Made by a program: the position numbers and the translations under genes | IMG/VR virus record: IMGVR_UViG_3300029712_000001 | Direction: 5' to 3' (one strand) | Length of the DNA stretch: 64,000 bases | Source of the DNA: a virus | Notes under the pieces: generated by a model | The model's input: only the letters and a program-made list of their open reading frames with translations | Told to the model about the DNA's origin: nothing | Database searches by the model: none | Shown here: in pieces, positions 1-64,000 of the stretch | Position numbering within the stretch: the stretch's first letter is position 1 | How the letters are laid out: each line of letters starts with the position of its first letter

Positions 1-477
1 AGAAGAAGGAGACTGTTTGAACTACAACAAACGTATCGTAAAATAAACGATCTTCGATCAGATTTTCAATGGAAATTAGCTCATCAGTTATGCAAACAGT
101 ATGATTATATTTTTATTGAAGATCTAAACATTGAAGGAATGAAACGTTTGTGGGGAAAGAAAGTTTCCGATCTCAGTCATTCTTCTTTTATTGATAAACT
201 TACGTATGTTGCTTCAAAGTATGGAGTGATAGTACACAAGATTGACAAATGGTATCCTTCTTCCAAAACTTGTGAATGTGGCTGCATTAATAAAGGACTG
301 TCGTTACGCGACCGCACGTGGGTATGCCCGTCGTGCGGCGCGGTAAACGACCGTGATGTTCTTGCAGCCCGTAATATACTTCGGAAGGGCATTTCCGAAT
401 TGGAGAGTATGGGTGATTCCGGTTGCAGAAATGCAGGGGTTCCATACGTTTGTATCCAAGAATCCCATTTGCTTTAG
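1..477 (+). CDS. tnpB: TnpB (IS200/IS605-family OrfB RNA-guided nuclease), C-terminal part; 5' end cut by window edge
   Basis: Frame 1 is open from nt 1. About 90% aa identity to the complete 379-aa copy at 19454..20593. Zinc-finger CECGC...CPSCG and a DRDVLAARNIL RuvC-III-like motif. Confidence 0.9.
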   Translation, partial: RRRRLFELQQTYRKINDLRSDFQWKLAHQLCKQYDYIFIEDLNIEGMKRLWGKKVSDLSHSSFIDKLTYVASKYGVIVHKIDKWYPSSKTCECGCINKGLSLRDRTWVCPSCGAVNDRDVLAARNILRKGISELESMGDSGCRNAGVPYVCIQESHLL

Positions 478-496
478 CGATGGGAGTATGTCAATA
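330..496 (+). ncRNA. Putative TnpB omega-RNA (reRNA) scaffold overlapping the tnpB 3' end; 5' limit approximate
   Basis: Position is typical for omega RNA. Stems 408-412/442-446 and 424-427/432-435 (GAAA loop) are kept by compensatory changes in the other copy. Confidence 0.45.
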
Positions 497-500
497 CAAT

Positions 501-755
501 ATGCTCACTTGGAAGAAAAGAGCTATTTCAAACGTGTATGCTGACCCAGCCAAGGAAAGAGAGAAAGGCGTGCGTGCCGGAGCTGAGGCTGTGAGGAAGT
601 CGGCCTGGGATGCGTTCAGGGCGCAGTGCCCGCACATTGCTTTCCCCTATGGAAAAGAATTTCCGATGTGTGACGATCACGAACAAGATCATCCCATGAG
701 AGACTGCATACTTCAGTGTGAAAAAGGTAGAATATTTAAAAACGTATTAAAATGA
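501..755 (+). CDS. Hypothetical 84-aa protein, GC-rich
   Basis: ATG lies 4 nt after the IS right end. ORF runs to the ATGA overlap with the next gene. Contains a 541-665 high-GC patch. Could be the remnant of a disrupted gene. Confidence 0.35.
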   Translation: MLTWKKRAISNVYADPAKEREKGVRAGAEAVRKSAWDAFRAQCPHIAFPYGKEFPMCDDHEQDHPMRDCILQCEKGRIFKNVLK

Positions 756-1021
756 GCACCCCACGTGAATTAAGCAGGATAGCTAATAGGATAGCCGGTA
801 AGATGACTGATGATGGATGGGTCAGTCCCGGTAGAAAGAATCTTGTCTCTGATAAGAAGGTCATGGAATTAATAGATTTGATCTTTAATGAAATATGGAG
901 GGAATTAGATGACGGGAAAAGAGTCCATATCAGGAAACAGATGATTTTCAAAAAGATTTTTGTCAGTAGGCAAAAAGATAAATACTACATACAATGCATA
1001 GAAAAAAGGGACGCCAAATAG
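752..1021 (+). CDS. Hypothetical small basic protein (89 aa)
   Basis: ATG ORF with ATGA overlap upstream, followed directly by a hairpin terminator. Only weak HU/IHF-like resemblance, so not called. Confidence 0.6.
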   Translation: MSTPRELSRIANRIAGKMTDDGWVSPGRKNLVSDKKVMELIDLIFNEIWRELDDGKRVHIRKQMIFKKIFVSRQKDKYYIQCIEKRDAK

Positions 1022-1038
1022 ACGTCCCTTTTCTTTTT
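1002..1038. terminator. Bidirectional intrinsic terminator between convergent genes
   Basis: GGGACG (1008-1013) pairs with CGTCCC (1023-1028). An A-run lies before it and a T-run after it. Confidence 0.7.
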
Positions 1039-1051
1039 CTGTAAGTGATTG

Positions 1052-1708
1052 TTATTTCATCACTTTCCTTACCAACTTAGAAACAGCTTGTGTGATAGTC
1101 CACTTGATGTTTGCATTAACGTTGATAGTCTGAGGAGTACCGTTTGCATCCAAGTTAATTACCTCCTTGTCTATTTCCAAGAACGGATCACCTGCTGTCT
1201 GGGTAATAACCGTATTAGCTGTCCGACCACCGGCGGCCGTCACCTTAAGAGTATTTACCAGATCATTTACATTAGCGTTTTTTGGAATACCGGAGAATAC
1301 GATACTGAAAGCAAATCCCCCTGTTGCACCAGGGTCGCCGGCAATAACAGCACCGTTATTGGTAGCCTTGCCTGCTGCCTGATAGGAGGCTGGTATTTCC
1401 AGCGTCAGAGGATGAGACTTGTCTGGAGTTAAGGAGAACGTTAATTTAGTTGAGTTACTTGTGCCGTTGATTGTTACAGTACCACCTTCTTTCCCTACAG
1501 ATGCAGTAGGATCTATTTTTACGAACTCAGCTACCGGAGCTTGGTTTATGGTAGCACTTTTCTTAACATCCCCGGATTCGGCACCAAATTCTACTTGTAA
1601 CGTACGCTGTACACGACCTTCGTATTTTTCACCTGATACGGTAACCGCCTGATCACCGTCACCTGATCCCGGATTGAAGGTTACAAAACCTATTTTCAAT
1701 TCTGCCAT
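1052..1708 (-). CDS. Ig-like / BACON-like tandem-domain surface or virion-decoration protein (218 aa)
   Basis: Repeated beta-rich segments such as GGTVTINGTSNSTKLTFSL and NGTPQTINVNANIKWTI. It is the lone minus-strand gene here, with its own promoter and terminator. Confidence 0.7.
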   Translation of the reverse strand: MAELKIGFVTFNPGSGDGDQAVTVSGEKYEGRVQRTLQVEFGAESGDVKKSATINQAPVAEFVKIDPTASVGKEGGTVTINGTSNSTKLTFSLTPDKSHPLTLEIPASYQAAGKATNNGAVIAGDPGATGGFAFSIVFSGIPKNANVNDLVNTLKVTAAGGRTANTVITQTAGDPFLEIDKEVINLDANGTPQTINVNANIKWTITQAVSKLVRKVMK

Positions 1709-1743
1709 GACATAAATAATTTTGTAGTTAATTAATATCTTGA

Positions 1744-1751
1744 CAAAGATA
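1744..1751 (-). promoter_or_regulatory. Bacteroidota-type -7 box TATCTTTG for 1052..1708
   Basis: Plus-strand caaagata is TAnnTTTG on the minus strand, about 36 nt upstream of the ATG at 1708. Confidence 0.5.
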
Positions 1752-1851
1752 GATTTATTATACGAAAATCATATTATTCATGTCTATAAATTAAAAGTTA
1801 TCTTTATCCCAAAATAAGACAATCATGAGAAGAAGATTTTTTAACAAAATA

Positions 1852-1868
1852 GGGGGGGGGGGGGGGGG
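1852..1868 (+). repeat. Homopolymeric G17 tract
   Basis: Counted directly: 9 G at 1852-1860 plus 8 G at 1861-1868. Confidence 0.95.
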
Positions 1869-1944
1869 TATTTACCTACTGATAATTTTATAGTTTTTGA
1901 TAAATCTGTATCAGATCCGGCTAATATAACAATAAGCGAAGACA

Positions 1945-2703
1945 GTGATTTTTTTAAATAGGTTGATTACAAGTGGCTTTTATAGAGTTCTTTGCAAGAG
2001 CGCTATGGGAGGAGGAGAGGTTTTTGTATGTAGATTAAAAGATAACGACAGTAATTTATATCTTGATGGCAGTCCGGCTGTTCTTACCGGACAAGAAGGT
2101 GATGTGATGGTCGTTTTCTTAGAATTTTGGTATAAATGGTATAAGGTGGATGATAATAAATTTCTTTATCATTTTGCTGATCATGATATTGACGGCACTT
2201 ACATCCATGTCCCGAAATCTCTTGTTGGAGCATATAAAGGATATGTATCTTTGAATAGATTATATAGCTGGAGTGATGTTACTCCTACGACTAACGTATC
2301 ATTATCTGATTTCAGAAGTTACGCAAAAGCACGTGGTACCGGATACCAGGTGATAGATTTCCAACAACATTGCGTGATTGCTATGATGTTGTATGCTAAA
2401 TACAAAACACGTAACCTGCAAGGCGTATTAGGACCCGGTGGCGCAACCTGTGATCCGGCTACAACAACGGGAAGCAGCAACGCAACCGGTGGTGCGGATA
2501 CCGAAAACGAAAGTTCAAAGTACGTTTGTGGCTTAGGACTTGAAGGCGTATTTGGTGGTATCTGTGAATTTGTTGAAGGTGTAGAAATAAATAACCGAGT
2601 TTGGAAAATAACCGATCCTGACGGTTCGATTCGCAACGTGAACGCCGGGACTGTCAGCGGTTGGATAAAAAAATATAGCAGCCGAAAATGGTCCGTTTTT
2701 TGA
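1945..2703 (+). CDS. Fibre-like protein, central fragment (252 codons)
   Basis: Long ORF with a Gly/Thr/Ser-rich stretch and GLGLEGVFGGICEFVEGVEINN, reminiscent of prophage tail-fibre C-terminal modules. The GTG start is doubtful. Confidence 0.6.
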   Translation: MIFLNRLITSGFYRVLCKSAMGGGEVFVCRLKDNDSNLYLDGSPAVLTGQEGDVMVVFLEFWYKWYKVDDNKFLYHFADHDIDGTYIHVPKSLVGAYKGYVSLNRLYSWSDVTPTTNVSLSDFRSYAKARGTGYQVIDFQQHCVIAMMLYAKYKTRNLQGVLGPGGATCDPATTTGSSNATGGADTENESSKYVCGLGLEGVFGGICEFVEGVEINNRVWKITDPDGSIRNVNAGTVSGWIKKYSSRKWSVF

Positions 2704-2704
2704 T

Positions 2705-2950
2705 GTGGTGCCTACAAGAGTTGGCGGTAACAATTTAAAATATTATTCAGATCGTTATTATCAGGCATCGGACAATTCCCTTGTTTTGGCTCGCTCCTAT
2801 TTTAATTCGAATGAGTATGGCGGCGTGGCGTATTCGGGTGCTGGTAAATATGCGTCGAGCCAGGATTTGACCTACGGTTCGCGTCTTGCTTTCCGTGGGA
2901 CCATATCCGAAGTAAGTCCGGAGCAGTTTAAAAAATTACCAGCATTATAA
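2705..2950 (+). CDS. Fibre-like protein, C-terminal fragment (81 codons)
   Basis: Continues the previous ORF in the +1 frame across the T6 run. Ends ...GSRLAFRGTISEV.... Confidence 0.5.
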   Translation: MVPTRVGGNNLKYYSDRYYQASDNSLVLARSYFNSNEYGGVAYSGAGKYASSQDLTYGSRLAFRGTISEVSPEQFKKLPAL

Positions 2951-2996
2951 TATCATATTTTAACTGTTTTTAAATAGTATTGTTGATATTATTATG

Positions 2997-3004
2997 TATG
3001 TTTG
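2997..3004 (+). promoter_or_regulatory. -7 box TATGTTTG
   Basis: TAnnTTTG match 27 nt upstream of ATG 3031. Confidence 0.45.
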
Positions 3005-3030
3005 CAACATCAATATAAAATATTATAACC

Positions 3031-3441
3031 ATGAAAGTAGATTTTTTTAACAGTAAGGATTTTTTAGGATCTAAAACTAAAGAAAGCAAGATCCGGAAGT
3101 TGTCAATCAGCAAAAGTAAGATAATGACTATCTCTGTCTATAATTTGAATTGGATGGGGGTAACGGATGCGGTTGTTATCGGCTTAGAAGAAGGGAAGGC
3201 ATTTGAAGGAGTTGAAAATACGGTCTTTTATCTGGCTGCTTCTGATGTTGAAGACGAGAGATCGTTTAAGGTAAATAACCTTGGTGTAAAATACAAGAGA
3301 ATTTACTTAAAAGACCTGCTCGATTATCTTGGATGGGATATAGGAGAAAATTCTTATGCTGTGTATGATATTATAAAAGAAGACAGTAATCTATTCCGTC
3401 TTCAGCTTAGGGTAATAAAAAAGAGTAGGAGTGAAAAATGA
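3031..3441 (+). CDS. Hypothetical protein (136 aa)
   Basis: ATG ORF. Its stop overlaps the ATGATG at 3438. Confidence 0.7.
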   Translation: MKVDFFNSKDFLGSKTKESKIRKLSISKSKIMTISVYNLNWMGVTDAVVIGLEEGKAFEGVENTVFYLAASDVEDERSFKVNNLGVKYKRIYLKDLLDYLGWDIGENSYAVYDIIKEDSNLFRLQLRVIKKSRSEK

Positions 3442-3453
3442 TGAACGATATAG

Positions 3454-4317
3454 ATATTAAAAAACAAAAGAATACTGCTATTTGATTTTGACGGGACGCT
3501 TATAGAAACCGCTTCTGGGAATACGTTCGCTACAGACTTGACAGATATAAGGATTAAGATGGATGTGGTGAATAAGGCTCTTGACCTCATGCAGGAGAAC
3601 GGTGTTAAGGTATTTGCTATCGTAAGCAATCAAGGAGGAGTAGAAGCTGGGTTTGTTTCTGGAGCTGATATTGAAGCTAAGATAGAATACGTACTGAGGT
3701 CCGTACATGATCTGGCGGTAAAGAGAGGCATAAGAGGCGTCCTATATGAAAAAAGGTTGTGTTATTCAAATGACGAACAAGATCCGATGAGGAAGCCTAA
3801 CACTGGCATGATTGATGATATTCTTATGAAGTGTAAAGACACGGTAATGCGTGGTATGAACTTTAGTCAACTTAAGGGATGTTCGTTGATGGTCGGGGAC
3901 GCCAGTGGTCTTCCAGGGCAGTTCTCTGATTCGGATAAGGTATGCGCTGAGAAGGCCGGCGTTGACTATATGGACGTTATTCAGTTTCTTGGTAAAGATC
4001 TTGATTTAGAGTATGTATTGTCCAAAGAACATACAAGTGAAGGAATAGTTATTCTCAACAACGATCATATATATATCCTTGAAAATCCATATGGTGTTGG
4101 TCTTAATATAAAAATCACTTTAAAAGATTTTTATAAGATTGAAACCGATGATGGAAAAACTGCAACCGTAGATGATGTGCTGAATATAAGGATTGATAAA
4201 GATCAGAATTTCAATTTATATAGTGATGTTATAAAAATAGAAACATTAAAAGACGGTAGTATCAAATATACAAGTTTGTATCACGAAAGTAAAGAAAACA
4301 GCGATAGTTTATCATAA
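3454..4317 (+). CDS. HAD-IIIA / polynucleotide-kinase-type 3'-phosphatase domain protein with C-terminal extension; start unresolved
   Basis: Motifs LFDFDGTLIETASGNTF (I), VSNQGG (II), RKPNTGM (III) and VGDASG (IV). Motif I lies upstream of the first canonical start (TTG 3538). The ATGATG at 3438 joins this frame only if the A6 run 3459-3464 is A5. Confidence 0.75.
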   Translation: MLKNKRILLFDFDGTLIETASGNTFATDLTDIRIKMDVVNKALDLMQENGVKVFAIVSNQGGVEAGFVSGADIEAKIEYVLRSVHDLAVKRGIRGVLYEKRLCYSNDEQDPMRKPNTGMIDDILMKCKDTVMRGMNFSQLKGCSLMVGDASGLPGQFSDSDKVCAEKAGVDYMDVIQFLGKDLDLEYVLSKEHTSEGIVILNNDHIYILENPYGVGLNIKITLKDFYKIETDDGKTATVDDVLNIRIDKDQNFNLYSDVIKIETLKDGSIKYTSLYHESKENSDSLS

Positions 4318-5242
4318 ATCGGATTTAGATGGCGTTGTATCGGCAGCCATCGCAACCATGTACGAAAACAGTAAAAACAAGGATGTTGTTTATATCCCGT
4401 ATTCGTATGAAGATGATGTTAAGAAAGTTATCAACAAAGTGCGTGACTTAGATGCTGTTTACGTTCTTGACGTGTCTTTTGGGGTCGATTCTAAAACGAT
4501 TTTCAAAAAGTGGCTTGATGAAGGAAAGAGCCTGATGTGGATAGATCACCATAAGGGAATTATCGAAGATAGTAAGACATGGGGGTTCGTAGTTCCAGGG
4601 TTAAGGAGGGTCGGTGTCGGTGCGTGCGCACTTGCCGCCGACCTGCTGATGGGGAAGGTGCCGGCGATAGTCAGGTGCTTATCAGACTACGATGTGTGGA
4701 ATAAAGAATCCGGTTTAGGCTGGGATACGGTAGTAGCCGTCCAGTATGCCTTGAGATCAAAAATAAGATTGAATGTATTAATAGCATTGTCGTATTTGTA
4801 TGATCACTTTAAAGAAAATATGAAGGACAATGAGGTGGATTTAATTTTCTATGATCTCGCTAAAGAAGGACGTGCTATAATTAACTACATGGCTGGTAAA
4901 AACGAACAAGAGGTAAGTGCGTACTCGTTCGAAGCGTATGTTGATGAGGTGAAGGTCGTGGCGATGAATACTACAGAATTTAGCTCTAAAGTATTTGATT
5001 CTCTTACACCGGACTGGTTAGACGGTAGGAAAATTAAAGCCCTGATGCCATTTTGTATCATGCCAAGTGGTAAAGTCCGGTTCTCTCTTTATGAATGCGT
5101 AGAAGACAGCGCGGATTGCTGTGAGGTAAGTAAGAGATTCGGTGGTGGAGGACATGCTGGTGCTGCTGGATTCGTTATAGACGTATCAAGTGACCAGTTT
5201 AAGGACTTCCTTGAAAACCATAAACTTACTTCAATTCAATAA
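4250..5242 (+). CDS. DHH/DHHA1 phosphoesterase (NrnA/RecJ-like); open frame from 4250, first ATG at 4358
   Basis: YHKSDLDGVVSAAI (DHH motif I, nt 4310-4351), WIDHH, and GGGGHAGAAGF (DHHA1). There is no ATG/GTG/TTG in frame between the stop at 4247 and ATG 4358. Confidence 0.8.
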   Translation, partial: KTVVSNIQVCITKVKKTAIVYHKSDLDGVVSAAIATMYENSKNKDVVYIPYSYEDDVKKVINKVRDLDAVYVLDVSFGVDSKTIFKKWLDEGKSLMWIDHHKGIIEDSKTWGFVVPGLRRVGVGACALAADLLMGKVPAIVRCLSDYDVWNKESGLGWDTVVAVQYALRSKIRLNVLIALSYLYDHFKENMKDNEVDLIFYDLAKEGRAIINYMAGKNEQEVSAYSFEAYVDEVKVVAMNTTEFSSKVFDSLTPDWLDGRKIKALMPFCIMPSGKVRFSLYECVEDSADCCEVSKRFGGGGHAGAAGFVIDVSSDQFKDFLENHKLTSIQ

Positions 5243-5262
5243 ATTAATAAGGTCGTGTTTTA

Positions 5263-5297
5263 AATAGGATTGGTTTCTATCAATCCTATTTTTTTTT
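5263..5297 (+). terminator. Intrinsic terminator
   Basis: AATAGGATTG (5263-5272) pairs with CAATCCTATT (5281-5290), followed by a T-run. Confidence 0.85.
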
Positions 5298-5300
5298 GTT

Positions 5301-5509
5301 GTGTGTGAGGTGGGTGGGTATGTGATGGGAGAGAGGGTAAAAGATGTTTATGTAATGTGGGAGATATGTGAGAAAGAGGTTTATGTCATGAGGGATATGA
5401 AAAAATGTTTATGTGATGGGAGAGAGGGGGTACCTATCACGAACCTCCCGCCCCCGAAACGCGTTTTCTCCCCCGCACCCCCTTCGCTGGAAAACCGGAA
5501 ACGCGTTTT
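5301..5509. repeat. Purine-rich repeat block: 19-nt direct repeat x2, about 30-nt tandem units x3, palindrome GAAACGCGTTTT x2
   Basis: TATGTGATGGGAGAGAGGG at 5319-5337 and 5410-5428. GTTTATGT-containing units near 5339, 5373 and 5400. GAAACGCGTTTT at 5456-5467 and 5498-5509. Confidence 0.8.
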
Positions 5510-5531
5510 TACCTAAAACATACAAACCCGC

Positions 5532-5567
5532 TGATTATCAACGGTTTATTTAAATTATTGATAATCA
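5532..5567. promoter_or_regulatory. Inverted repeat TGATTATCAA / TTGATAATCA (candidate operator)
   Basis: Arms at 5532-5541 and 5558-5567. Related TGATWATCA copies at 5586-5595, 5670-5678 and 7732-7742. Confidence 0.4.
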
Positions 5568-5752
5568 ATGTATTATTATAATCTATTGATTATAAGCCAC
5601 TTAAATAAACATATATCCTACATATTAATGTACGCGTATAATACCGCTCTTGTGTGTTTTATAACTTGCTGATAATCAGATAATAGAATCGAAATTAATA
5701 CAAGTTAACAAAAAAAAGATAGCATATATATTTGTAGTATTGATAAATGTAG

Positions 5753-5760
5753 TATATTTG
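5753..5760 (+). promoter_or_regulatory. -7 box TATATTTG (second copy at 5727-5734)
   Basis: TAnnTTTG matches in the AT-rich region upstream of 5908. Confidence 0.4.
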
Positions 5761-5907
5761 CAATGTGTTAAAGCGATAGCACATAGTTGACATGATGAAC
5801 CTATATAGTGTACCCGTTGGGCTGACTATATCTGTATCTGTTAATCGCCTGCGTTGTGGGCTATTAAATTGAATATCATTTGTTTAACAATTAAAATATA
5901 TTGAGTT

Positions 5908-6447
5908 ATGATTACGAAGAAGAACGTTAACAAGCTGCAAAACGCTGTTATCAAAGAGAATGCCTCGAATTTGGTAGGTGCCGTAAAGTTATACAACGCT
6001 TTATTTGCTAATGGAGCTGATCTTAAGTCTATTTGCAAGGCCTTAGAAATACCGGCAGAATACGCCGTAAAGGTTGCAGCCCTCGCCAAGGATAAAAAAC
6101 GCCTGGTAGCTGTGTGTAGCCAAATGTTACCGAAAGTTGACGATACATTTGTTAAATTTGCTTTATACTCTAAAGTGTATAAGGATACCAATGCAGACAA
6201 AGAGAAAGGCGTTGAGGCTAAAACGGCTGATTGGTGCGCTGAGAATGTGGTTTATGGTAGCGAATATAAATCATTTGGTTTTACTACTGCCGAATCATTG
6301 GAGACCAAAAAAAGCACTAAATGGTTGATAAAAGAAAACGACGAGTATAAAGCTACTTATGTGGCTGTTAAGATCAAATATTATTCTATTCGCACTGTGG
6401 CAAAGTGTGTAAGTGAATATCTCGCACATGAAAGCAACCAGCAGTAA
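5908..6447 (+). CDS. Hypothetical protein (179 aa)
   Basis: ATG ORF preceded by TGTTTAACAATTAAAATAT, the same 19-mer found upstream of 8339. Confidence 0.75.
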   Translation: MITKKNVNKLQNAVIKENASNLVGAVKLYNALFANGADLKSICKALEIPAEYAVKVAALAKDKKRLVAVCSQMLPKVDDTFVKFALYSKVYKDTNADKEKGVEAKTADWCAENVVYGSEYKSFGFTTAESLETKKSTKWLIKENDEYKATYVAVKIKYYSIRTVAKCVSEYLAHESNQQ

Positions 6448-7006
6448 CAAGGCACGGAGAGCGCCGTTAAGCTCTCCAAAGGTTTGTCGCGTACCTTAAC
6501 GCGCCTGTACGCCATTGTCAGTGGGTGCACGTCCCGCGTATGCTTTAGACTGAAGCTGACAAAAAGAGAGTTATTTTACATATTGGAGATAGATATACCG
6601 TTGCCCTTGCCGTTGGCAATTAAAGGGCTGGTATTACTGCATGAATCACCCGAATAGGCGTGATTCATGCTAGGTATGTGATTACAGTTTGGAAAACATG
6701 CCGTTGTACGAGGTTTATCTCCAGATCGAAACGTGTCTTACTTGCTTACACGAAAAAATAGAACAAGGCTGTAGATTAAATTACAGGGTACAAGCATGTA
6801 GCCTACCATGTAGGGACGTGCCGTATCAAAGCGCAAGGACACAATCGCCTTTATTTGTGGCTAAGTTGTGTAGCAGACGGAAAATATAATAACAACATAG
6901 TACGGGCCTGTACACAAGAACTACGTACTAATTACGGGCTGTTGGTTGTAGCATAAAATTCGTACAGGATAGGAATGCGCGTTCGGTTCGATTCCGGAGC
7001 AACCTC
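6448..7006 (+). ncRNA. Long hairpin-dense non-coding segment ending in a tRNA-like T-arm; class unknown
   Basis: No credible ORF. Stems 6456-6462/6471-6477, CATGAATCAC/GTGATTCATG near 6641-6670, and 6907-6913/6962-6968. GC is clearly above the flanks. Confidence 0.35.
6982..7006 (+). other. tRNA-like T-arm plus 3' acceptor strand (module 1)
   Basis: ttcGG-TTCGATT-CCgga, then gcaacct-c. Only a 5-6 bp partner (ggttg at 6944-6948) and 32 nt where a tRNA needs about 41. Confidence 0.5.
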
Positions 7007-7029
7007 TAAATTATAAACAATATAATAAC

Positions 7030-7200
7030 ATGGAAAAGAAAGAAATGATCAACGCTTTAACTGAAGCGTTCAATAAATCTAAAAACATCTGCGTAAAAAT
7101 AACATTGCGTAACTATATCGAGACGGTGGAAACACTCAGTGAAAATGAGTATAAAGAGGCGGAGGGTTTCTATATCGAAGCTCTTAACCGCTGGAGTTAA
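7030..7200 (+). CDS. Hypothetical small protein (56 aa), below the ORF-track cutoff
   Basis: ATG 7030 to TAA 7198-7200, translated by hand (MEKKEMINALTEAF...). Starts 24 nt after tRNA-like module 1. Confidence 0.5.
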   Translation: MEKKEMINALTEAFNKSKNICVKITLRNYIETVETLSENEYKEAEGFYIEALNRWS

Positions 7201-7223
7201 TCATAATTAAAGCATAAAGAAAA

Positions 7224-7430
7224 ATGGAAAGGAAATTTAAATCTCATATGGTAGACGTCCGCGGTCTGTCCAGGAAAGAAGCTAAAGAAAAGCGGAAAAG
7301 AGCGTATCGGGAATTTATGTTGTATCGTGATCTCAAAGAAGCGTATCATGCCGATACGGGAAAGGACAAATGCAAGCGTAAAGTTCATACATCACGAACA
7401 TACGTCAAGGAAAATATAAACAGTATTTAA
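7224..7430 (+). CDS. Hypothetical basic protein (68 aa)
   Basis: ATG ORF, Lys/Arg-rich, followed by a nested hairpin at 7433-7485. Confidence 0.55.
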   Translation: MERKFKSHMVDVRGLSRKEAKEKRKRAYREFMLYRDLKEAYHADTGKDKCKRKVHTSRTYVKENINSI

Positions 7431-7535
7431 ATAGGAGTAGGGTTTTTTCGAATATCGGAGCAGCCCTATTTTTGTATCCTACTCTTTCTATTTACGGGTA
7501 TGATATTCTGAGAGTGAACGGCGAATGTGGACAAT

Positions 7536-7675
7536 ATTGGTCTAAAACGAAACAAAAATAGGAGCGTTCGGATATAATGCCGGTATTTTGTCTATATCAT
7601 GTCGTTAAAATTGGTCTAAAACGAAACTTGAGGCGGTTTTCTGACCCAAAATAGGGTGTCGGATGCCGCCTTTTT
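7536..7675 (+). repeat. Tandem duplication of an about 70-nt unit
   Basis: ATTGGTCTAAAACGAAAC at 7536-7553 and 7610-7627. Both units also carry AAAATAGG..TCGGAT..GCCG. Confidence 0.8.
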
Positions 7676-7676
7676 C
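7631..7676 (+). terminator. Intrinsic terminator closing the tandem-repeat unit
   Basis: AGGCGG (7631-7636) pairs with CCGCCT (7666-7671) around an inner GACCC/GGGT stem, then TTTTT. Confidence 0.6.
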
Positions 7677-7801
7677 GTCTCTATGGATTGAAAATTAGGC
7701 TTATTGTATTTTTCTTAAAAATGAGGTATGCTTGATTATCAATTAGTTATGTTTTATAATACCCGTATTTTCGGACATACTTATTGTATTTTTTTTATTT
7801 T

Positions 7802-7969
7802 ATGTGGTGGTTTTTATTAGTAGCTGACTTTTATTTTCTGTCGGTTGGTATTCGCTCTATGTTGGAGTACGGACCGGATCAGTATAATATTGTAATGGTC
7901 TTTTGCTTTTCTTTATTGGCTTTGATTATAGGTTTAAATATCTATTTTGATAGGAGAAGCAGACGGTAG
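7802..7969 (+). CDS. Possible small two-TM membrane protein (55 aa)
   Basis: ATG within the listed 7784 ORF. Two hydrophobic helices and an RRSRR tail. Isolated inside a long non-coding region. Confidence 0.4.
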   Translation: MWWFLLVADFYFLSVGIRSMLEYGPDQYNIVMVFCFSLLALIIGLNIYFDRRSRR

Positions 7970-8160
7970 GGCGTGGGCTGAAGGCTCTCTATTCTCTCTA
8001 TGGAATTATATTATCTCCAAACACCCCACACTTCATGCCAGAGTATAAGCTTGTAGCGCTCTCCGTATGCCTGTGGCGAGGCTGATAGCGCAGGTTCTAT
8101 GCGGAAAGCCGGAGGATTAGCGGGAGTTGGAGAGGGGGAGAGGGAGGGCACTCCCCACCA

Positions 8161-8313
8161 ACAAAATTCAATAGATAAGCGTTTTAAAACAACATTATGT
8201 AGGGTTTTCCCACAAAATTAAGGATTACAGTGCTTTAAAACAGCAAAATGTGAGTTTATTCTACAAAATTCAATAGGTTGAGAGTTGAAAACTATATTCT
8301 ATAGATTGGTGGT
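8161..8313. repeat. Three imperfect tandem 51-nt repeats
   Basis: Units start with ACAAAATT at 8161, 8212 and 8263. Each has TT(T)AAAAC about 25 nt in. Confidence 0.8.
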
Positions 8314-8338
8314 AATCGGAATGTTTAACAATTAAAAT

Positions 8339-8608
8339 ATGGATGGTATGAACGTATATGATTTTGCACCCGATTTAGATTTGAGTAAGGAGGTAGAAGG
8401 TTCTATTTTTGGGGTGAAAGGAATAGAAGGCAGTGATGGTATAGTATATGCTAAGGTAGTTAGCTGTGTAGACGTTAAGGATTACAGTTGTGATAGGTGT
8501 ATTTTTTATGATTGTTATAAGGATAAATGTTTATTATCGCGTAGTGATAGTTGTATAGATGGAGATTGGATTTGTAGGTACGAACAGGCTGCCATAGAGG
8601 GGGAGTAG
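8339..8608 (+). CDS. Small Cys-rich protein, family 1 (paralogs at 9799 and 38218)
   Basis: FAPDLDLSKEVEGSIF...CDRCIFYDC...C pattern shared with the two other ORFs. Confidence 0.75.
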   Translation: MDGMNVYDFAPDLDLSKEVEGSIFGVKGIEGSDGIVYAKVVSCVDVKDYSCDRCIFYDCYKDKCLLSRSDSCIDGDWICRYEQAAIEGE

Positions 8609-8711
8609 GCGGCGCCTTGGGCTAAGGCCTGCGGTTGTAGGTGGAACGTAGGTCGGAGCAGAGCCTGGACAGTTTATTGTGGAACGTAAAAAAGAAGGAG
8701 GAGATAGCGAT

Positions 8712-8891
8712 ATGAAAAAGGCATTTAAGATATTTTTTATTATGTTTGTCATAGAAATAGTGCTGATAGCTATTTTAGATGCTATGGCGCAAGTGAGAAA
8801 AATTTCTTCATTAATTTTCTTATGCTTTAGACAAAGTGCTCCCGTCTGCGAAGATCGGAGCACTTGCTTTATGGGATTCATGGTGCGGTAG
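8712..8891 (+). CDS. Doubtful small hydrophobic ORF (59 aa)
   Basis: GGAGG lies 10 nt upstream of ATG 8712 and the N-terminus is TM-like. However, the ORF runs through a strong hairpin (8835-8864) and stops exactly at tRNA-like module 2. Confidence 0.3.
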   Translation: MKKAFKIFFIMFVIEIVLIAILDAMAQVRKISSLIFLCFRQSAPVCEDRSTCFMGFMVR

Positions 8892-8916
8892 GTCGGTTCG
8901 ATTCCGGCGATCTCAC
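8892..8916 (+). other. tRNA-like T-arm plus 3' acceptor strand (module 2)
   Basis: gtcGG-TTCGATT-CCggc, then gatctca-c. The best 5' partner (gtgaga, 8793-8798) is 124 nt away. Confidence 0.5.
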
Positions 8917-8945
8917 ACAACATTAAAAACAAAGGAGGAAAGAAA

Positions 8946-9293
8946 ATGAAAGATGGTATTAAATTGCATCCAGAACACGGATTGAATCCGTCTATAGAAG
9001 TCTGCATGATATGTGGCGAAGAGATGGGGATTGCTTTATTAGGGAATAATATCAAAGGGCAGGCACCGCATCATATATGCACGGGCGGAGTATGTGACAA
9101 TTGCAAAAAGATAATAGATGACGGAGGCTGTTTTATTATCGAAGTCGAGGATGGATCAGATCAAAAGAATCCGTATCGTACAGGGAGATATTGTGCGATA
9201 AAGAAAGAGGCAGCAAAGAAAATACTTGGACAGGAGCATAGTATTGTGTACATGGAAAAGTCTGCATACAGTCAAATAATACCACAAAAATAA
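8946..9293 (+). CDS. Zinc-ribbon-like protein (115 aa)
   Basis: CMICG...CDNC motifs. AAGGAGGAA lies 7 nt upstream of the ATG. Confidence 0.75.
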   Translation: MKDGIKLHPEHGLNPSIEVCMICGEEMGIALLGNNIKGQAPHHICTGGVCDNCKKIIDDGGCFIIEVEDGSDQKNPYRTGRYCAIKKEAAKKILGQEHSIVYMEKSAYSQIIPQK

Positions 9294-9301
9294 AGAAGGA
9301 T

Positions 9302-9625
9302 ATGTTTACAAAAGAAGAGCGATTATTTATTTGGAAAGAAGCATATAGGGAAATCGAAGAATTACGTACTGGAGAATATATATGCGTTGCATTGAAACAT
9401 GCAGTATTTAAATTTTTTGTAACTCCTAAAAATTCCGGAACTTTTTATGGGATGCCTTTATATGAACTGGTGAGAACATATTTCCCGGAATTGGAGAAAA
9501 AGAAAAGTATGGCTACAGAACCAGAAGGAAAATGGGGTATGTATGGATGGTTTGGCTGTATTAGTCCAGAAACGAGGGAGGTGAGGCTAAATATCGTAAA
9601 AGACATTATAAAAGAATTAGAATAA
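9302..9625 (+). CDS. Hypothetical protein (107 aa)
   Basis: ATG ORF 8 nt after the previous stop, followed by a terminator. Confidence 0.75.
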   Translation: MFTKEERLFIWKEAYREIEELRTGEYICVALKHAVFKFFVTPKNSGTFYGMPLYELVRTYFPELEKKKSMATEPEGKWGMYGWFGCISPETREVRLNIVKDIIKELE

Positions 9626-9671
9626 TATTTTTGTTAATCTATTTTATTCATCAAATTAAGTTTTGGGTTTT

Positions 9672-9710
9672 GGCATGTCGGTTCGTGAGGATAGACATGC
9701 CTATTTCTGT
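9672..9710 (+). terminator. Intrinsic terminator
   Basis: GGCATGTC (9672-9679) pairs with GACATGCC (9694-9701), then tatttctgt. Confidence 0.6.
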
Positions 9711-9753
9711 ATCATAGAGGGATGACGCGGCGTGCCGGTGCGTATGTGCCGGT

Positions 9754-9778
9754 TCTGGTTCGATTCCAGGAATCTCAC
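9754..9778 (+). other. tRNA-like T-arm plus 3' acceptor strand (module 3)
   Basis: tctGG-TTCGATT-CCagg, then aatctca-c. The 3' tail ATCTCACA.AAC.AT is shared with module 2. Confidence 0.5.
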
Positions 9779-9798
9779 AAACAATAAATCATAATCAT

Positions 9799-10047
9799 AT
9801 GGAAGTAATAACATTCGGTCCGGATATGGATTTGTCTTCTAAAAAAGCAGGAGATGTATTTAGATTAAAATTGTATGGCATAGAGCATGATGTCAAAGTA
9901 GTTGGTGACGATGAAGATCCTCTTATGTTCTGCAAAGATTGTATATTTTTTAACAACTCCGAACGGTGTTCACTCTCAGAATCGCAAGACTGGTGCTTAA
10001 AAAAGCAAGTTGTTTACTGTAAAATAAGACATGATGGGGGAATTTAA
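9799..10047 (+). CDS. Small Cys-rich protein, family 1 paralog (82 aa)
   Basis: FGPDMDLSSKKAGDVF...CKDCIFF...C aligns with 8339..8608. Confidence 0.75.
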   Translation: MEVITFGPDMDLSSKKAGDVFRLKLYGIEHDVKVVGDDEDPLMFCKDCIFFNNSERCSLSESQDWCLKKQVVYCKIRHDGGI

Positions 10048-10222
10048 TGCGAAAGACGCCAATTTCTTATGGCGTCAAATTGGTAGGATTGATGGGGTGA
10101 TAGAAACTCTGAACCGTACCGAAGGAGAGATGCCGGAAATTATAGCTGGAGTGCTAAAAAGAATAAGAGATGATATAGATAAGTTTGTAGATAATAAAAC
10201 AAAAGATTATGAGAATATATAA
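10031..10222 (+). CDS. Hypothetical protein (63 aa)
   Basis: ORF in an overlapping co-directional chain. No motif recognised. Confidence 0.5.
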   Translation: MMGEFNAKDANFLWRQIGRIDGVIETLNRTEGEMPEIIAGVLKRIRDDIDKFVDNKTKDYENI

Positions 10223-10439
10223 AAATGATATTATAAAGGCGTCAGCAATAAGCACCGGCGCCGACAGAGGTGTGTTGCTGTGTTCAATAACAGATTCAGG
10301 ATTCACGTCTATAGCGGGCGTAATATCGGCTGTTAAAGATAAGTTACCAGGCAAAGATCATAAGAAGATGATTTTTGAAATACGGAATGATGGAAGAAAC
10401 GAATATGGCAGATATAATAATTGTGGAGGAAAAATATGA
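10209..10439 (+). CDS. Hypothetical protein (76 aa)
   Basis: ORF in an overlapping co-directional chain. No motif recognised. Confidence 0.5.
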   Translation: MRIYKNDIIKASAISTGADRGVLLCSITDSGFTSIAGVISAVKDKLPGKDHKKMIFEIRNDGRNEYGRYNNCGGKI

Positions 10440-10648
10440 AATACAGAGGTCTGTTGCTCCCTATGATATTAGCTGCAATGTGTGGAGATGATGCCTTTAT
10501 GTTAAATACTAAAAGGGGAAAAGGAATGCAATCTACATATAGAAGAGAAAAGATTGTCAGAACAGAAAAAGAATTTGATATTAATGGCACTAAAGTAATG
10601 GCATACTCAAGAAAGGATGCCATTAAAAGATTAAAACATAAGAAGTAG
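10436..10648 (+). CDS. Hypothetical protein with N-terminal hydrophobic segment (70 aa)
   Basis: Internal ATG of the listed 10421 ORF with GGAGG upstream. Begins MKYRGLLLPMILAAMC. Confidence 0.5.
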   Translation: MKYRGLLLPMILAAMCGDDAFMLNTKRGKGMQSTYRREKIVRTEKEFDINGTKVMAYSRKDAIKRLKHKK

Positions 10649-10757
10649 AAAACGGATTTTTATGTTAATGTTAGTTTTTTCATTTTTATTGAAAGGAGCG
10701 CCGGCCTGTGAAGGTATGCGCTCTTTGTATTTGTATAATACATAAAACAATAATAAT

Positions 10758-11012
10758 ATGACAGATAATAACATAGATGTGAATATCGTACCTGTAAAGA
10801 ATGGTGCGAAACGTGTTGTGGTATCATATTACCATTATTCGCGCAAGGACAAAAATCACATGAGTTCCCAAACGGATTACGTGTGGGAAACAAAGAATGA
10901 AGAAATGTTTAAATACTTTGAGGCCAGGAGGACAAAAGTATTTTATAGTCAGATTCGTGCCATGTGTAGATTCTATGGCAAGAAAAATGTACGTAAATAC
11001 AAAAAGCTGTGA
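10758..11012 (+). CDS. Hypothetical protein (84 aa)
   Basis: ATG ORF. Its stop overlaps the next start (GTGA). Confidence 0.6.
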   Translation: MTDNNIDVNIVPVKNGAKRVVVSYYHYSRKDKNHMSSQTDYVWETKNEEMFKYFEARRTKVFYSQIRAMCRFYGKKNVRKYKKL

Positions 11013-11818
11013 TATTAAAAACGACAACCAACGAGTTTTGTTTCATTAACGTAAGTTTCTATGAAACAATAGCGGATCCTCGCTATTTCTTTGAACAAGA
11101 TTATGAAGAGATGCCGGAATATGAGGAAGAATCGGATTTTGATTTTGATTCTTATTGCAATAAGTTTATTCCTTTTGTACAGGAATGGGCGAATGAGGTA
11201 AGTGAATACCTTTACGGATATGGTGTGAATAACATGAAGGTAATATCGGTCGGACATCCAAAAGAGTACAATTATGGTACTGATTGGATGGATGTAAGGG
11301 TAGAGTTTTGTGATGAATGGAGGCAAAAGATGTTATCTAACATTGGTAAGATTGCCAATGATGATAAATGCAAGAAGTATGCGGAGGCTAATTGCCGGTC
11401 GGTATCAGGATACATCTTTTTAGGGCCTGAAGATTTAAAGGAATTTGAAAAGGAAATAATAGAAAGAAAGTCGGATTCGGAATATGATGTAACAATATTA
11501 TTAAATATGTATCTAACTTTGGCTTTTGTAAAAGAATTTGGATTTAAAGCCGGAGAAGCATGGAGTGAAATAACAGAATATGCTTACGGATGTTTGTCGT
11601 ATTCTGATTTTGCAACAACAGAGATACTTATACCAGAAGGTTCGGAGCATTTGTTCAAAGACATTTACACGGCAAAGGCCGACGAATTATATCATCATGT
11701 CCTGGATAAATTCGGATGGGCGTGGCGTGATCCGAAATATAAGTCAGAAACAGAATTATGCGCGATGCTAAAGTGGGCAAAAGAAAAAGGCTTGACCATT
11801 GAAGAGTTAAGTATTTAA
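11009..11818 (+). CDS. Hypothetical acidic protein (269 aa)
   Basis: Long ORF with Glu/Asp-rich N-terminal third. The GTG start is uncertain. Confidence 0.7.
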   Translation: MILKTTTNEFCFINVSFYETIADPRYFFEQDYEEMPEYEEESDFDFDSYCNKFIPFVQEWANEVSEYLYGYGVNNMKVISVGHPKEYNYGTDWMDVRVEFCDEWRQKMLSNIGKIANDDKCKKYAEANCRSVSGYIFLGPEDLKEFEKEIIERKSDSEYDVTILLNMYLTLAFVKEFGFKAGEAWSEITEYAYGCLSYSDFATTEILIPEGSEHLFKDIYTAKADELYHHVLDKFGWAWRDPKYKSETELCAMLKWAKEKGLTIEELSI

Positions 11819-11881
11819 TTGTTAAACATAAGGCAGTAGTGGTGCGTGAGTATAGGTGCTGCCGTTAAAATATTTTATAAG

Positions 11882-12130
11882 ATGAAAAAAGAAGAGATTC
11901 AAACTATTTTATACACAATCAAAGAAGGAGACAGTATTAAGATCAAAGTACAAGACAAAAGTGAAGAGATAAGACTGCGAGATCATGTAAGAAGAGTACA
12001 GAAATACGGATACAGGTTTTGTTTGTCTCATTTACATGATGGAATTTTCTATCTGGAGAAGTTGAAAGAAGGGGATAAGGATAAATACTATAGAGTAATA
12101 AACAGAGGAAATGGAAAGACCGGAGTATAA
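11882..12130 (+). CDS. Hypothetical protein (82 aa)
   Basis: First ATG inside the listed 11846 ORF. Confidence 0.55.
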   Translation: MKKEEIQTILYTIKEGDSIKIKVQDKSEEIRLRDHVRRVQKYGYRFCLSHLHDGIFYLEKLKEGDKDKYYRVINRGNGKTGV

Positions 12131-12404
12131 TAAGCTACGCAAAATGGCTAAGACTACTCCAGGTCTGATAGTGGACGAGGCGCAAAACATGATGCGTGTA
12201 TCGCTATACGATAATGGGGAACTTAAGAAGGTGGTAGTAGTAATGAAATGCGATTCTTTTTTACAATCAAAAAGTAACATAGAAAAGATAATGTTATTAT
12301 CATCTTCTATAGAAGATAGAAAAAACAAAGAAAAAAATAAAACAAAATCAGAAAATGAACAGAATAACAAAAATAAGAGAAGAAATAGGAGGAAAACAGG
12401 TTGA
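12111..12404 (+). CDS. Hypothetical protein with Lys/Asn-rich tail (97 aa)
   Basis: ATG ORF. The C-terminus is low-complexity and A-rich. Confidence 0.5.
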   Translation: MERPEYNKLRKMAKTTPGLIVDEAQNMMRVSLYDNGELKKVVVVMKCDSFLQSKSNIEKIMLLSSSIEDRKNKEKNKTKSENEQNNKNKRRNRRKTG

Positions 12405-12738
12405 TTTGACATTTTACGGGCGCTTTTGCAGCCTTATCGAAGGTGATAGAAAGATAATACTAAGAGCGATAAAAAACGGTCGTAAAAAAGGCGTAATCGG
12501 AGCCATTCAGCCTGGGAGACATGATAGAATTTGGACCACATGGTCTATTGCTTTTGATGATCTGAAGGTAGGGGATACGGTAGAGTTCAGTACATCTGGA
12601 AAATACAATCCCGGATTTCATTCTACAGAAAAGTATGTAGGGTGTGTAGAATGGATAAAAGGATCGGAATGTGCGATAAAAACCGGCAATGGAATAGCAG
12701 TAGTATTAATTAAACATGTAGAAAGGGTGGTAAAATAA
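12355..12738 (+). CDS. Hypothetical protein (127 aa)
   Basis: ATG ORF overlapping neighbours in the co-directional chain. Confidence 0.65.
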   Translation: MNRITKIREEIGGKQVDLTFYGRFCSLIEGDRKIILRAIKNGRKKGVIGAIQPGRHDRIWTTWSIAFDDLKVGDTVEFSTSGKYNPGFHSTEKYVGCVEWIKGSECAIKTGNGIAVVLIKHVERVVK

Positions 12739-13019
12739 TGGATTTAAGGATGTTTATAGACCTATTTCAGGAGATTGAGGTAGAGAACTTGTTTAAAGCG
12801 TTAGATTTATGTATGGAATATGTAAGATTAGATTTACATGTGTTTAATGTAGGAGCTTATGTAACGTGTTCATACAGTAATGATCTTGAATCTCTTTCAC
12901 AGGCAGAAGGTTGTAATGTGAATATGATAATAGAGGTACCCCACTTATTCGAAGCATTCATGGAATATGCTTCACCGGAAATGAAGTTGTATTATGAAAA
13001 ACTAACAGAGATAGTATAA
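12738..13019 (+). CDS. Hypothetical protein (93 aa)
   Basis: ATG overlaps the previous stop (TAATG). Confidence 0.65.
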   Translation: MDLRMFIDLFQEIEVENLFKALDLCMEYVRLDLHVFNVGAYVTCSYSNDLESLSQAEGCNVNMIIEVPHLFEAFMEYASPEMKLYYEKLTEIV

Positions 13020-13020
13020 T

Positions 13021-13494
13021 ATGAAAGAAGAAGTAGAACGGATAAAGAAGTTGGTAGGCATAGATCATAACAGATGGGAGCAACCTTGTACATGTGATAA
13101 ATGTAAAAACATGTGTAAAGTTCCTTGTATTGGTACGCCAAAAGACATAGAGGCTATCATAGATGCCGGATACGCTGACAGGTTAAAAGAAACAATGTGG
13201 ATGGTAGGGTATCTTGCGGTGAAAGAAAAACCAATAGCGATGATCCAGCCAACAGAGAAAGACGGGTGGTGCGCATTCCGCCAGCCGGACGGTCTCTGCG
13301 AGCTGCATGACCGAGGACTAAAGCCGACCGAAGGAGTTCTGGCTTCTTGCAAGGTGGTTGAAGAAGACGATATTCCGACATACGAAACATCCGTACTTAG
13401 AGCAGTAGCTCACGAGTGGGTTAAGGTGGAGAACTTTGGAAATGTAATGAAGGTCGTTTTTAAATTTTTGCATGAAAATGAACGTAGAAAATAA
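13021..13494 (+). CDS. Cys-rich putative metal-cluster protein (157 aa)
   Basis: CTCDKCKNMCKVPC and WCAF...GLCELH motifs. Contains GC island 13261-13345. Confidence 0.7.
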   Translation: MKEEVERIKKLVGIDHNRWEQPCTCDKCKNMCKVPCIGTPKDIEAIIDAGYADRLKETMWMVGYLAVKEKPIAMIQPTEKDGWCAFRQPDGLCELHDRGLKPTEGVLASCKVVEEDDIPTYETSVLRAVAHEWVKVENFGNVMKVVFKFLHENERRK

Positions 13495-13882
13495 ATTAAA
13501 TAAAGTGGTTAAGATCCTAAAAGAAAAAGGATTCGTAGTATATAGAAAGGGCGGGAAGGAGCCAGGTGTATTTTATGCCAAAGAAGGTGACAGCCGGATA
13601 GGATTCGTTTATCCAAACAACGGATATATATACGACAGGATAAAAATGTGGTCTTTTTCAAGGGTATATAAACCACATAAGAAAACCGGATCTTCGTGTT
13701 TAATGTGTGTCAGCGACGAATTTACTATAGAGAATGCGATTAAGAGCATAGAAGATAGACTGTGGGTAAATTATATAAAAGACGGTAACAGAAAACGACC
13801 AGAAGAATATAAAAATATAAGAGAATTTGTTGGTAGCTTCACTAAATTCTACAGCTCTGTAGAATTAGTTGAAGTAAAATAG
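13472..13882 (+). CDS. Hypothetical protein (136 aa)
   Basis: ATG ORF followed by a strong terminator. Confidence 0.7.
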   Translation: MKMNVENKLNKVVKILKEKGFVVYRKGGKEPGVFYAKEGDSRIGFVYPNNGYIYDRIKMWSFSRVYKPHKKTGSSCLMCVSDEFTIENAIKSIEDRLWVNYIKDGNRKRPEEYKNIREFVGSFTKFYSSVELVEVK

Positions 13883-13903
13883 TTTTCCATGTAAGTTAGT
13901 TAC

Positions 13904-13939
13904 CGGCACTGGTCTGCGAAGATAGGTGCCGTTTTTTTT
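13904..13939 (+). terminator. Intrinsic terminator with GTCTGCGAAGAT loop
   Basis: CGGCAC (13904-13909) pairs with GTGCCG (13926-13931), then T8. The loop shares 12 nt with the hairpin loop at 8844-8855. Confidence 0.85.
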
Positions 13940-13960
13940 ATTCAAGAAAAGAGGACAAAT

Positions 13961-14212
13961 ATGGAGAAAAGAGACAAGAAGATGCCTTACGAGGTAGTCA
14001 TACAGGAAAGAAAAAGAGTGGATTTGTACGGTAACGTAGTGTATTATATCCATTGGTTTGATAAATATGGGTACAATATCACAAACGAATGGAAATTCTG
14101 GAGCAAGGGTCCGAAAAAGAAATACGATAGAGTTAATCGTTATCTAACGGATAGTTGGTTGAAGGAATACTGTGGGAATAACGATTTAAAGATAAGGAGA
14201 ATAAAGGAATGA
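13961..14212 (+). CDS. Hypothetical protein (83 aa)
   Basis: ATG ORF. ATGA overlap with the next gene. Confidence 0.65.
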   Translation: MEKRDKKMPYEVVIQERKRVDLYGNVVYYIHWFDKYGYNITNEWKFWSKGPKKKYDRVNRYLTDSWLKEYCGNNDLKIRRIKE

Positions 14213-14724
14213 AAAAGATAAAAGTAGACAAAGTGATATTATATTACATGGATCGGGTAGACCCTGACGGGAACCTATACCGGTTCTATGTATATAAAGG
14301 AATGGCATCTGAAATAGAATACTTTTGCACGGAAGAGGCAGGTAATATGACCATACCAATCGGAGAAGGAGAGTATGTCAAGATTGTACCAAAAGAAATA
14401 AAGAAAATACCGGTAAGGGGATATAGGAAGCTTACTGGAATATGGAATCGTGAAACATGTAACGGGAAGGGATGGTATAGGCTTTTTAATTATTTCAAAT
14501 ACAAGCCGACCCTATGTTATTTTAAAAAAGCGGGACATGATGAAAATGGGAACACAAGATACGAAATATCATTATTTAACAACATTATAAATGTGACAAG
14601 GTATTTTAATCTGTGGAGAATGAAGCCAGGAAAGTATGCTATGGTAACAAACGAGTGTGGCGCCTTGGATGTTATAAAAGAAAAATTTGACAACATAAAT
14701 ATAGTGGAATATGGATCTGAATGA
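14209..14724 (+). CDS. Hypothetical protein (171 aa)
   Basis: ORF in an overlapping co-directional chain. Confidence 0.7.
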   Translation: MKKIKVDKVILYYMDRVDPDGNLYRFYVYKGMASEIEYFCTEEAGNMTIPIGEGEYVKIVPKEIKKIPVRGYRKLTGIWNRETCNGKGWYRLFNYFKYKPTLCYFKKAGHDENGNTRYEISLFNNIINVTRYFNLWRMKPGKYAMVTNECGALDVIKEKFDNINIVEYGSE

Positions 14725-15079
14725 ATTGTACAAAGAAATAGAAAAAGCAGAGGTTGATCTGAATGCAAAAAGATTAAAGTACATCAAAGAGGCATTAGTG
14801 GAGAACGGTGGAAGTATAAAGCTAAAATTCAAAGAATTTAAAGAGTTTAAAGAAACTAATGATGCGTTTGACTTCGATGATCAGTTTCCGGTGATAATAG
14901 AAATTGCTGGGATTCCTATGTATTTAACGGAAGTGTATGTCAAAAAAAACGATTTTCGTATAGTTCTGCTGGATTATGATGATATGACTTTAGGTGATTA
15001 TGATAATACAGGGGAAAATGAACAGGTTGCTTATTTTATTAACTATTGTTTAAATCAAGACAAAGATGGGAAAGAGTAG
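14711..15079 (+). CDS. Hypothetical acidic protein (122 aa)
   Basis: ORF in an overlapping co-directional chain. Confidence 0.65.
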   Translation: MDLNELYKEIEKAEVDLNAKRLKYIKEALVENGGSIKLKFKEFKEFKETNDAFDFDDQFPVIIEIAGIPMYLTEVYVKKNDFRIVLLDYDDMTLGDYDNTGENEQVAYFINYCLNQDKDGKE

Positions 15080-15254
15080 AAAAGATTATGAGAAGTTTCT
15101 TAACTCCATATCTCCAGATAGAGACGATGAAACATGGATCATTGGAGGAAAGAACAGGTATTGCGGTAGAGAGAATTACGGCACTATGATCAAAAGGTAT
15201 GATCCTATTGGTTTTAACGTAGGGTACAGAGAGTGGGTAGAACAGCCAGAGTAA
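15066..15254 (+). CDS. Small protein, family 2 (paralog of 18168..18359)
   Basis: WIIGGKNRY...YDPIGFNVGYREW aligns with WIIGGKDRS...HDPIAFEVGYKEW. Confidence 0.7.
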   Translation: MGKSRKDYEKFLNSISPDRDDETWIIGGKNRYCGRENYGTMIKRYDPIGFNVGYREWVEQPE

Positions 15255-15385
15255 GGTGGCGCCTGCCCTGCCATGAGGTCGGCCTGGCTGTCTGTGGCCA
15301 GGGTCGTATATTAGTCAGATAGTGAACAATGAAAACGATACAAATATTATGAATTTAGGCAATCATATACCTAAAATAATAGTTT

Positions 15386-15700
15386 ATGACATTCAAAGAA
15401 TTTATGAAAGAAGTAGGCTATGATCTGATGACTACCTTTTGGGAAGATTTCAGCATAGCTGATAAGTATGGTATAGCAGGTGTCAAAGATACCTACAAAC
15501 GTGCGTTTGATGAATGGAAAGGTAATTATAAGTTCTTCACAGAATTGGTGATTGTGTTGAATCATAAAATCTGGCAGCATTATGAAAGCAATCGTGAACT
15601 GGCTGCATTGTATGACCGGTTGTGGCGAGAAGCTGACGAGTATGCCATGAACAATTTTAAGGGAGAAGAACTTGATTATTATTACAGAATAACCGATTAG
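15386..15700 (+). CDS. Hypothetical protein (104 aa)
   Basis: ATG ORF after a 130-nt spacer that begins with a GC-rich element. Confidence 0.7.
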   Translation: MTFKEFMKEVGYDLMTTFWEDFSIADKYGIAGVKDTYKRAFDEWKGNYKFFTELVIVLNHKIWQHYESNRELAALYDRLWREADEYAMNNFKGEELDYYYRITD

Positions 15701-15702
15701 CT

Positions 15703-15879
15703 ATGTTATACCCGTTTTCATTGACGCTTGACTTATATATACAAGCCGAATCGTTTGAAGAAGCCAAGAATTTAGCGGAAGCATACGTTCAAGATGCTTC
15801 GTTAGATACAACTGACTATCCGGAAATAGTGCAGGATGTATTGGAAGTAGCAGAGTATGAAATAACCGATGTAGAATAA
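15703..15879 (+). CDS. Hypothetical small acidic protein (58 aa), below the ORF-track cutoff
   Basis: Hand translation MLYPFSLTLDLYIQAESFEE...EITDVE fills the gap between 15700 and 15895. Confidence 0.5.
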   Translation: MLYPFSLTLDLYIQAESFEEAKNLAEAYVQDASLDTTDYPEIVQDVLEVAEYEITDVE

Positions 15880-15894
15880 CAAATAACCAATATT

Positions 15895-16308
15895 ATGGCA
15901 GTAATATGTACAAAATGTGGCAGCACGGATGTTTTGTGTGAAGCCCTTGTTAACCCGAATACCGAAAAAGTGGTAAGTTATCATGATGGAGCCTTTATGT
16001 ACGGCTTCTGTGAAAATTGTAAGGACGAATCAGTGATAACAGATACAAATGGTGTCAAATGTGATATGGAAATCAGTTACCTGAAGTTCTGTAAAGTCGA
16101 GAAGAAAGAGCCGGATTATGCGGAATGTCAAATCGTCTGGAAAGAAGACGGGAAAGACGAGAGGGTGAGAATCAAATTATCACAGAATGTAGATGAAGCC
16201 ACGGATGATACAATCTTTTTCTATTGCAACGGATTGGAAGAATTGAAATCCCTTGCAGAATTTGGTGGGGAAGATTTTATAGTGACGGATTTTTGGAAGT
16301 TTTATTGA
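15895..16308 (+). CDS. Zinc-ribbon protein (137 aa)
   Basis: CTKCGS...CENC motifs. Confidence 0.7.
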   Translation: MAVICTKCGSTDVLCEALVNPNTEKVVSYHDGAFMYGFCENCKDESVITDTNGVKCDMEISYLKFCKVEKKEPDYAECQIVWKEDGKDERVRIKLSQNVDEATDDTIFFYCNGLEELKSLAEFGGEDFIVTDFWKFY

Positions 16309-16322
16309 TAAATCAGATAATC

Positions 16323-16535
16323 ATGGAAGAAAAAATTAAAATTGCCGTATTGTGTCTCGATGTCTTGGATGTCGATATTATCACAGTGGACAAATCGTTT
16401 ATTGACGAAAACTTTGGTGGGGACATTGAAGCGTTCCTCATTGAGCATTGCCAATATGACCTTGATAATGTTCAGTGGATGTCTGGCGAGAATATTAATG
16501 TGAACTTGGATATGACTGAAGAGTCTTTTGGTTGA
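16323..16535 (+). CDS. Hypothetical protein (70 aa)
   Basis: First ATG inside the listed 16224 ORF. Confidence 0.55.
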   Translation: MEEKIKIAVLCLDVLDVDIITVDKSFIDENFGGDIEAFLIEHCQYDLDNVQWMSGENINVNLDMTEESFG

Positions 16536-16591
16536 ATTAAAAACAATGATTATGAAAAAGACAGCGATAACCGATGATTTGATAGTATTTA

Positions 16592-17050
16592 GTGACGGAT
16601 TTGTTTGGAAAAGATTATCCAGAAAAAACCGCAGAAGCACTTTGGAACTCTGTTATAAGTCATGAGTTAGAATTGTATTGGGTGCGGACTGATGATGAAT
16701 CCGAAGCTGCAATTGAGAGGTTTAAGGACATGGAAAGAGCGTTTGAATGTGGTGATTATGTGTGTATAGAAGTTGGGAAGTTACCATACAATATGGCTTT
16801 TGGATATATCCACAATTTGCAGGAAATCTCATCACAGGCTATAACCCGTTTAACAGACACTAAGGATTGGAGTCGTGATGTGGCTTTTGCCATGATTCGT
16901 GTATGGGCAAAAGAGTTTACTGAGAAGTATGAGGATTATAAATTTGATGGAGATTATTACGATTTGGTGGATGAATTTATTGATGGGAAATTAAGCGATT
17001 TAGACAACTATGAAACGAACTTTGAAAGAATTACAAGAACTCTGGGATAA
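16592..17050 (+). CDS. Hypothetical protein (152 aa); start uncertain
   Basis: GTG start leaves a 56-nt gap. An ATG at 16546 in frame 1 would join if one A were removed from the A-run near 16610. Confidence 0.65.
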   Translation: MTDLFGKDYPEKTAEALWNSVISHELELYWVRTDDESEAAIERFKDMERAFECGDYVCIEVGKLPYNMAFGYIHNLQEISSQAITRLTDTKDWSRDVAFAMIRVWAKEFTEKYEDYKFDGDYYDLVDEFIDGKLSDLDNYETNFERITRTLG

Positions 17051-17204
17051 ACTTGGCGATATTCCAGTAAACAATGATGATGAGATAGAAGAAGACTTTC
17101 TCAATTTCCCAGCCGGAACCTCAAAGTTTGATGTGTGGCATTGGTTTGATGAACGATGCCCGAACGGAGTAGCAGAAGATTTGATGTATAACACTGAAGA
17201 ATGA
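17010..17204 (+). CDS. Hypothetical protein (64 aa)
   Basis: ATG ORF overlapping the previous gene by 41 nt. Motif WHWFDERCPNG. Confidence 0.55.
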   Translation: MKRTLKELQELWDKLGDIPVNNDDEIEEDFLNFPAGTSKFDVWHWFDERCPNGVAEDLMYNTEE

Positions 17205-17210
17205 ATAATT

Positions 17211-17765
17211 ATGAGACATACCGATTTTTACAAACTAATAGAAGAAATCAAGTTACAGGAACAATGTGAATTAAAAGCAGCCATCAAATCTGTCGGTGGT
17301 TGCTATATATGGGATATATATGATGGTGAAGCCGAATATCCAATCATAGCAGTAAACATGGATAGTATATCTCTGAATCCGACAGATGTGGAGATATATG
17401 AAGTTCAAATTGTGAACAATGTGCTTAAAATAAAGGGAAGAGACAAAGAAAGCAGAGAAGTAGTAGAATTTGAACCGAACGATGTATTTGCCGGACACTT
17501 GTCGTACATCATAGATTATCTGCCTGATGATGAAGATGTATCCCAAGTATTTGATACCAGAGTATTATTTGGAGAGGATGCTTGTGCAGCTTTTGAATGT
17601 GGCGAATTTGATAAGTACAAAAAGACTGAAGGTTATGGTTATGAGGAGCGTCAATTCAATACAGAAGCGGAGCAACAAGCTTATTTATTAGGTCTGTGTG
17701 ATACGGAAGGGTGGAATAGATACCATGTCTTGAATGATAACGAACAATTGACAACGGAGGATTGA
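17211..17765 (+). CDS. Hypothetical protein (184 aa)
   Basis: ATG ORF in the co-directional chain. Confidence 0.7.
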   Translation: MRHTDFYKLIEEIKLQEQCELKAAIKSVGGCYIWDIYDGEAEYPIIAVNMDSISLNPTDVEIYEVQIVNNVLKIKGRDKESREVVEFEPNDVFAGHLSYIIDYLPDDEDVSQVFDTRVLFGEDACAAFECGEFDKYKKTEGYGYEERQFNTEAEQQAYLLGLCDTEGWNRYHVLNDNEQLTTED

Positions 17766-17767
17766 AT

Positions 17768-18184
17768 ATGGCAACAAAGAAATTTGATAGAACCGTGTGG
17801 CATGGTACGGATTGTGATAAAGTTACCAGCCTTTTTGAGTATGGGTTATTGGTGAGATATATTACCAAAGAAAAAAGCTGGCAATGTATATATCGTAATC
17901 CTTATGAACCAAATAAGTTTTCGTACAGTTGGGTAAGCGAGGAAGATATGCGTGAAATGTTTTTGACCGGTTGGGCAAAAGATGATTTGAAGTCGTTTTG
18001 TTCCTATGTCGGTGATACTTGGAATGATTGGCTGCTTCGTCCGGTCGCTACAAGAATATATGATTTGGTTTCCTATTATGGAGCGGAAGAGATATTCGGA
18101 AACAGTTACCGGACTTACACAGCAAAGGAAGTTTGTCTCAGTCTGCATATAAAATATATGGAAGAGTATGAAACAGCGTGCTAA
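17768..18184 (+). CDS. Hypothetical protein (138 aa)
   Basis: First ATG inside the listed 17762 ORF. Confidence 0.7.
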   Translation: MATKKFDRTVWHGTDCDKVTSLFEYGLLVRYITKEKSWQCIYRNPYEPNKFSYSWVSEEDMREMFLTGWAKDDLKSFCSYVGDTWNDWLLRPVATRIYDLVSYYGAEEIFGNSYRTYTAKEVCLSLHIKYMEEYETAC

Positions 18185-18359
18185 TACCCGAAAAGCATTT
18201 GAGTCATATCTGGATGGAATCGGTCTCAGCTTGTCTTCCGAAGAATGGATAATAGGTGGTAAAGACCGGTCACGCTCTCTGTATTATGGCAGGATGCTTA
18301 GAAAACATGACCCGATAGCTTTTGAGGTCGGATATAAAGAATGGTTGAATAGAAAATAA
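18168..18359 (+). CDS. Small protein, family 2 paralog (63 aa)
   Basis: See 15066..15254. Confidence 0.7.
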   Translation: MKQRANTRKAFESYLDGIGLSLSSEEWIIGGKDRSRSLYYGRMLRKHDPIAFEVGYKEWLNRK

Positions 18360-18366
18360 TAGTAGT

Positions 18367-19056
18367 ATGGAAAATGACTATAAAACAATAGAATATCGTG
18401 GGTATAATATCAATATCAAATATGATTCTGACTCACGAAGCCCTCGTGAATGGGATAACTTAGGAGTTATTTACTCGAATCATAGAAATTATAGTCCAGA
18501 CGATCACAGTATCGAAGAACTATTGGAGCAAGAATGTTACCAAGATGATAATTACAGATTCTCCCCAGACAAGTTTAGCGAGGATTATATCTGGCTTCGG
18601 ATATACGCTTATATTCATGGTGGCATCACTATTAGTTGCGGTGAATCTTGTCCGTATAATGACCGCTGGGATTCAGGTTTGTTTGGTATCATTGCGGTGG
18701 ATAAAAATATAGTCAAAAAGGAATATGGATGTACTCAGATAAGCGATGAAATTCGGAATAAGGTTATAGGTGTTTTGAAATCCGAAGTAAAAACTCTTGA
18801 TGATTATTATACTGGTTCTGTATATGGTTTTGAAGTAACGAAAATTGACAATGACGATGTTCTCGATTCCTGTTGGGGCTATTATGGTGACGATAGCGTG
18901 GAGGACATTGAGGCAGAGTGCAAGTCTGTGATTGATGGTTTTGTCAAAGAAGAAAAACAAGCCCGGCTTAATTATTTGAGACAGAAAATTAGAAAGAAAG
19001 GTCTTCAATTGCGCCTACCGTTTTTAGATTATCCACAAATAAAAGTAAGTATATAA
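18367..19056 (+). CDS. Conserved hypothetical protein with SPREWDNLG motif (229 aa)
   Basis: DSDSRSPREWDNLGVIYSNHRNY and YYTGSVYGFEV. From memory, this resembles a family seen in plasmid and phage early regions. Function unknown. Confidence 0.7.
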   Translation: MENDYKTIEYRGYNINIKYDSDSRSPREWDNLGVIYSNHRNYSPDDHSIEELLEQECYQDDNYRFSPDKFSEDYIWLRIYAYIHGGITISCGESCPYNDRWDSGLFGIIAVDKNIVKKEYGCTQISDEIRNKVIGVLKSEVKTLDDYYTGSVYGFEVTKIDNDDVLDSCWGYYGDDSVEDIEAECKSVIDGFVKEEKQARLNYLRQKIRKKGLQLRLPFLDYPQIKVSI

Positions 19057-19457
19057 TGAAAACACAAAAAGAATATGCCTATAAGATTGGTGAAATCGTT
19101 CTCAGGGATGTGGAAAGTTGCCAGAGTGACTGGTTCCTTATTGATCAGGAAATATTTATGCTTCCTGAAAACCGGAACAAGGCATTTATTTTGGGAACCC
19201 GGAAGACCGGATGTGATTTAATAATACTGGGTGGCACTAATTGTGATGAAGGTAGTATGGATTGGCTTTTCGGTTGCCTTGGCAATGAAAACTTCTATGT
19301 ATGCCAGCCAGTATCTTTCTATAAATCACAACAAGAAATCCAGAAAGTAAATCCGCTTTATGCTTTCAAGGTGGCCACTGCTTATTTTAGAGAACAAGGG
19401 AAGGTTCCGGTATTTGAAGATAGTAACTGTAGATTATTGACATACTCCCATAGCTAA
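19056..19457 (+). CDS. Hypothetical protein (133 aa) whose last 7-8 codons and stop come from the IS right end
   Basis: The IS boundary at 19434/19435 lies inside the ORF. The C-terminal residues LTYSHS and the stop codon are read from IS sequence. Confidence 0.65.
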   Translation: MKTQKEYAYKIGEIVLRDVESCQSDWFLIDQEIFMLPENRNKAFILGTRKTGCDLIILGGTNCDEGSMDWLFGCLGNENFYVCQPVSFYKSQQEIQKVNPLYAFKVATAYFREQGKVPVFEDSNCRLLTYSHS

Positions 19458-19605
19458 AGCAAATGGGATTCTTGGATACAAGCGCAAGAAACCCCGATGT
19501 TGCTATCGCTGGAATTACTCTTGCTCTCCAATTCGGAAATGCCCTTCCGAAGTATATTACGGGCTGCAAGAACATCACGGTCGTTAATTGCGCCGCACGC
19601 TGGGC
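19435..19605 (-). ncRNA. Putative omega-RNA scaffold of the complete copy; 5' limit approximate
   Basis: Stems 19485-19489/19519-19523 and 19495-19498/19505-19508 covary with copy 1. Confidence 0.45.
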
Positions 19606-20593
19606 ACACCCACGTGCGGTCGCGTAACGACAGTCCTTTATTAATGCAGCCGCATTCACAAGTTTTGGAAGAAGGATACCATTTGTCAATCTTGTGTATC
19701 GTTACTCCATATTTTGAAGCGACATACGTAAGTTTATCAATAAAAGAAGAATGACTAAGATCAGAAACCTTCTTTCCCCACAAACGTTTCATTCCTTCAA
19801 TGCTTAGATCTTCAATGAAAATATAATCATATTGTTTGCATAAATCATGAGCTAATTTCCATTGAAAATCTGATCGAAGATCGTTTATTTTACGATACGT
19901 TTGTTGTAGTTCAAACAGTCTCCTTCTTCTATTATTGGATCCTTTCTTTGCATTAGAAAGCCGTTTGTTTAGTTTTCTAATCCTGTTTTGATATTGTTTG
20001 AAGAATAATGGAGACCCAATTTTGCTACCATCACTTTTAGTTAGATAAGTTTTCAGTCCAAAATCCAATCCGATAGATGCACCATCATGTGTCTTTCTAT
20101 AAGAGTTTGAATGATTATGATCTGTAACTACAATCAAACTAAAACGGGAACAGGTTTCTCTAACTATTCTAATTTGTTTAACATTACCTTCGTAGCCTCT
20201 ACTGTATGAGAATCTAAATCGTTTGTTTCCTTTGTTAATTGTTAGACAATTCCCATTTAGGGTAAACCCACCTTGTTTGAAAACAAAAGAGTTGAATTTC
20301 TCCGGTGATTTAAACTTAGGAGGTCGTTTAGCTAACTTCTTAAAGAAACGATTATAAGATTCATCAAGACGTTCAAGTATTTCTTGTGTTGTTTGAGAAT
20401 GAAGTAGATTTCTTTTAATTCTTTTGGCAAAATACTTCTTCATTTTACCAATTGATATATATTTCCCAAATAGTTTGTAGTATCTACGTTGTAGAGCTAA
20501 CGCATGATTCCATACAAAACAACATTCACGAAGCATCTTTTCCAGATACTTCGTTTTCCTGGAATGGTATATGTTGTATTTGTATGAAATCAT
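19454..20593 (-). CDS. tnpB: TnpB RNA-guided nuclease (379 aa)
   Basis: Full-length OrfB-type ORF with an IEDL RuvC-type motif, zinc finger CECGC...CPACG, and DRDVLAARNIL. Confidence 0.92.
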   Translation of the reverse strand: MISYKYNIYHSRKTKYLEKMLRECCFVWNHALALQRRYYKLFGKYISIGKMKKYFAKRIKRNLLHSQTTQEILERLDESYNRFFKKLAKRPPKFKSPEKFNSFVFKQGGFTLNGNCLTINKGNKRFRFSYSRGYEGNVKQIRIVRETCSRFSLIVVTDHNHSNSYRKTHDGASIGLDFGLKTYLTKSDGSKIGSPLFFKQYQNRIRKLNKRLSNAKKGSNNRRRRLFELQQTYRKINDLRSDFQWKLAHDLCKQYDYIFIEDLSIEGMKRLWGKKVSDLSHSSFIDKLTYVASKYGVTIHKIDKWYPSSKTCECGCINKGLSLRDRTWVCPACGAINDRDVLAARNILRKGISELESKSNSSDSNIGVSCACIQESHLL

Positions 20594-20686
20594 TTTTTTA
20601 TCTGTAATTTTGATTCAAAATTAATCAAACCAATTCATCTACCTACTAAAGTATGGTGGTTTTGTTGGTTAAATAATCATAAAACT

Positions 20687-21094
20687 ATGAGCATAAAAGT
20701 AATAAGATACAGGTTGCCATCTTGTTGGGCTTGTCCGTTAATCAATGATGATTACACTGGATTAACGGATGAAGAATGTGAGGAAATCCATAAAATACAA
20801 GATATGGAAAGATTGAATTTTGAAACATTGTTTCGTATCGTAAGATGGGATTACAACCGTTGCTTTAAGGATGAATCACTGGACAAGGATTTGTTCGTAG
20901 AAAAATACGGACGGGTAATGGGTGAACATTATTATAACAAGTTTGTCCATGAATTTGACGGAAATATTCTGAAGATGGTTGGTTACTTCAGAGGTTCCGA
21001 AAAAGAGGGGCAAGTCTTCTGCGATATGATAACCGAACGTATTGAAAAATACGAAAAGAGAATGTCATATGATAAAGGTAAGTTAAACAATTAA
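20687..21094 (+). CDS. Hypothetical protein (135 aa)
   Basis: ATG ORF. CPLINDDYTGLTDEECEEI motif of unknown function. Confidence 0.7.
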   Translation: MSIKVIRYRLPSCWACPLINDDYTGLTDEECEEIHKIQDMERLNFETLFRIVRWDYNRCFKDESLDKDLFVEKYGRVMGEHYYNKFVHEFDGNILKMVGYFRGSEKEGQVFCDMITERIEKYEKRMSYDKGKLNN

Positions 21095-21106
21095 AAAGAT
21101 ATTTAT

Positions 21107-22168
21107 ATGAACAATTCAATGGTCGCTCACTTGTGGGCTCATGAACAAGAAGAATCAGCATCAGGGAGCAATTTCTTCTTTGAAGGTACAAGTATTTATT
21201 CTTATGGGTATCACTTTGAAGTCGGGAGAATAGTAAAAAACAAACAAGGGAAGAAAGCATACCTGATAAATGAAGATTATTATTCTGCTACCACGAGCAA
21301 ATATCAATGCTATGTTCGTAATGCGATACCAACTCAGGCAATGGTTTTCAGTGTAGGGGATAATATATCGGATACTGGTAATATGAGGTTTGTTGCCAGC
21401 AAACTGGAATCAATTAAGAAGTCTATTGAAAAATACAAAAGAGCTAAAACAGAATTATCTTATACAGATATTTGGGGCGCTTTTGGGAATATGATGGATT
21501 ACATTCAGTTCTTTAACATGGGAACTGCTAAGAGTATCCTTAAAAAGGGTGCTAATGATTGGCTTGGAACCAATCATGAATTATCCAAAAGCGAAGATAG
21601 TATCAAGCGTAAGCACGTACATGAATTAAAACGCATCTTTCAAATTTTATTGGATCATCAAGGATTAAAAGTGTTAGGGACCGTAAATGTGATTGTTGAT
21701 GAAGTTTGCGGGGAAGGTACATGGATTAAGTATTCAGAAAGATCTGAAAGATGGAGAAAGGGTGAGGAAGAAAGAGAAAGAATAAAATTAGAGAGATTAA
21801 GAAAGGAAGAAGAAGCCCGTTACAAGGATTTTGATGAAAAACTGGAAGAGTGGAAGTCAGGAGAAATCAATTTCTTGAATACACCTTTCTATATTCCTGG
21901 TGAAAAACCTAACGCCTGGATTCGTATAAAAGGAAATATTATTGAGACAAGTAAACAGATAAAGATTGGAATAGCAGAAGCCAGAAAACTGTGGCGGGCT
22001 GTGTCGGCAATGCACCGGGGCGCCGAGTTTCGGCACGGTCTGGTGGAGGACATCACCGGTCACCAGTGGAGTCTAAATCGGTACAAAAACGATTTGCTAA
22101 CCGCTGGATGTCATAGGATAGCATATAACGAAATGGAGAGAATAGCAAAACAACTGGGATGGGTTTAA
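21107..22168 (+). CDS. Hypothetical protein with central charged coiled coil (353 aa)
   Basis: Long ORF preceded by AACAATTAAAA, with a terminator at its stop. Contains GC island 21990-22072. Confidence 0.8.
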   Translation: MNNSMVAHLWAHEQEESASGSNFFFEGTSIYSYGYHFEVGRIVKNKQGKKAYLINEDYYSATTSKYQCYVRNAIPTQAMVFSVGDNISDTGNMRFVASKLESIKKSIEKYKRAKTELSYTDIWGAFGNMMDYIQFFNMGTAKSILKKGANDWLGTNHELSKSEDSIKRKHVHELKRIFQILLDHQGLKVLGTVNVIVDEVCGEGTWIKYSERSERWRKGEEERERIKLERLRKEEEARYKDFDEKLEEWKSGEINFLNTPFYIPGEKPNAWIRIKGNIIETSKQIKIGIAEARKLWRAVSAMHRGAEFRHGLVEDITGHQWSLNRYKNDLLTAGCHRIAYNEMERIAKQLGWV

Positions 22169-22185
22169 GTAACCCATCTTATTTT
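22158..22185 (+). terminator. Intrinsic terminator
   Basis: GATGGGTT (22158-22165) pairs with AACCCATC (22171-22178), then ttatttt. Confidence 0.75.
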
Positions 22186-22208
22186 ATAACAATTAAAAAC
22201 GAAAAGAT

Positions 22209-22946
22209 ATGGAAAATCCAATTATTGTTCCGTTTGATTTAAATACGGCGAGAAAAATCAAAAGCGGAGAAATAGAAGGTTCGGTATTAATTAATGATAT
22301 TGAAATAGAATTTGTATATGAGTCGAAAAACTGTGCAAGTCCTTATAATTTGCTTTTTGTAAAAAAAGATGGATATGGGATAAGCGCTATATATGCTAAC
22401 ACAGAAGGTTGTACTTTTGCTGACGCCACTCTGGAATTGAGGGTAGAGGCTGGAGCGTATTTTAAGAAAGGAGATGTATTAACAAGCACTAAAGGATGTC
22501 AATTTATATATGATGGACTTATTACCAAAGGGGTAATGGGAAGTATATGTGGAATGGTAACATCTGGAGATATTGGGTTTGATTGCAAATTATGGACTGA
22601 TGTGTATGATGGATATAAAAAACGGCATGTAAGAAAGGCTATAGAAGAAGAGAAGAAATTTTTAGCAGAAAAGATTATAAAAGTCGAAGACAGTAGAAAA
22701 ATAGATATAATAAAACGATATTTAAGTGAATATGAGTATCTGTTAGATGAGATGCCGAAACATGACTTCAAACCATTTGAACGAGTATTGGTAAGAAGAA
22801 CTAACCAAGAGAGGTGGAAATTGCATTTATTTTCCAGAGAATCAGGAGAAGATAATAAATACGAATGCTTAGGAGGGGTAGGATTTAGTCAGTGTATCCC
22901 ATACGAAGGAAACGAACATCTTTTAGGAACCAATAAAAACAAATAA
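22209..22946 (+). CDS. Family 3 protein (245 aa), tandem paralog A
   Basis: PFDLNTARKI...DFKPFERVLVR...YEGNEHLLGT aligns along the full length with 22951..23688. Confidence 0.8.
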   Translation: MENPIIVPFDLNTARKIKSGEIEGSVLINDIEIEFVYESKNCASPYNLLFVKKDGYGISAIYANTEGCTFADATLELRVEAGAYFKKGDVLTSTKGCQFIYDGLITKGVMGSICGMVTSGDIGFDCKLWTDVYDGYKKRHVRKAIEEEKKFLAEKIIKVEDSRKIDIIKRYLSEYEYLLDEMPKHDFKPFERVLVRRTNQERWKLHLFSRESGEDNKYECLGGVGFSQCIPYEGNEHLLGTNKNK

Positions 22947-22950
22947 GATT

Positions 22951-23688
22951 ATGGAATATAAAATGGTAACAATCCCGTTTGATTTAGAAACGGCAAAAAA
23001 AATAAACATAGGGGAAAGAGTAGGTCAGATTGTGACAGAGAAAGGACGAAATAGAGCAGAAATAGTATATGAAGACAATTCGTCAATTTGTCCGTTATTG
23101 GTTGTAATTCATTCTATTTCTGTATCGGCAGATTGGTTTTCTGCTACAGGAAAAGCATTTAGCAGCGAAAATCGCCTCCTTCTTGAAGTCCCGGAATATA
23201 CTACATTTAAAGATGGAGATGTGTTAAGCAACGAAGAAGGAAATTTTATTTTTATCTTAAATACTAATGGGAAATATTTAACATCTTTGTATGCGAGTCT
23301 TGCAGCGGGAACAAGTCTTAATATATCGGATAATATTGCTGCACACGAAAACCACATAGAATGTTATAGACTTGCAACAGATTCGGAAAAACAGAAGATG
23401 ATTAAAGCGTTAAAGAAAAGCGAAAATCCTAAAGCAAAAGAATATCTGAAACGCTTCTTCGGGATTAAAGAAGAGCCGAAATATGATTTTAAGCCGTTTG
23501 ACAAAGTGCTGGTAAGAAAAGAAGGAAATAAAAAATGGAATATCAGTTTGTTTGCAAGGGAAATTGTGGACGATTATAATGGATTGCCTTATAAGTACGA
23601 ATGTTCCAATGGAACATTATGGGATTATTGTATTCATTTTGAGGGTAATGAATGTCTTTTAGGAACTACTGAAAATCCAGAAAAATGA
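22951..23688 (+). CDS. Family 3 protein (245 aa), tandem paralog B
   Basis: PFDLETAKKI...DFKPFDKVLVR...FEGNECLLGT. Confidence 0.8.
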   Translation: MEYKMVTIPFDLETAKKINIGERVGQIVTEKGRNRAEIVYEDNSSICPLLVVIHSISVSADWFSATGKAFSSENRLLLEVPEYTTFKDGDVLSNEEGNFIFILNTNGKYLTSLYASLAAGTSLNISDNIAAHENHIECYRLATDSEKQKMIKALKKSENPKAKEYLKRFFGIKEEPKYDFKPFDKVLVRKEGNKKWNISLFAREIVDDYNGLPYKYECSNGTLWDYCIHFEGNECLLGTTENPEK

Positions 23689-23784
23689 AAACAAGTAAAT
23701 CAAGGAGCAAAATCAGCGATGTAAATACGGCGTAATCACTATCAGTTTCGACGTTTATAAACATCATATTAAAATCATAAAAAC

Positions 23785-24039
23785 ATGAATGAGGATATTT
23801 TAAGCAACATGTTAGGATGTCAGACATATTGTATATCAGACAGTCCTTCGAATAGATACTGTCTTATTGGGCCTATTGAGTGCAATGAGAAGTTAATAGA
23901 AGTGTTTAAGAAGGGGATAACAGTAAAACTCAAATACGTGGAAAAACGAGTCCTGGATACATTTACGGACAACGGAATCGACCTGAGCAATTACACTCAC
24001 TGTATTATTGTGAAGCGGAATTTTTATCTCGCTTGGTAA
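23785..24039 (+). CDS. Hypothetical protein (84 aa)
   Basis: ATG ORF. Confidence 0.6.
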   Translation: MNEDILSNMLGCQTYCISDSPSNRYCLIGPIECNEKLIEVFKKGITVKLKYVEKRVLDTFTDNGIDLSNYTHCIIVKRNFYLAW

Positions 24040-24057
24040 CAGTAAAATACAAACAAT

Positions 24058-24720
24058 ATGAATAATTTTGTAATAGATACTCCAGATAATTTCTGGCAAA
24101 TAAGATGGCTTGACAAGTATATGGAAGGTCACAAAGGGTTCATAGCTGGTGGATGTTTTAAAAATATCCTTTCCGGAGAAAAAGTAAAAGACATTGATAT
24201 TTTCTTTGAAAGTGAAAGCGATTTTCAGGAAGCTGTTGATTTGTTCAATGATGAAAAACATCAGAAAGAAGGATGGAAATTTAAGTACAGGAATGAGAAG
24301 GTATGTGCGTTCCAGAAAGAGGGAGAAAAGGTATGGGTAGAGTTCATAGAGTCAGAGTTCGGAAAGCCAGAAGCGATTCTCAGGAGCTTCGACTTTACTG
24401 TAGCAAAAATGGCTTACTACAAGGAGCCTAAATACGAAGAAGAGGAAGATGATTATTTTCCATTCTCATCTGCAAGTATAGTAGCATACGAGTACAAACT
24501 ACTCTACCATGAGAAATTCTTCGAACATCTTCATATGAAGAGGCTGGTCATTGACGAAAATATTCCTTTTCCAGTAAGCACATGGGAACGCTCATATCGG
24601 TATAAAGGATATGGTTACAATATGTGCCGGGAGACAAAGAAAAAACTTCTACAGGCTCTTAAAGATGTAAATGTAGAGGAGGAAGATGTATCTTTGTATG
24701 CTACTGGAGGATGGGATTAA
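24058..24720 (+). CDS. Class II nucleotidyltransferase head-domain protein (CCA-adding / poly(A) polymerase family-like), 220 aa
   Basis: IAGGCFKNILSGEKVKDIDIFF fits the GG..R..L.G....DxD pattern. RSFDFTVAKMAY resembles RRDFTINAMA. Confidence 0.6.
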   Translation: MNNFVIDTPDNFWQIRWLDKYMEGHKGFIAGGCFKNILSGEKVKDIDIFFESESDFQEAVDLFNDEKHQKEGWKFKYRNEKVCAFQKEGEKVWVEFIESEFGKPEAILRSFDFTVAKMAYYKEPKYEEEEDDYFPFSSASIVAYEYKLLYHEKFFEHLHMKRLVIDENIPFPVSTWERSYRYKGYGYNMCRETKKKLLQALKDVNVEEEDVSLYATGGWD

Positions 24721-25178
24721 CCTATAAAACAAAATTGCTTATGAAAACATTAGAACAACTTAAAGAATTAACATCAAAATGTTTAGACGGTAGAGATTTT
24801 AATAGACTGGCTAAATTTGTTCCATATAGCATGATAAAGGATTTCGGTATGGAGCCGAATGAAGAATATGATAACGAGGAAAAGTGGAACAGTACTGTAG
24901 TTGAATTTACCAGAGAAAATGTCCTGAAACAGCTTGAAGAAGACGTGAGATTCGGTTTTGAAAAGGCATTAAATCAGAGAGGAATATCAGCCAGTTTGAT
25001 GTTTGAATGTGTGATGATGTGGAACTACATTCTGGAAGAAGGTCTTGAAGGCTGGGGTGAGGATGATTATGCATTTTATGGACTCCCTCTATTTAAAGCT
25101 ACGGCTGTAAAATATGGATGGGACAATCCGATAGGGGAAGACAGTGGGAGAGAAAGAAAATATGATTCACAATATTAA
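24711..25178 (+). CDS. Hypothetical protein (155 aa)
   Basis: ATG ORF overlapping the previous gene by 10 nt. Confidence 0.7.
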   Translation: MGLTYKTKLLMKTLEQLKELTSKCLDGRDFNRLAKFVPYSMIKDFGMEPNEEYDNEEKWNSTVVEFTRENVLKQLEEDVRFGFEKALNQRGISASLMFECVMMWNYILEEGLEGWGEDDYAFYGLPLFKATAVKYGWDNPIGEDSGRERKYDSQY

Positions 25179-25189
25179 ATCGGTATATT

Positions 25190-26044
25190 ATGAGCACAAG
25201 TAAAGAATACAAGGCAGTAAGGAACTGTATATTGAATGAACTTCACCTTACCAAAGAAGATATAATAAAAAACATAGAGCCATTATTGGAAAAACTCGTA
25301 AAACAGTGTATGCTTAATACATACGGAGGAAACAATCAGATAGAAAACTGGATCAGATGCATGGTGAATGATGAACTCAAACGAAGAGATCATGATTTTG
25401 TAAGAAAAGCGTGCGAGAGCGTCATCAGGGATCATGTATTAAATGAGTTGAATATAATCGTAAGATCCAAAAGTGAGAAATGTACATGTGAAAACAGAGT
25501 ACCATCCGAAGAGGATAAGAAAGAGTCAACTGACGGACTGTATATAATCTACAAAGACGGACATGCAGAGCCGTTTACCGGCGATAACTCCAAAGATTGT
25601 GTACGATACATTGGGTTGAAGCACAGATACATGTCATTTGCAATCTCACTGACGGAGCATGATATCATACAATTGCTTGACGATGATAGCCGTGAAGAAT
25701 CCGGAAGTGGGACATATTACGAACGTGAATGTGATGCGCTGTTTGACATTGACGGACGCGGCAATACGGAACGCCTTGTAACCAGAAATCCAAAATTGAG
25801 AAATCTGCTGGAAGATGGCGAGTATATACCATCTCTTGGTCAATTAAATTTAATGGCCCATTATATGAACGAACTAAACAAAGCATTCGCTTATGTTTCG
25901 GCATCTCCCCTCTCCTCGACGTGGTATTGGTCCAGTACTGAGAGCAGCCAGGCCGTCGCGTGGTACGTGGTCTTCTCCAATGGCCTCACGGGCACTGGCA
26001 ACAAGCACATCGGAGACATGGTTAGGGCGGTAATTGATTTTTAA
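25190..26044 (+). CDS. DUF1566 (Lcl C-terminal, C-type-lectin-like) domain protein, 284 aa
   Basis: C-terminus STWYWSSTESSQAVAWYVVFSNGLTGTGNKHIGDMVRAV fits the YWSST...AW..F..G......VR signature. Confidence 0.75.
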   Translation: MSTSKEYKAVRNCILNELHLTKEDIIKNIEPLLEKLVKQCMLNTYGGNNQIENWIRCMVNDELKRRDHDFVRKACESVIRDHVLNELNIIVRSKSEKCTCENRVPSEEDKKESTDGLYIIYKDGHAEPFTGDNSKDCVRYIGLKHRYMSFAISLTEHDIIQLLDDDSREESGSGTYYERECDALFDIDGRGNTERLVTRNPKLRNLLEDGEYIPSLGQLNLMAHYMNELNKAFAYVSASPLSSTWYWSSTESSQAVAWYVVFSNGLTGTGNKHIGDMVRAVIDF

Positions 26045-26056
26045 AAAGGATTACAT

Positions 26057-26863
26057 ATGATAACATCAGTAAAAATAAAAGACAATACAAAAACTCCATT
26101 TGAATATGTTTCGGACATAGAAGCGTTTGAAAATGGCAGAGAATTTATTTTCAAGCCAGGAGTGAATGTGATTATAGGTGAAAACGGTAGTGGAAAATCG
26201 ACCTTACTTAATATCATATCAATGTATGCGTTATGCGAGAAGTCTATGTGCTCTGAAATACCGATCGAGGCACTGGATTTTCCACCTATATTTGATGATG
26301 ATGACAAGGTTCTTGATGGGATTGACATATTATCCGATTATGCAGGAAAGGTATTCCGTTTATTGCCATCGGCGGAGATGAATCGAGATAGCGTATTGAA
26401 AAACATCAGCAACTTAGATTTGTATGTGAATAATATTCGAAGATCTTATGGAGAGAAAGTGGTGTTATCATTGGAATCACTTTTCAATTTAATGTTCGGT
26501 CAAAAGGATTATACATTTCCAATACAAAATCTTGTAGAATACAAGAAAAAATCAAATGCGTTTTGGATTAAAAGAATTGATAACCTGTTGAAGTATTATG
26601 AAAGAAACCGCATAACATTAACAGAAAGCAGTTTTGAATACACGGTTCTCATGGATGAGCCAGATAGGAATCTTGACATTGACAACATAATGCAAATTTA
26701 TAATGTATTGTCATTCCATAAACCACAAACACAAATTATAGCCATAGTACACAATCCGGCATTGATTTACAAGTTAAGCAAATTAGATTGTGTGAATTTC
26801 ATAGAGATGACAGAAGGATATCTAAAGGATGTTGTCAATTTCATAAGTGAAACAAATAAATGA
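26057..26863 (+). CDS. ABC-type / AAA_21-like P-loop ATPase (268 aa)
   Basis: Walker A GENGSGKST, Walker B VLMDEPDRNLD, and a following IAIVHN segment. Confidence 0.75.
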   Translation: MITSVKIKDNTKTPFEYVSDIEAFENGREFIFKPGVNVIIGENGSGKSTLLNIISMYALCEKSMCSEIPIEALDFPPIFDDDDKVLDGIDILSDYAGKVFRLLPSAEMNRDSVLKNISNLDLYVNNIRRSYGEKVVLSLESLFNLMFGQKDYTFPIQNLVEYKKKSNAFWIKRIDNLLKYYERNRITLTESSFEYTVLMDEPDRNLDIDNIMQIYNVLSFHKPQTQIIAIVHNPALIYKLSKLDCVNFIEMTEGYLKDVVNFISETNK

Positions 26864-26869
26864 AAGAGG

Positions 26870-27223
26870 ATGAGAAAAGAACTGAAAATAATAGGATCAA
26901 GAGAACGGCACGTATTTACAGCGACATTCATTCGTTTTGGATTCAGGGATGGGTATAAAGGACCTGTAAAGACAATACTTTTACAAGACGTGTTACTCGA
27001 TGGTAAAATAGTAACAGATCATTTGTGGTTTGATTTGACAAAAGGATTCGAAAGCGCCGATTTATTACCAGGCGATGTGGTTGAGTTTTGTGCAAGGGTT
27101 AGTATTTACGAGAAAGGATATAAAGGATATAGGAATGACGTATTCGATAGGCCGATAGAAAAGGATTATCGATTGTCAAGACCAACAAAGATTAAAAAGA
27201 TTGGGAAGAAATCAATAGATTGA
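26870..27223 (+). CDS. Hypothetical protein (117 aa)
   Basis: ATG ORF 6 nt after the ATPase gene. Possibly OB-like, not established. Confidence 0.65.
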   Translation: MRKELKIIGSRERHVFTATFIRFGFRDGYKGPVKTILLQDVLLDGKIVTDHLWFDLTKGFESADLLPGDVVEFCARVSIYEKGYKGYRNDVFDRPIEKDYRLSRPTKIKKIGKKSID

Positions 27224-27261
27224 CATACTACCGCGAACTTTAGGTGTGGGAGTATGTCGAA
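27220..27261. other. Hairpin whose two arms both match the IS right-end terminus
   Basis: TTGACATACTACC (27220-27232) and GGGAGTATGTCGAA (27248-27261). TGGGAGTATGTC (27247-27258) is identical to nt 481-492. Confidence 0.6.
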
Positions 27262-27293
27262 GAGATGACAGAAGGGCATCTTAGTAAAACTTG

Positions 27294-27301
27294 TATATTT
27301 G
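27294..27301 (+). promoter_or_regulatory. -7 box TATATTTG
   Basis: TAnnTTTG match 23 nt upstream of ATG 27324. Confidence 0.45.
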
Positions 27302-27323
27302 TGTCTAATTAATTAAAGGCGAG

Positions 27324-27638
27324 ATGAACTGGAAGAAATTCAAAGAGGAAAAACCTTCAGAGGGAGAAGAAGTGTTGGCTTATCACCCAAGTTGGATAGA
27401 TGAAGATTTCAACCCAAGAGGTATAAGAATAGGGTTTTGGAATGGAGGAGACGATTTTAAATCGGCTCATTGGTGGGATTATCAAGATTGTTATATCACA
27501 ATCTCTCATTGTGATTGTGATGATAATTCTCTTTTCAGTGATAGAATAAAAAACAGCATAGAGCCAGAGTTATGGATATCACTTGATGTTATTACAAATT
27601 GCTTACCTAACATAAAACAAAATCACTTATCACAATGA
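27324..27638 (+). CDS. DUF551-like protein (104 aa)
   Basis: The N-terminal W..F.EEKP...EEVL pattern is typical of DUF551 (from memory). Confidence 0.6.
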   Translation: MNWKKFKEEKPSEGEEVLAYHPSWIDEDFNPRGIRIGFWNGGDDFKSAHWWDYQDCYITISHCDCDDNSLFSDRIKNSIEPELWISLDVITNCLPNIKQNHLSQ

Positions 27639-28018
27639 GCTATTTTATATTAATGGGAAGAAGAATCCCCAAGCAAGCCATAACAGGCTTCAAATTTCAA
27701 AATGAAACAGATAACATTCGTCCTTTTTTGTCAATCAGGATAAGGGGAAAGGACGAAATTATACCTTTCAAAGATAAAAAGGAGATACAGTCTGTAAAAG
27801 CGCATCTGTGTTCTATCTTTTCTGGGTTTGTAAAAATAGGTGACTGGTATCTCAAGATGTCGGAAGTTAAGGAATATAGGCCGGTGACTGCCGAAGACAT
27901 GAACCCCTACATCTTATTCAAAACATCTAAGTTCGGAAACATAAAAGTTCGTTTCCCGAAAGATGAAGATATGGATGCCGAATTATTGGTGTTAGATCAA
28001 CTTTTTGATGTAGAATGA
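27635..28018 (+). CDS. Hypothetical protein (127 aa)
   Basis: ATGA overlap with the previous gene. Confidence 0.65.
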   Translation: MSYFILMGRRIPKQAITGFKFQNETDNIRPFLSIRIRGKDEIIPFKDKKEIQSVKAHLCSIFSGFVKIGDWYLKMSEVKEYRPVTAEDMNPYILFKTSKFGNIKVRFPKDEDMDAELLVLDQLFDVE

Positions 28019-28042
28019 ATTATTAATCATCTTTTAAAAATC

Positions 28043-28294
28043 ATGACCTGGAAAGAATTAAAAGACAAAATATCCCTTATGACAGAAGAAGAGCAACAGC
28101 AAGAAGTTGCAGTTTGGGGAGAAAATATGAATCTAATGAAAGATTGTTCCTTGGAGAAAACAGACGAGGATTTGTACTATAATACTGAATGGGATTATAC
28201 TTGTGAAGAGAGTGAATTGGAACCGGAAGACAAGAATGACCCTGATGTACATAAGGTATATGAAGCAGGAATGCATTATATTTATTCAAATTGA
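28043..28294 (+). CDS. Hypothetical acidic protein (83 aa)
   Basis: ATG ORF. Confidence 0.6.
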   Translation: MTWKELKDKISLMTEEEQQQEVAVWGENMNLMKDCSLEKTDEDLYYNTEWDYTCEESELEPEDKNDPDVHKVYEAGMHYIYSN

Positions 28295-28312
28295 TTTAAA
28301 AAAGATCTGATT

Positions 28313-29059
28313 ATGGCAGTATTAACAACACTAAATATAACGAAAAAGAACGCTAATAACAGTTTGTCTGTAACTGTTAAAGTGAATATCACCAAAGAAG
28401 GAGTGTTTACCACTACCTTGTCAAAAGAAGATGTGGATAAGATTCATTCTTATGGGATCAAATTACCTACAAACAGATTAGGTAACGAAGGATATTTCAA
28501 TAGCACATCATTTTCTGATCTGGTGAGTCAAATCAGGGACGTTCTGAAGAGATGTTTGAGTTATAAAATAGTAGAAGAAGTGCCTGTTATTAAGTATCAA
28601 CTGGAAACGAATTGCATGTTTTCATATGACAAAAACGGAAATATTGTCCCTAACCCCTCTAAGGAATGGACAGGAAATGATGAGAATGGAAAATGGAGGG
28701 ATGGAACTTCTCGTTTAGATGCCTTAAACACCCAACCTTTCGGTTTTAGTATTTATGCAAAACCATTTCTAAAAAGAGTAATTAAATATGGAGATGGAGA
28801 GACAAAAGTAGAATACGGCAGGTTAAATACGGAAAAAGGAACTTATGCGCACTGGCTGAATTGTGTAACGAGCATATCATACAATAGACATAAACCGGTA
28901 ATGGAAGTTGAATGCAACGAATGCACCTCAAAATTATTCGTTGATATGATCAAATCTATTTGTAAGATAAGTGAACAAATCAAGAGTTTTATCAATCCAG
29001 AACAAATAAAAGCAATTGCGGAGTCAAACGAATCGCTTTTATCTCTATCCAATAACTAA
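28313..29059 (+). CDS. Hypothetical protein (248 aa)
   Basis: ATG ORF. No motif recognised. Confidence 0.75.
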   Translation: MAVLTTLNITKKNANNSLSVTVKVNITKEGVFTTTLSKEDVDKIHSYGIKLPTNRLGNEGYFNSTSFSDLVSQIRDVLKRCLSYKIVEEVPVIKYQLETNCMFSYDKNGNIVPNPSKEWTGNDENGKWRDGTSRLDALNTQPFGFSIYAKPFLKRVIKYGDGETKVEYGRLNTEKGTYAHWLNCVTSISYNRHKPVMEVECNECTSKLFVDMIKSICKISEQIKSFINPEQIKAIAESNESLLSLSNN

Positions 29060-29083
29060 AGATATTAATTTAACAAAAGAAAA

Positions 29084-29410
29084 ATGGAAATAGATGATAT
29101 TGAAAAAGCAGCAAAGCATTATCAAGAAAAAGATCATGATATCTGGACAGATAAAGGCATGGCAACAGAATTACAAAAAGCCTTCAAAGCTGGTGCAAGC
29201 TGGCGCATAGGCAGCGTGTGGCACGATGCAAGAGAAAAGCCAGACAAAGGGAAGTTGCTCATCGCGGAGGATATTGACAGTGCTTATGATTTGGTCTATT
29301 CAACCAAGAGCAAGCCATGGGAAGAACTTTCGGAAGAGAATCATTATATGCGCTGGGCATGCATCGAAGACTTGCTCCCATGCAAAGAAGAAGGGGGGGG
29401 GGATGAATAA
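29084..29410 (+). CDS. Hypothetical protein (108 aa) ending in the G10 tract
   Basis: Ends ...PCKEEGGGDE, with the three Gly codons read from G10. Confidence 0.65.
   Translation: MEIDDIEKAAKHYQEKDHDIWTDKGMATELQKAFKAGASWRIGSVWHDAREKPDKGKLLIAEDIDSAYDLVYSTKSKPWEELSEENHYMRWACIEDLLPCKEEGGGDE
29393..29402 (+). repeat. Homopolymeric G10 tract at a gene junction
   Basis: Counted directly: 8 G at 29393-29400 plus 2 G at 29401-29402. ATG of the next gene is at 29403. Confidence 0.95.
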
Positions 29411-29660
29411 AAGATTAAGAAATGCCATAAAGAAAGCAGAAAACAAACAAAATGAAGCAGACATTGCACTGCAATCCATTTGTAAATATCTTGCTTTCTC
29501 AGGATTTAAAGATGATAATGAGCCTATTTTAAGCATGGCTTCAGGAAATGAAATCATACTTGAATGGAACTGTTCAGAAATGGATGCGAATGAGATTATA
29601 GACTGTATGGAATCAGCAGGATATATAACTCCCGATGATTTTATTGGAGTGTTAGATTAA
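29403..29660 (+). CDS. Hypothetical protein (85 aa)
   Basis: ATG immediately follows G10. A G9 tract would fuse it in frame to 29084..29410. Confidence 0.6.
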   Translation: MNKRLRNAIKKAENKQNEADIALQSICKYLAFSGFKDDNEPILSMASGNEIILEWNCSEMDANEIIDCMESAGYITPDDFIGVLD

Positions 29661-29671
29661 AGTATAAAATT

Positions 29672-29749
29672 ATGAAGAGAGAAAATATTGAAAAAGCTGC
29701 AAAGATTTATCAAGAAAAAGACATGATATCTGGGCAGGTAAAGGCTTAA
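29672..29749 (+). pseudogene. Degenerate duplicate of the 5' end of 29084..29410
   Basis: MKRENIEKAAKIYQEKD matches IEKAAKHYQEKD. A 1-nt deletion relative to copy 1 (aaagacatgat versus aaagatcatgat) causes an early stop. Confidence 0.6.
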
Positions 29750-29768
29750 GAAGAAAATTTGAAAGGTT

Positions 29769-29972
29769 ATGACTGACAGAGAACTTCTTGAAGAAAACAA
29801 TAAGATGTTAAAGGAAATTCTAAGTTTTGTGAGAAAAGTTGATTCTGCTGAATACAGGGATCATCAAGACTTTATGGAATTTCTTAGAAATGTGGCGGCC
29901 GATATATGGGTAGAATATACGGAGCCTGAACAAAGAAGTAAGTTGTTTAATTTAATAAATAAAGAAAAATGA
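29769..29972 (+). CDS. Hypothetical protein (67 aa)
   Basis: ATG ORF. ATGA overlap with the next gene. Confidence 0.6.
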   Translation: MTDRELLEENNKMLKEILSFVRKVDSAEYRDHQDFMEFLRNVAADIWVEYTEPEQRSKLFNLINKEK

Positions 29973-30637
29973 AAACAGTTTTTGATTTAAGCAGAGATGA
30001 GATTGTGGCATTGACAGACGAAGACATAAGTCTGTATATAGACAAAGAGCTTGCTAATAAAGGTATTCCAATTGAAGCTAAAAACTGGAATATAAAGAAC
30101 AAAAAAGAAGTCGTGTATCCAAGAACTGGAGTTCCGGTATTTATGTTAAAAGATATCGGCATCGGTTTTAGAACCATAGAAGGTGCAACTGAGGTGGCTA
30201 ATTTGCTTGTCAAGTATAATGCATTTAAAACAGAATCGAGATATCTGGCAGGATCGTATGAACAGTTTTGGATCATGAAGGAGGGTGTTTGCCCGGCTGT
30301 TAAAGGAGAAACAGGATATAGCAAGGAAGAGTTTGATAAGATAAATGAGAAAAATAAAAACCCTGAATTGACAAGTATAAATACCTTCAATGACACCGTG
30401 AAAAAAGCCAATGAAATTAAAGACAGGGTGTTGAAATGCGTGTACAACATAAAACAAGAGCGTTCATATAACAATGACCTGGTTGGTATCTTTGAAAGGT
30501 ATAAAGATATAGCAGACGGTGATATGGAGGTAGCTATGAATTTTATTAAGGAAGCCTATCCATTCAATGAAGAAACAGAGTCGTTTATCAGAAAAAAGTT
30601 TGACATGCCTATACCGGACGAATCAAAAGAGCAGTAA
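29969..30637 (+). CDS. Hypothetical protein (222 aa)
   Basis: ATG ORF. Confidence 0.75.
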   Translation: MKTVFDLSRDEIVALTDEDISLYIDKELANKGIPIEAKNWNIKNKKEVVYPRTGVPVFMLKDIGIGFRTIEGATEVANLLVKYNAFKTESRYLAGSYEQFWIMKEGVCPAVKGETGYSKEEFDKINEKNKNPELTSINTFNDTVKKANEIKDRVLKCVYNIKQERSYNNDLVGIFERYKDIADGDMEVAMNFIKEAYPFNEETESFIRKKFDMPIPDESKEQ

Positions 30638-30684
30638 TTAAGCTAAATTAAATCATTTTGAATCTTTTTTATTATCAAAAGACA

Positions 30685-30692
30685 TATCTTTG
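30685..30692 (+). promoter_or_regulatory. -7 box TATCTTTG
   Basis: TAnnTTTG match 20 nt upstream of ATG 30712. Confidence 0.5.
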
Positions 30693-30711
30693 CCCAAAAA
30701 AAACAAACATA

Positions 30712-30966
30712 ATGGAAGAAAAAGAGATAAAAGAAGCTATGATTGAAGCCCTGACGCACTTAGAGGGGTGTAAGTATTTCGTGGCTACGATAGTAAATGA
30801 AGAGGAAAGAAGATTTGATATGAGCCAACGAATGTCACAGCATCAATTGGCGTTAGTTATAAAAGGTATCTTATCTAATAATGAGATGATGATGATGGAC
30901 ATTTTGCAGTGGTGTTCTGAAAGATTTAAAAACAGTATAGAGAAAGGAAAGAAATCAACTAATTAA
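30712..30966 (+). CDS. Hypothetical protein (84 aa)
   Basis: First ATG of the listed 30658 ORF. The upstream part overlaps the promoter box. Confidence 0.65.
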   Translation: MEEKEIKEAMIEALTHLEGCKYFVATIVNEEERRFDMSQRMSQHQLALVIKGILSNNEMMMMDILQWCSERFKNSIEKGKKSTN

Positions 30967-30977
30967 ATATTAATACA

Positions 30978-31448
30978 ATGAATCGCTGGTTTGAAATTAC
31001 GGTAAAAGCCGAGATTGATAATATCGAGAACGGCAAAAAAAAGAAAGTAACTGAAAAGTATTTGGTGGATGCCTTGTCTTATACAGAGGCAGAATCAAGA
31101 TCGTTGGAGATCTTTAAGGATTTGTACAATTCTTTCGAGGTTGTAAAAATTAACCCTATTAAAGTGTCAGAAATCTTTTTCAACGGAGAAGCTGAGTACT
31201 GGTATAAGTGCAAGGTGAATTACATTACACTGAATGAAAAGAAAGGTAAAGAAAAGAAAACGCCATGCTATATGTATGTCCAAGCCGGCAATCCTAAAGA
31301 CGCCGAAGCTGTGTTGACTAAAGGTATGCAGGGTACGTTGGGAGACTGGAATTGCGAGTCTATTGCTGAAACAAAGATCATTGAAGTGTTTAAATACGAT
31401 CTGCAAAAAGGTGTAGAAAAATTGGGAGAAAAGAAAACTGATGAGTGA
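30978..31448 (+). CDS. Hypothetical protein (156 aa)
   Basis: ATG ORF. Resembles a Bacteroidota/phage DUF family from memory only. Confidence 0.7.
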   Translation: MNRWFEITVKAEIDNIENGKKKKVTEKYLVDALSYTEAESRSLEIFKDLYNSFEVVKINPIKVSEIFFNGEAEYWYKCKVNYITLNEKKGKEKKTPCYMYVQAGNPKDAEAVLTKGMQGTLGDWNCESIAETKIIEVFKYDLQKGVEKLGEKKTDE

Positions 31449-31671
31449 TGTTGTTTCCCGTGTAGCACTTGCGACGGCAATTGTATTATTGGTAGTAGCA
31501 GGTGCTACTTTGCTGATAGTGATTAAGACCGAAGAAGTACCGAGATGGTTAATGAACTTACCATATACGTTATCTTTAACGGCAGTATCCTTTTCAATTA
31601 TATCACTTGTATTGAAATATAGAGAGTGGAAAAGAAATTGTACGTCTGCGAAAGATGCGGACGAAAAGTGA
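31441..31671 (+). CDS. Small two-TM membrane protein (76 aa)
   Basis: Hydrophobic helices VALATAIVLLVVAGATLLIVI and LSLTAVSFSIISLVL. Confidence 0.6.
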   Translation: MSDVVSRVALATAIVLLVVAGATLLIVIKTEEVPRWLMNLPYTLSLTAVSFSIISLVLKYREWKRNCTSAKDADEK

Positions 31672-32144
31672 TGATAAGAAGTCATGGCTTATGCCAGGCT
31701 TGCAGGAGTAAAGAGTTGACTCCGAAGAAAAAAGACAGAATTACATCCATTAAAAACAGCAGCAAGAAGAAAAAGTTAGAGAACACGGATTTATCCGTGT
31801 TTTTTCGTCTTATGCTGGAAGAGTTAAATAATAGTCGGATGTCTATGACCGGTAAGGCTATTCATTTTCCTACAGTATGTAACGTCTGTCACATACTTCC
31901 GAAAAGGATATATAAGTCGGTTGCTACTTGCAGGGATAATATAGTTTTCCTTCATGAATCGGAGCATACGGTATTCGACATGTATCTTGACCGGATGGAA
32001 TTTGATAAACTTGAAACAGAATTTCCTTTTGTGTGGAAGTATGCGGTAAAGAAGGTACTGGATATGGAAAGCAGAGGAATGATCAAGGAAAGAGGTAGGT
32101 TGATTATTGAAATAATTGATAGGTATGATAGAAGAAAAGATTAA
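31626..32144 (+). CDS. Zinc-finger / HNH-like (NinG-like?) protein (172 aa)
   Basis: CERCG...CQAC at the N-terminus, and CNVCHILPK...HESEH. Confidence 0.55.
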   Translation: MEKKLYVCERCGRKVMIRSHGLCQACRSKELTPKKKDRITSIKNSSKKKKLENTDLSVFFRLMLEELNNSRMSMTGKAIHFPTVCNVCHILPKRIYKSVATCRDNIVFLHESEHTVFDMYLDRMEFDKLETEFPFVWKYAVKKVLDMESRGMIKERGRLIIEIIDRYDRRKD

Positions 32145-33444
32145 AATATTAATAGATTTAGGGTTTGTACCTATGGTGGAAGGAGAAGGAAATACGTTGT
32201 TTAGAATGAACGACGTTGTGATGTCGGTGTCAGATCCTAACCAAACACCAGAGCAGTTGAAGAAGGAGGTTATGTCTTTAATAAAGAACAGAGACCTAGC
32301 AGAAAGAGGCGGACAGGTTCCAGTAGTTGAAGAGCCGGCGCCTGAGCCAGAGCCGGTCCAGGGAGAGGAACCGGAAGCTCCGGCGGAGGAAGCCGCTCCT
32401 AACCCTGGAGAAGAAGATTCGAATCCGTTTACAGAAAATCAGGAAACATTAGAGCCGTTTTATATCTGTGATGAGTTAAAGAAGATTGAGACCCCCAAAT
32501 TCGTAAGATTGACATTAGACGATAATCGTTTTTATGTAAGAAAGATGGATGATGGGACGGCTAAGATATATGCTTCGGTAACAACCTTAATCAAAGATGG
32601 GTATGTGGACGATAAGACAGCACTTCAGGAATGGAAGCAAGAGATAAAGATGCTTGGTCGCAATCCAGAAGAGGTGGCGCAGTATGAAGCCGATAAGGGA
32701 ACGATCATGCACTACTTATACGGATTGTACCTAACAGGTAGAGATATGGTCTTAAATCGAAGCTTTGTGGTTAAGACAGTGCAAGAAGGCAAGCTGAAGA
32801 TATCTAAGAAAAATCTTGATCGGTTCTTTAATAGCATAGATGATCTTGACGATATGATTGTCAGGGTCATGAAGTTTGCCAAATTCTGTTCTGATTACAA
32901 GGTGAAACCGATGATGATAGAAAGAATCCTTTCTTTAGAGGATTACCTTGTAGCAACACCTATTGATGCGATGGTTAAAATGACATTCAAATACAAAGAA
33001 GAAGGTTATTTTGGAGCCGTGTATCAAAGGGCTACCGGACAGTTCAAAAAAGGTGATCCGAAGAAGGAAGTAAGAGAAGTGGAAAAAGAAAAAGTGGTCA
33101 TTCTTGACTTTAAATCGGGAGGAATATGGGAATCATATGCATTCCAATTGGAAGCTGAAAGAAGAATGGTTAAAGCATGGTATGGCATTGATGCACGTAT
33201 TATGAACTTTTCTCCAAAAAGCACGAGCAGTAAAGGATATACGCTGAAAGAATGGACAGAAGACAGTGTAGCACTTGAAAAGGCGGACTGTGTGTTCCAA
33301 CAAGGTATGTTGAATCACCTTAGAAAAGATAAGAAGTTTAAAGTGAGAAAAGGAGTGCTGAATATCAATAAGCCGTACAATGAAGAGGATCATATTGTCG
33401 TATATGATATTGCTGAGGAAATGTCTAAAAGATTCGTAATATGA
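32125..33444 (+). CDS. PD-(D/E)XK nuclease-like protein with acidic Pro/Glu-rich linker (about 439 aa)
   Basis: GTIMHYLYG, PIDAMV, VILDFKSG and YAFQLEAE occur in the order expected for RecB/YqaJ-type nucleases. Confidence 0.55.
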   Translation: MIEEKIKILIDLGFVPMVEGEGNTLFRMNDVVMSVSDPNQTPEQLKKEVMSLIKNRDLAERGGQVPVVEEPAPEPEPVQGEEPEAPAEEAAPNPGEEDSNPFTENQETLEPFYICDELKKIETPKFVRLTLDDNRFYVRKMDDGTAKIYASVTTLIKDGYVDDKTALQEWKQEIKMLGRNPEEVAQYEADKGTIMHYLYGLYLTGRDMVLNRSFVVKTVQEGKLKISKKNLDRFFNSIDDLDDMIVRVMKFAKFCSDYKVKPMMIERILSLEDYLVATPIDAMVKMTFKYKEEGYFGAVYQRATGQFKKGDPKKEVREVEKEKVVILDFKSGGIWESYAFQLEAERRMVKAWYGIDARIMNFSPKSTSSKGYTLKEWTEDSVALEKADCVFQQGMLNHLRKDKKFKVRKGVLNINKPYNEEDHIVVYDIAEEMSKRFVI

Positions 33445-33674
33445 GTGATATTGTTATTCCTAAAGGAGATTATGTGGAAATCGTAAAACCGATATGTATC
33501 AATCCTTTTGGTAATTGTTTTATTAACATCAAAAGGGGTTCAAGATTAAGATTATCGAAAGATTTGAAAATAGGGGATAAGTATGCAATATGCATACTCA
33601 CATCTTACGAGAAATATGGCAAGACTGTTAATGTGACAATGCCTATACTGGTTAGAAACACAAGAATAGTATGA
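33441..33674 (+). CDS. Hypothetical protein (77 aa)
   Basis: ATGA overlaps on both sides. Confidence 0.6.
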   Translation: MSDIVIPKGDYVEIVKPICINPFGNCFINIKRGSRLRLSKDLKIGDKYAICILTSYEKYGKTVNVTMPILVRNTRIV

Positions 33675-34021
33675 AAAGAAAAATTAGAAGAACCGGGGAG
33701 ATAATAGACGTAATCACCTTCAGTGGTTCAACTATAAGAAGTGACTATGACCAAATACAATTCTATGACAGCAACGGAAGTGTGATAAATGAGAGTTTAA
33801 ATTATTATCTCGATACCCTTCCTGTGGATGATGAGAACAAAGATGTAGACTGGGAACAACGTAGATTCGATCTTGTTAAGGCTTATTCTATTGAGTTCAT
33901 TAAAATGCAAGATAGAAAAGGAGAAATAGATTGCGGAGTATATATACCAGATGTGGTGTCATGGTCTATAACTATAGCGGATAGAATCATAGAAGCAATG
34001 AGAGGAGTTAAAAATGCTTGA
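33671..34021 (+). CDS. Hypothetical protein (116 aa)
   Basis: ORF in the overlapping chain. Confidence 0.65.
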   Translation: MKRKIRRTGEIIDVITFSGSTIRSDYDQIQFYDSNGSVINESLNYYLDTLPVDDENKDVDWEQRRFDLVKAYSIEFIKMQDRKGEIDCGVYIPDVVSWSITIADRIIEAMRGVKNA

Positions 34022-35027
34022 TTTCAGAAGATACGAAAACGTACCCCGGTTTCAACTTGACCGCAGGCCCGGAAGGAGCCGGCTGAAGCTAACCTGCCCG
34101 GCTTGCGGAAAAAGCCGGTGCCTCACTCCTTATATTGATGTGGCAACAGGTCAGGTTGTTGGCAACGAGTTCGGAAGATGCGATCATGAACGGACTTGCG
34201 GTTACGATAAACGACCTACTGGTAAGGATGTAGGTGACAAAGATCTTTGGATTTCGGGAAACAAGTGTATAAGAGCTTATCGTCCTCCTGTAAATCCTGA
34301 CGTTGTAAATTACATACCTTTTAGCGAGTTTGAGAGGACTGTGGTTCCAGACGACAGAAACACCGTATTTAGATTTTTATCGTCTCTATGGGGAAAAGAA
34401 AGGGTATCTGATGTATTCAGGAGGTATCATGTCGGAACAATGGACTTATGGGGATGGAAAGGGTGTTGTATATTCTGGCAGATAGACAAAGATTTTGTAT
34501 GTAGAACCGGCAAGATCATGGACTTTTATATAAAGACCGACAGCCAGGGGAATGAGATTGATGTAAAAAGAGTGAAGGAAAAAGACGGTGACAATGAGCG
34601 ACCTCATGTCATGTTTTATCACTCGTTGCATGCAAGAGACTTCTTGTTTAGACAATGCCTGTTCGGAGAGCATCTTTTAAGCCAGTATCCGGATAAGGTA
34701 GTTAATTTGGTGGAGTCAGAGAAGACGGCTATTATATGCGCCGTGAATAAACCGGATGAGTTATTTGTAGCTACCGGTGGGTTGCAGAACTTAAGACCGG
34801 AAGTGATAGATGTTTTAAAAGATAGAAAGACTGTAGCTTTTCCGGACAAAGGACAAGCATTTGACACATGGAGTAAAAAGATAGATGGGATGATGATGAA
34901 GTCAAGGATAAAAGTATCGGACTATCTTCAGAGTGTTGAGAATGTAGGAGACGGAGATGATGTGGCAGATTTGATAATTAATAACAAAGTAAAAGAGAAA
35001 TATTATGAGCCTGGACGTTTATATTAA
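34014..35027 (+). CDS. Primase-like protein (zinc finger + Toprim-like), 337 aa
   Basis: CPACGKSRC...C.HERTCGY zinc finger, VESEKTAIICA (Toprim Glu), and AFPDKG / GDGDDVADL acidic motifs. Confidence 0.6.
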   Translation: MLDFRRYENVPRFQLDRRPGRSRLKLTCPACGKSRCLTPYIDVATGQVVGNEFGRCDHERTCGYDKRPTGKDVGDKDLWISGNKCIRAYRPPVNPDVVNYIPFSEFERTVVPDDRNTVFRFLSSLWGKERVSDVFRRYHVGTMDLWGWKGCCIFWQIDKDFVCRTGKIMDFYIKTDSQGNEIDVKRVKEKDGDNERPHVMFYHSLHARDFLFRQCLFGEHLLSQYPDKVVNLVESEKTAIICAVNKPDELFVATGGLQNLRPEVIDVLKDRKTVAFPDKGQAFDTWSKKIDGMMMKSRIKVSDYLQSVENVGDGDDVADLIINNKVKEKYYEPGRLY

Positions 35028-35358
35028 GAGCAAGAAGAAAGAAGAGGATCGTGAATGGGTTGCAAACATCACCCACAACATGAACAAGATGGCACAAAAA
35101 ATATTCGTATCAGAAAACAAAGAAACACTATACGATTATGTTTGGAGACCGGAAGAATTGGGCAGGGAAATAGATACTAAGGAGATGGTGAAGATACTCA
35201 CAAAAGGTATATATATTATGATCTCCAAGAGAAAAAGTCTTTTGAGATACGAACCAGAAAACGGATGGGGGTCTTATGATTCATTTCTTAAGTTTCTTAT
35301 CAAATACAAAGAGGCGTGTGAAGATCATCCGGGTTATATAATTGAAGCAAGTAGATAA
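35005..35358 (+). CDS. Hypothetical protein (117 aa)
   Basis: ATG ORF in the replication block. Confidence 0.65.
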   Translation: MSLDVYIKSKKKEEDREWVANITHNMNKMAQKIFVSENKETLYDYVWRPEELGREIDTKEMVKILTKGIYIMISKRKSLLRYEPENGWGSYDSFLKFLIKYKEACEDHPGYIIEASR

Positions 35359-35362
35359 CAAC

Positions 35363-35620
35363 ATGGAAAATTATAAAAATACTTTAAATGAGGTAGTGGT
35401 GATCGAATCGTCACCAGAAACGTATTTTGTTTACGCTATTCGTAATGCTATTCGTATCTCTAAATGTGCGTATCCGACAGCCAAGAAAGTAATTTTCAAA
35501 AGAGAGGACGTAGAGGTAGAGATCTCAGAAATGGAAACTGAAAGCAGTTTGTATGAAAAGTTTAAAGAAAAACAAAAGAATAGGGTATGGAACTTAATGA
35601 GCGCCAACAACGGGTTTTAA
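35363..35620 (+). CDS. Hypothetical protein (85 aa)
   Basis: First ATG of the listed 35342 ORF. Confidence 0.6.
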   Translation: MENYKNTLNEVVVIESSPETYFVYAIRNAIRISKCAYPTAKKVIFKREDVEVEISEMETESSLYEKFKEKQKNRVWNLMSANNGF

Positions 35621-36153
35621 GAGGCGAAATTTGTCCTTATTGCGGAAGAGAAACTGAGCTGGTAAATGCCGATAAAATATATAGCAGAAAAGGCTTAGGG
35701 ATGGTTATGATGTGCAAACCATGCAACGCTTATGTCGGTGTTCATGAATCAGGGCCGAATAAGGGAAAGGCTAAAGGCCGGCTTGCGGGGCCATCACTGA
35801 GGTCTCTTAAGATAAGAGTCCATGCCGAACTTGACAGATTATGGTCTACGCCGGAGGAACGGGAAAGGATGTATAAAGATTTATCTGAATTTCTATCTAT
35901 ACCGGAAGAGTACACACATATAGGTATGTTTGGCGAGAAGACGATGGGAAAAGTCTTTCAATTCTGTCATGTAAACAAAGAGCGATCAGGTTCGAGAATA
36001 GAATGGCATAAACCTGGAGATAAGTGCCCTAATAAAAACAATCAAATAGTGTCAGGAAGTAGCGCATGTAGAGGATGTCCTGAGTATCTCCATGATGAGA
36101 AAGATGGGTATGTCTGGTGTGATCCTGATATGAGCTACGGCAGGTTGAAATAG
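35587..36153 (+). CDS. Zinc-finger protein (DUF3268-like), 188 aa
   Basis: CPYCG...CKPCNAYVGVH N-terminal zinc ribbon plus a C-terminal Cys cluster. Confidence 0.6.
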   Translation: MELNERQQRVLRGEICPYCGRETELVNADKIYSRKGLGMVMMCKPCNAYVGVHESGPNKGKAKGRLAGPSLRSLKIRVHAELDRLWSTPEERERMYKDLSEFLSIPEEYTHIGMFGEKTMGKVFQFCHVNKERSGSRIEWHKPGDKCPNKNNQIVSGSSACRGCPEYLHDEKDGYVWCDPDMSYGRLK

Positions 36154-36166
36154 GACGCGAATTACC

Positions 36167-36174
36167 TATCTTTG
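36167..36174 (+). promoter_or_regulatory. -7 box TATCTTTG
   Basis: TAnnTTTG match 32 nt upstream of ATG 36206. Confidence 0.45.
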
Positions 36175-36205
36175 TGCTATTATTCATCAAAAAAAATATA
36201 AGCAC

Positions 36206-36484
36206 ATGGGTAGATCGACAGAGTACTACAGGACTCATCCCGAAGCCAGGAAGAAAAAGGCTAAAAAGGACAAGGAGATAAATGCCAGACCGGAACAGAA
36301 AGCCAAACGCCGGGAGCTTGGTCGTAAAAACTACGAAACGGACAAGAAGAAAGGCAAAAGCTGGAGGAAAGGCAAAGATTGTTCTCATACCAAAAACGGT
36401 CTTAGGTATAAATCAGTAAAAGCTAATAGGGGATCCAAATCGGATACAAAAGGTGACAAAAATGCACGAGGAGATAGCAAATAG
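36206..36484 (+). CDS. Highly basic Lys/Arg-rich protein (92 aa)
   Basis: ATG ORF with about 40% K+R. Confidence 0.6.
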   Translation: MGRSTEYYRTHPEARKKKAKKDKEINARPEQKAKRRELGRKNYETDKKKGKSWRKGKDCSHTKNGLRYKSVKANRGSKSDTKGDKNARGDSK

Positions 36485-37586
36485 GATAGATATAAGAAGG
36501 ATATTCAAAACCTCCAAACAGGTTATGGAAGAGGCGTATGAGAATATCTTAAAATACAGGCGGGGAGAGCTTATCCCCGCTAAAACCGGATACGATTATA
36601 TTGATGAGGCTTTGCTTGGAGGTATTTTCCCTCAGCACGCTATTGCCATAGGAGCCCGGCCATCTGTGGGTAAATCGTATGTGGCCCAAAAGATATTGGA
36701 AAATGTGATGAATCCGATGATCAACCCACAAGCAGAAGATTATTTTCTTGTCAATTGCGAGTTCGAAATGAATCCTCAGGATCTTCTTCTTCGCAGAATG
36801 AGTCAGGATATGAAAAAACGGGCTCCTGAAATATTAAGAAGGCAAGATTCTAATACAGTAGAAGAGATGAGGATGTTTGAAATCCTTCAAGGTGAAATCA
36901 GGAATAATATAATATACATCGATGCTCCGTGTACGGTAAAAGAGTTTGAGGCGGCTGTATATCATATAGCTACTAAGCATAAAGACAAACGTCTTATAAT
37001 ATTTAAAGTCGATCATATTGCTTTGATAAAAAGAATGGGATTGGATCCTAAGTCGGCTATAGATGATTTGGTGGCGGTTATGAACGAAGCTAAATTAGTA
37101 TATAAAAACATATTTTTCCTCATCATATCCCAATTCAACAGAGAGATAGAAGGAAGGATAAAAAGCCCTCAAGAGCAGCCTCCCCGTCTTTCTGACTTTT
37201 ATCAGTCTGATACGCTGGGGCAACTATGTACGTTAATGATAGGTTTGCATAATCCTCGCAGATACGGGCTGGACAAGTATATGATATTTGGGAAAGACTG
37301 GTATCAGACTCTTGACCGGTTTAAAACTGAAAACAAAACATCATTCAGGACAGCCGGACTGGTGTTTCATCATATACTGAAGGTAAGGCAAGTTAGTATG
37401 GAAGAGCTTACTAATACAATCCACCCAGAGATCCTGCCGGGGCATGGATGGATGTACGGGGAGGGAGGGACGAAGTTCGTGAACCCCAACCAGCCGCCGA
37501 CGCCGCCCAAGCTCTATACTGTGGAAGACGTTACGAACAATCAAGATCAAGAACAAGAGGTAAAGGAAGAACAGTCAGTATATTAA
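36462..37586 (+). CDS. DnaB-like replicative helicase (C-terminal ATPase domain type)
   Basis: Walker A GARPSVGKS, Walker B IIFKVDHI, and ISQFNRE (DnaB H4-like). Confidence 0.75.
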   Translation: MHEEIANRIDIRRIFKTSKQVMEEAYENILKYRRGELIPAKTGYDYIDEALLGGIFPQHAIAIGARPSVGKSYVAQKILENVMNPMINPQAEDYFLVNCEFEMNPQDLLLRRMSQDMKKRAPEILRRQDSNTVEEMRMFEILQGEIRNNIIYIDAPCTVKEFEAAVYHIATKHKDKRLIIFKVDHIALIKRMGLDPKSAIDDLVAVMNEAKLVYKNIFFLIISQFNREIEGRIKSPQEQPPRLSDFYQSDTLGQLCTLMIGLHNPRRYGLDKYMIFGKDWYQTLDRFKTENKTSFRTAGLVFHHILKVRQVSMEELTNTIHPEILPGHGWMYGEGGTKFVNPNQPPTPPKLYTVEDVTNNQDQEQEVKEEQSVY

Positions 37587-37599
37587 AAAAAAGAAACGT

Positions 37600-38202
37600 A
37601 TGAGACTTACCGTAGAAGAAAACGAATACCTGATAAGTAAGTTCCTTTTGGTTCTTACTGAGTTCGCAGGGGATGAAAGAGAGATGTTTTTAATCAACTC
37701 CATACATGATAAAGCAGTAGCGGATATGAATTATCGTCTTCCGTCTTTAATAAGCAGAGAACGCAAAAGACGAGTCATTGAGCTTCTTAAAGAAGGGACC
37801 AGAATAATCAAAGACTTTTCTGGTTATGCAGGTGATATGGGTATGATTAACGAATACGATCGTCTAAAGAAAGAAATAGGTACCGTCCAAGACCAGCTTG
37901 GTGACGTAGAAGGTCAACTTCGGGCAGCAGGAGAAGTTATTAAAAAAGAACTTGATATGATTGCTGACCGGATCAAAGAAGACCTTCTCGACCGAGAGCT
38001 GGCTAAAAGTAATGCCGAGGCTGAAAGAAAAGCCAAAGTGGATCCGAGATACGAAGTAGCTTTAGGTGATTACAAGGAGATGCTGGAAGTGATTTTTACA
38101 ACCAGAAACAAGTATTCTACGGTAGATTCTGTACATGACGATCTTCGACAGTCGGTATCTACCGGTAGAAATTCGATTATCAAAGAAGGGTACAACAGTT
38201 AA
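37600..38202 (+). CDS. Coiled-coil protein (200 aa)
   Basis: ATG ORF with heptad-like charged repeats. Confidence 0.7.
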   Translation: MRLTVEENEYLISKFLLVLTEFAGDEREMFLINSIHDKAVADMNYRLPSLISRERKRRVIELLKEGTRIIKDFSGYAGDMGMINEYDRLKKEIGTVQDQLGDVEGQLRAAGEVIKKELDMIADRIKEDLLDRELAKSNAEAERKAKVDPRYEVALGDYKEMLEVIFTTRNKYSTVDSVHDDLRQSVSTGRNSIIKEGYNS

Positions 38203-38217
38203 AAACAAGGAGGAAAT

Positions 38218-38424
38218 ATGGAAAAGAAGGAATTTAAAGTAGGAGAAGTGTTTGATGCCGGACTTGTGAGATTAAAATGTGTGGAACCTACGGCGCCAAA
38301 TGCAGGATGTGAAGGATGTATATTCAATTACTTTACATGCGGGGCAGTGGATGTGATTGCAGGTCCGTGTAGTCACGCGGAGAGGGAGGATAATAGAGAT
38401 GTTATTTTCATTAAAGCTGATTAG
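38218..38424 (+). CDS. Small Cys-rich protein, family 1 paralog (68 aa)
   Basis: GEVF...CEGCIFNYFTC...C. AAGGAGGAAAT lies before the ATG. Confidence 0.7.
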   Translation: MEKKEFKVGEVFDAGLVRLKCVEPTAPNAGCEGCIFNYFTCGAVDVIAGPCSHAEREDNRDVIFIKAD

Positions 38425-38426
38425 GA

Positions 38427-39140
38427 ATGTACATCAATTTCAGACAACTTACAGCATCAGACATGACTCCTAATGATCTCGCTAATCTTCTTGCCATAAG
38501 ACAGAAGGATTCGGTTATGATCGAAGCCATACCGGAAGAAGATGCTGGTAGATATATAGAGCTTGGCCTGGTTGAGAAATTAAAATCAGGCGTGATGAGA
38601 TTAACCAACAAAGGAACGTCTTTTGTGAATTATATAGAGACACCGGAAATGACGGACGAGGTTCTGGAAACGTTGAAGATTATGATAGGAATGTACGAAT
38701 CGTATTCAAAAGACATAGGTGTCAGCAGAAAAGAAGCGGAATCCAGGTTGTGTTGGTTTATGGGTAACACCTCATTCAAGAAAGAGGTCATACTTCAGGT
38801 AACGGAATCTTATATAGCAGAGTCAGGAGATTATACAATGAGCTTATGTAACTTTATATGGAAACCGCCTTCTCAGGCTTTTTCAGTCCATATGAACCTT
38901 AAAAACTCAAAGCTCTTCGACTTAATAGCTGAAAAATTCAAGATCGCTACCGAGCCTTATTTGGAGTCTAAGAAGAATAAGGAAATGGATTGGTTGTTTG
39001 CCGTATCTAAATTGCCTACGCCGCCGGCTAAAGGCAATCCGGATTATTTGTTTACCGGAAGTTCTGAAACAGACAAAGAGAGATTGAAAAACATAAAAAC
39101 GTATTTATTTAACAAAATTAGAAAGCAATGGAAAAAGTAG
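38427..39140 (+). CDS. Hypothetical protein (237 aa)
   Basis: ATG ORF directly upstream of the ACP-like gene. Confidence 0.75.
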   Translation: MYINFRQLTASDMTPNDLANLLAIRQKDSVMIEAIPEEDAGRYIELGLVEKLKSGVMRLTNKGTSFVNYIETPEMTDEVLETLKIMIGMYESYSKDIGVSRKEAESRLCWFMGNTSFKKEVILQVTESYIAESGDYTMSLCNFIWKPPSQAFSVHMNLKNSKLFDLIAEKFKIATEPYLESKKNKEMDWLFAVSKLPTPPAKGNPDYLFTGSSETDKERLKNIKTYLFNKIRKQWKK

Positions 39141-39379
39141 AAATCAGAAAGATTATAGAGGATATAATTATTATTCAGTTTCTTAATTCAGAAATGGATA
39201 TAGTTCATGAAGAAGATGTGACGTTTAAAGAACTTGGATTAGATTCTCTTGATCAAATTGAACTTGAAATGATGGTGGAACAAAAATTCAATATTGTTAT
39301 TATTGATTATAATATGGAGACCATCAAAGATATGACTGATCTTGTTTACAAAACAATAACAGAAGGATATGGGAAGTGA
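39128..39379 (+). CDS. Acyl-carrier-protein-like protein (83 aa)
   Basis: FKELGLDSLDQIELEMMVEQKFNIVI matches the ACP phosphopantetheine-attachment helix (DSL Ser). Confidence 0.7.
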   Translation: MEKVEIRKIIEDIIIIQFLNSEMDIVHEEDVTFKELGLDSLDQIELEMMVEQKFNIVIIDYNMETIKDMTDLVYKTITEGYGK

Positions 39380-39863
39380 TATAATTTTATGCATGGCTTT
39401 AATAGCGTCATTTGCTTTTGTTATACAGTTTTTGTTGTCGATATTAGGATCTGATCTGGATACGGATATTGACATTGACAGTGCTTCTGATTTAAGCATG
39501 TCTTTGTCGGACATCATATCATTCAAGGGCATAACACATTTCATTCTTGGATATAGCTGGACTACTTACTTTTCGGGTTCCCATTTAGTAGGGGTTGTGA
39601 TAGGGTCGTTTTTCTTTATCGTTTTGTTTTACGTATATAAGTTACTTCTTAAGTTAAAGCAAGAAATGGTGTACGAATGTCCGGAAGATTTAAATGGCCG
39701 AGAGGTGGAGATAGTGTTTAGATCAGGGAAGAATCATTATATGGTAAATATTTCGAAAAATGGAAGACAGGAGCAAATGAGAGTAAGATGCTTGTCTGGA
39801 AAAACTTACAAAAACGGTGACAAGGTGAATATAAAATATGAAGAAGGAGAATTAAGTATCTAA
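39369..39863 (+). CDS. NfeD-like membrane protein (164 aa)
   Basis: Three N-terminal hydrophobic helices plus a C-terminal OB-like segment (GREVEIV...GDKVNIKYEEGELSI). Sits directly upstream of a flotillin gene, as in yqiJ-yqiK and yuaF-floT. Confidence 0.65.
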   Translation: MGSDIILCMALIASFAFVIQFLLSILGSDLDTDIDIDSASDLSMSLSDIISFKGITHFILGYSWTTYFSGSHLVGVVIGSFFFIVLFYVYKLLLKLKQEMVYECPEDLNGREVEIVFRSGKNHYMVNISKNGRQEQMRVRCLSGKTYKNGDKVNIKYEEGELSI

Positions 39864-39894
39864 TTTTTTTATCAACAATTAAATTTTAAAAGTT

Positions 39895-41595
39895 ATGACA
39901 ACAATCATGTACGTGTCAGCTATATTAGCTGTAGTGATTATTTTGACAATCATCGGAGTCTTATCAAGGTATCGTAGATGTAAGCCTAATCAGGTCTTGG
40001 TCGTTTATGGTAAGACAGGTGGGGAAAAGAAGTCGGCGAAATTATATCATGGTGGAGCGGCATTTGTCTTACCTATTATTCAAAGCTATGATGTTTTGTC
40101 AATGGAGCCTATGCAAATAGATTGCAAGCTTACCGGTGCTTTGTCATCTCAGAATATTAGAGTAGATGTACCTACAACCATTACAGTAGCTATCAGTACA
40201 AATCTCGAAATCATGCAAAATGCGGCAGAAAGACTTTTGGGGATGGATACCGAATCTACTGAAAATCTTATTACGGACATCGTTTACGGTCAGATGCGTT
40301 TGATTATTGCTGAAATGACAATCGAAAAACTTAATTCTGACAGGGATGAGTTTTTGGATAAGGCAAGAAAGAACATTGATAACGAGCTTAACAAGTTAGG
40401 TCTTTACCTCCTGAACATCAACATCAGTGACATCAGAGACGAAGCCGGTTATATTATGAACCTTGGTAAGGAGGCTGAAAGTAGGGCTCTGAACGAGGCA
40501 CAGGCTAATATCGAAGAACAGGAGAAGCTGGGTGCTATTAAGATTGCTGTACAGCAGAAGGAGAAAGAAACGGCTGTGGCTAATACCAAAAAAGAGCAAG
40601 AGATTCAAATTGCTTGTACTGAAAAAGAAAAGGAAACGATAGTAGCTGAAACGAAGAAAGAAAAAGAAATAGCTTTAGCTTTAACCGATAAAGAGAAACA
40701 GATCGGTGTAGCTCAAGCAGATAGAGACAGGGCTGCGGTTATCGCAAAAACTTTAACCGACAAGGAATCGGCGATCGTAAGATCTAAGGCAGAACTTGAA
40801 GTAAATAAAGCCGAGGCTGAAAGAATGGAAGAAGTCGGAAAGAATAAGGCTGAAGCTGACAAGGAAGCAGCTATAGCAATACAAGACTCTGAAGCTCAGA
40901 TTAAGAAGGCTGAGGCTGAGAAAAATGCGTCTATAGGATACAACAATGCCCAGAAGGAGGTTGCTGTATCAGTATCAGAACTACAGATCATCAAAGCTCA
41001 ATCAGAGAAGAAGGCCGGAGAAGAAAAAGTTAAATCGGAAGCGGCTGTAAAAACAGCAAAAGAGCTTGCCGACAAAGAAGTGGAAGAAGCTAAGGCTAAG
41101 AAAGTTCAGGCTGCGCTTAAGGCTGAAAAGATTGTGCCGGCTGAAACCCAGAAGGAAGAGGCTATCTTGCAAGCTGATGCCGAGGCCGAGAAGATCAAAC
41201 GCCGGGCTGAGGCTGAGGCAGCAGCACATTTGGCAAAAGCTGAGGCGGAGGCAAAAGCTATTCAGATGAAGCTGGAGGCAGAAGCCGAAGGTAAGAAAAA
41301 GTCGTTAATGGCAGAAGCCGACGGATTTAAGGCCATGGTGGAAGCAGCAGAATCCAATCCTCAGATCGCCATCCAATACAAGATGGTTAATCAGTGGAAA
41401 GAAATTGCCGGAGAACAGGTTAAGGCGTTCGAGCACATCAATCTCGGAAATATCACGGTATTTGACGGCGGTCAGAACAGTACCGGTAATTTCCTTAACA
41501 ATGTTGTCAAGACCGTCGCTCCGGCATTGGGAGTCATTGATCAGCTTCCGATTGCAGATACTTTAAAGAAGCTAAAAGGAGATGACAAAAAATAA
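39895..41595 (+). CDS. Flotillin / SPFH (band 7) family protein, YqiK/FloT-like (566 aa)
   Basis: N-terminal TM, then CKPNQVLVVYG...GGAAFVLPIIQ...IRVDVP...AAERLLG...GQMRLIIAEMTIEKLNSDRDEF...ISDIRDEAGY. A long Ala/Glu/Lys coiled coil follows. Confidence 0.9.
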   Translation: MTTIMYVSAILAVVIILTIIGVLSRYRRCKPNQVLVVYGKTGGEKKSAKLYHGGAAFVLPIIQSYDVLSMEPMQIDCKLTGALSSQNIRVDVPTTITVAISTNLEIMQNAAERLLGMDTESTENLITDIVYGQMRLIIAEMTIEKLNSDRDEFLDKARKNIDNELNKLGLYLLNINISDIRDEAGYIMNLGKEAESRALNEAQANIEEQEKLGAIKIAVQQKEKETAVANTKKEQEIQIACTEKEKETIVAETKKEKEIALALTDKEKQIGVAQADRDRAAVIAKTLTDKESAIVRSKAELEVNKAEAERMEEVGKNKAEADKEAAIAIQDSEAQIKKAEAEKNASIGYNNAQKEVAVSVSELQIIKAQSEKKAGEEKVKSEAAVKTAKELADKEVEEAKAKKVQAALKAEKIVPAETQKEEAILQADAEAEKIKRRAEAEAAAHLAKAEAEAKAIQMKLEAEAEGKKKSLMAEADGFKAMVEAAESNPQIAIQYKMVNQWKEIAGEQVKAFEHINLGNITVFDGGQNSTGNFLNNVVKTVAPALGVIDQLPIADTLKKLKGDDKK

Positions 41596-41734
41596 ATACA
41601 ATGGCCCAAGGTTACACTTGGGCCTAATTGAAGAAATAAAAGCAGCATTCATAGATTTCCTGCCTGCTGGAACAGTGATTTTAAGTGCTTTACTAATTAC
41701 GATATTTTTAACATGGATTTTGGACAAGATTTAG
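41582..41734 (+). CDS. Possible small single-TM protein (50 aa), below the ORF-track cutoff
   Basis: ATG overlaps the flotillin 3' end by 14 nt. Hand translation MTKNKYNGPRLHLGLIEEIKAAFIDFLPAGTVILSALLITIFLTWILDKI. Confidence 0.4.
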   Translation: MTKNKYNGPRLHLGLIEEIKAAFIDFLPAGTVILSALLITIFLTWILDKI

Positions 41735-41819
41735 AACCAGAAGAACTGACCAAGCATTATGATCAGTGTTATAACCCCAAATAGTATTAAACCAATATAA
41801 TTCTATTATAAAAGTTTAA

Positions 41820-42085
41820 TACATCTCTTTAAGAGATCGGGTTATTAGCCTAAGCCTTGAAACAAAGGCTACGTTATTTAAGAATAGATAGTTACCTACG
41901 GATGTTTACCCAAGTCTGTAGCTCTAAGGTAAGTGATTAAACAGTTCTGGTATTCAGGAACAGTGTTGCTTATTCAAAACCTTAAATAACATTGGCGATG
42001 GGTACTTACAGGAGAAATCCTGACTTATCCCTAACGGGATTTACATCTACCAAGGAGACCGAAAGGTCTCCGAGGGGATGTATTA
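41820..42085 (+). ncRNA. Structured RNA candidate with several GNRA-capped helices; class unknown
   Basis: Hairpins at 41823-41837, 41853-41870 (loop GAAACA), 41896-41921, 42009-42022 (GAAA), 42027-42040 and 42054-42071 (7 bp + GAAA). The last is enclosed by 42042-42047/42077-42082. No ORF present. Confidence 0.45.
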
Positions 42086-42128
42086 AAACATACGAATAGC
42101 TTTAAATATATTTAATAGAATATGGGAT

Positions 42129-42476
42129 ATGGAATTGATTTTGAAACAGAAGAAGAGGAGGATGAAGAGTATGACTGATGAGGAATTTGTATTGGATAAT
42201 AAGAAAAAGGTTGTTGCAAGAAAAAGAATATCTTATTTAAACAAAGGTGATAAAGTATGGATCGTGTCTTCCGACGGGTATCTGCTACACACGGACGTAG
42301 TTAGAGCCGAACGCGGATGGTCTTATGTGGAGATAGACGGGATTCTGTATTGGAAGCGAGGATTAGATGGCAAGCATCGTAATCGTAATAACTACATGCA
42401 GTTTGCCATGACACCAGAAGACGGTAAGAAGTATGTCGTATATTACCCGGAAGGATTTAAAGACAATGACTTATGA
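42129..42476 (+). CDS. Hypothetical protein (115 aa)
   Basis: ATG ORF. ATGA overlap with the next gene. Confidence 0.7.
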   Translation: MELILKQKKRRMKSMTDEEFVLDNKKKVVARKRISYLNKGDKVWIVSSDGYLLHTDVVRAERGWSYVEIDGILYWKRGLDGKHRNRNNYMQFAMTPEDGKKYVVYYPEGFKDNDL

Positions 42477-43492
42477 TGGTCCCGGAAACACATTTGCTAT
42501 ATAAGGAGTTTAATGGTGTGAAACGTCTTGCCATATCTTATTCCCAGATAGATACGTTTCTTACTTGTCCAATGAAATGGTATAAGACTTACGTAGAGGG
42601 TAAAAGGTCTACAGAAAAACAAGAAGCTACATCTTATGGTACGGTTATCCATAAAACACTGGAATACTTCTTTAAGAACGGAAGACAGCCTTCTGGTAAA
42701 GACCTTGGAGAAGCGATAAGTTACTATTCCTATCAAGAAGACATACCTTGGCAATCACCGGAAAATATGATGATAGCCATGAAACAATCTGGGGAGCTTC
42801 TTGCTTGGATTGTGGATCTGTTCAAAAAAGACGGCAATAGGTTTATGATAGCTGATAGTGATCTTAATCCCTGTGAGAAACTTATCAGACACGGCGCTAT
42901 AATTGGAGTCGAAGAAGATTTTGTGCTGCCGTATCGTCTTCCTAAGCCTGTTGATATAAATGGTGACGTTCATACACATGTGTACATAGTAGGATCGGTA
43001 GATCTTCATCTGGCTATAAAGAGCAAGAACGTAGTTCACCATTATGTCATAGATTGGAAATCAGGTAATAAGGTTTTTGATTCTAAGAAGTTGGAAACGA
43101 ATTTACAGCATCCTATATATTCGTTTTACATCTATAGAAAATATGGTGGGGTTCTACCAGATATGAACATCTATTTCTTTACCAGAACCAGGCAGTACCA
43201 AAAGGTTAAGATAGATGAAGAGCGTAAAACAAAATCTATAGAAATGCTAAATGACACTTTGTCTAAAATGTATGATTTTGAAGATAATAGTGTAAAAACA
43301 TTTCAAGCGTACATCCAGGGAGCAGAAGAAGCCAGGTATAGCAAGCGGCGCGCCACCCTAAGCCAGCCTGTTTCGCAAAACAAGCTACCCTGCCCGTCGG
43401 CGCTGTGTTATTATTGTGACTTTGGATTACATAACAAAAACGAATGCCCTTTCTCTTCAGATTGGGATCCGTCTAAAAAGATAAAACGATGA
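42473..43492 (+). CDS. Cas4-like PD-(D/E)XK exonuclease with Cys cluster (339 aa)
   Basis: LTCPMKWY (N-terminal Cys), GTVIHKTLEYF, GSVDLHL, VIDWKSG and LQHPIYSFYIY. C-terminal CPSALCYYC......C. Confidence 0.7.
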   Translation: MMVPETHLLYKEFNGVKRLAISYSQIDTFLTCPMKWYKTYVEGKRSTEKQEATSYGTVIHKTLEYFFKNGRQPSGKDLGEAISYYSYQEDIPWQSPENMMIAMKQSGELLAWIVDLFKKDGNRFMIADSDLNPCEKLIRHGAIIGVEEDFVLPYRLPKPVDINGDVHTHVYIVGSVDLHLAIKSKNVVHHYVIDWKSGNKVFDSKKLETNLQHPIYSFYIYRKYGGVLPDMNIYFFTRTRQYQKVKIDEERKTKSIEMLNDTLSKMYDFEDNSVKTFQAYIQGAEEARYSKRRATLSQPVSQNKLPCPSALCYYCDFGLHNKNECPFSSDWDPSKKIKR

Positions 43493-43659
43493 AATACGAG
43501 GATGTTCAAAAGTTAAGAACGAAATACCGGCAAGATCCGGAAGTTATAAACGTAGAATACATGAGAGACGTTGCTGTAAGATGCGGGAATTTCAAGAAAG
43601 CGTTTGAGCTTCAGGAGAAGCTGGAGGATATATGGTTCAACTATTTAAAAGGAGTGTAA
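43489..43659 (+). CDS. Hypothetical small protein (56 aa), below the ORF-track cutoff
   Basis: ATGA overlap upstream and TAATG overlap downstream. Hand translation MKYEDVQKLRTKYRQDPEV.... Confidence 0.5.
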   Translation: MKYEDVQKLRTKYRQDPEVINVEYMRDVAVRCGNFKKAFELQEKLEDIWFNYLKGV

Positions 43660-43982
43660 TGAAAGAAGATCTAATATGTGGAGTAGCGATCCTTTTGTAT
43701 TTAGTTTTATTATACTTACTCACGACAGCTTTCATAAAAACAGGTAGAGCAGTAGAGCGTTATAAGATGAAGAAGAAAACTGACAAAATCAAAGTAGGTC
43801 AAAGATACGAACATAAGAGCTACTTTGAGGATCCATTTGAAAGAGGCAAGCATGTGATTAAGATATTAGACATAAAAGAAGGGTACGCTCTATATGAGTA
43901 CGAAGAAAAACTATATATACGTTCTTCTGTGAGTCTTGAAGATATTGCTAAAATATATGTTTTAATTACTGATATAAAATAA
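43659..43982 (+). CDS. Membrane-anchored hypothetical protein (107 aa)
   Basis: Internal ATG of the listed 43632 ORF. TM segment ICGVAILLYLVLLYLLTTAFI. Confidence 0.6.
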   Translation: MKEDLICGVAILLYLVLLYLLTTAFIKTGRAVERYKMKKKTDKIKVGQRYEHKSYFEDPFERGKHVIKILDIKEGYALYEYEEKLYIRSSVSLEDIAKIYVLITDIK

Positions 43983-43988
43983 GGGATT

Positions 43989-44375
43989 ATGGAAAAGAAA
44001 GTCACAATCAAAGAAGGAATGGATATTTTTTACAAAAATGCAGGGAAAGGTATATGGGTCTATATTGGACTTTTTGGAAATAAAGTGCTATCCATTTTAA
44101 AAAACAAAGGTGTTATTGCATGCGAAAACGATGCTGAATATTGCGTGTTGATGGATGGAGAAGATCATTTCATAAGTATAGCAAAAGACATGAGTCACGA
44201 CTATTGTTGTGAGTACGTTGTAGAAAGAGCAGAAGCCTACAGAGACTACCCCTCCAAAGGTGCTACATGCAGTGTATGCCTGTTTGAAGATAATGAGAAT
44301 AAGGCAAGGGAGATGTTGAAAGAGGCGATAATAGAACTTTCAAAAAATAATATAATAGATTGTGATGGGCTTTGA
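43989..44375 (+). CDS. Hypothetical protein (128 aa)
   Basis: ATG ORF. Confidence 0.7.
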   Translation: MEKKVTIKEGMDIFYKNAGKGIWVYIGLFGNKVLSILKNKGVIACENDAEYCVLMDGEDHFISIAKDMSHDYCCEYVVERAEAYRDYPSKGATCSVCLFEDNENKAREMLKEAIIELSKNNIIDCDGL

Positions 44376-45786
44376 ACTTAGACCTTACCAAAAAGAGGCA
44401 GTAGATGCCGGGCTTAAGTTTCTTACAGGAAGATCTAAGAAGCCTGGCATAATCGTAGCTCCATGCGGATGTGGAAAGAGCCTTCTGATATCCAAGATAG
44501 CACATGAAATAAATAGACCGACATTAGTATTACAGCCCTCAAAAGAGATTCTGGAGCAGAATTATGCGAAGGCCGTATCATTCGGTTCTGAACCTACTAT
44601 ATATTCTGCTTCATGTGGTATAAAGGAGCTGTCGGCTATGACTTATGCAACATTAAAGAGCATAAAGAAAGATGTAGCGAGGTTGAAGGATATAGGGATA
44701 GATACCTTATTGATAGATGAATGTCATTCAGGATATTCTCCTGAAGAAGGTTCTGAATTTATGGAGTTTATGAACGGGTTTCCAGAGGCGAAGGTGCTGG
44801 GCTTCACCGCCACTCCCTGCCGCCTCCGAACCTACAGTTCCATGCTGGAAGGAAACTATAGCAAGCTCAATATGCTGACGAAAGACGAGCATAATTTCTT
44901 CAAGAAAATAGTTCATGTGACTCAAATACAAGAACTAACCTCTCAAGGGTTTTGGTGTCCACTTAAGTACGAACGATGGTCGTTTGATGAATCGGCTCTG
45001 ATGTTAAACAGTACCGGAGCTGAATACACCAACGAATCTATTAAAGAAAGTATTGTAAGAAATGGCTTAAACAACTCTATCTACAAGCGCCTTCTTCAAC
45101 TTATGAACGAACGTAAAGCCATTTTGGTTTGCATGGATTCTATCGAATCATGTAATAGAATATCAGAGTTTATGAATGCCAAGATGGGAGCCATAACCGG
45201 TGTCGTAACATCGCTAACAACCAAAAAGAAAAGAGAACAAATTATATCAGATTTCAAAGAAGGTAAGTTGAAGGTGGTTTTTAATTATTCAACGCTTGCT
45301 ACCGGATTTGATTTTCCTGAACTTGATTGTGTGATGTTTGGTCGACCAACTTTCTCATATTCAACTTATTACCAAATATTAGGCCGCGCCGTCCGCATCC
45401 ATCCTGACAAGAAAGAGGCGCTGATAGTTGATTGCTGCGACAACATGAGACGCTTTGGTCGGATAGAAGACCTGACAATCGAGCAATTCCCTTCTAAGGG
45501 CTGGTGTATGTTTGCTGGCGATCAACTTCTGTCTAATATAAGGATGGGTGATATTATTACCAAAGACGAGATCCTTCGCCGGGCAGCCTCGCTTAAATCT
45601 GTGAATGGAGATGGTAGGAGAGAAGACGATCTTGACAGCATAATAATGTGGTTTGGAAAATATGAAGGAATTAGATTCAAGGACATACCGGTGTCGTATT
45701 TTAGGTTCTTGGCTGAGAATATGGCAGTAAAACCAGGAGACAGGAAAGAAAAGATTATCGAATATTATAATAGGATAAAGGCATGA
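44362..45786 (+). CDS. SF2 DEAD/DEAH-box (DECH) helicase, 474 aa
   Basis: Walker A APCGCGKS, LIDECH, GFTATP and QILGRAVR. C-terminal MWFGKYEGIRFKDIP tail (DUF3820-like). Confidence 0.85.
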   Translation: MMGFELRPYQKEAVDAGLKFLTGRSKKPGIIVAPCGCGKSLLISKIAHEINRPTLVLQPSKEILEQNYAKAVSFGSEPTIYSASCGIKELSAMTYATLKSIKKDVARLKDIGIDTLLIDECHSGYSPEEGSEFMEFMNGFPEAKVLGFTATPCRLRTYSSMLEGNYSKLNMLTKDEHNFFKKIVHVTQIQELTSQGFWCPLKYERWSFDESALMLNSTGAEYTNESIKESIVRNGLNNSIYKRLLQLMNERKAILVCMDSIESCNRISEFMNAKMGAITGVVTSLTTKKKREQIISDFKEGKLKVVFNYSTLATGFDFPELDCVMFGRPTFSYSTYYQILGRAVRIHPDKKEALIVDCCDNMRRFGRIEDLTIEQFPSKGWCMFAGDQLLSNIRMGDIITKDEILRRAASLKSVNGDGRREDDLDSIIMWFGKYEGIRFKDIPVSYFRFLAENMAVKPGDRKEKIIEYYNRIKA

Positions 45787-46139
45787 ACAACAAGAGAAGA
45801 AAAAAAATATCGGATGTTATTAACAACGTAAATAAGTATAAAACAGATTTTGAATACATCAAATCAAAGTTATCGGAGTTGAAGTACAACATAAATTCAG
45901 CCAAAGATGATGTTGATATGATTTTAGATGAAGAGACTGAGGCGAGAGATAATATACCAGAATCGTTACAAGACTCAGAAAGATATTGGGAATCAGATCA
46001 GGCTGTAACTGATATGGAGGAGGTGGTTGATGACATGGAAGGCATTATAAATGATATAGATGATGTGATTTCAACCATAGATGGGAGCATTAAAACCATA
46101 AATGGTTCTATAAAAGTAAATTTAGAAGGAATAATGTGA
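45783..46139 (+). CDS. Acidic coiled-coil protein (118 aa)
   Basis: ATGA overlap with the helicase gene. Confidence 0.7.
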   Translation: MNNKRRKKISDVINNVNKYKTDFEYIKSKLSELKYNINSAKDDVDMILDEETEARDNIPESLQDSERYWESDQAVTDMEEVVDDMEGIINDIDDVISTIDGSIKTINGSIKVNLEGIM

Positions 46140-46172
46140 GTCTATAAAAACACTATAAGTAAAATTTAACAC

Positions 46173-46238
46173 AATACGCTTGTATTAAAGTTACACAATC
46201 TATATTTTTACGTCGTGTAATTTTAATACAAGCGTATT
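46173..46238. terminator. 66-nt near-perfect palindrome (likely bidirectional terminator or operator)
   Basis: 17-nt arms at 46173-46189 and 46222-46238, with inner TTACAC/GTGTAA (46191-46196/46215-46220), then tttt. Confidence 0.6.
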
Positions 46239-46259
46239 TTATTAAATAATTTAAAAGTT

Positions 46260-46997
46260 ATGATTTCTAAAGACAGGTTATTGTATGGAGTGGTAATCAG
46301 ACAGGACATTAAAACTTCCTTTATGTCATTAACTGGATTACAAGAGGCATATACAAGAAAAAGAGTGGAGATGGGGTGGAATGATAAGAGAATAGAAAAT
46401 ATTCTTTCGAACAAGGAGAGTGCAGAAAGGATATTTTATATTCTTAAAAAACAGAAATACATAAAAAGTGAAACCTTGAAAGAGTTTATGGATATAGTGG
46501 AAAACAACTCTTTGATAAAAGTAATGAAGTGGTATAATGCCTATAAGACTACAGGAAGAGGAACAAACAGAAATGTTATGTGTGATCCCTACATATGGGT
46601 ATTAGTCGCTATAGAATTAAATCCTATGCTGTATGCAGAAGTTACTGGATGGTTAAATGATAAACTTATTTTGGATAGAATAGAGATAGGGGATAAATAC
46701 AATACTCTTTCAAGGTCTGTATCAAAATTTGAAGATGTTGATTATATAGAAATGGCTGATAAGTTAAACTGGATTGTATTCAATAAACATAAATATGTTT
46801 TAGATAACAGAGCAACTCAAGAGCAGTTAAAAGAACTTGAAATGCTTCAATCCAATCTTGCATTTTGTATAGAAATGGGAACCATATCTTCTTTTTCTGA
46901 TTTAATAAACATGATGGGGGCTATATATAAGAAAAAGTGGGGATCAGGAGCAGTATCTTCTAAAAATATAAAATCTTCAAATAATGGAAACAAATGA
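46260..46997 (+). CDS. KilA-N-like DNA-binding domain protein? (245 aa)
   Basis: The N-terminal VIRQDIKTSFMSLTGLQEAY...GWNDKRIENIL pattern is reminiscent of KilA-N. Weak call. Confidence 0.4.
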   Translation: MISKDRLLYGVVIRQDIKTSFMSLTGLQEAYTRKRVEMGWNDKRIENILSNKESAERIFYILKKQKYIKSETLKEFMDIVENNSLIKVMKWYNAYKTTGRGTNRNVMCDPYIWVLVAIELNPMLYAEVTGWLNDKLILDRIEIGDKYNTLSRSVSKFEDVDYIEMADKLNWIVFNKHKYVLDNRATQEQLKELEMLQSNLAFCIEMGTISSFSDLINMMGAIYKKKWGSGAVSSKNIKSSNNGNK

Positions 46998-47289
46998 ATT
47001 AAGGGAAATACTTAAATTGTATGGTCTTCAACATGATGTTGTTATCAACAAAAGTTCAAGAAGGTATTCTATTATCTTAGATAATAACATAATAGGAACC
47101 AATCACGACAAAGAGAGGGTGGTTGTGTTCCGTCCTATACCGGAAGGGAAAAACACATTCTGCATGGAGCGAGATAGGTTCTACACGGAGTTTGAAGAAG
47201 CTTTTGATGATGATAAAGCCATAGAAGCCGTAAGACAATATTTTGAAAACAATAAAACAGAAAGTCATGAACGAAAACGAAATATTTAG
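46984..47289 (+). CDS. Hypothetical protein (101 aa)
   Basis: ORF in the overlapping chain. Confidence 0.65.
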   Translation: METNELREILKLYGLQHDVVINKSSRRYSIILDNNIIGTNHDKERVVVFRPIPEGKNTFCMERDRFYTEFEEAFDDDKAIEAVRQYFENNKTESHERKRNI

Positions 47290-47608
47290 ATTAAAGGGCA
47301 GAATAGCCATATCCAACCTATCACGTGAGGACAAGGATATGATAAATAGCATCCTTGATGGTATCAATAAAAAGGATGAAGAAGAAAAAGGATATCTCTA
47401 TACCGTGAGAGTAAAACTAAACAACGGAAGGGTTGTGCATGCTACTTTATTTTTTAAAGACAAGAAAGGCCCTACATTTGAAGATTTAAAGAAGGAGCTT
47501 GATGACATGGGAGTTAAAAATGATAGTTATAGCAATAACGGCATAATTATCATTAACCGCATTGTCATGAGCGGAGAAGAATTTGACCGCTTTGCAAAAG
47601 AAAAATGA
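47267..47608 (+). CDS. Hypothetical protein (113 aa)
   Basis: First ATG of the listed 47243 ORF. Confidence 0.6.
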   Translation: MNENEIFRLKGRIAISNLSREDKDMINSILDGINKKDEEEKGYLYTVRVKLNNGRVVHATLFFKDKKGPTFEDLKKELDDMGVKNDSYSNNGIIIINRIVMSGEEFDRFAKEK

Positions 47609-47652
47609 TGGACTATATTATTATATCAAATAATTAAAACAACGATAAAACA

Positions 47653-48210
47653 ATGGAAAAGATGGACAATAATACTAAAAACATCCTTTATCCAAAAGGA
47701 TCTATTTTTCGCATGTTGGAAAGTGATGTAATCAGTTCCGAATTAGAAATAGCCAGAGGAGCTATAGTGGAGGCAGTATCAGACATAGAGGTAGATGATG
47801 AATATGCTGAGGTTTGTTGCAATGGAGAGACGTTTATCGTAGGAACGGACATTATGGGTATTATTCCTGTCAAAGTATCCAGAGAAAACAAATCGGTGAA
47901 AAATGACATCATTGATGATAAACTACGATGGGATTTGCTTCCAATGGAAGAGATTGAGGACATTGTAAAAGTCTATCATGCCGGAGCCAAAAAGTACGAT
48001 CCTAATACTTGGCAGAACCTTGACAACGGGTTTGAACGGTACCGTGCTGCGATGTTTCGACACCTGATGGAATACATGAAAGGGGAAAGAATAGACTCAG
48101 ATACAGGATGTTTTCATCTTGCACAATGTGCATGGAACTGTATAGCTATGCTGTGGTATGACAAGCATGGAAAAGGGTTGATACCATTAAACAAGGAGGA
48201 AAAGAAATGA
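47653..48210 (+). CDS. dATP/dGTP diphosphohydrolase N-terminal-like (DUF5664-type) domain protein (185 aa)
   Basis: RWDLLPMEEIEDIVKVYHAGAKKYDPNTWQN...YRAAMFRHLMEY...D..TG.FHLAQCAWN matches my memory of that family. Confidence 0.5.
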   Translation: MEKMDNNTKNILYPKGSIFRMLESDVISSELEIARGAIVEAVSDIEVDDEYAEVCCNGETFIVGTDIMGIIPVKVSRENKSVKNDIIDDKLRWDLLPMEEIEDIVKVYHAGAKKYDPNTWQNLDNGFERYRAAMFRHLMEYMKGERIDSDTGCFHLAQCAWNCIAMLWYDKHGKGLIPLNKEEKK

Positions 48211-48515
48211 CAATAGAACAACTAAATTATTTATTAAGAAACGAGCTTTATGCTATAAAAAATCATAAAGACAATATTGATAGAATCAAAAAAGAATATT
48301 TTGATTCCAATTATGGGTTAAAAGAAGGAGATAAGATCCGTATTTTACACGAAACAGGAGATGAAATGATAGGCTTCTTGAAAAAAGTTGAAGTATGTGA
48401 AGACGGAGATCTGTACTTGACAATCCAAAAACAAAACGAAAAAGGTGACAGAGGCAGAAGAACATGGAATATGTATCTATCATCAAAATCAATTAAAATT
48501 GAAAAATGTGTATAA
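48207..48515 (+). CDS. Hypothetical protein (102 aa)
   Basis: ATGA overlap upstream. Confidence 0.65.
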   Translation: MTIEQLNYLLRNELYAIKNHKDNIDRIKKEYFDSNYGLKEGDKIRILHETGDEMIGFLKKVEVCEDGDLYLTIQKQNEKGDRGRRTWNMYLSSKSIKIEKCV

Positions 48516-48519
48516 TGCC

Positions 48520-49695
48520 ATGAGAGTGTTAAGTTTATTTGACGGAATGTCATGTGGTCAAATAGCGTTAAAAGAAATAGGGATTACACCTGAAGTATAT
48601 TATGCATCAGAAATAGATAAGTTTGCTATTAAACAAACGCAATTAAATTTCCCTAATACGATACAAGTAGGAGATGTAAGGGATTTGAATGTAGAAGATC
48701 TTGGACACATAGATCTTATTTTAGCCGGCAGCCCATGTACGGATATGTCCTTTTCTGGAAAAAGAAAAGGGTTGTCTACCGTAGAAGGAATAGAAATCAA
48801 ATCACTTAATGAGTATCTTGAATTAAAAAAACAAGGATTTGAGTTTTCCGGTCAGTCTTACTTATTCTGGGAGTTTATCCGTATTTTGAATGATGTAAGA
48901 AAAACTAATCCCGATGTGTTGTTTCTTCTTGAGAACGTTAAGATGGGAAAGAAATGGGAGCCGGTATTTGATGATGCTATAGGGTGTAAAGGCAATCATA
49001 TTAATTCAGCACTTGTTTCCGCTCAAACCAGGAAACGTATTTATTGGACTAATATTCAAGGCGGCATTATCCCTCAGCCTAAAGACGAGGGTTTGACCAT
49101 AAGTGATATATCTGAATATGAAGTAGATGAAAAATATTACTTATCTGAAAAAGTTTTAAACAATTTAGCTTTTCACTTGAAAAGAAATCACGACAAGGGA
49201 AATTATTATGGAGCTAATATTAAAACAAAAGATGAAAAATCCAATACTGTTACCGTAAAGGGTAAATACATGTACGATCTTATTTGTATAGCAATGAGAG
49301 GCAGGAATCCAGAAAAACCTACATGTAGAGAATCTGGTCTTAAAACAGTTCAGATGATTGAATTTAAAAACGATGGAAAAACCAATTGTCTCACAACAGT
49401 TCAGAAAGATAATCTTATTTTCCAAATACCAAGAGGATTTAACAAAGGTGGATTTCATGAAGATAAGGCTCCAACATTATCTTGTAATTCATATGATAGA
49501 AACAATTTTATCATACAGAGAGCATTACATGGAGATTTCAGAATAAGAAGATTAACCCCTACAGAGTGCTCCAGGTTACAGACTGTACCAGATTGGTATA
49601 AATGGGAATGCAGCGAAACCCAACAGTACAAGATGTTGGGAAACGGATGGACTATTAAAGTGATTGAACATATACTTAAAAGAATAAAAGAATAA
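48520..49695 (+). CDS. dcm: DNA (cytosine-5)-methyltransferase (391 aa from ATG 48520)
   Basis: LFDGMSCG (motif I), GSPCTDMS (PC motif IV), ENV (VI), and RLQTVPDWY / GNGWT (IX-X). Confidence 0.9.
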   Translation: MRVLSLFDGMSCGQIALKEIGITPEVYYASEIDKFAIKQTQLNFPNTIQVGDVRDLNVEDLGHIDLILAGSPCTDMSFSGKRKGLSTVEGIEIKSLNEYLELKKQGFEFSGQSYLFWEFIRILNDVRKTNPDVLFLLENVKMGKKWEPVFDDAIGCKGNHINSALVSAQTRKRIYWTNIQGGIIPQPKDEGLTISDISEYEVDEKYYLSEKVLNNLAFHLKRNHDKGNYYGANIKTKDEKSNTVTVKGKYMYDLICIAMRGRNPEKPTCRESGLKTVQMIEFKNDGKTNCLTTVQKDNLIFQIPRGFNKGGFHEDKAPTLSCNSYDRNNFIIQRALHGDFRIRRLTPTECSRLQTVPDWYKWECSETQQYKMLGNGWTIKVIEHILKRIKE

Positions 49696-50237
49696 TGATT
49701 AGAACAAGATTTTACATTAAAAAATCCGACTGCGATAACGACTGCCGTCCAGTCAAATGGCCTATAAAATATCCATATTGGTGTAGTGGTGAATCCGATG
49801 ATTCATTCATACTTGTAGCGTATGCCGAAGACGAAGACAGCATAAAAGAGCTGTGGCCGGAAGCATACGATATTAATGTCTTAGAAAAAGATACTGAGGT
49901 TAAATTCACATTAAGATTTCCTAAGCCTAAATGGTATGAATTGCAAGAAGAGAGATTAGAAGAGTATGATAAATTATATGGTAAATTCGTATGGGTTACG
50001 GACATGTGTCTAAAAGATGGGAAAATAAGAAAGGTAAAAGCCAGAATAGAAGATTGTGGTGGTCTTTTATTAGCCGACACTCCTGGTCGTTACACCCCTT
50101 ATCAGATAGGGGATTGTGCTTTTGAAAGCAAGGAAGAGGCTTTAAAACATGCAGAGGAACAGAGAACGGATTTAATTAAGTCTCTTAGGTTACAAATACT
50201 CGAACTTGAAAATCTAAAATTCGAATACGATGATTAA
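49695..50237 (+). CDS. Hypothetical protein (180 aa)
   Basis: TAATG overlap with dcm. No nuclease motif recognised. Confidence 0.7.
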   Translation: MIRTRFYIKKSDCDNDCRPVKWPIKYPYWCSGESDDSFILVAYAEDEDSIKELWPEAYDINVLEKDTEVKFTLRFPKPKWYELQEERLEEYDKLYGKFVWVTDMCLKDGKIRKVKARIEDCGGLLLADTPGRYTPYQIGDCAFESKEEALKHAEEQRTDLIKSLRLQILELENLKFEYDD

Positions 50238-50943
50238 TTACGCGGCAAAAGCCAGAAAAGCTTATTTGATAAACAATTTCGATAAGATTCTTAACAGTCT
50301 CAACACGCTTCATTCAACGGTTGAGACCATGACGTTATTCGTAAACGACCAGGCTTATAATTACATTCTTAAGCTGAAGGAAGTAATTAAGGGTGGTCCT
50401 ATGTACAGACATAATGTCAAACGATTCTTGAATGACATGGACAAAGAGATAAAGAGGTACAATGCTTCTATCTACTACATAAATAAAGAGCGTAGTGAGG
50501 TTATAGCTGATATAACACAAGCGATGGAAGATTGCCTCATGCCATACATAGACGACCTGGCCGGCGCTATAAGGGCAGCCGTGTGGTCGAGGGGTGTGTC
50601 CGAGGAGCGGACGGAAGCGGCGGTACTGTCCCTAATCGTATCCTCCTTGGCCATGACATCAGGCAGACTTATTTCAGGTGGATATCAGATCATGAAAGAA
50701 ATGGGTGGTGGCTGGGGTGGTAATCCATTTACGTTTATGAGCATTGATAAGATAAGACACTTATCTACATCATTATCTGATGCTACTACCGGTGGGGAAA
50801 TAGCTCTTGAAGAAAAAGAAGCCAATGACATAACTAAGGCAATGGATATTTTTATTGAGAAAATGTCTGATTCGGATATTGTTGATAAGGTGATCAGCAT
50901 ACTTGAAGAGGCTGAATCTAAAAATAAGGAGGAGCGATCGTGA
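50230..50943 (+). CDS. Hypothetical protein (237 aa)
   Basis: ATG ORF. Contains GC island 50551-50655. Confidence 0.7.
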   Translation: MINYAAKARKAYLINNFDKILNSLNTLHSTVETMTLFVNDQAYNYILKLKEVIKGGPMYRHNVKRFLNDMDKEIKRYNASIYYINKERSEVIADITQAMEDCLMPYIDDLAGAIRAAVWSRGVSEERTEAAVLSLIVSSLAMTSGRLISGGYQIMKEMGGGWGGNPFTFMSIDKIRHLSTSLSDATTGGEIALEEKEANDITKAMDIFIEKMSDSDIVDKVISILEEAESKNKEERS

Positions 50944-51131
50944 ATTATTTGGATGGGTATGTAGAAGAAGTTCTTTCTGAGCCGTACTATGATGATTACG
51001 GATCTGGGATTTTTAGGTGGTGGGTGAAAGTATCTTACGTTTGCGAAGGCATAGGAGCTGTCACTACCTTAATGTTTGATACGAGAGAAGAAGCGGAGAC
51101 AGTAAAACCAGGTTACAAATTTTTATGCTGA
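50940..51131 (+). CDS. Hypothetical protein (63 aa)
   Basis: GTG start overlapping the previous stop. Confidence 0.5.
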   Translation: MNYLDGYVEEVLSEPYYDDYGSGIFRWWVKVSYVCEGIGAVTTLMFDTREEAETVKPGYKFLC

Positions 51132-51138
51132 AAATAAT

Positions 51139-51375
51139 ATGAAGTATTTTATTTTATTGATGGCACTTGTGTTATCATCATGTTCGCATGATGATAGTCA
51201 GGTTAATAACGGATGGGTTATATATAATCTACGTCCTTTAGAAGATGGATGTATAATGTATTATGGTGAAGACGAAAGAATTTCAATATTTTATAATAAT
51301 AGGCTTATAAAATTCGTTGGATACCAAGGGGAATACAATATAGGAGATTCTATTAAAATCGTAAAAGTGAAATAA
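51139..51375 (+). CDS. Small lipoprotein (78 aa)
   Basis: MKYFILLMALVLSSC is a signal peptide with lipobox LSSC. Confidence 0.75.
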   Translation: MKYFILLMALVLSSCSHDDSQVNNGWVIYNLRPLEDGCIMYYGEDERISIFYNNRLIKFVGYQGEYNIGDSIKIVKVK

Positions 51376-51376
51376 T

Positions 51377-51865
51377 ATGAAAAATAATTTAAAACTCGTA
51401 TGTCCAAAATGTGGCACCCCTCACCAGCCTCATTCTCCGCACACGATGGATGCAGATGGATTTGAAAGGTGTGAGATAAGAACGGTCATGGAAGACAGGG
51501 GATGGTGCTACGAATGCTCTTTTTGGCAAAATATGTACGACAAACACAAAGACGATCCGGGATGGGTTAGGATAGACGGTGAAAGCTGGGTGCTTAAGCC
51601 TATGGTGGAAAACGTACCGAGCGGATGGAACAGCCTTGGATGTGGTGGAAGAAAAATGTATATCAATATCGAAGGGAAAGGCATTGTTGTATCAAATAAC
51701 TGCTGGTGCCAAGGTGATGTTTCGGACGCATTCAAGGATCTGATGCCTGATAATGCTACTTGGGCTACGAAGGAGGAATTTGACAAAGCTCCTGTAGTAG
51801 GACATATCATAGAAGGTATTGGTTTAGTTTTCACAGATAGGGAAGGTCATGAAGTTAATGCTTAG
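51377..51865 (+). CDS. Cys-rich hypothetical protein (162 aa)
   Basis: CPKCG...C...C motifs. Last gene of the rightward block. Confidence 0.7.
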   Translation: MKNNLKLVCPKCGTPHQPHSPHTMDADGFERCEIRTVMEDRGWCYECSFWQNMYDKHKDDPGWVRIDGESWVLKPMVENVPSGWNSLGCGGRKMYINIEGKGIVVSNNCWCQGDVSDAFKDLMPDNATWATKEEFDKAPVVGHIIEGIGLVFTDREGHEVNA

Positions 51866-51908
51866 AAACTTATTTCATGTTCTGCTTATATAAGAAAAGA
51901 TGGTAACT

Positions 51909-51955
51909 ACAACAATCCCCAACCATACAATAGGCGTACGGTTGGGGATTGTTGT
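51909..51955. terminator. Bidirectional terminator at the convergence point
   Basis: 16-bp perfect stem ACAACAATCCCCAACC (51909-51924) / GGTTGGGGATTGTTGT (51940-51955). Confidence 0.8.
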
Positions 51956-52635
51956 CATATCGTAAAATTAAGTGTTTTTTCTAATATCAGATATTCAGTA
52001 TGAACTTTACTTCCGCCATCATCTATCAAGTCCAAACTAATATAAGCTGTATATGATACATGATGATCACCAGGAGCAAGACGTTTCATTTCTGATAAGA
52101 ACATAGAATTTAAACCTTGGCCAGACCATGATTCTGGATATGGCAAAGGTGTAAAGTCGGCGTCTGTACATCTTACAACCCAAGTAAGATTAGGATCTGC
52201 CCTAACTATTCTATCATGAGGTCCATCAATTACAAGATCTGGCATCTTATATTGGTAACTATCATAATTAAGGACAATAGGATCACCAAAGTTTACACTG
52301 TATATAGCAGCAGGTGGAGTAAAGCTTGTTATTAAAAGGGTTCTATTAATCCTATTGGTTGTTCTTAGCGTAAACTCATCAGGTGCTATCACACTTACTC
52401 CAAATCCATAATAAGGAGAGGTTGTTAAAGCAATAGCAAGAACCACCGAATCCTGTTCAAGCAATTCCTCTGTCGTATCAACCTGACTATCGATCTCTTG
52501 CCTATCTTCCATTGGAACACCGCCTTGGACACTTATGGAATCCAGCCGTTCTTTTTTAGACAGAAAGATAAATTGCCCGCCCTGTGGAATGGTGCCTACT
52601 TTCTTTCCTTCTACGATTACCCCCCCCCTATACAA
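51955..52635 (-). CDS. Fibre / receptor-binding-like protein C, long ORF (226 codons from TTG); natural ATG is out of frame at 52691
   Basis: Beta-rich ORF directly after gene B. The MRRRF-encoding ATG at 52691 reads ...CIGGG then stops, and joins this ORF only with G10 instead of G9. Confidence 0.7.
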   Translation of the reverse strand: MYRGGVIVEGKKVGTIPQGGQFIFLSKKERLDSISVQGGVPMEDRQEIDSQVDTTEELLEQDSVVLAIALTTSPYYGFGVSVIAPDEFTLRTTNRINRTLLITSFTPPAAIYSVNFGDPIVLNYDSYQYKMPDLVIDGPHDRIVRADPNLTWVVRCTDADFTPLPYPESWSGQGLNSMFLSEMKRLAPGDHHVSYTAYISLDLIDDGGSKVHTEYLILEKTLNFTI

Positions 52636-52691
52636 TTGCTAACTATCTTATACTCATATAGTTTAGCATTATTTTCAAATCTTCTTCTCAT
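52617..52691 (-). other. 24-codon MRRRF leader ORF ending just after the G9 tract
   Basis: atgagaagaagatttgaaaat...tgtata-G9-taa. The first 15 nt are identical to the leader at 1825. Confidence 0.8.
52620..52628 (-). repeat. Homopolymeric G9 tract (C9 on the plus strand)
   Basis: Counted directly: c52620 plus 8 c at 52621-52628. Confidence 0.95.
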
Positions 52692-52695
52692 AATT

Positions 52696-53313
52696 TCATA
52701 AAATTAATTCGGTAAAGGGGCGGACATAACGTGGATTACTCCTTGTACTTGTATCCAAATGATCCCCTTGGATGTTTATATCATAATACCACGAATAGGT
52801 AGATTGTGTAGATTGAGTGGATGTCCACATTTTATTACTCATTATCGTACCTCCTACCATTAAAAGGCATTCGTTTATTTCATTAGCATACAATGATATC
52901 AAAAAAAACTCTCCGGCGCCACCTACATATCCATTTTGACCATTTTTAAATAAATAGCTATTAGCTTTATTAAAAGCGTAATTTTCATTACTGGTATCAT
53001 ATTCAAGATACGCATTCTGATTTTCACGCCCCCAATAATCCTTTTTAACGGTCTCCATATAAGAACTATTTTGTGCAAATACATTGTCTACTCTTCCATC
53101 CTTACCCCAACGAAATGTGCCAATATATTCGGTGGCTATAACAAAACACACTTTATCTACAAGAGCTATTCCATTGTATAGATCATTGGAATATCCTTTA
53201 TTAGACCAATTTTCTTTTGTATATAATCCTCCATCTACATGTTGGATGTATATGCCTTTATTGATTATAAGCGAGGGATTTACCCCCATCCCTGTTTGAA
53301 ATCTTCGTCTCAT
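52696..53313 (-). CDS. Fibre / receptor-binding-like protein B with DUF1566-like C-terminus (205 aa from ATG 53313)
   Basis: Starts MRRRFQTGMGV. C-terminal MWTSTQS...SWYYDI..G......YVRPF. The listed N-terminal extension (to 53400) overlaps a terminator hairpin. Confidence 0.75.
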   Translation of the reverse strand: MRRRFQTGMGVNPSLIINKGIYIQHVDGGLYTKENWSNKGYSNDLYNGIALVDKVCFVIATEYIGTFRWGKDGRVDNVFAQNSSYMETVKKDYWGRENQNAYLEYDTSNENYAFNKANSYLFKNGQNGYVGGAGEFFLISLYANEINECLLMVGGTIMSNKMWTSTQSTQSTYSWYYDINIQGDHLDTSTRSNPRYVRPFTELIL

Positions 53314-53345
53314 GATTTTTGTTTGCAAGATAGCAATAATTGACA

Positions 53346-53390
53346 ACATAAAAGAAACCGGTTCCCTATCATCTCTGACTGAGAACCGGT
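53346..53390 (-). terminator. Intrinsic terminator after the giant gene
   Basis: ACCGGTTC (53357-53364) pairs with GAACCGGT (53383-53390). A U-rich run follows on the minus strand. Confidence 0.65.
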
Positions 53391-53527
53391 AAGAAAACAA
53401 TTTCAGAAAAAATTAAACCTACATAATCTTTCAAGTAAGAACAAAAAAACGTACAATCTACTCTTTGACGATGCTAATATAGCATATTGGAATCATACAA
53501 AAACAATGCAAGTCCGATATTCTTCGT

Positions 53528-56500
53528 CTATTTGTAACTAACATCATCGTCTCCTTCCGAATCAGGAGTGGCGCCGATGAAGAACATCATTGACTTGTTG
53601 TTCGTCTGCTGCCACCAATTATAGGCGCGCGCTACGTCTTCCGGCGTCTTGATATTATACCATTGTTTGATAAACGTCTGTTTGGCGAGTTGCCTAAATA
53701 ACTTAAACTCTCCTTTGTATGTACCGGACGTCACCTTATCAAGTGAGTAGTTCCTAAGATCGGTAAGATCCTTAAGTTTCCGTCCCATAACAAACGGGTC
53801 GTTAATGATATCTACCACATTAAGCTCCATAATAAACGGCATCTGTGAAGCTATTTCATTTATGGTTCTGAATCCGACGTAGGATCCGAATTGAGTAAGC
53901 CAACTTTCCTCGTTTTCATCATCATCACGCCATCCGGCAAGAAGCATAGATACGGCTTGCATGATAAGGAACGTGCCGGCATAGACACTGAGACGTTTTA
54001 TATTGGTTTTCTCTACCTCATTCATATTATCTTTATTTTCGTTCCAGGCATCTATGATGTTTTTCATACCAGACTCGGAAGCTAAGCTAAATGTTTTGGC
54101 TATCATATTCTTTAACGTAATTGACAGTCCTTCCTCTTCTTGCATTGTTTGGAAATTGAAGCCACGTCTTTTCCACAGGCGTTGAGCTGCCAGCACCAGC
54201 CAGCCTCGGTGGGCGGTCATGAACCTGGCTATCCAGTTGCGCGATGCGGCAGTTCGGTTTTCTTCATTCAAAGATCCGTTACATATCTGCGACAAGCTAC
54301 GGACTTGATTCCTGGTTATAGCCATCTGGGTTTCAACTTCCTCAACAGTAACACCCGATCCCGGCTTTACAACCACCTTTCCATCCACGACGTCTACCAT
54401 ACTCCATAAAGTGCGATCTTTTAATGCATCCCATTCTCTTTTTATGGTACTCTGTTCTTTATTGCGTTCTTTTTCCATCTTGAAATCTTGGAACGTATAG
54501 AACCGGCCTTTGTAATAACGAACATTGTCCATAGTAGCAATCATAACCTGCGGATCAAGAGGGTAGTTCAGGATTTCCATAAAAGCATACATAGGCGAAC
54601 GCATTAAGGTCCTGGCCACTCTATTATATCCGGCACCATACATACGATTTCGGATATTGAATATCCCCATTCTCTCACCTATGACATATAATTTGCTTTT
54701 CCTATCTATGTCTCCGGTTTCTGCTATACAAGATGGAGCAAGGCGTGAAAATTCAGCCGATGCGTATTTAAGGGAGTCTTTGCTTATATACTGTCCTACG
54801 GCAGATTCCATGATGAGGTTGATATGACCTGTCAGGGCGCCGGTAGCTGCCACAAACGGGGACAGCGCCAGGTTCATGACCGACATAAATCTTTCAACGG
54901 CCATCATTATCCTGGTAAGGTCTACTGTGTATCCACCGATGTTTACCGTCAGTTTTTTGGTGTTCATTCTAATGCCATAATAATGGTCATTGAAGAAGTC
55001 CCTGAACATCTGATATGCTTGGGTTGCTTCAGCTTTCTTCCCGCCTTCAAATTGCTTATTCAGTAACATCTGCTCCAGTCCTTGGGCAAGCTCTATAGAT
55101 TTCTGCTTTTCGTTGTATAATGATGATTGCATCATAAGCATCGAATAAGAGTAACCAAAATCATGAGATACGTCATCTTGGTTCTCTAATTCATATATGT
55201 AGTATTTAGGTATGGACCGAACCCTATCTTCCGGATCATATACCTCACCCTGGCGTGTTTTACCATACAGGGAGTCATCTACGCGGTCAAGACATAAGTC
55301 GGATACGAAGTTCCTGACCGTACTTTTAAGGCTGATACCTAACCCTTCTATACGTTCTATATCTTGTTTGGATATCTGTGGAATAGCATACAGGTTCGGG
55401 CTCTGCTCTTTGTATAGATCAAGGGATTGTCTTTTTATTTCCTTGAGTTTTTGAATCATATTCCACTGCTCTACGTTTTTAGTAGCGACCTCATTACCAT
55501 CAGCATCATATTTGATACCAAAGTCATTGAGATACGATTCATCACGATACAGGCTTTTCTTAGGCATGCGATGACCATACCCATGATCTTTTACATAATC
55601 AGGATTACGACCGCTATTTTCGGCTTCAGATTCAGCCACCCATGCCCTTGCAGGGTCGAAAGACAGGTACGATATGTCCATGCCATAATCTTGGGTGGAT
55701 GTACCGTTTTGTACGTCCTTAACCATCTGCGCCACATCTATCTCACCTCGACCAATTTTGTCGATCATAGCCGCATATCCGGTAGGCGCCATGCGTTTAT
55801 AATACGAAAAGACCTGGCTCCTGGCAAATTCATTAACAATAGCATTAGCTTCTTCTATGCCCGCTTTTATGTCAGCTTCTATACCCTCTTCTCTTGTATT
55901 ATTTAAAAATAAGCTGGCCATCTTAGTATTAACAGCATTCCTGAAATCTCTACCGTCTAATTCTTTGCTTATACCGAGCTTTTCTGACAGGTAGTTGGTT
56001 TCAGATACGGTAAACAGATATCGGTTATCAGCAGCCTTAAACAGCTTATCCCTTAAAGCCTGAATCCTTTTTGCTTTCTTTGCCGTAGTATGACGTTGCA
56101 CAAACTTCCATTCCACTTCCTTGGAGTCAGCAAGAGCATTTAAATAAGACTGATTTACTTCGTTTTCAGCCTTACTGCTTTTAGTAAGGTACTTATCAAT
56201 ATCTTCAAGACCCACCATCTTAGCATAATCTATTAAGATAGCGTAATCAGCTTCAATAGCTTCAGATGCGGCCCTAAAAGCATCTCTTTCAGATGAGGTA
56301 AATGTCGCTTCGTTAATTTCTCCGATATCAGCCACATCTCGGTTGTTTCCGATTATTTCCTTGATAATGGCCTTATTTTTTTCTATATCTTTCACAATCG
56401 AATCCACGTCAGTCGCATCTCTATCACTTGTCGTAGAACTAATGATATCATGCGCCATTTTAAGATACGAAGCCTTGTTATTTGATTCGGTACGTGCCGA

Positions 56501-59500
56501 CTGTTCCGATTCTACATCATTCCAAAACCGATCATTAAATGACAGGTGACCTCCCAACATAAGCGTCTTCAGCGCAGCTTCTCCTCCAGACTCGCTCTGA
56601 ATCGTTCTTAATTTTTGCAAAAACGATTCTGATACGGCATTAGTGGCATTATTTGATTCTTTTCTCCAAACTTCATTTATGGCTTGTATTTCTTTGGCCA
56701 TCTTAAGTTGGTCGCCGGTTTTTTCCACTCTCCTGGTTCCTACATATATGTATTCTGAAGCTGCTTCCTTACGTTGTTTACGAAGCAGTCCTTCTTCTTC
56801 GTAATTGCTGCTTTTAAAATAGGCAACCTCATCAAAATTACCACCGCTATCAATAAAAGGCTGCCTCAATATCCGTTTTTGCCGGGATAGGGCATTAAGG
56901 TATTCTTTGGTTGTTTGAGAAACCGGATACCCTAATTCTTCTTCAGCCTTTTTGTATATGGATTCCATTCTTGTGGCATAACTTTCGCTAAATTCCAGTT
57001 CCGAATTTTCAGCATCCCACTTTTCCATCTGCTCTGTATAGATCTTTTCCTGCTCGATGGTAAAAATATCGGTATTAACCCTATCAGACGATGGTTTGAA
57101 TTTAGCGTTTTCAGTAACCGTATTTCCATCCTTGTCAACTACTTCTCTTTTAAATACGTAATTACGGTTATTGTCAACCACATCACCAATTTCTTGTTCT
57201 GATATCTCTATGTTCATGGCAGTCGCAAACGCTCGCATCTGCGCCAGCTTCTTATTACGATCGTATTTAGCCATATCAAGAGCACTACGAAGGTAATTAG
57301 AAGTTTTGCCGTCTACTTTCTGAAGCAGTTTTTCAAATTCAGATTTGTTAAAACCATGTTTTTTAGCATATGCCAGGAAGTCGGATATGGCGGGCTGGGC
57401 ATTCACCATCGCATTGTAATTGTCTTTGGCAATCATAGCTCCAAGAGCGTTATTGAACGGACTGGAAGAATGCTCTAATATACCAAACCACCTACTTATC
57501 CAAGAAACATCGTGTTGAACCTTGTCGAAAAATTCTTTTACTCTCTTTACCTTATCTGCCGGCACATGAAGTTCGTTCATTAACTTATCAAGCAACGTAC
57601 TTTCATCAAGGTCTTGTACTGATTTAATATCAGACTGAATACCATTGATGTCGGCAATGACGGTATTGATCCTATTTGTATAATCCTGCTTTTCACGTTC
57701 ATCAAATTCGGTACTTCTGTTACGGATATATCCTCGAAGATCGTTCATGATCGGAAGAACCTGATTGTTGATAATATCTACGTTCTTTCGATCATTGGTA
57801 TTGAAATGAAGCTTACCGTCTTTGGTATCACCATGAAGGATAGTATTTACTACGTTGCTTAAGTATCTAACCTGAGCTTCGGCTGTAGAGATCATGCTGT
57901 TCATGGCAGCCGCCATCTCATTCTTGTCTATTTCGGTCTCTACCTTATTTATCTTATCTTCTATAGTCTTAAGCTGAGCAAGGGTCATAGACGTAGTTAC
58001 AGCCCTATCAGAGCTTATCTGACGTAAGTCTCTTAATGTTTTCCTTAATGCCAGGATCTTAGACTCAAGAAACTTGTTCTTGTTCATAGAAGAAAGGGAG
58101 TATAATGTAAAGTCATTATCCTTTAACAGAGAGGTGTCAAATCCTTTATCTATGTCAGTAATGGCAAGATCACGAATGTTTTTAATAACGTTATTCAAAT
58201 CTTGTCTTTGGGTTGATAAAGCTGATTTAAGCCAGCTTACGATTCCAGAGAAAAGCTGCCGGACGCGCCCCAGGAAGGAGGTGGGCTCTACCGGCGCCTG
58301 TGCTGTGCCGGTCTGCATCTCCCTGGCGAGGATCTTTCCAAGAATTTCTCTCCTAACAGCATTATCAAGCTCAGCTCCTTCATATACCTTACCGTATGTA
58401 TTATAATACTGACCTGCATACTGGTTCCACTCTTCCGTACCTTCTACATCTTGCAGAACAGCCTCAACAGCATTCTGATCTCTGTATGCCTCTACAAGGA
58501 AGTGGGCTGTTTCTTCTACTAAATCAGATAAAGTAGCATCTTCACCAACTGCTATTACGTTATTAGCAATATCCGCCAATGCCTTAGCAGAAGGTTCATG
58601 CCCGTATTTGGTTTGGTACTTCTCTATATAGTCGGTCATACCTATGACACTAACGCCAAGAGTTTTCAGTATCTCGACAATAGAATTTCGTTGGTCACGT
58701 TCCTGCCTGCTATAATCTGATACGATCTTAGCTTTAGTATCAGCATAAAGATCGTTGTCCTCTAATATGAATGAAACTACAAGCGCATCAAAATGATCGT
58801 ACTTGGCGTCCAATTCATTGTATCTTCCAGACTTAAGATCGTTCTTTATCTGTTCCCTACTAACCCTTTCCGTTCCTCCGGTGGCGAGTCTCATAGTTAC
58901 CTTACTGTTATCCAACGAGCTTATGGTTATCATACCTTGGTCGTTCATGGAAACATCGGAACCAAAATGATTACGGAGCTCGGTGTATGATAAGGCTGAA
59001 TTGAAAAGTCTAATTTGTCCTGTATGACCTTCTCCTGTAAGATAATAGCTTCTTGTTTCAGGATCGAATATCTTAGATCCTGACAAAAGACCTTTCTTTA
59101 TAAGGTAGTTAATTATACCACCTTTTGTTGATAAAGAAGTAGAAGCAGAAGCGGTCATGACCGGTATAAAAGATTTGGGGTTGTTAAGAACATACTTTCC
59201 AGCTTTGTAAGTAATGTCTGCCACGCCATCCACGGCAGATTCTTGAACGGTGCCTGATAAGAACCCTATTCTAATATCATTCCCGCCAGAGCGAAGAGCT
59301 TCTCCGTAATCTTCAAATAATTGGCTACGATCGTTCATGAAAAACAAACGAGGCTCTCCGGTCTGATACGTTACACCCACAGGATTAGAATCTGTTTCTG
59401 GTAGCTCTTCTGGGCTAAATATCTTAAGACCGTCTTTTATAACCATATAATTAACACCCTTATCCTGTACCATAGATACGGGAGTGAAGTCTGAAGATAT

Positions 59501-59974
59501 GGTATCTTGTAGATACTGCCCGGCGTCTATTCCAGGTCCTTCCGGTACGGAAATACTTGACGGGACCATAGCATCCACCAACATAATATTATCACCCAGA
59601 TTTTGGCTGTAGAATCCAAAGCCCGATTCTTGGATTTCATAAGGTGCATCTGATTTTGACACAAGAACAGGGTTACTCATCTTAGAAGCCTTATCCAGCA
59701 CCCTTTCCCTATAGGCTTCCGGAATAAGATCGATGTTGGATTTCACCTTATTGTAGGCCTGTTTATTAACAGGTACATTCCTTCTCCAGTCGCCAAAAGC
59801 CTTTAAGAACTTATTAGAAAATACGGTTTTAAAAACAGTAGTAGCCCGTTCCCTGTTCTCCATAAGAGGAATAGATGCTATTTTATCAAACAACATAGAC
59901 CTGTCCCCTGATCTGGTAGAGACAGAAACAACTTTCTTTTTATTATCTCTTTTAATAATACACGTTGATACCAT
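53528..59974 (-). CDS. Giant 2148-aa virion-associated protein (tape-measure / ejection / polyvalent-type; function unresolved)
   Basis: Uninterrupted 6447-nt ORF with its own promoter and flanking terminators. Mostly helical and charged. C-terminal hydrophobic segments (SPFVAATGALTGHINLIM, VYAGTFLIMQAVSMLLAGW). Upstream of the fibre-like genes. Confidence 0.9.
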   Translation of the reverse strand: MVSTCIIKRDNKKKVVSVSTRSGDRSMLFDKIASIPLMENRERATTVFKTVFSNKFLKAFGDWRRNVPVNKQAYNKVKSNIDLIPEAYRERVLDKASKMSNPVLVSKSDAPYEIQESGFGFYSQNLGDNIMLVDAMVPSSISVPEGPGIDAGQYLQDTISSDFTPVSMVQDKGVNYMVIKDGLKIFSPEELPETDSNPVGVTYQTGEPRLFFMNDRSQLFEDYGEALRSGGNDIRIGFLSGTVQESAVDGVADITYKAGKYVLNNPKSFIPVMTASASTSLSTKGGIINYLIKKGLLSGSKIFDPETRSYYLTGEGHTGQIRLFNSALSYTELRNHFGSDVSMNDQGMITISSLDNSKVTMRLATGGTERVSREQIKNDLKSGRYNELDAKYDHFDALVVSFILEDNDLYADTKAKIVSDYSRQERDQRNSIVEILKTLGVSVIGMTDYIEKYQTKYGHEPSAKALADIANNVIAVGEDATLSDLVEETAHFLVEAYRDQNAVEAVLQDVEGTEEWNQYAGQYYNTYGKVYEGAELDNAVRREILGKILAREMQTGTAQAPVEPTSFLGRVRQLFSGIVSWLKSALSTQRQDLNNVIKNIRDLAITDIDKGFDTSLLKDNDFTLYSLSSMNKNKFLESKILALRKTLRDLRQISSDRAVTTSMTLAQLKTIEDKINKVETEIDKNEMAAAMNSMISTAEAQVRYLSNVVNTILHGDTKDGKLHFNTNDRKNVDIINNQVLPIMNDLRGYIRNRSTEFDEREKQDYTNRINTVIADINGIQSDIKSVQDLDESTLLDKLMNELHVPADKVKRVKEFFDKVQHDVSWISRWFGILEHSSSPFNNALGAMIAKDNYNAMVNAQPAISDFLAYAKKHGFNKSEFEKLLQKVDGKTSNYLRSALDMAKYDRNKKLAQMRAFATAMNIEISEQEIGDVVDNNRNYVFKREVVDKDGNTVTENAKFKPSSDRVNTDIFTIEQEKIYTEQMEKWDAENSELEFSESYATRMESIYKKAEEELGYPVSQTTKEYLNALSRQKRILRQPFIDSGGNFDEVAYFKSSNYEEEGLLRKQRKEAASEYIYVGTRRVEKTGDQLKMAKEIQAINEVWRKESNNATNAVSESFLQKLRTIQSESGGEAALKTLMLGGHLSFNDRFWNDVESEQSARTESNNKASYLKMAHDIISSTTSDRDATDVDSIVKDIEKNKAIIKEIIGNNRDVADIGEINEATFTSSERDAFRAASEAIEADYAILIDYAKMVGLEDIDKYLTKSSKAENEVNQSYLNALADSKEVEWKFVQRHTTAKKAKRIQALRDKLFKAADNRYLFTVSETNYLSEKLGISKELDGRDFRNAVNTKMASLFLNNTREEGIEADIKAGIEEANAIVNEFARSQVFSYYKRMAPTGYAAMIDKIGRGEIDVAQMVKDVQNGTSTQDYGMDISYLSFDPARAWVAESEAENSGRNPDYVKDHGYGHRMPKKSLYRDESYLNDFGIKYDADGNEVATKNVEQWNMIQKLKEIKRQSLDLYKEQSPNLYAIPQISKQDIERIEGLGISLKSTVRNFVSDLCLDRVDDSLYGKTRQGEVYDPEDRVRSIPKYYIYELENQDDVSHDFGYSYSMLMMQSSLYNEKQKSIELAQGLEQMLLNKQFEGGKKAEATQAYQMFRDFFNDHYYGIRMNTKKLTVNIGGYTVDLTRIMMAVERFMSVMNLALSPFVAATGALTGHINLIMESAVGQYISKDSLKYASAEFSRLAPSCIAETGDIDRKSKLYVIGERMGIFNIRNRMYGAGYNRVARTLMRSPMYAFMEILNYPLDPQVMIATMDNVRYYKGRFYTFQDFKMEKERNKEQSTIKREWDALKDRTLWSMVDVVDGKVVVKPGSGVTVEEVETQMAITRNQVRSLSQICNGSLNEENRTAASRNWIARFMTAHRGWLVLAAQRLWKRRGFNFQTMQEEEGLSITLKNMIAKTFSLASESGMKNIIDAWNENKDNMNEVEKTNIKRLSVYAGTFLIMQAVSMLLAGWRDDDENEESWLTQFGSYVGFRTINEIASQMPFIMELNVVDIINDPFVMGRKLKDLTDLRNYSLDKVTSGTYKGEFKLFRQLAKQTFIKQWYNIKTPEDVARAYNWWQQTNNKSMMFFIGATPDSEGDDDVSYK

Positions 59975-59997
59975 GATAAAACATTTTTGTTATGAGA

Positions 59998-60005
59998 CAA
60001 AGGTA
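59998..60005 (-). promoter_or_regulatory. -7 box TACCTTTG for the giant gene
   Basis: Minus-strand TAnnTTTG about 24 nt upstream of ATG 59974, with a TTG about 16 nt further upstream. Confidence 0.55.
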
Positions 60006-60020
60006 GTTAAAAATCAAGCA

Positions 60021-60064
60021 TATCATAAAAAATAAAGCCATCTAACTTCTCAGTCTGATGGCTT
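60021..60064 (-). terminator. Intrinsic terminator
   Basis: AAGCCATC (60035-60042) pairs with GATGGCTT (60057-60064). A T-run follows on the minus strand. Confidence 0.7.
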
Positions 60065-60116
60065 AAAAATGATATGAAAAAAAATTATAATCTGACGAAA
60101 AATCGTCAAGTTCAGC

Positions 60117-60440
60117 TTATATGTAATGCATGTACCCATCTCGGTGTATAAACCTTCCCGATTCAAAGCGCTCAATATCTTCAGGGCAAATAGGGCCCGA
60201 ATCCTCTCTCCTGGCTTCAAACCAAAGCCCCGGCTTACGAAGTCGGCAAGTTATGATATAATTGAAGCAATTGTGCGTAAAATGGAAAACAGATCCTACA
60301 GGGAAATACCTATCAGCTTGAAATACGATTCTTTTTCGTTTAGTATCAAACGTGATATCCCCTACTATCTTAGCCACGTAATAGCTTCTGCCATTTAACG
60401 TTTCATCTGTCTGCGGTATCCAATAATAACCTCTTGCCAT
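60117..60440 (-). CDS. Hypothetical protein (107 aa from MARGYYW)
   Basis: The listed 130-aa ORF extends over a terminator and another ORF. The internal ATG at 60440 follows a TATATTTG box. Confidence 0.65.
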   Translation of the reverse strand: MARGYYWIPQTDETLNGRSYYVAKIVGDITFDTKRKRIVFQADRYFPVGSVFHFTHNCFNYIITCRLRKPGLWFEARREDSGPICPEDIERFESGRFIHRDGYMHYI

Positions 60441-60453
60441 GCCACAAATATAT

Positions 60454-60484
60454 AAAAAAAGTCGGACAAGACACATGCCCGACT
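60454..60484 (-). terminator. Intrinsic terminator
   Basis: AGTCGG (60460-60465) pairs with CCGACT (60479-60484). T7 follows on the minus strand. Confidence 0.6.
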
Positions 60485-60489
60485 TTATA

Positions 60490-60660
60490 TTACTTTGATT
60501 CATTTTCAAACCGCTTTATAAGAGAAGCAATATCATCACCACAAATAAACATCATTCGACGTTCTTCTTTTGGTTTATGAGACACTGGAATGGTTTTGTT
60601 TATCTTAATCTGATTTGCCAGACCTCTACCTAAACGAATATCAACTTTTTTACCTTTCAT
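60490..60660 (-). CDS. Hypothetical small protein (56 aa), below the ORF-track cutoff
   Basis: Hand translation MKGKKVDIRLGRGLANQIKINK.... Its start overlaps the stop of 60650..60967. Confidence 0.5.
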   Translation of the reverse strand: MKGKKVDIRLGRGLANQIKINKTIPVSHKPKEERRMMFICGDDIASLIKRFENESK

Positions 60661-60967
60661 GAATTATTTGTTTAAACAGATCAATTCCATCTATTATAAT
60701 ATGACCGCTTTGCATACGACCATTATTAGGATTGTAAAGAAAGTTGAAACCACTTTCTTTTTCCTGTCTTTCAAAAAAACTGATATCCTTTCCTCTACGG
60801 GCTCTTTCAAAAGCTTTCTTGAACAACTTGCCTCTAAAGGTCTTGACGAGGTTCTTGGTAGCGTTATTGCCGGCTCTTACCATTGCTTTCCTTGCCTGGT
60901 CCTCCGAGACAAAACTGCTTCGGAAAATATACGATGTTGCTGCTTGTATATCTTGCTTGGTGATCAT
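60650..60967 (-). CDS. Hypothetical basic protein (105 aa)
   Basis: ATG ORF in the leftward chain. Confidence 0.7.
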   Translation of the reverse strand: MITKQDIQAATSYIFRSSFVSEDQARKAMVRAGNNATKNLVKTFRGKLFKKAFERARRGKDISFFERQEKESGFNFLYNPNNGRMQSGHIIIDGIDLFKQIIHER

Positions 60968-61314
60968 ATGACAAACATTTCTTTCAAGATACTGATATTT
61001 ATTGTGTATATCATTTTCATTTCATCTTTATCATATACGTCAAAAAAGGATTTACTTAAGTCCTTTGAATCTTCGCTCAATTGAATTATGCAATTACCAG
61101 TATAAACCTTAAGCTTGTAATTATCGGAATATATATCATGCATGGTTTCAAATGTCTCAATTAAATTTTCAACAAGTGCTCTGTTAAATGAAAAAGATTC
61201 TTTACCATCACCTTTAAATGTGATATGATCTAAATCCCTGTTGTCAAATTCATACTTTAATTGATTGCCGTCCATCATATCATAAAATATTGACTTTCTG
61301 ATTATAAATCCCAT
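60964..61314 (-). CDS. Hypothetical protein (116 aa)
   Basis: ATGA overlap with the downstream gene. Confidence 0.7.
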   Translation of the reverse strand: MGFIIRKSIFYDMMDGNQLKYEFDNRDLDHITFKGDGKESFSFNRALVENLIETFETMHDIYSDNYKLKVYTGNCIIQLSEDSKDLSKSFFDVYDKDEMKMIYTINISILKEMFVI

Positions 61315-61331
61315 ATTGTTTTATTTTTTAG

Positions 61332-61637
61332 TTAATACAAATCTTCTGAATACAACTGTTCTCTAATGGCATTTCTATCTACCACCATCTCCTGATTATT
61401 GTTTCTAACAAGTTCAGACGCTTCCTCTCTTGTTAAAAACCGATTCTTGCTTGTCAAAAATCCTTGAACACTGCGGTTTTTATGAGCTATTCCGTATGCC
61501 GCAAGTTGCGATATTATGGAACAGTGTCTCAATCCACAAAATACGGTTCCGAATGGTATATTTACTGGACCGTGAGGCTTGTTCTTGTGATCTTGAACCC
61601 ATATAGCTGCACATACAACAATTTCCTTATCACACAT
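61332..61637 (-). CDS. Conserved hypothetical phage protein (101 aa)
   Basis: VCAAI...GTVFCGLRH...GFLTSKNRFLTREEA pattern is seen in many phages (from memory). Function unknown. Confidence 0.7.
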   Translation of the reverse strand: MCDKEIVVCAAIWVQDHKNKPHGPVNIPFGTVFCGLRHCSIISQLAAYGIAHKNRSVQGFLTSKNRFLTREEASELVRNNNQEMVVDRNAIREQLYSEDLY

Positions 61638-61640
61638 AAT

Positions 61641-61916
61641 TTACATATTTAAAATACCGTTTTTACCAATATGCTTCTTCTCTTCTTCAGTAGGCCATTC
61701 TTTCTTGAACTTACCATGCCACGTTCCAGGAACTACCACCACTTCGTCTCCCTTACTATATTCAATAGCGGCACATTCAGAACAAAGAGGCTTGCCTTCA
61801 TATCCCTTTAGCGACTTATCGTAAATACGATTCTTACAAGGTCTTATAAGAGCCCAATAACAGGATGTGGCTGTATTATCTATACAGCCACATTTTGAAC
61901 AAACAAACAAACTCAT
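61641..61916 (-). CDS. Zinc-ribbon protein (91 aa)
   Basis: CSKCGC...CSEC motifs. Confidence 0.7.
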   Translation of the reverse strand: MSLFVCSKCGCIDNTATSCYWALIRPCKNRIYDKSLKGYEGKPLCSECAAIEYSKGDEVVVVPGTWHGKFKKEWPTEEEKKHIGKNGILNM

Positions 61917-62776
61917 CCCGCAATCTCCCAGTCATTAGACATAATATCATGTTCGGTTGGATTCCAATTTGATGCCACTTTTTGACCTGTATCTATCATC
62001 AATATATTTACGTCAAACATACAGATATACTTTTTACCCCAATCGATTCTTTTTATCTTACGACCTAATTTAAGCCGTTCTAAAGCCTGTTCGAATGTCA
62101 TGCCATGACGAGGCAGTTTGAGATACTTTTCAAGTCTGTCGGAGGCTTCATTTGGTGTATGGCCATCGTATTCGAAAGCGGTTTCTCTTTCAGGAACATC
62201 AAACAAATCCCAGTATTTGCTTTCATAGTGATTAGATACCTGACCGGTAGGTAGGATCGCCATCACAATAAACCAATCATCAGAACCGAAGCATTTTTCT
62301 CCGTCGCTGTGTCTCCTTGATTTGCAAACTTCAACCTGTCCGCTTCTGGCTAATAGATTAAAGAAGGCAGCGTTATACAACATGCGATACCGATACAATT
62401 CATTGAAAGTGTGGTATCCGTCAGAGACTTCTCCCACGTCTACAGGCTTCTTGTTTTGAATACTACCCAAAATATTCTCTATATAGAGCTGTATTTTATA
62501 CATACCCATTTCGGTGTGGCCGTATTTGTTCAAGATATTATTGACATCGTATTGTATATTAAAATCTTTTTCAAATTCTACTTCAGGATGATTAGGATAG
62601 TAGTAATCTACTGATGCTTCTAACACAGACTTGATATGCTCTACTATCCTCGTGGCATCATCATGTTTTAAGAAATTCTTGAATCCCTCAACGAATTTAA
62701 TATCTTCTTCGATTGTTGATTCGAACTCTTCTTTTGTCATTACTCTAACCACATCTTTAAAATCTTTTAATTCCAT
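61913..62776 (-). CDS. Multi-domain protein with C-terminal DUF2829 (Tad2-like) domain (287 aa)
   Basis: C-terminus MTFEQALERLKLGRKIKRIDW...WNPTEHDIMSNDWEI fits M.F.EA...LK.G.K..R..W....W.P...D....DWEI. The central DGYHTFNELY...EYDGH segment is WDGH-like. Confidence 0.6.
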   Translation of the reverse strand: MELKDFKDVVRVMTKEEFESTIEEDIKFVEGFKNFLKHDDATRIVEHIKSVLEASVDYYYPNHPEVEFEKDFNIQYDVNNILNKYGHTEMGMYKIQLYIENILGSIQNKKPVDVGEVSDGYHTFNELYRYRMLYNAAFFNLLARSGQVEVCKSRRHSDGEKCFGSDDWFIVMAILPTGQVSNHYESKYWDLFDVPERETAFEYDGHTPNEASDRLEKYLKLPRHGMTFEQALERLKLGRKIKRIDWGKKYICMFDVNILMIDTGQKVASNWNPTEHDIMSNDWEIAG

Positions 62777-62799
62777 GATTTGTTTTAAATTAATTGTTA

Positions 62800-63435
62800 C
62801 TATACTTTCTTTATCCTACAATACAAACCCCACAAAAACTCAGCGGAGAAACTATCCCATACATTATTCTTCTGCCAAAGTTCTACTTTGTTAACAAACC
62901 AAGACCATGTGGGACCCTCATATGAAGAATCAGATGATGATCCCAATCCGATTTTCTCCATTTCATTCGCCACATCAGAATAAGGATCTAAATCGACTCC
63001 CCTAATCATGTTAATAATATCATCCTTGTCTAACGTAAATTGAAACCGCTCCTTGTTAGTAGGCGGATCTTGATTCAATTTACCAGTCGCAAGCCATTTT
63101 CCATCATGATACAATTCGGCAAGTTTCTTTACCTTATTTTTAAGAAAAGAATACTCTTGTGTGACTTCTATAAAATCAGCTTCGTTAGCTTCACCCTCTA
63201 TGAAGATAACGGTTTTGCTTCCAGGTCTATGATCGTCTAAGCTTGCCGGGATTCCCAATATCGTCCATCCTTTAAACTCAGCTATCTTAAAACGCATGAC
63301 ATCAAACACCTTATAGAAATCATCACAATCTACAGATTCTATTACCTTAATATCCTCTTCTGTGAATTTACCTCGTATTGGAATAACGTGATGACCGGGG
63401 CAGCCATCGGTTCCGAAATATGCGATTCTAACCAC
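62800..63435 (-). CDS. Hypothetical protein (211 aa)
   Basis: ATG ORF. Confidence 0.75.
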   Translation of the reverse strand: MVRIAYFGTDGCPGHHVIPIRGKFTEEDIKVIESVDCDDFYKVFDVMRFKIAEFKGWTILGIPASLDDHRPGSKTVIFIEGEANEADFIEVTQEYSFLKNKVKKLAELYHDGKWLATGKLNQDPPTNKERFQFTLDKDDIINMIRGVDLDPYSDVANEMEKIGLGSSSDSSYEGPTWSWFVNKVELWQKNNVWDSFSAEFLWGLYCRIKKV

Positions 63436-63455
63436 GATATTTACAATATTTTAAT

Positions 63456-63671
63456 TTATTTTGCTAAAACATTCATATAACATGGCACATCTACCACATC
63501 TCTTCTACGAAGTCCCTTATCAAAATAGGAAACCATATAAGTATTTTTACCTTCGTGATCAGGTCTGGGATCAAAACATTCAAAAACGAATCTTGTTATA
63601 CCTTCCAAATGACCAAGCATGAAAACAAATTCGCCACTGTATCTTTTATTAGCCAATTCTTCTACAGTCAT
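63456..63671 (-). CDS. Hypothetical protein (71 aa)
   Basis: ATGA overlap with the upstream gene. Confidence 0.6.
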   Translation of the reverse strand: MTVEELANKRYSGEFVFMLGHLEGITRFVFECFDPRPDHEGKNTYMVSYFDKGLRRRDVVDVPCYMNVLAK

Positions 63672-63895
63672 AATCTGTCCCCTCCTAATCCTGAATTGAT
63701 GCTAACGTACTTAACACGGACATCATTTCCACGTCCAAGCTGACCCCAGCCGGGCGACGGCGTTCCCTTGGCCGGAGCAGGGACAGCCCTAAGCCGAGAC
63801 CAGTCCTGCTTTTGCCTCATGGCTTCAGCCTCTTTGTAATACCGGTTACACAGTTCTTGATCTTCGTAACCAACGTAATCTTCCTTATTTTCCAT
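63668..63895 (-). CDS. Hypothetical protein (75 aa)
   Basis: First gene of the leftward unit. Contains GC island 63729-63810. Confidence 0.6.
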   Translation of the reverse strand: MENKEDYVGYEDQELCNRYYKEAEAMRQKQDWSRLRAVPAPAKGTPSPGWGQLGRGNDVRVKYVSINSGLGGDRL

Positions 63896-63912
63896 AAAAA
63901 ATACTTTTTCAA

Positions 63913-63920
63913 CAAAAGTA
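63913..63920 (-). promoter_or_regulatory. -7 box TACTTTTG
   Basis: Minus-strand TAnnTTTG 18 nt upstream of ATG 63895. A minus-strand terminator hairpin (cccgat.cg/cg.atcggg) lies at the window end. Confidence 0.5.
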
Positions 63921-64000
63921 CGACATTCATGAATTAATTAGATTTAAAATAAAACAATATGAATTAAAATAAAAACCCGATACGTTAAAATCGCATCGGG

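Follow-up and report, generated by a model that had tools for sequence, protein, structure and literature searches.

Three small genes of this phage probably belong to a contingency-switched family of late genes in a ~150-kb crAss-like gut phage, with products that are likely host-recognition proteins. The window—the whole stretch analysed, 64,000 nt of IMG/VR record IMGVR_UViG_3300029712_000001—contains three genes, A (1825, + strand), B (53313, − strand) and C (52691, − strand), that share the start ATGAGAMGAAGATTT (MRRRF) ahead of unrelated bodies, with long G runs in A and C. The sequence-only reading that this analysis followed up had described an uninterrupted G17 in A, an uninterrupted G9 in C and an interrupted run, GGGATGGGGG, in B, all of which can be read directly in the sequence; the interval of 51955–53313 that it gave for the three genes covers only B and C. 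We propose that A, B and C are members of one family, specific to this lineage, of small late genes in the structural module. Many members spell a Gly hinge as GGG GGG GGG G—a homopolymer that would slip during replication, so that each gene would flip reversibly between ON (in frame) and OFF, the latter state yielding only a 15–45 aa peptide. In this genome, B is ON, C is OFF (with G10 as its ON length) and A is both OFF and decayed. The features concerned are the following:

1825..2950, + strand: gene A, MRRRFFNKI-Gn-..., a tail-fibre tip resembling DGR variable proteins; a pseudogene here, broken at three homopolymers
1852..1868, + strand: G17 tract of A, out of phase and the longest seen
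1949..1955, + strand: T7 run of A, second frameshift lesion; T6 in 30/30 relatives with matching flanks
2667..2673, + strand: A7 run of A, third frameshift lesion; A6 in 17/17 relatives with matching flanks
51909..51955, − strand: hairpin of 21 bp closing gene C, at the meeting point of the convergent late and early blocks (−35.1 kcal/mol, z = −7.25)
51955..52620, − strand: body of gene C, an open frame of 221 codons plus stop, out of frame with its own start
52617..52691, − strand: leader of gene C in the OFF state, reading MRRRFENNAKLYEYKIVSNCIGGG and then TAA
52620..52628, − strand: G9 run of C, putative contingency tract, frame restored by G10 (or G7)
52696..53313, − strand: gene B, MRRRFQTGMGV..., in frame (ON) with 205 aa, opening a unit of two genes
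53283..53292, − strand: interrupted G tract of B, GGGATGGGGG, which codes for G-M-G plus the initial base of the V codon after it
53322..53332, − strand: candidate Bacteroidota-type −7 promoter element TATCTTGCAAA, 8 nt ahead of the start codon of B
53357..53390, − strand: hairpin with a U-rich stretch after it, lying downstream of the 2148-aa structural gene and ahead of B (−19.6 kcal/mol, z = −3.4)

The shared starts and the G runs both exceed what shuffling the window produces. The motif ATGAGRMGRAGRTTT occurs exactly three times (1825 +, 52691 − and 53313 −), with 0.26 occurrences expected and none of 100 shuffles reaching three, and none of the ~70 other ORFs of the window starts with MRRR. 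Runs of at least eight G are likewise confined to three places, 1852–1868 (G17), 29393–29402 (G10) and 52620–52628 (G9, − strand), against 0.57 expected from shuffles. The bodies of A, B and C displayed no pairwise similarity (BLASTP E > 0.1), so the earlier description of one MRRRF start on unrelated bodies stands, and eight or more body types of the lineage carry this tag. The G10 run at 29393 marks the junction of two genes, whose ORFs would be fused by a change of one base; a scan for its flanks by sequence came back empty and a protein-based scan worked. Stop-codon reassignment as a route to read-through was rejected, with both TAA and TAG present in the out-of-frame stretches and the 2148-aa gene open in the standard code.

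Gene B is ON in the window, its G tract broken by AT, and has 138 relatives in IMG/VR, with a counterpart in csAssE-Sib that is annotated as hypothetical. The tracts of these relatives consist of GGGAT followed by G4, G5, G6, G8 or G9, alongside two uninterrupted runs, a G10 and a G9 found once each; the gene is in frame with G5 and G8 and out of frame with G4, G6 and G9. The notion that B is constitutively in frame thus describes this window but not the lineage, where lengths from G4 to G10 show that the gene is not locked. Its proposed DUF1566 lectin-like module could not be upheld, Pfam Lcl_C (PF07603) scoring E = 0.78 and 10.5 bits against a cut-off of 34.9 and NCBIfam and PDB returning nothing; more generally, B gave no significant match to Pfam, NCBIfam or PDB sequences, and its structure prediction failed (pLDDT 32).

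For gene C, one added G (G10) would join the start to the 221-codon frame ending at 51955. Gene C has 88 relatives in IMG/VR and, at 90% identity, 210 clusters, with 245 aa as the usual called length, and the tracts of relatives comprise G8, G9, G10 and G11 together with in-frame interrupted versions. The AF2 model (pLDDT 92) predicts an elongated all-beta protein, in which residues 1–6 are disordered and residues 12–17 form a strand of the fold. No fold analogue apart from its own family was found in PDB and BFVD, no significant sequence match in Pfam, NCBIfam or PDB sequences, and no copy of the C1 cassette in GenBank phages or bacterial genomes. Distant homologues, with 36–50% body identity, carry the same 24-aa leader at ~80% identity with G10 still present. 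A C2 variant, in L243, has a moderately hydrophobic stretch, SYDLFQTIIPVFAVSISAP, after its MRRR start. B and C may be virion or receptor-binding parts, the one positional hint being that they follow a virion structural gene; no match to a family, fold or annotation links them to either role.

Gene A offers firmer ground for such a role. Its G17 is out of phase, with a stop after 22 codons, but the poly-G gating attributed to it is not the whole story: read-through would additionally require T7 to become T6 (1949–1955) and A7 to become A6 (2667–2673), and there is no live switch here; A in the window is a decayed triple-frameshift pseudogene that is intact in relatives, where its tracts range from G4 to G11. 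The reconstructed 374-aa protein matched phrog_14959 (3e-45) and phrog_5302 'tail protein' (1.7e-27), the matches spanning the frameshift sites, and aligned at 64–70% identity with a fibre of 698 aa adjoining a reverse transcriptase, over its last ~370 residues. In tblastn searches it matched Hankyphage DGR variable proteins (E 1e-9 to 6e-15), with annotated DGR repeats under the match, and uncultured phage cr10_1 (E 2e-17). Rather than the Gly/Thr-rich fibre suggested before, A thus resembles, by homology, the distal part of DGR-targeted tail fibres.

A repeat of the 3′ end of A and a reverse transcriptase (RT) motif were both sought in the window, and neither was found. A distant link between A and the csAssE-Sib DGR, with A as its target, was also considered and was rejected on a TR/VR mismatch and on fibre proteins without similarity. 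The high pN/pS of B and C was similarly not ascribed to DGR mutagenesis: the window contains neither a template-like repeat nor an RT motif, and variable sites are scattered along the genes at all codon positions.

Beyond the window, every member of the family starts with MRRR[FY], followed by a short spacer, an [I/V]-G-G-G hinge and one of many unrelated bodies, and all members lie in or next to the structural module. The G tract always sits 10–25 codons from the start, inside the Gly hinge; the five starting residues and this hinge are the only part common to all bodies. The tag appears, from its codons, to be under protein-level constraint, with synonymous changes only in the Arg codons (AGA/CGA/AGG) and a fifth residue that varies only from F to Y, and it may act as an adaptor. 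The structural block of csAssE-Sib, a complete genome, contains all five of that phage's MRRR[FY] genes, and arrays of three follow a ~2140-aa protein in distant relatives. An IMG/VR survey for MRRRF, 12–42 nt and G8 found only relatives of gene A.

The idea of a swappable set gains substance at the C position, where three alternative cassettes (C1, C2 and C3) stand behind the same start and junction. Moreover, fusions at the G run occur in L106 and L115, chimeras in L158/L159, P0061, P0063 and P0028, and pS in B and C is ~5-fold below that of the genes on either side. Both the conserved start and the G run probably double as recombination handles, mediating replacement in the C slot, B/C fusions and chimeras. 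A bolder extension, possible but in our view doubtful, would make MRRR[FY] plus the Gly hinge a universal plug that docks any of a dozen unrelated modules onto one tail site, with per-module poly-G switches setting which modules a virion carries and recombination in the shared cassette swapping modules between phages.

The genomic setting agrees with a late, structural assignment. The 2148-aa gene upstream of B matches phrog_37651 'virion structural protein', and B and C would form one transcription unit between hairpins, directly after this virion protein. The hairpin at 53357..53390 is likely the terminator of the upstream gene and that at 51909..51955, conserved in csAssE-Sib, is likely a terminator as well. 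A promoter function may be assigned to TATCTTGCAAA, which is kept upstream of the first MRRRF array gene in the distant relatives L243, L244, L090 and L334; the match taken by itself is not above chance in the window. A scan for sigma-70 promoters and terminators was uninformative for this type of host.

We compared the tracts in ~215 related phage contigs, all of them metagenome assemblies, and found both ON and OFF alleles of A, B and C. One could see in them dispensable, decaying accessory genes ('morons'), with the G runs as inactivating accidents—a reading we consider unlikely. Relaxed pN/pS in B (0.93) and C (1.16) would suit it, as would the ~60% of long-tract alleles that are OFF, internal stops in three B alleles, the loss of the start codon in two A alleles and the fate of A itself, which has three frameshifts here and is absent from csAssE-Sib. 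However, relaxed ratios are also expected of genes that spend time OFF, the body of A has a pN/pS of 0.35, and OFF alleles nearly always retain complete bodies (38/41 for A and 35/35 for C). The 62 C bodies of uniform length contain no internal stop, even though 35 of them belong to OFF alleles. Retention of the leader and G10 in C homologues diverged to 36% identity, which still have invariant structural residues in common, likewise speaks against decay, as do the MRRR[FY] gene found after B in 78/78 relatives whose sequence reaches that slot and the sheer abundance of the gene clusters (3360 and 2677 member sequences). A and C are therefore maintained while OFF, the window's own A being the exception.

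It is also very improbable that the differences in G-run length are sequencing or assembly noise and that the genes are ON everywhere or mis-called. G/C homopolymers are the hardest for sequencing, and some length calls may be wrong; runs of 8–17 nt are error-prone, the relatives all come from metagenome assemblies, and the T8 run inside B shows ~10% length variation in a wider locus set. Against this, the G tracts differ even between identical flanking haplotypes: five of the six multi-member C haplotypes identical over ±150 nt have more than one tract length, one such B haplotype has five, and several lengths also occur on identical ±400-nt haplotypes. The T8 run, used as a control, has length 8 in 79/79 loci, and none of 12 shared haplotypes is mixed. 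Comparison of near-identical locus pairs was confined to two, too few to be informative, and tract length was equal in both. A general homopolymer error in this assembly was rejected too, since the homopolymers outside A (the other A/T runs compared) agree with the relatives and only A deviates.

Furthermore, frame state follows tract class in a way that noise would not produce. Alleles with a longest run of at most five G are in frame in 68/72 cases (68 ON, 4 OFF), whereas runs of at least eight G are in frame in 46/121 (46 ON, 75 OFF), near random phase (Fisher p = 2e-16, a value that ignores shared allele ancestry), and alleles with interrupted tracts are nearly all in frame. The slippery codon choice is itself kept across deep divergence: of the Gly codons of this genome, only 15% are GGG, yet G10 persists in C homologues of 36–50% identity. 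The paralogues D and C3 spell the same hinge GGTGGTGAT or GGCGGA. The genes thus combine a homopolymer of at least ~7 nt near the 5′ end of the ORF (G9 in C, G17 in A, G5 in B and up to G10 in relatives) with a length polymorphism that changes frame and a tract that varies faster than its surroundings and other homopolymers. On this comparative evidence, the G runs are by all appearances hypermutable frame switches and real contingency loci, and the stochastic poly-G gating put forward earlier is supported by lengths that vary on identical haplotypes while the T8 control does not. From differences between assemblies, we infer that tract mixtures would also exist within one population and that switching would be reversible.

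A main effect of the G runs at the RNA or ribosome level, by transcriptional slippage or programmed frameshifting, would have every template yield a mix of short and full-length products. Homopolymers of at least 9 nt can cause RNA polymerase slippage, the G10 at 29393–29402 sits at an ORF junction, and 'OFF' lengths are common in consensus genomes. Nevertheless, the tracts are seen to differ in length in the DNA itself, and selection keeps those that are short or interrupted in frame, which fits DNA phase mattering, so that we give such a main effect little credence; the two mechanisms are not exclusive. Finally, it is scarcely credible that MRRRF serves export or targeting in the manner of a Tat-like RRxF signal, marking secreted or host-directed proteins instead of virion parts: RRRFF and RRRFL resemble the Tat core S-R-R-x-F-L-K and the C2 variant of L243 has its hydrophobic stretch, but A, B and C1 are polar or Gly-rich after MRRRF and have no h-region—a Tat signal combining the RR motif with a 12–20-residue uncharged hydrophobic h-region and a cleavage site was not found, and its earlier dismissal was right—residues 12–17 of the C model lie in a strand of the fold with only 1–6 free, and the genes stand in the late structural block.

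The proposed switch has parallels among known systems. Receptor-binding genes of Campylobacter Fletchervirus phages carry hypermutable poly-G tracts (Sorensen et al. 2021, Cell Rep 35:109214, via bioRxiv 10.1101/2025.10.21.683753), and, on the account relayed there, the likeness extends to ~7–11 nt poly-G in phage late genes, slippage that shifts the frame and creates subpopulations differing in their proteins, and a phase-variable host surface. By contrast with the phages described in that account, ours is a crAss-like lineage of gut Bacteroidales type with unrelated proteins, the tract sits 10–25 codons from the start behind MRRR[FY], and several unrelated bodies with one 5′ cassette in common exchange by recombination. 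Moreover, the Fletchervirus genes as reported there encode receptor-binding proteins; here such a role is putative for A, B and C alike, and A alone matches tail or fibre-tip families. Contingency loci are also described in Neisseria, Haemophilus, Campylobacter and coliphages T2/T4 (bioRxiv 10.1101/2025.10.21.683753), with which the present genes would share in-ORF homopolymer slippage, a reversible switch and second-order selection. In the T-even phages the tracts are short runs of A/T that occur in many classes of gene and are under-represented in tail fibres (bioRxiv 10.1101/2025.10.21.683753), whereas here we see long G runs in one gene family of the tail module.

Two further systems invite comparison. 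The A body is homologous to tail-fibre tips that serve as DGR variable proteins in Bacteroides phages such as Hankyphage p00 (27–30% identity, E 1e-9 to 2e-17), and both kinds of system would diversify host recognition; however, no RT motif or template repeat for A was found in the window, the TR of the csAssE-Sib DGR is mismatched, and variation here comes from frameshifts that turn a gene ON or OFF and not from mutagenesis at adenines. The invertible or shufflon-type tail-fibre switches (Mu G and P1 C segments) similarly place alternative distal modules behind a constant part and give host-range heterogeneity, but B and C have no invertase and no flanking inverted repeats, the switch works by frameshift and not DNA inversion, and each module here is a separate gene with its own short constant start.

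crAss-like phages are among the most abundant human gut viruses, and their hosts have phase-variable capsules. To our knowledge, only the host side of variation in these phage/host pairs has been described so far, and our literature search found no paper linking crAss-like phages with poly-G switching. The proteins may be distal tail or receptor-binding accessories, an assignment reasonably grounded for A only, and related phages—probably also phages within one population—would differ in which likely host-recognition proteins they make. Such switching could diversify host recognition, with the phase-variable surfaces of Bacteroidales as its plausible counterpart. The tract lengths of such a phage-side system, found in clusters of thousands of sequences, can be counted in existing metagenomic reads; additionally, the shared 5′ cassette is a simple marker with which to find the whole family, and switching would account for gene callers splitting or truncating these genes. 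If the universal plug were true, these phages would possess a combinatorial, heritable yet reversible host-range system that mirrors the capsule phase variation of the Bacteroidales.

Genes A (1825, +), C (52691, -) and B (53313, -) each open with the motif ATGAGRMGRAGRTTT, which has these three copies in the window against a shuffle expectation of 0.26. No other ORF among the approximately 70 checked begins with MRRR, and pairwise comparison detected no similarity between the bodies of A, B and C; the sequence-only reading of three MRRRF starts on unrelated bodies was thereby borne out. The window holds only three runs of at least eight G, listed here together with gene B:

1852-1868, +, G17 (gene A)
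29393-29402, +, G10
52620-52628, -, G9 (gene C)
53313 to 52696, -, gene B, an intact ORF of 205 codons (MRRRFQTGMGV...) whose tract reads GGGATGGGGG

Gene C starts 4 nt past the stop of B and reads MRRRFENNAKLYEYKIVSNCIGGG, then TAA; one additional G in its tract joins this start to a 221-codon open frame ending at 51955. Gene A encodes MRRRFFNKI, followed by G17 and a stop. Around the tract, all three genes share ATA-Gn-TAA(T/A)TC, encoding [I]-G-G-G-[V/N]. The window genome carries B in the ON state (start and body in frame), C one base from frame, i.e., OFF, and A as a dead gene.

The tracts vary considerably among relatives, as listed below.

Tract forms in relatives and the lengths that keep the gene in frame
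Gene C: G8, G9, G10, G11; G5TG4, G6AG3, G5AG4, G7AGG; in frame, G10 (main subtype) and G9 (second subtype)
Gene A: G4-G11, with four post-tract sequence variants; in-frame length differs by variant
Gene B: GGGAT + G4/G5/G6/G8/G9; uninterrupted G10 and G9; in frame, G5, G8 and G10

The evidence for switching comes from a comparison of consensus assemblies, in which loci with identical ±150 nt flanks were grouped as one haplotype. More than one tract length was found for C in five of six multi-member haplotypes, and B displayed five lengths on a single haplotype—whereas a control homopolymer, the T8 run inside gene B, was of mixed length in 0/12 haplotypes and had length 8 in 79/79 loci. Gene B had been regarded as constitutively in frame, a view that does not hold across relatives, where only some of its several tract lengths keep the frame. 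With A, B and C pooled, alleles whose longest G run is at most 5 were 68 ON and 4 OFF, and those with a run of at least 8 were 46 ON and 75 OFF (Fisher p = 2e-16, a value that ignores the shared ancestry of alleles). The phase of long tracts is thus approximately random, and short or interrupted tracts are kept in frame—a pattern that, as judged from assemblies, matches the expectation for contingency loci and not sequencing noise. The G runs appear to be hypermutable frame switches. In one related genome (locus L334, Logan ERR14696456; 1500-1560 and 2130-2210), neither B (uninterrupted G9) nor C (G9) is in frame. The gene caller started the L334 copy of B at a TTG inside the putative promoter, and the resulting protein, with the spurious N-terminus MQKKNEKKISNRGG, represents a cluster of 3360 members.

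Two small ORFs (29084..29410 and an ORF from the ATG at 29404) meet, stop to start, at the G10 run at 29393, and a G9 there would fuse them into one protein. Across 33 relatives, this site reads G5 followed by TGATAATG in 21/33, G6 in 3/33 and G9 in 1/33, and in the rest the run is shorter, interrupted or absent. The G10 of the window is an expansion relative to these, which suggests that G runs may be generally unstable in its lineage.

No tract longer than the G17 of gene A was observed, and the window copy further contains T7 (vs. T6 in 30/30 relatives) and A7 (vs. A6 in 17/17), the remaining homopolymers of the compared regions being the same as in relatives. Because three corrections are required to read it through, this copy is decayed and not a live switch; with G17, T7 and A7 as lesions, the proposal that A is gated in the window was not sustained. 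The reconstructed protein has matches to phrog_14959 (3e-45) and phrog_5302 'tail protein' (1.7e-27) that span the lesions. It can be aligned from end to end with the last ~370 residues of a 698-aa fibre adjoining a reverse transcriptase, and Hankyphage DGR variable proteins are a further match. The window was found to hold no DGR partner for A. In smaller phage contigs (10-35 kb; L225-L240 and L242), the A homologue makes up the C-terminal half of a tail fibre of 698 aa, and L225 (1894-3990 and 4720-5721) has a downstream ORF with the reverse-transcriptase-like motif YCDD, a DGR-like arrangement by motif only. In the window's lineage, the C-terminal domain of this fibre stands alone as a gene gated by poly-G.

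The OFF state does not seem to equal gene death. Among A OFF alleles, 38/41 have a complete body of ~355 codons, and gene A has a pN/pS of 0.35; the 62 C bodies that are of uniform length are all free of internal stops, 35 of these coming from OFF alleles. The slippery spelling of the hinge likewise appears to be a maintained option and no accident, since GGG accounts for 15% of Gly codons in the window genome, the C homologues P0186 and P0189 (50% and 36% identity) keep the MRRR[FY]...YEY.IVSNCIGGG leader with G10, and paralogues encode this hinge in a non-slippery form (GGTGGTGAT for type D and GGCGGA for type C3). The three Arg codons of MRRR[FY] show synonymous variation only (AGA, CGA, AGG) and residue 5 changes only from F to Y, which suggests that the peptide, and not DNA alone, is under constraint.

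The late/structural block ends with B and C, directly downstream of a 2148-aa protein matching phrog_37651 'virion structural protein'; bracketed by two strong hairpins (-19.6 and -35.1 kcal/mol), they look like one transcription unit. Behind one common junction, the slot after B is occupied by C1 (the window's type, with poly-G) or by one of two types that lack a tract, C2 (149 aa) and C3 (242 aa). Distant relatives have tandem arrays, in which a ~2140-aa protein precedes three MRRR[FY] genes in the order C2-B-C1 or C2-D-C1. The sole GenBank relative, phage csAssE-Sib (OR575929.1, 151 kb, human gut), is annotated by its depositors with a DGR and with crAss-type parts, including muzzle and ring proteins. 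Its complete genome is without gene A and has five MRRR[FY] genes, all within the structural block, one of them preceded by a 2208-aa structural protein and two located immediately upstream of the muzzle gene. A G11 run (record 63256-63266; L246 3256-3266) lies 18 nt upstream of the start codon of another MRRRF gene (run start 29 nt upstream), which starts at 63285 and encodes 240 aa with a Gly-rich, fibre-like start; this run could be a promoter or 5'-UTR type poly-G switch of the same family. IMG/VR contigs, mostly of 80-158 kb, carry B in 138 cases, C in 88 and A in 86, and gene C was present in none of the bacterial genomes searched.

Natural chimeras indicate frequent recombination inside the array. 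The B leader is joined to the C body exactly at the G run in L106 and L115; L158/L159 and P0061 combine the N-terminal part of B with the C-terminal part of C, P0063 the N-part of C2 with the C-part of B, and P0028 B with C1. Synonymous diversity of B/C (window 51955-53313) is pS 0.02-0.03, approximately five-fold below the flanking genes (50230-51865 and 53531-54430; 0.10-0.17), and pN/pS is ~1 vs. 0.03-0.20 for neighbours, a value near 1 being expected of genes that are often OFF. Diverged backbones seem to have acquired the cassette recently, and these values would fit such a spread combined with relaxed or diversifying selection.

Other features of the window include a 496-nt inverted repeat (1-496, +, vs. 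19435-19930; 92% complementary) formed by two copies of an IS605/TnpB-type element (ORF 19454..20593, -), one cut by the window start; csAssE-Sib has several annotated TnpB genes, one adjoining a truncated 32-aa MRRRF gene. Three 42-nt direct repeats (8161-8304, +; 51-nt spacing, 67-71% identity to the first) occupy an intergenic-looking stretch. Tandem paralogous pairs at 22209-23688 (245 aa + 245 aa) and 29068-29764 (around the G10 junction), both +, are visible as direct repeats spaced 736-745 nt and 587-588 nt apart. The gene adjoining A (1052-1708, -) has no PHROG match and looks like a putative BACON-type carbohydrate-binding module; its csAssE-Sib annotation reads glycosyl hydrolase family 5 / xyloglucanase protein.

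AF2 (pLDDT 92) gives full-length C an all-beta fold featuring long hairpins, with residues 12-17 as one of the strands and residues 1-6 disordered. The model had no structural neighbour in PDB or BFVD beyond its own family. A family search gave no support to the DUF1566 label previously attached to B. The best-supported interpretation is that A, B and C belong to a family of accessory late proteins that share an N-terminal tag and a Gly hinge, with poly-G phase variation in many members. A role as a distal tail or receptor-binding module is reasonably grounded for A, and on the basis of position only B and C may be such modules; an adaptor role of the tag is hypothetical.

The closest precedents, as given in bioRxiv 10.1101/2025.10.21.683753, are the poly-G tracts in Fletchervirus receptor-binding genes and the contingency loci lately described in T-even phages. 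A literature search found no report of poly-G switching in crAss-like phages. A distinctive feature of this family is a shared 5' cassette that serves as tag, hinge, switch and recombination handle.

Follow-up and report, generated by a model that had tools for sequence, protein, structure and literature searches.

A variable poly-G tract as a probable ON/OFF switch in a 245-residue protein gene of a human-gut phage

Gene C, on the minus strand of the 64,000-nucleotide stretch of viral DNA analyzed here (IMG/VR record IMGVR_UViG_3300029712_000001; the window), is probably a slipped-strand ON/OFF locus in a real phage gene that encodes a protein of 245 aa. The window is part of a human-gut phage of roughly 150 kb. 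We infer that slipped-strand mispairing during replication of the phage DNA alters the length of a G run near the beginning of this gene. A run of G10 (or G7 or G13) would be read through to give the full protein C (ON). The G9 run found in the window would bring translation to a stop after 24 residues, deprive the N-terminal domain of its first two predicted beta-strands, and leave a null or severely truncated product (OFF). An MRRR[FY] leader followed by a G tract also precedes gene A and other cassette-like genes next to a giant structural protein. Because the leader and tract are located before several genes, phage populations may carry heritable, probably reversible, ON/OFF combinations of accessory virion or adhesin-like proteins. 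The coordinates of the relevant features are presented in Table 1.

Table 1. Coordinates of gene C, its neighbors, gene A, and the homopolymer runs discussed in the text
Feature	Position in window	Strand	Remarks
Gene C leader ORF	52617..52691	-	ATG; 24 codons, MRRRFENNAKLYEYKIVSNCIGGG; TAA 52619-52617
G9 homopolymer tract of gene C	52620..52628	-	candidate switch; TAA directly 3'
Proposed locked form of gene C tract			GGAGGTGGCG; counterpart of the 9-nt version
TTG upstream of gene C tract	52633..52635	-	shares the frame of the body only with G9/G12
Gene C body	51955..52619	-	predicted all-beta; 245 aa with leader
Inverted repeat, 12 bp	51913..51951		CAATCCCCAACC...GGTTGGGGATTG; just past gene C stop, between convergent genes
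Gene B	52696..53313	-	205 aa, MRRRFQTGMGVNPS...; same operon, directly upstream of gene C
Interrupted tract of gene B	53283..53292	-	GGGATGGGGG; 10 nt, in frame
2148-aa virion structural protein	53528..59974	-	phrog_37651, E=2e-76; heads the B-C gene pair
Gene A	1825..2950	+	MRRRFFNKI-G17 and tail-protein-like body; phrog_5302, E=1.7e-27
G17 tract of gene A	1852..1868	+	relatives G6 to G11, mode G8
G10 run	29393..29402	+	in ORF 29084-29410
Private +1 A/T runs	1949-1955 (T7), 2667-2673 (A7), 3459-3464 (A6), 6753-6758 (A6), 7220-7224 (A5)		

The ATG of gene C (52691-52689) opens ATGAGAAGAAGATTT, translating to the leader peptide, and is located 4 nt beyond the TGA of gene B (52698-52696). The first-pass annotation had described this start and the termination of the leader by a TAA after G9, and the coordinates of both were confirmed. 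It had also predicted that G10, G7, or G13 would join the leader to the body, and this was borne out by an in silico series of tract lengths. With G7, G10, and G13 a single ORF of 244, 245, and 246 aa, respectively, was obtained that ends at position 51955, and with G8, G9, G11, and G12 a stop was encountered within 24-44 codons. In the full-length form codons 22-25 (Gly-Gly-Gly and the first base of Val) are an uninterrupted G run. A change in tract length toggles the gene between the full-length product of 245 aa and a truncated one, and the natural products were found to be 245 aa versus 226, 221, and 185 aa. The 226-codon ORF in the ORF track (51955-52635; product 'MYRGGV...') does begin at a TTG as annotated, but this TTG precedes the tract by 4 nt and is not inside it. 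Since the G8 and G11 states have no in-frame TTG, gene callers report products of 185 aa for them.

The operon on the minus strand runs from the 2148-aa structural protein to gene B and then to gene C, and the same order was found in relatives L001, L069, and L071. Gene B is the annotated coding sequence WOZ57324.1 in phage csAssE-Sib. The inverted repeat beyond the stop of gene C, which is partly kept in csAssE-Sib, is possibly a terminator; it was not flagged in a simple terminator scan of the window. A T8 run in gene B (52901-52908, minus strand) is also variable among relatives, with 7 nt in two, 8 nt in 19, and 9 nt in one, and gene B of L071 is split into ORFs of 103 and 116 aa.

A search with the G10 product of gene C returned 231 relatives. 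Among the best 120 homologue clusters from this search, 95 are 245 aa in length and start with MRRR[FY], and 12 are 221-227 aa in length and begin with MYRGG... or later, at the TTG or at a downstream start. Judged from their sequences, these shorter clusters are the OFF alleles as gene callers see them. The window's own 226-aa product is absent from the public collection, in which other 226-aa forms are present. One homologue cluster alone contains 2,677 members. The dominance of 245-aa homologues in the protein database upholds the earlier proposal that G9 is the out-of-frame state of a real gene that starts at MRRRF.

Conservation of protein C is highest over residues 1-23. The leader is conserved as protein, with synonymous changes, down to about 35% identity, and the synonymous codon differences between lineages (AAT/AAC, TGT/TGC, and AGA/CGT) indicate that it is translated in the MRRR frame. 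Distant relatives (35-56% identity) share an N-terminal module of some 60 aa, MRRRxxxxxxYxYxIxSNCxGGxVxVDGxxVGTI...GGVP, and have different C-termini; the YxYxIxSNCxGG-xVxVDG portion is present twice inside P0145. The AF2 model of protein C (mean pLDDT of 75) consists entirely of strands, and strands 9-17 and 24-27 flank the turn encoded by the tract. By this model and the conserved module, the leader and body belong to one predicted domain. Together with the conservation of the leader, this speaks against the alternative raised in the first-pass annotation, in which a protein is made from the TTG whatever the length of the tract.

The earlier description of gene C as fibre-like found no backing in Pfam, PHROG, or Foldseek. 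Protein C had no PHROG match, nor did gene B, and no Pfam match to protein C was obtained at E up to 1. A Foldseek search of the model against the PDB gave no match with E below 0.009, and in the PDB and BFVD its own family was the sole match. A beta-sandwich of the PEGA or CarboxypepD_reg type was considered for the N-terminal module from a likeness by eye and was rejected for want of a Pfam or fold match. Residues 178-230 weakly matched Ig-like repeats found in surface proteins from Bacteroidota.

The natural variation of the tract was determined in 29 assemblies with exact flanks (24 from IMG/VR and five metagenome contigs). The ON states were G10 in 11/29 assemblies and the interrupted 10-mers G5AG4, G6AG3, G9A, and G7AGG in 4/29 together. 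The OFF states were G9 (10/29), G8AGG (2/29), G8 (1/29), and G12 (1/29, in a contig with a coverage of 1.1). Nine contigs whose 500 nt of flank are free of mismatches nonetheless differ in the tract, which is G10, G9, G12, or G6AG3. When up to one mismatch per 500 nt was allowed, the lengths G8, G9, G10, and G12 were all represented. For the OFF allele P0167 (226 aa, at least 23 contigs), 10/10 independent assemblies, produced by different assemblers, have G9. This length is therefore reproducible rather than random noise, and its constancy suggests that switching does not proceed very rapidly. Control runs of A or T of 5-8 nt in the same contigs, measured by flank-anchored run-length counts because a whole-alignment listing of indels was too noisy, were mostly invariant, including A8 at 5710 (12/12), A8 at 31035 (6/6), and T7 at 56376 (12/12). 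The polymorphism of the tract and the steadiness of the A/T controls identify the gene C tract as a true hotspot where length varies heritably and G9 is a common natural state. The OFF alleles keep the body of gene C intact (226 aa). Alleles of both gene A and gene C are carried by four contigs, and exactly one of the two genes is ON in 4/4 of these (p about 0.07 by our own estimate, not significant). Broader-flank scans pairing the A and C states added one locus each.

It is unlikely that the true tract in the window is G10, that the G9 is a miscall by the sequencer or assembler, and that gene C is simply ON. The nearest flank neighbors of the window do carry G10, and the lone G12 is from the contig with minimal coverage. 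Stutter in amplification or sequencing most often removes one unit, and the OFF alleles of gene C are mostly of this kind (G9), which counts against the switch. The window also has homopolymer lengths of its own: five A/T runs (Table 1) and the G17 of gene A were found in none of 3-27 relatives. Three of the private +1 runs break otherwise conserved genes, namely, gene A twice and a PNK3P/HAD phosphatase (ORF 3538-4317) once, where A6 at 3459 severs the ATG and the N-terminal DFDGT motif. With such calls in the window, its own G9 and G17 lengths are not fully trustworthy. However, all of these anomalies are insertions confined to 1.85-7.2 kb, in a cluster that looks like either a local error of sequencing or assembly or a peculiarity of the lineage. 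No private homopolymer anomaly was found at 48-57 kb, where the G9 is a change of -1 and the adjoining ORF of 6.4 kb is intact. The G9 of the exact-flank assemblies and of the P0167 strain also argues against a miscall, and the polymorphism at the locus holds even if the window itself was miscalled. Two of the private +1 homopolymers are located in a portion of approximately 2 kb (about 6450-8530) that has no ORF of at least 90 aa on either strand and in which neither a tRNA nor an Rfam family was detected.

Long G runs are rare in this DNA. The window is 37.7% G+C and has only three G/C runs of at least 6 nt (the G17, G10, and G9 in Table 1), none of which is 6-8 nt in length. In the long ORFs GGG accounts for 13% of the glycine codons, which gives a probability of about 0.002 for three in succession. 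Uninterrupted runs of G9-G11 were nevertheless found at this site in homologues with 56% (L069/L070, G10), 40% (L071, G10), and 32% identity (L068, MRRRYQNNDKLYEYQIVSNCI-G9-TGGTAA, one G short of ON), in one homologue of the N-terminal module only (L073, GA-G9-T, in frame), and in one paralogue. The last is in L072, where one copy is interrupted (G3TG5) and a second divergent gene, MRRRF...YTYTILSDFN, has G11, one G over ON. This retention of 9-11 pure G's while the neighboring third positions diverged suggests that the homopolymer is maintained. The commonest protein form is IGGEV (G7AGG), a stabilized interrupted tract, and the many lineages with interrupted tracts indicate that mutability is not universally kept.

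The second MRRRF gene of L072 (a contig of Logan SRR33454295) runs on the minus strand from 2284, reads MRRRFYNSVEEYTYTILSDFN-G11, is OFF by +1, and diverges from the C homologue with the interrupted tract. On the other side of that C homologue, one gene further, is an OrfB_IS605/TnpB-like gene. The G10 run of the window falls within the Gly-rich tail at the C-terminal end of ORF 29084-29410. It ends one base short of 29403, where the ATG of the following ORF begins, and G9 there would fuse both ORFs (...CKEEGGGMNKRLRN...). Eight relatives have an interrupted sequence at this site (GAGGGAGGGGGTGATA or GAGGAGGGGAGGGTGATA), and the pure G10 may therefore be recent. A short ORF at 29672-29750 (plus strand; MKRENIEKAAKIYQEKDMISGQVKA*) resembles a degenerate second copy of the beginning of ORF 29084-29410 (...IEKAAKHYQEKDHDIWTDKG...).

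The leader and tract are not confined to gene C. Gene A (1825) has an identical copy of the 15-nt start of gene C, and gene B (53313) has a copy with a single mismatch; with up to two mismatches there were five matches in the window compared with 0.58 expected. The annotation's observation that genes A and C have this start and the ATA-Gn junction in common was thus correct. In L069, L071, and L068 two or three consecutive MRRR[FY] genes with unrelated bodies follow the giant structural protein. The interrupted tract of gene B is G5AG4 in L071, and in a few relatives G6 (OFF) or G8 takes the place of G5. At the position of gene C, csAssE-Sib has a different cassette without a tract (MRRRFENIKTVAG...).

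In 29 IMG/VR contigs the tract of gene A was G8 in 15, G10 in five, G7 in four, G9 in three, G6 in one, and G11 in one. The gene is in frame in 4/29 of these contigs, so that about 85% of assemblies have it OFF. When the tract was reset to G9, an ORF of 371 aa was restored in most contigs long enough for the gene, and the tract is thus the sole lesion of gene A in those relatives. Both genes of the window had been annotated as one G short of ON. This is accurate for gene C; gene A would be read through its tract with one more G but is then broken by two further frameshifts, the T7 run (T6 in 27/27 relatives) and the A7 run (A6 in 14/14). Forms of gene A of 399 aa were considered as alternative-frame N-termini and rejected, since they are in-frame upstream extensions. 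The last ~70 residues of gene A (window 2700-2950) are strongly divergent at scattered positions between the close relatives L035 and L047, whose C-termini read ...SYFNSNEYGGVAYSGAGKY... versus ...SYSGSDTSSGVAYAYASRN... ahead of a conserved GSRLAFRG. This pattern resembles that of a DGR target, an assignment that was rejected because no second copy of 2601-2960 was found within the window.

We suggest, tentatively and with some doubt, that the MRRR[FY] leader and poly-G tract constitute a portable, selectively maintained switch module placed before several non-homologous adhesin or receptor-binding cassettes, which would permit an abundant human-gut phage to present 2^n combinations of surface proteins. 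The cassettes meant are gene A, the array of B and C that follows the giant structural protein, and the paralogues in other phage lineages. If true, the module would be the viral counterpart of the bacterial 'phasome', matched to phase-variable host surfaces.

A non-adaptive origin of the length variation, with an error-prone run in a dispensable gene and neutral or mildly deleterious OFF alleles that drift, is quite unlikely. It would accommodate the lineages that interrupt the run yet keep the frame (G7AGG, G6AG3, G5AG4, and G9A), the single strain with G9 in every sample, and the high proportion of OFF alleles of gene A; the homopolymer runs of coliphages are also depleted in infection genes such as those for tail fibres. 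It is opposed by the uninterrupted runs at the same codons down to the most distant homologue, despite the low share of GGG, and by the presence of the same leader and tract on several different genes. The full-length downstream ORFs of the OFF alleles imply recurrent return to ON, which also argues against drift. It is very improbable that the full protein is made from G9 by RNA-polymerase slippage or ribosomal frameshifting with the tract length tuning dosage. Long homopolymers are known RNA-polymerase slippage sites, and OFF-length tracts are common even though the body ORF has not decayed. However, the best-documented cases of transcriptional slippage involve A/T runs, unlike this G run, and a programmed frameshift site should be out of frame throughout rather than in frame (G10 or an interrupted 10-mer) in most relatives.

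A slipped-strand ON/OFF locus is therefore retained as the best explanation for gene C. A virion or adhesin role for its product is suggested by the position after the 2148-aa structural protein and by the modular build. Gene C itself is without a match, and gene A matches the tail-protein family phrog_5302. Considering the location of gene C behind a virion protein, an N-terminal module that is conserved while the C-termini vary, and the tail-protein match of gene A, the switch would most likely serve to vary which accessory adhesin or receptor-binding proteins are displayed. If the tracts switch in this manner, a widespread human-gut phage lineage with thousands of database members diversifies its virion surface by homopolymer slippage. 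Such slippage is so far known from experiment only in Campylobacter phages and, for other classes of genes, in T-even phages. Switching would also explain the 'truncated' genes of 221-226 aa and the split genes in metagenomic annotations, where pipelines mis-call the TTG start, and the signature MRRR[FY]...SNC-I-Gn could be used to find further switches.

The region 51.8-53.6 kb is 96% identical to csAssE-Sib (OR575929, 151 kb) over 56% of the query. No relative was found in 185,579 GTDB genomes, and the window shows no enrichment of TAnnTTTG, the -7 promoter motif of Bacteroidota (66 occurrences versus 69 expected, with no match to the two-box version). Two weak hints of the host were obtained. 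The body of gene A has homologues in Phocaeicola and Rikenellaceae, and the proteins that contain the Ig-like repeats matched by protein C bear T9SS sorting domains and SprB repeats, which we take to be of Bacteroidota type. Elsewhere in the window there is a full-length HEARO RNA (41771-42009, plus strand; RF02033, 112 bits) flanked by a SPFH/flotillin-like protein (39895-41595) and a PD-(D/E)XK nuclease (42473-43492). HEARO RNAs are normally linked to IscB/HNH ORFs; no IscB-like ORF was found in these flanks.

Our search of the literature returned no paper describing such tracts in gut phages and none on phage csAssE-Sib. The nearest precedent is provided by the Campylobacter Fletchervirus phages, in which hypermutable poly-G runs (7-11 G) are reported in receptor-binding-protein genes (Sorensen et al., Cell Rep 2021, 35:109214). 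According to papers that cite this study, these phages also have intragenic G runs in virion or host-recognition genes with several tracts per genome, and changes in length shift the reading frame to yield phenotypically mixed phage populations. Unlike the Fletchervirus phages, the phage described here is a human-gut phage of roughly 150 kb whose proteins are unrelated and without a family match. Its receptor-binding role is putative, and the tract is at a fixed position in the conserved MRRR[FY] leader and N-terminal module of several cassette genes. No homology to Fletchervirus was detected, and the sole match among 50,697 phage records was csAssE-Sib.

Homopolymer runs within phage ORFs that undergo reversible frameshifts at raised rates have also been described as contingency loci in T2 and T4 (bioRxiv 10.1101/2025.10.21.683753; Gomez, Barrick and Waters). 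Those loci are likewise intragenic but not homologous to the genes described here. They are mostly A runs of 6-9 nt, for example in agt, with per-read frequencies near 1e-3 and a depletion in tail-fibre genes (bioRxiv 10.1101/2025.10.21.683753), in contrast to the present G runs of 9-17 nt, which are fixed at differing lengths in about half of the natural assemblies. Variable poly-G tracts have also been mentioned in passing for Bordetella phage BPP-1 and for a baseplate gene of PB1-like phages; these are again G runs in phage genes but are not homologous. The organization of gene C also resembles that of the bacterial poly-G contingency loci of Campylobacter, Haemophilus, and Neisseria, where the tract is within the first few dozen codons, the ON and OFF states are set by the reading frame, the ORF remains intact in the OFF state, and several loci allow combinatorial states. 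Unlike those loci, the tracts described here are carried by a virus.
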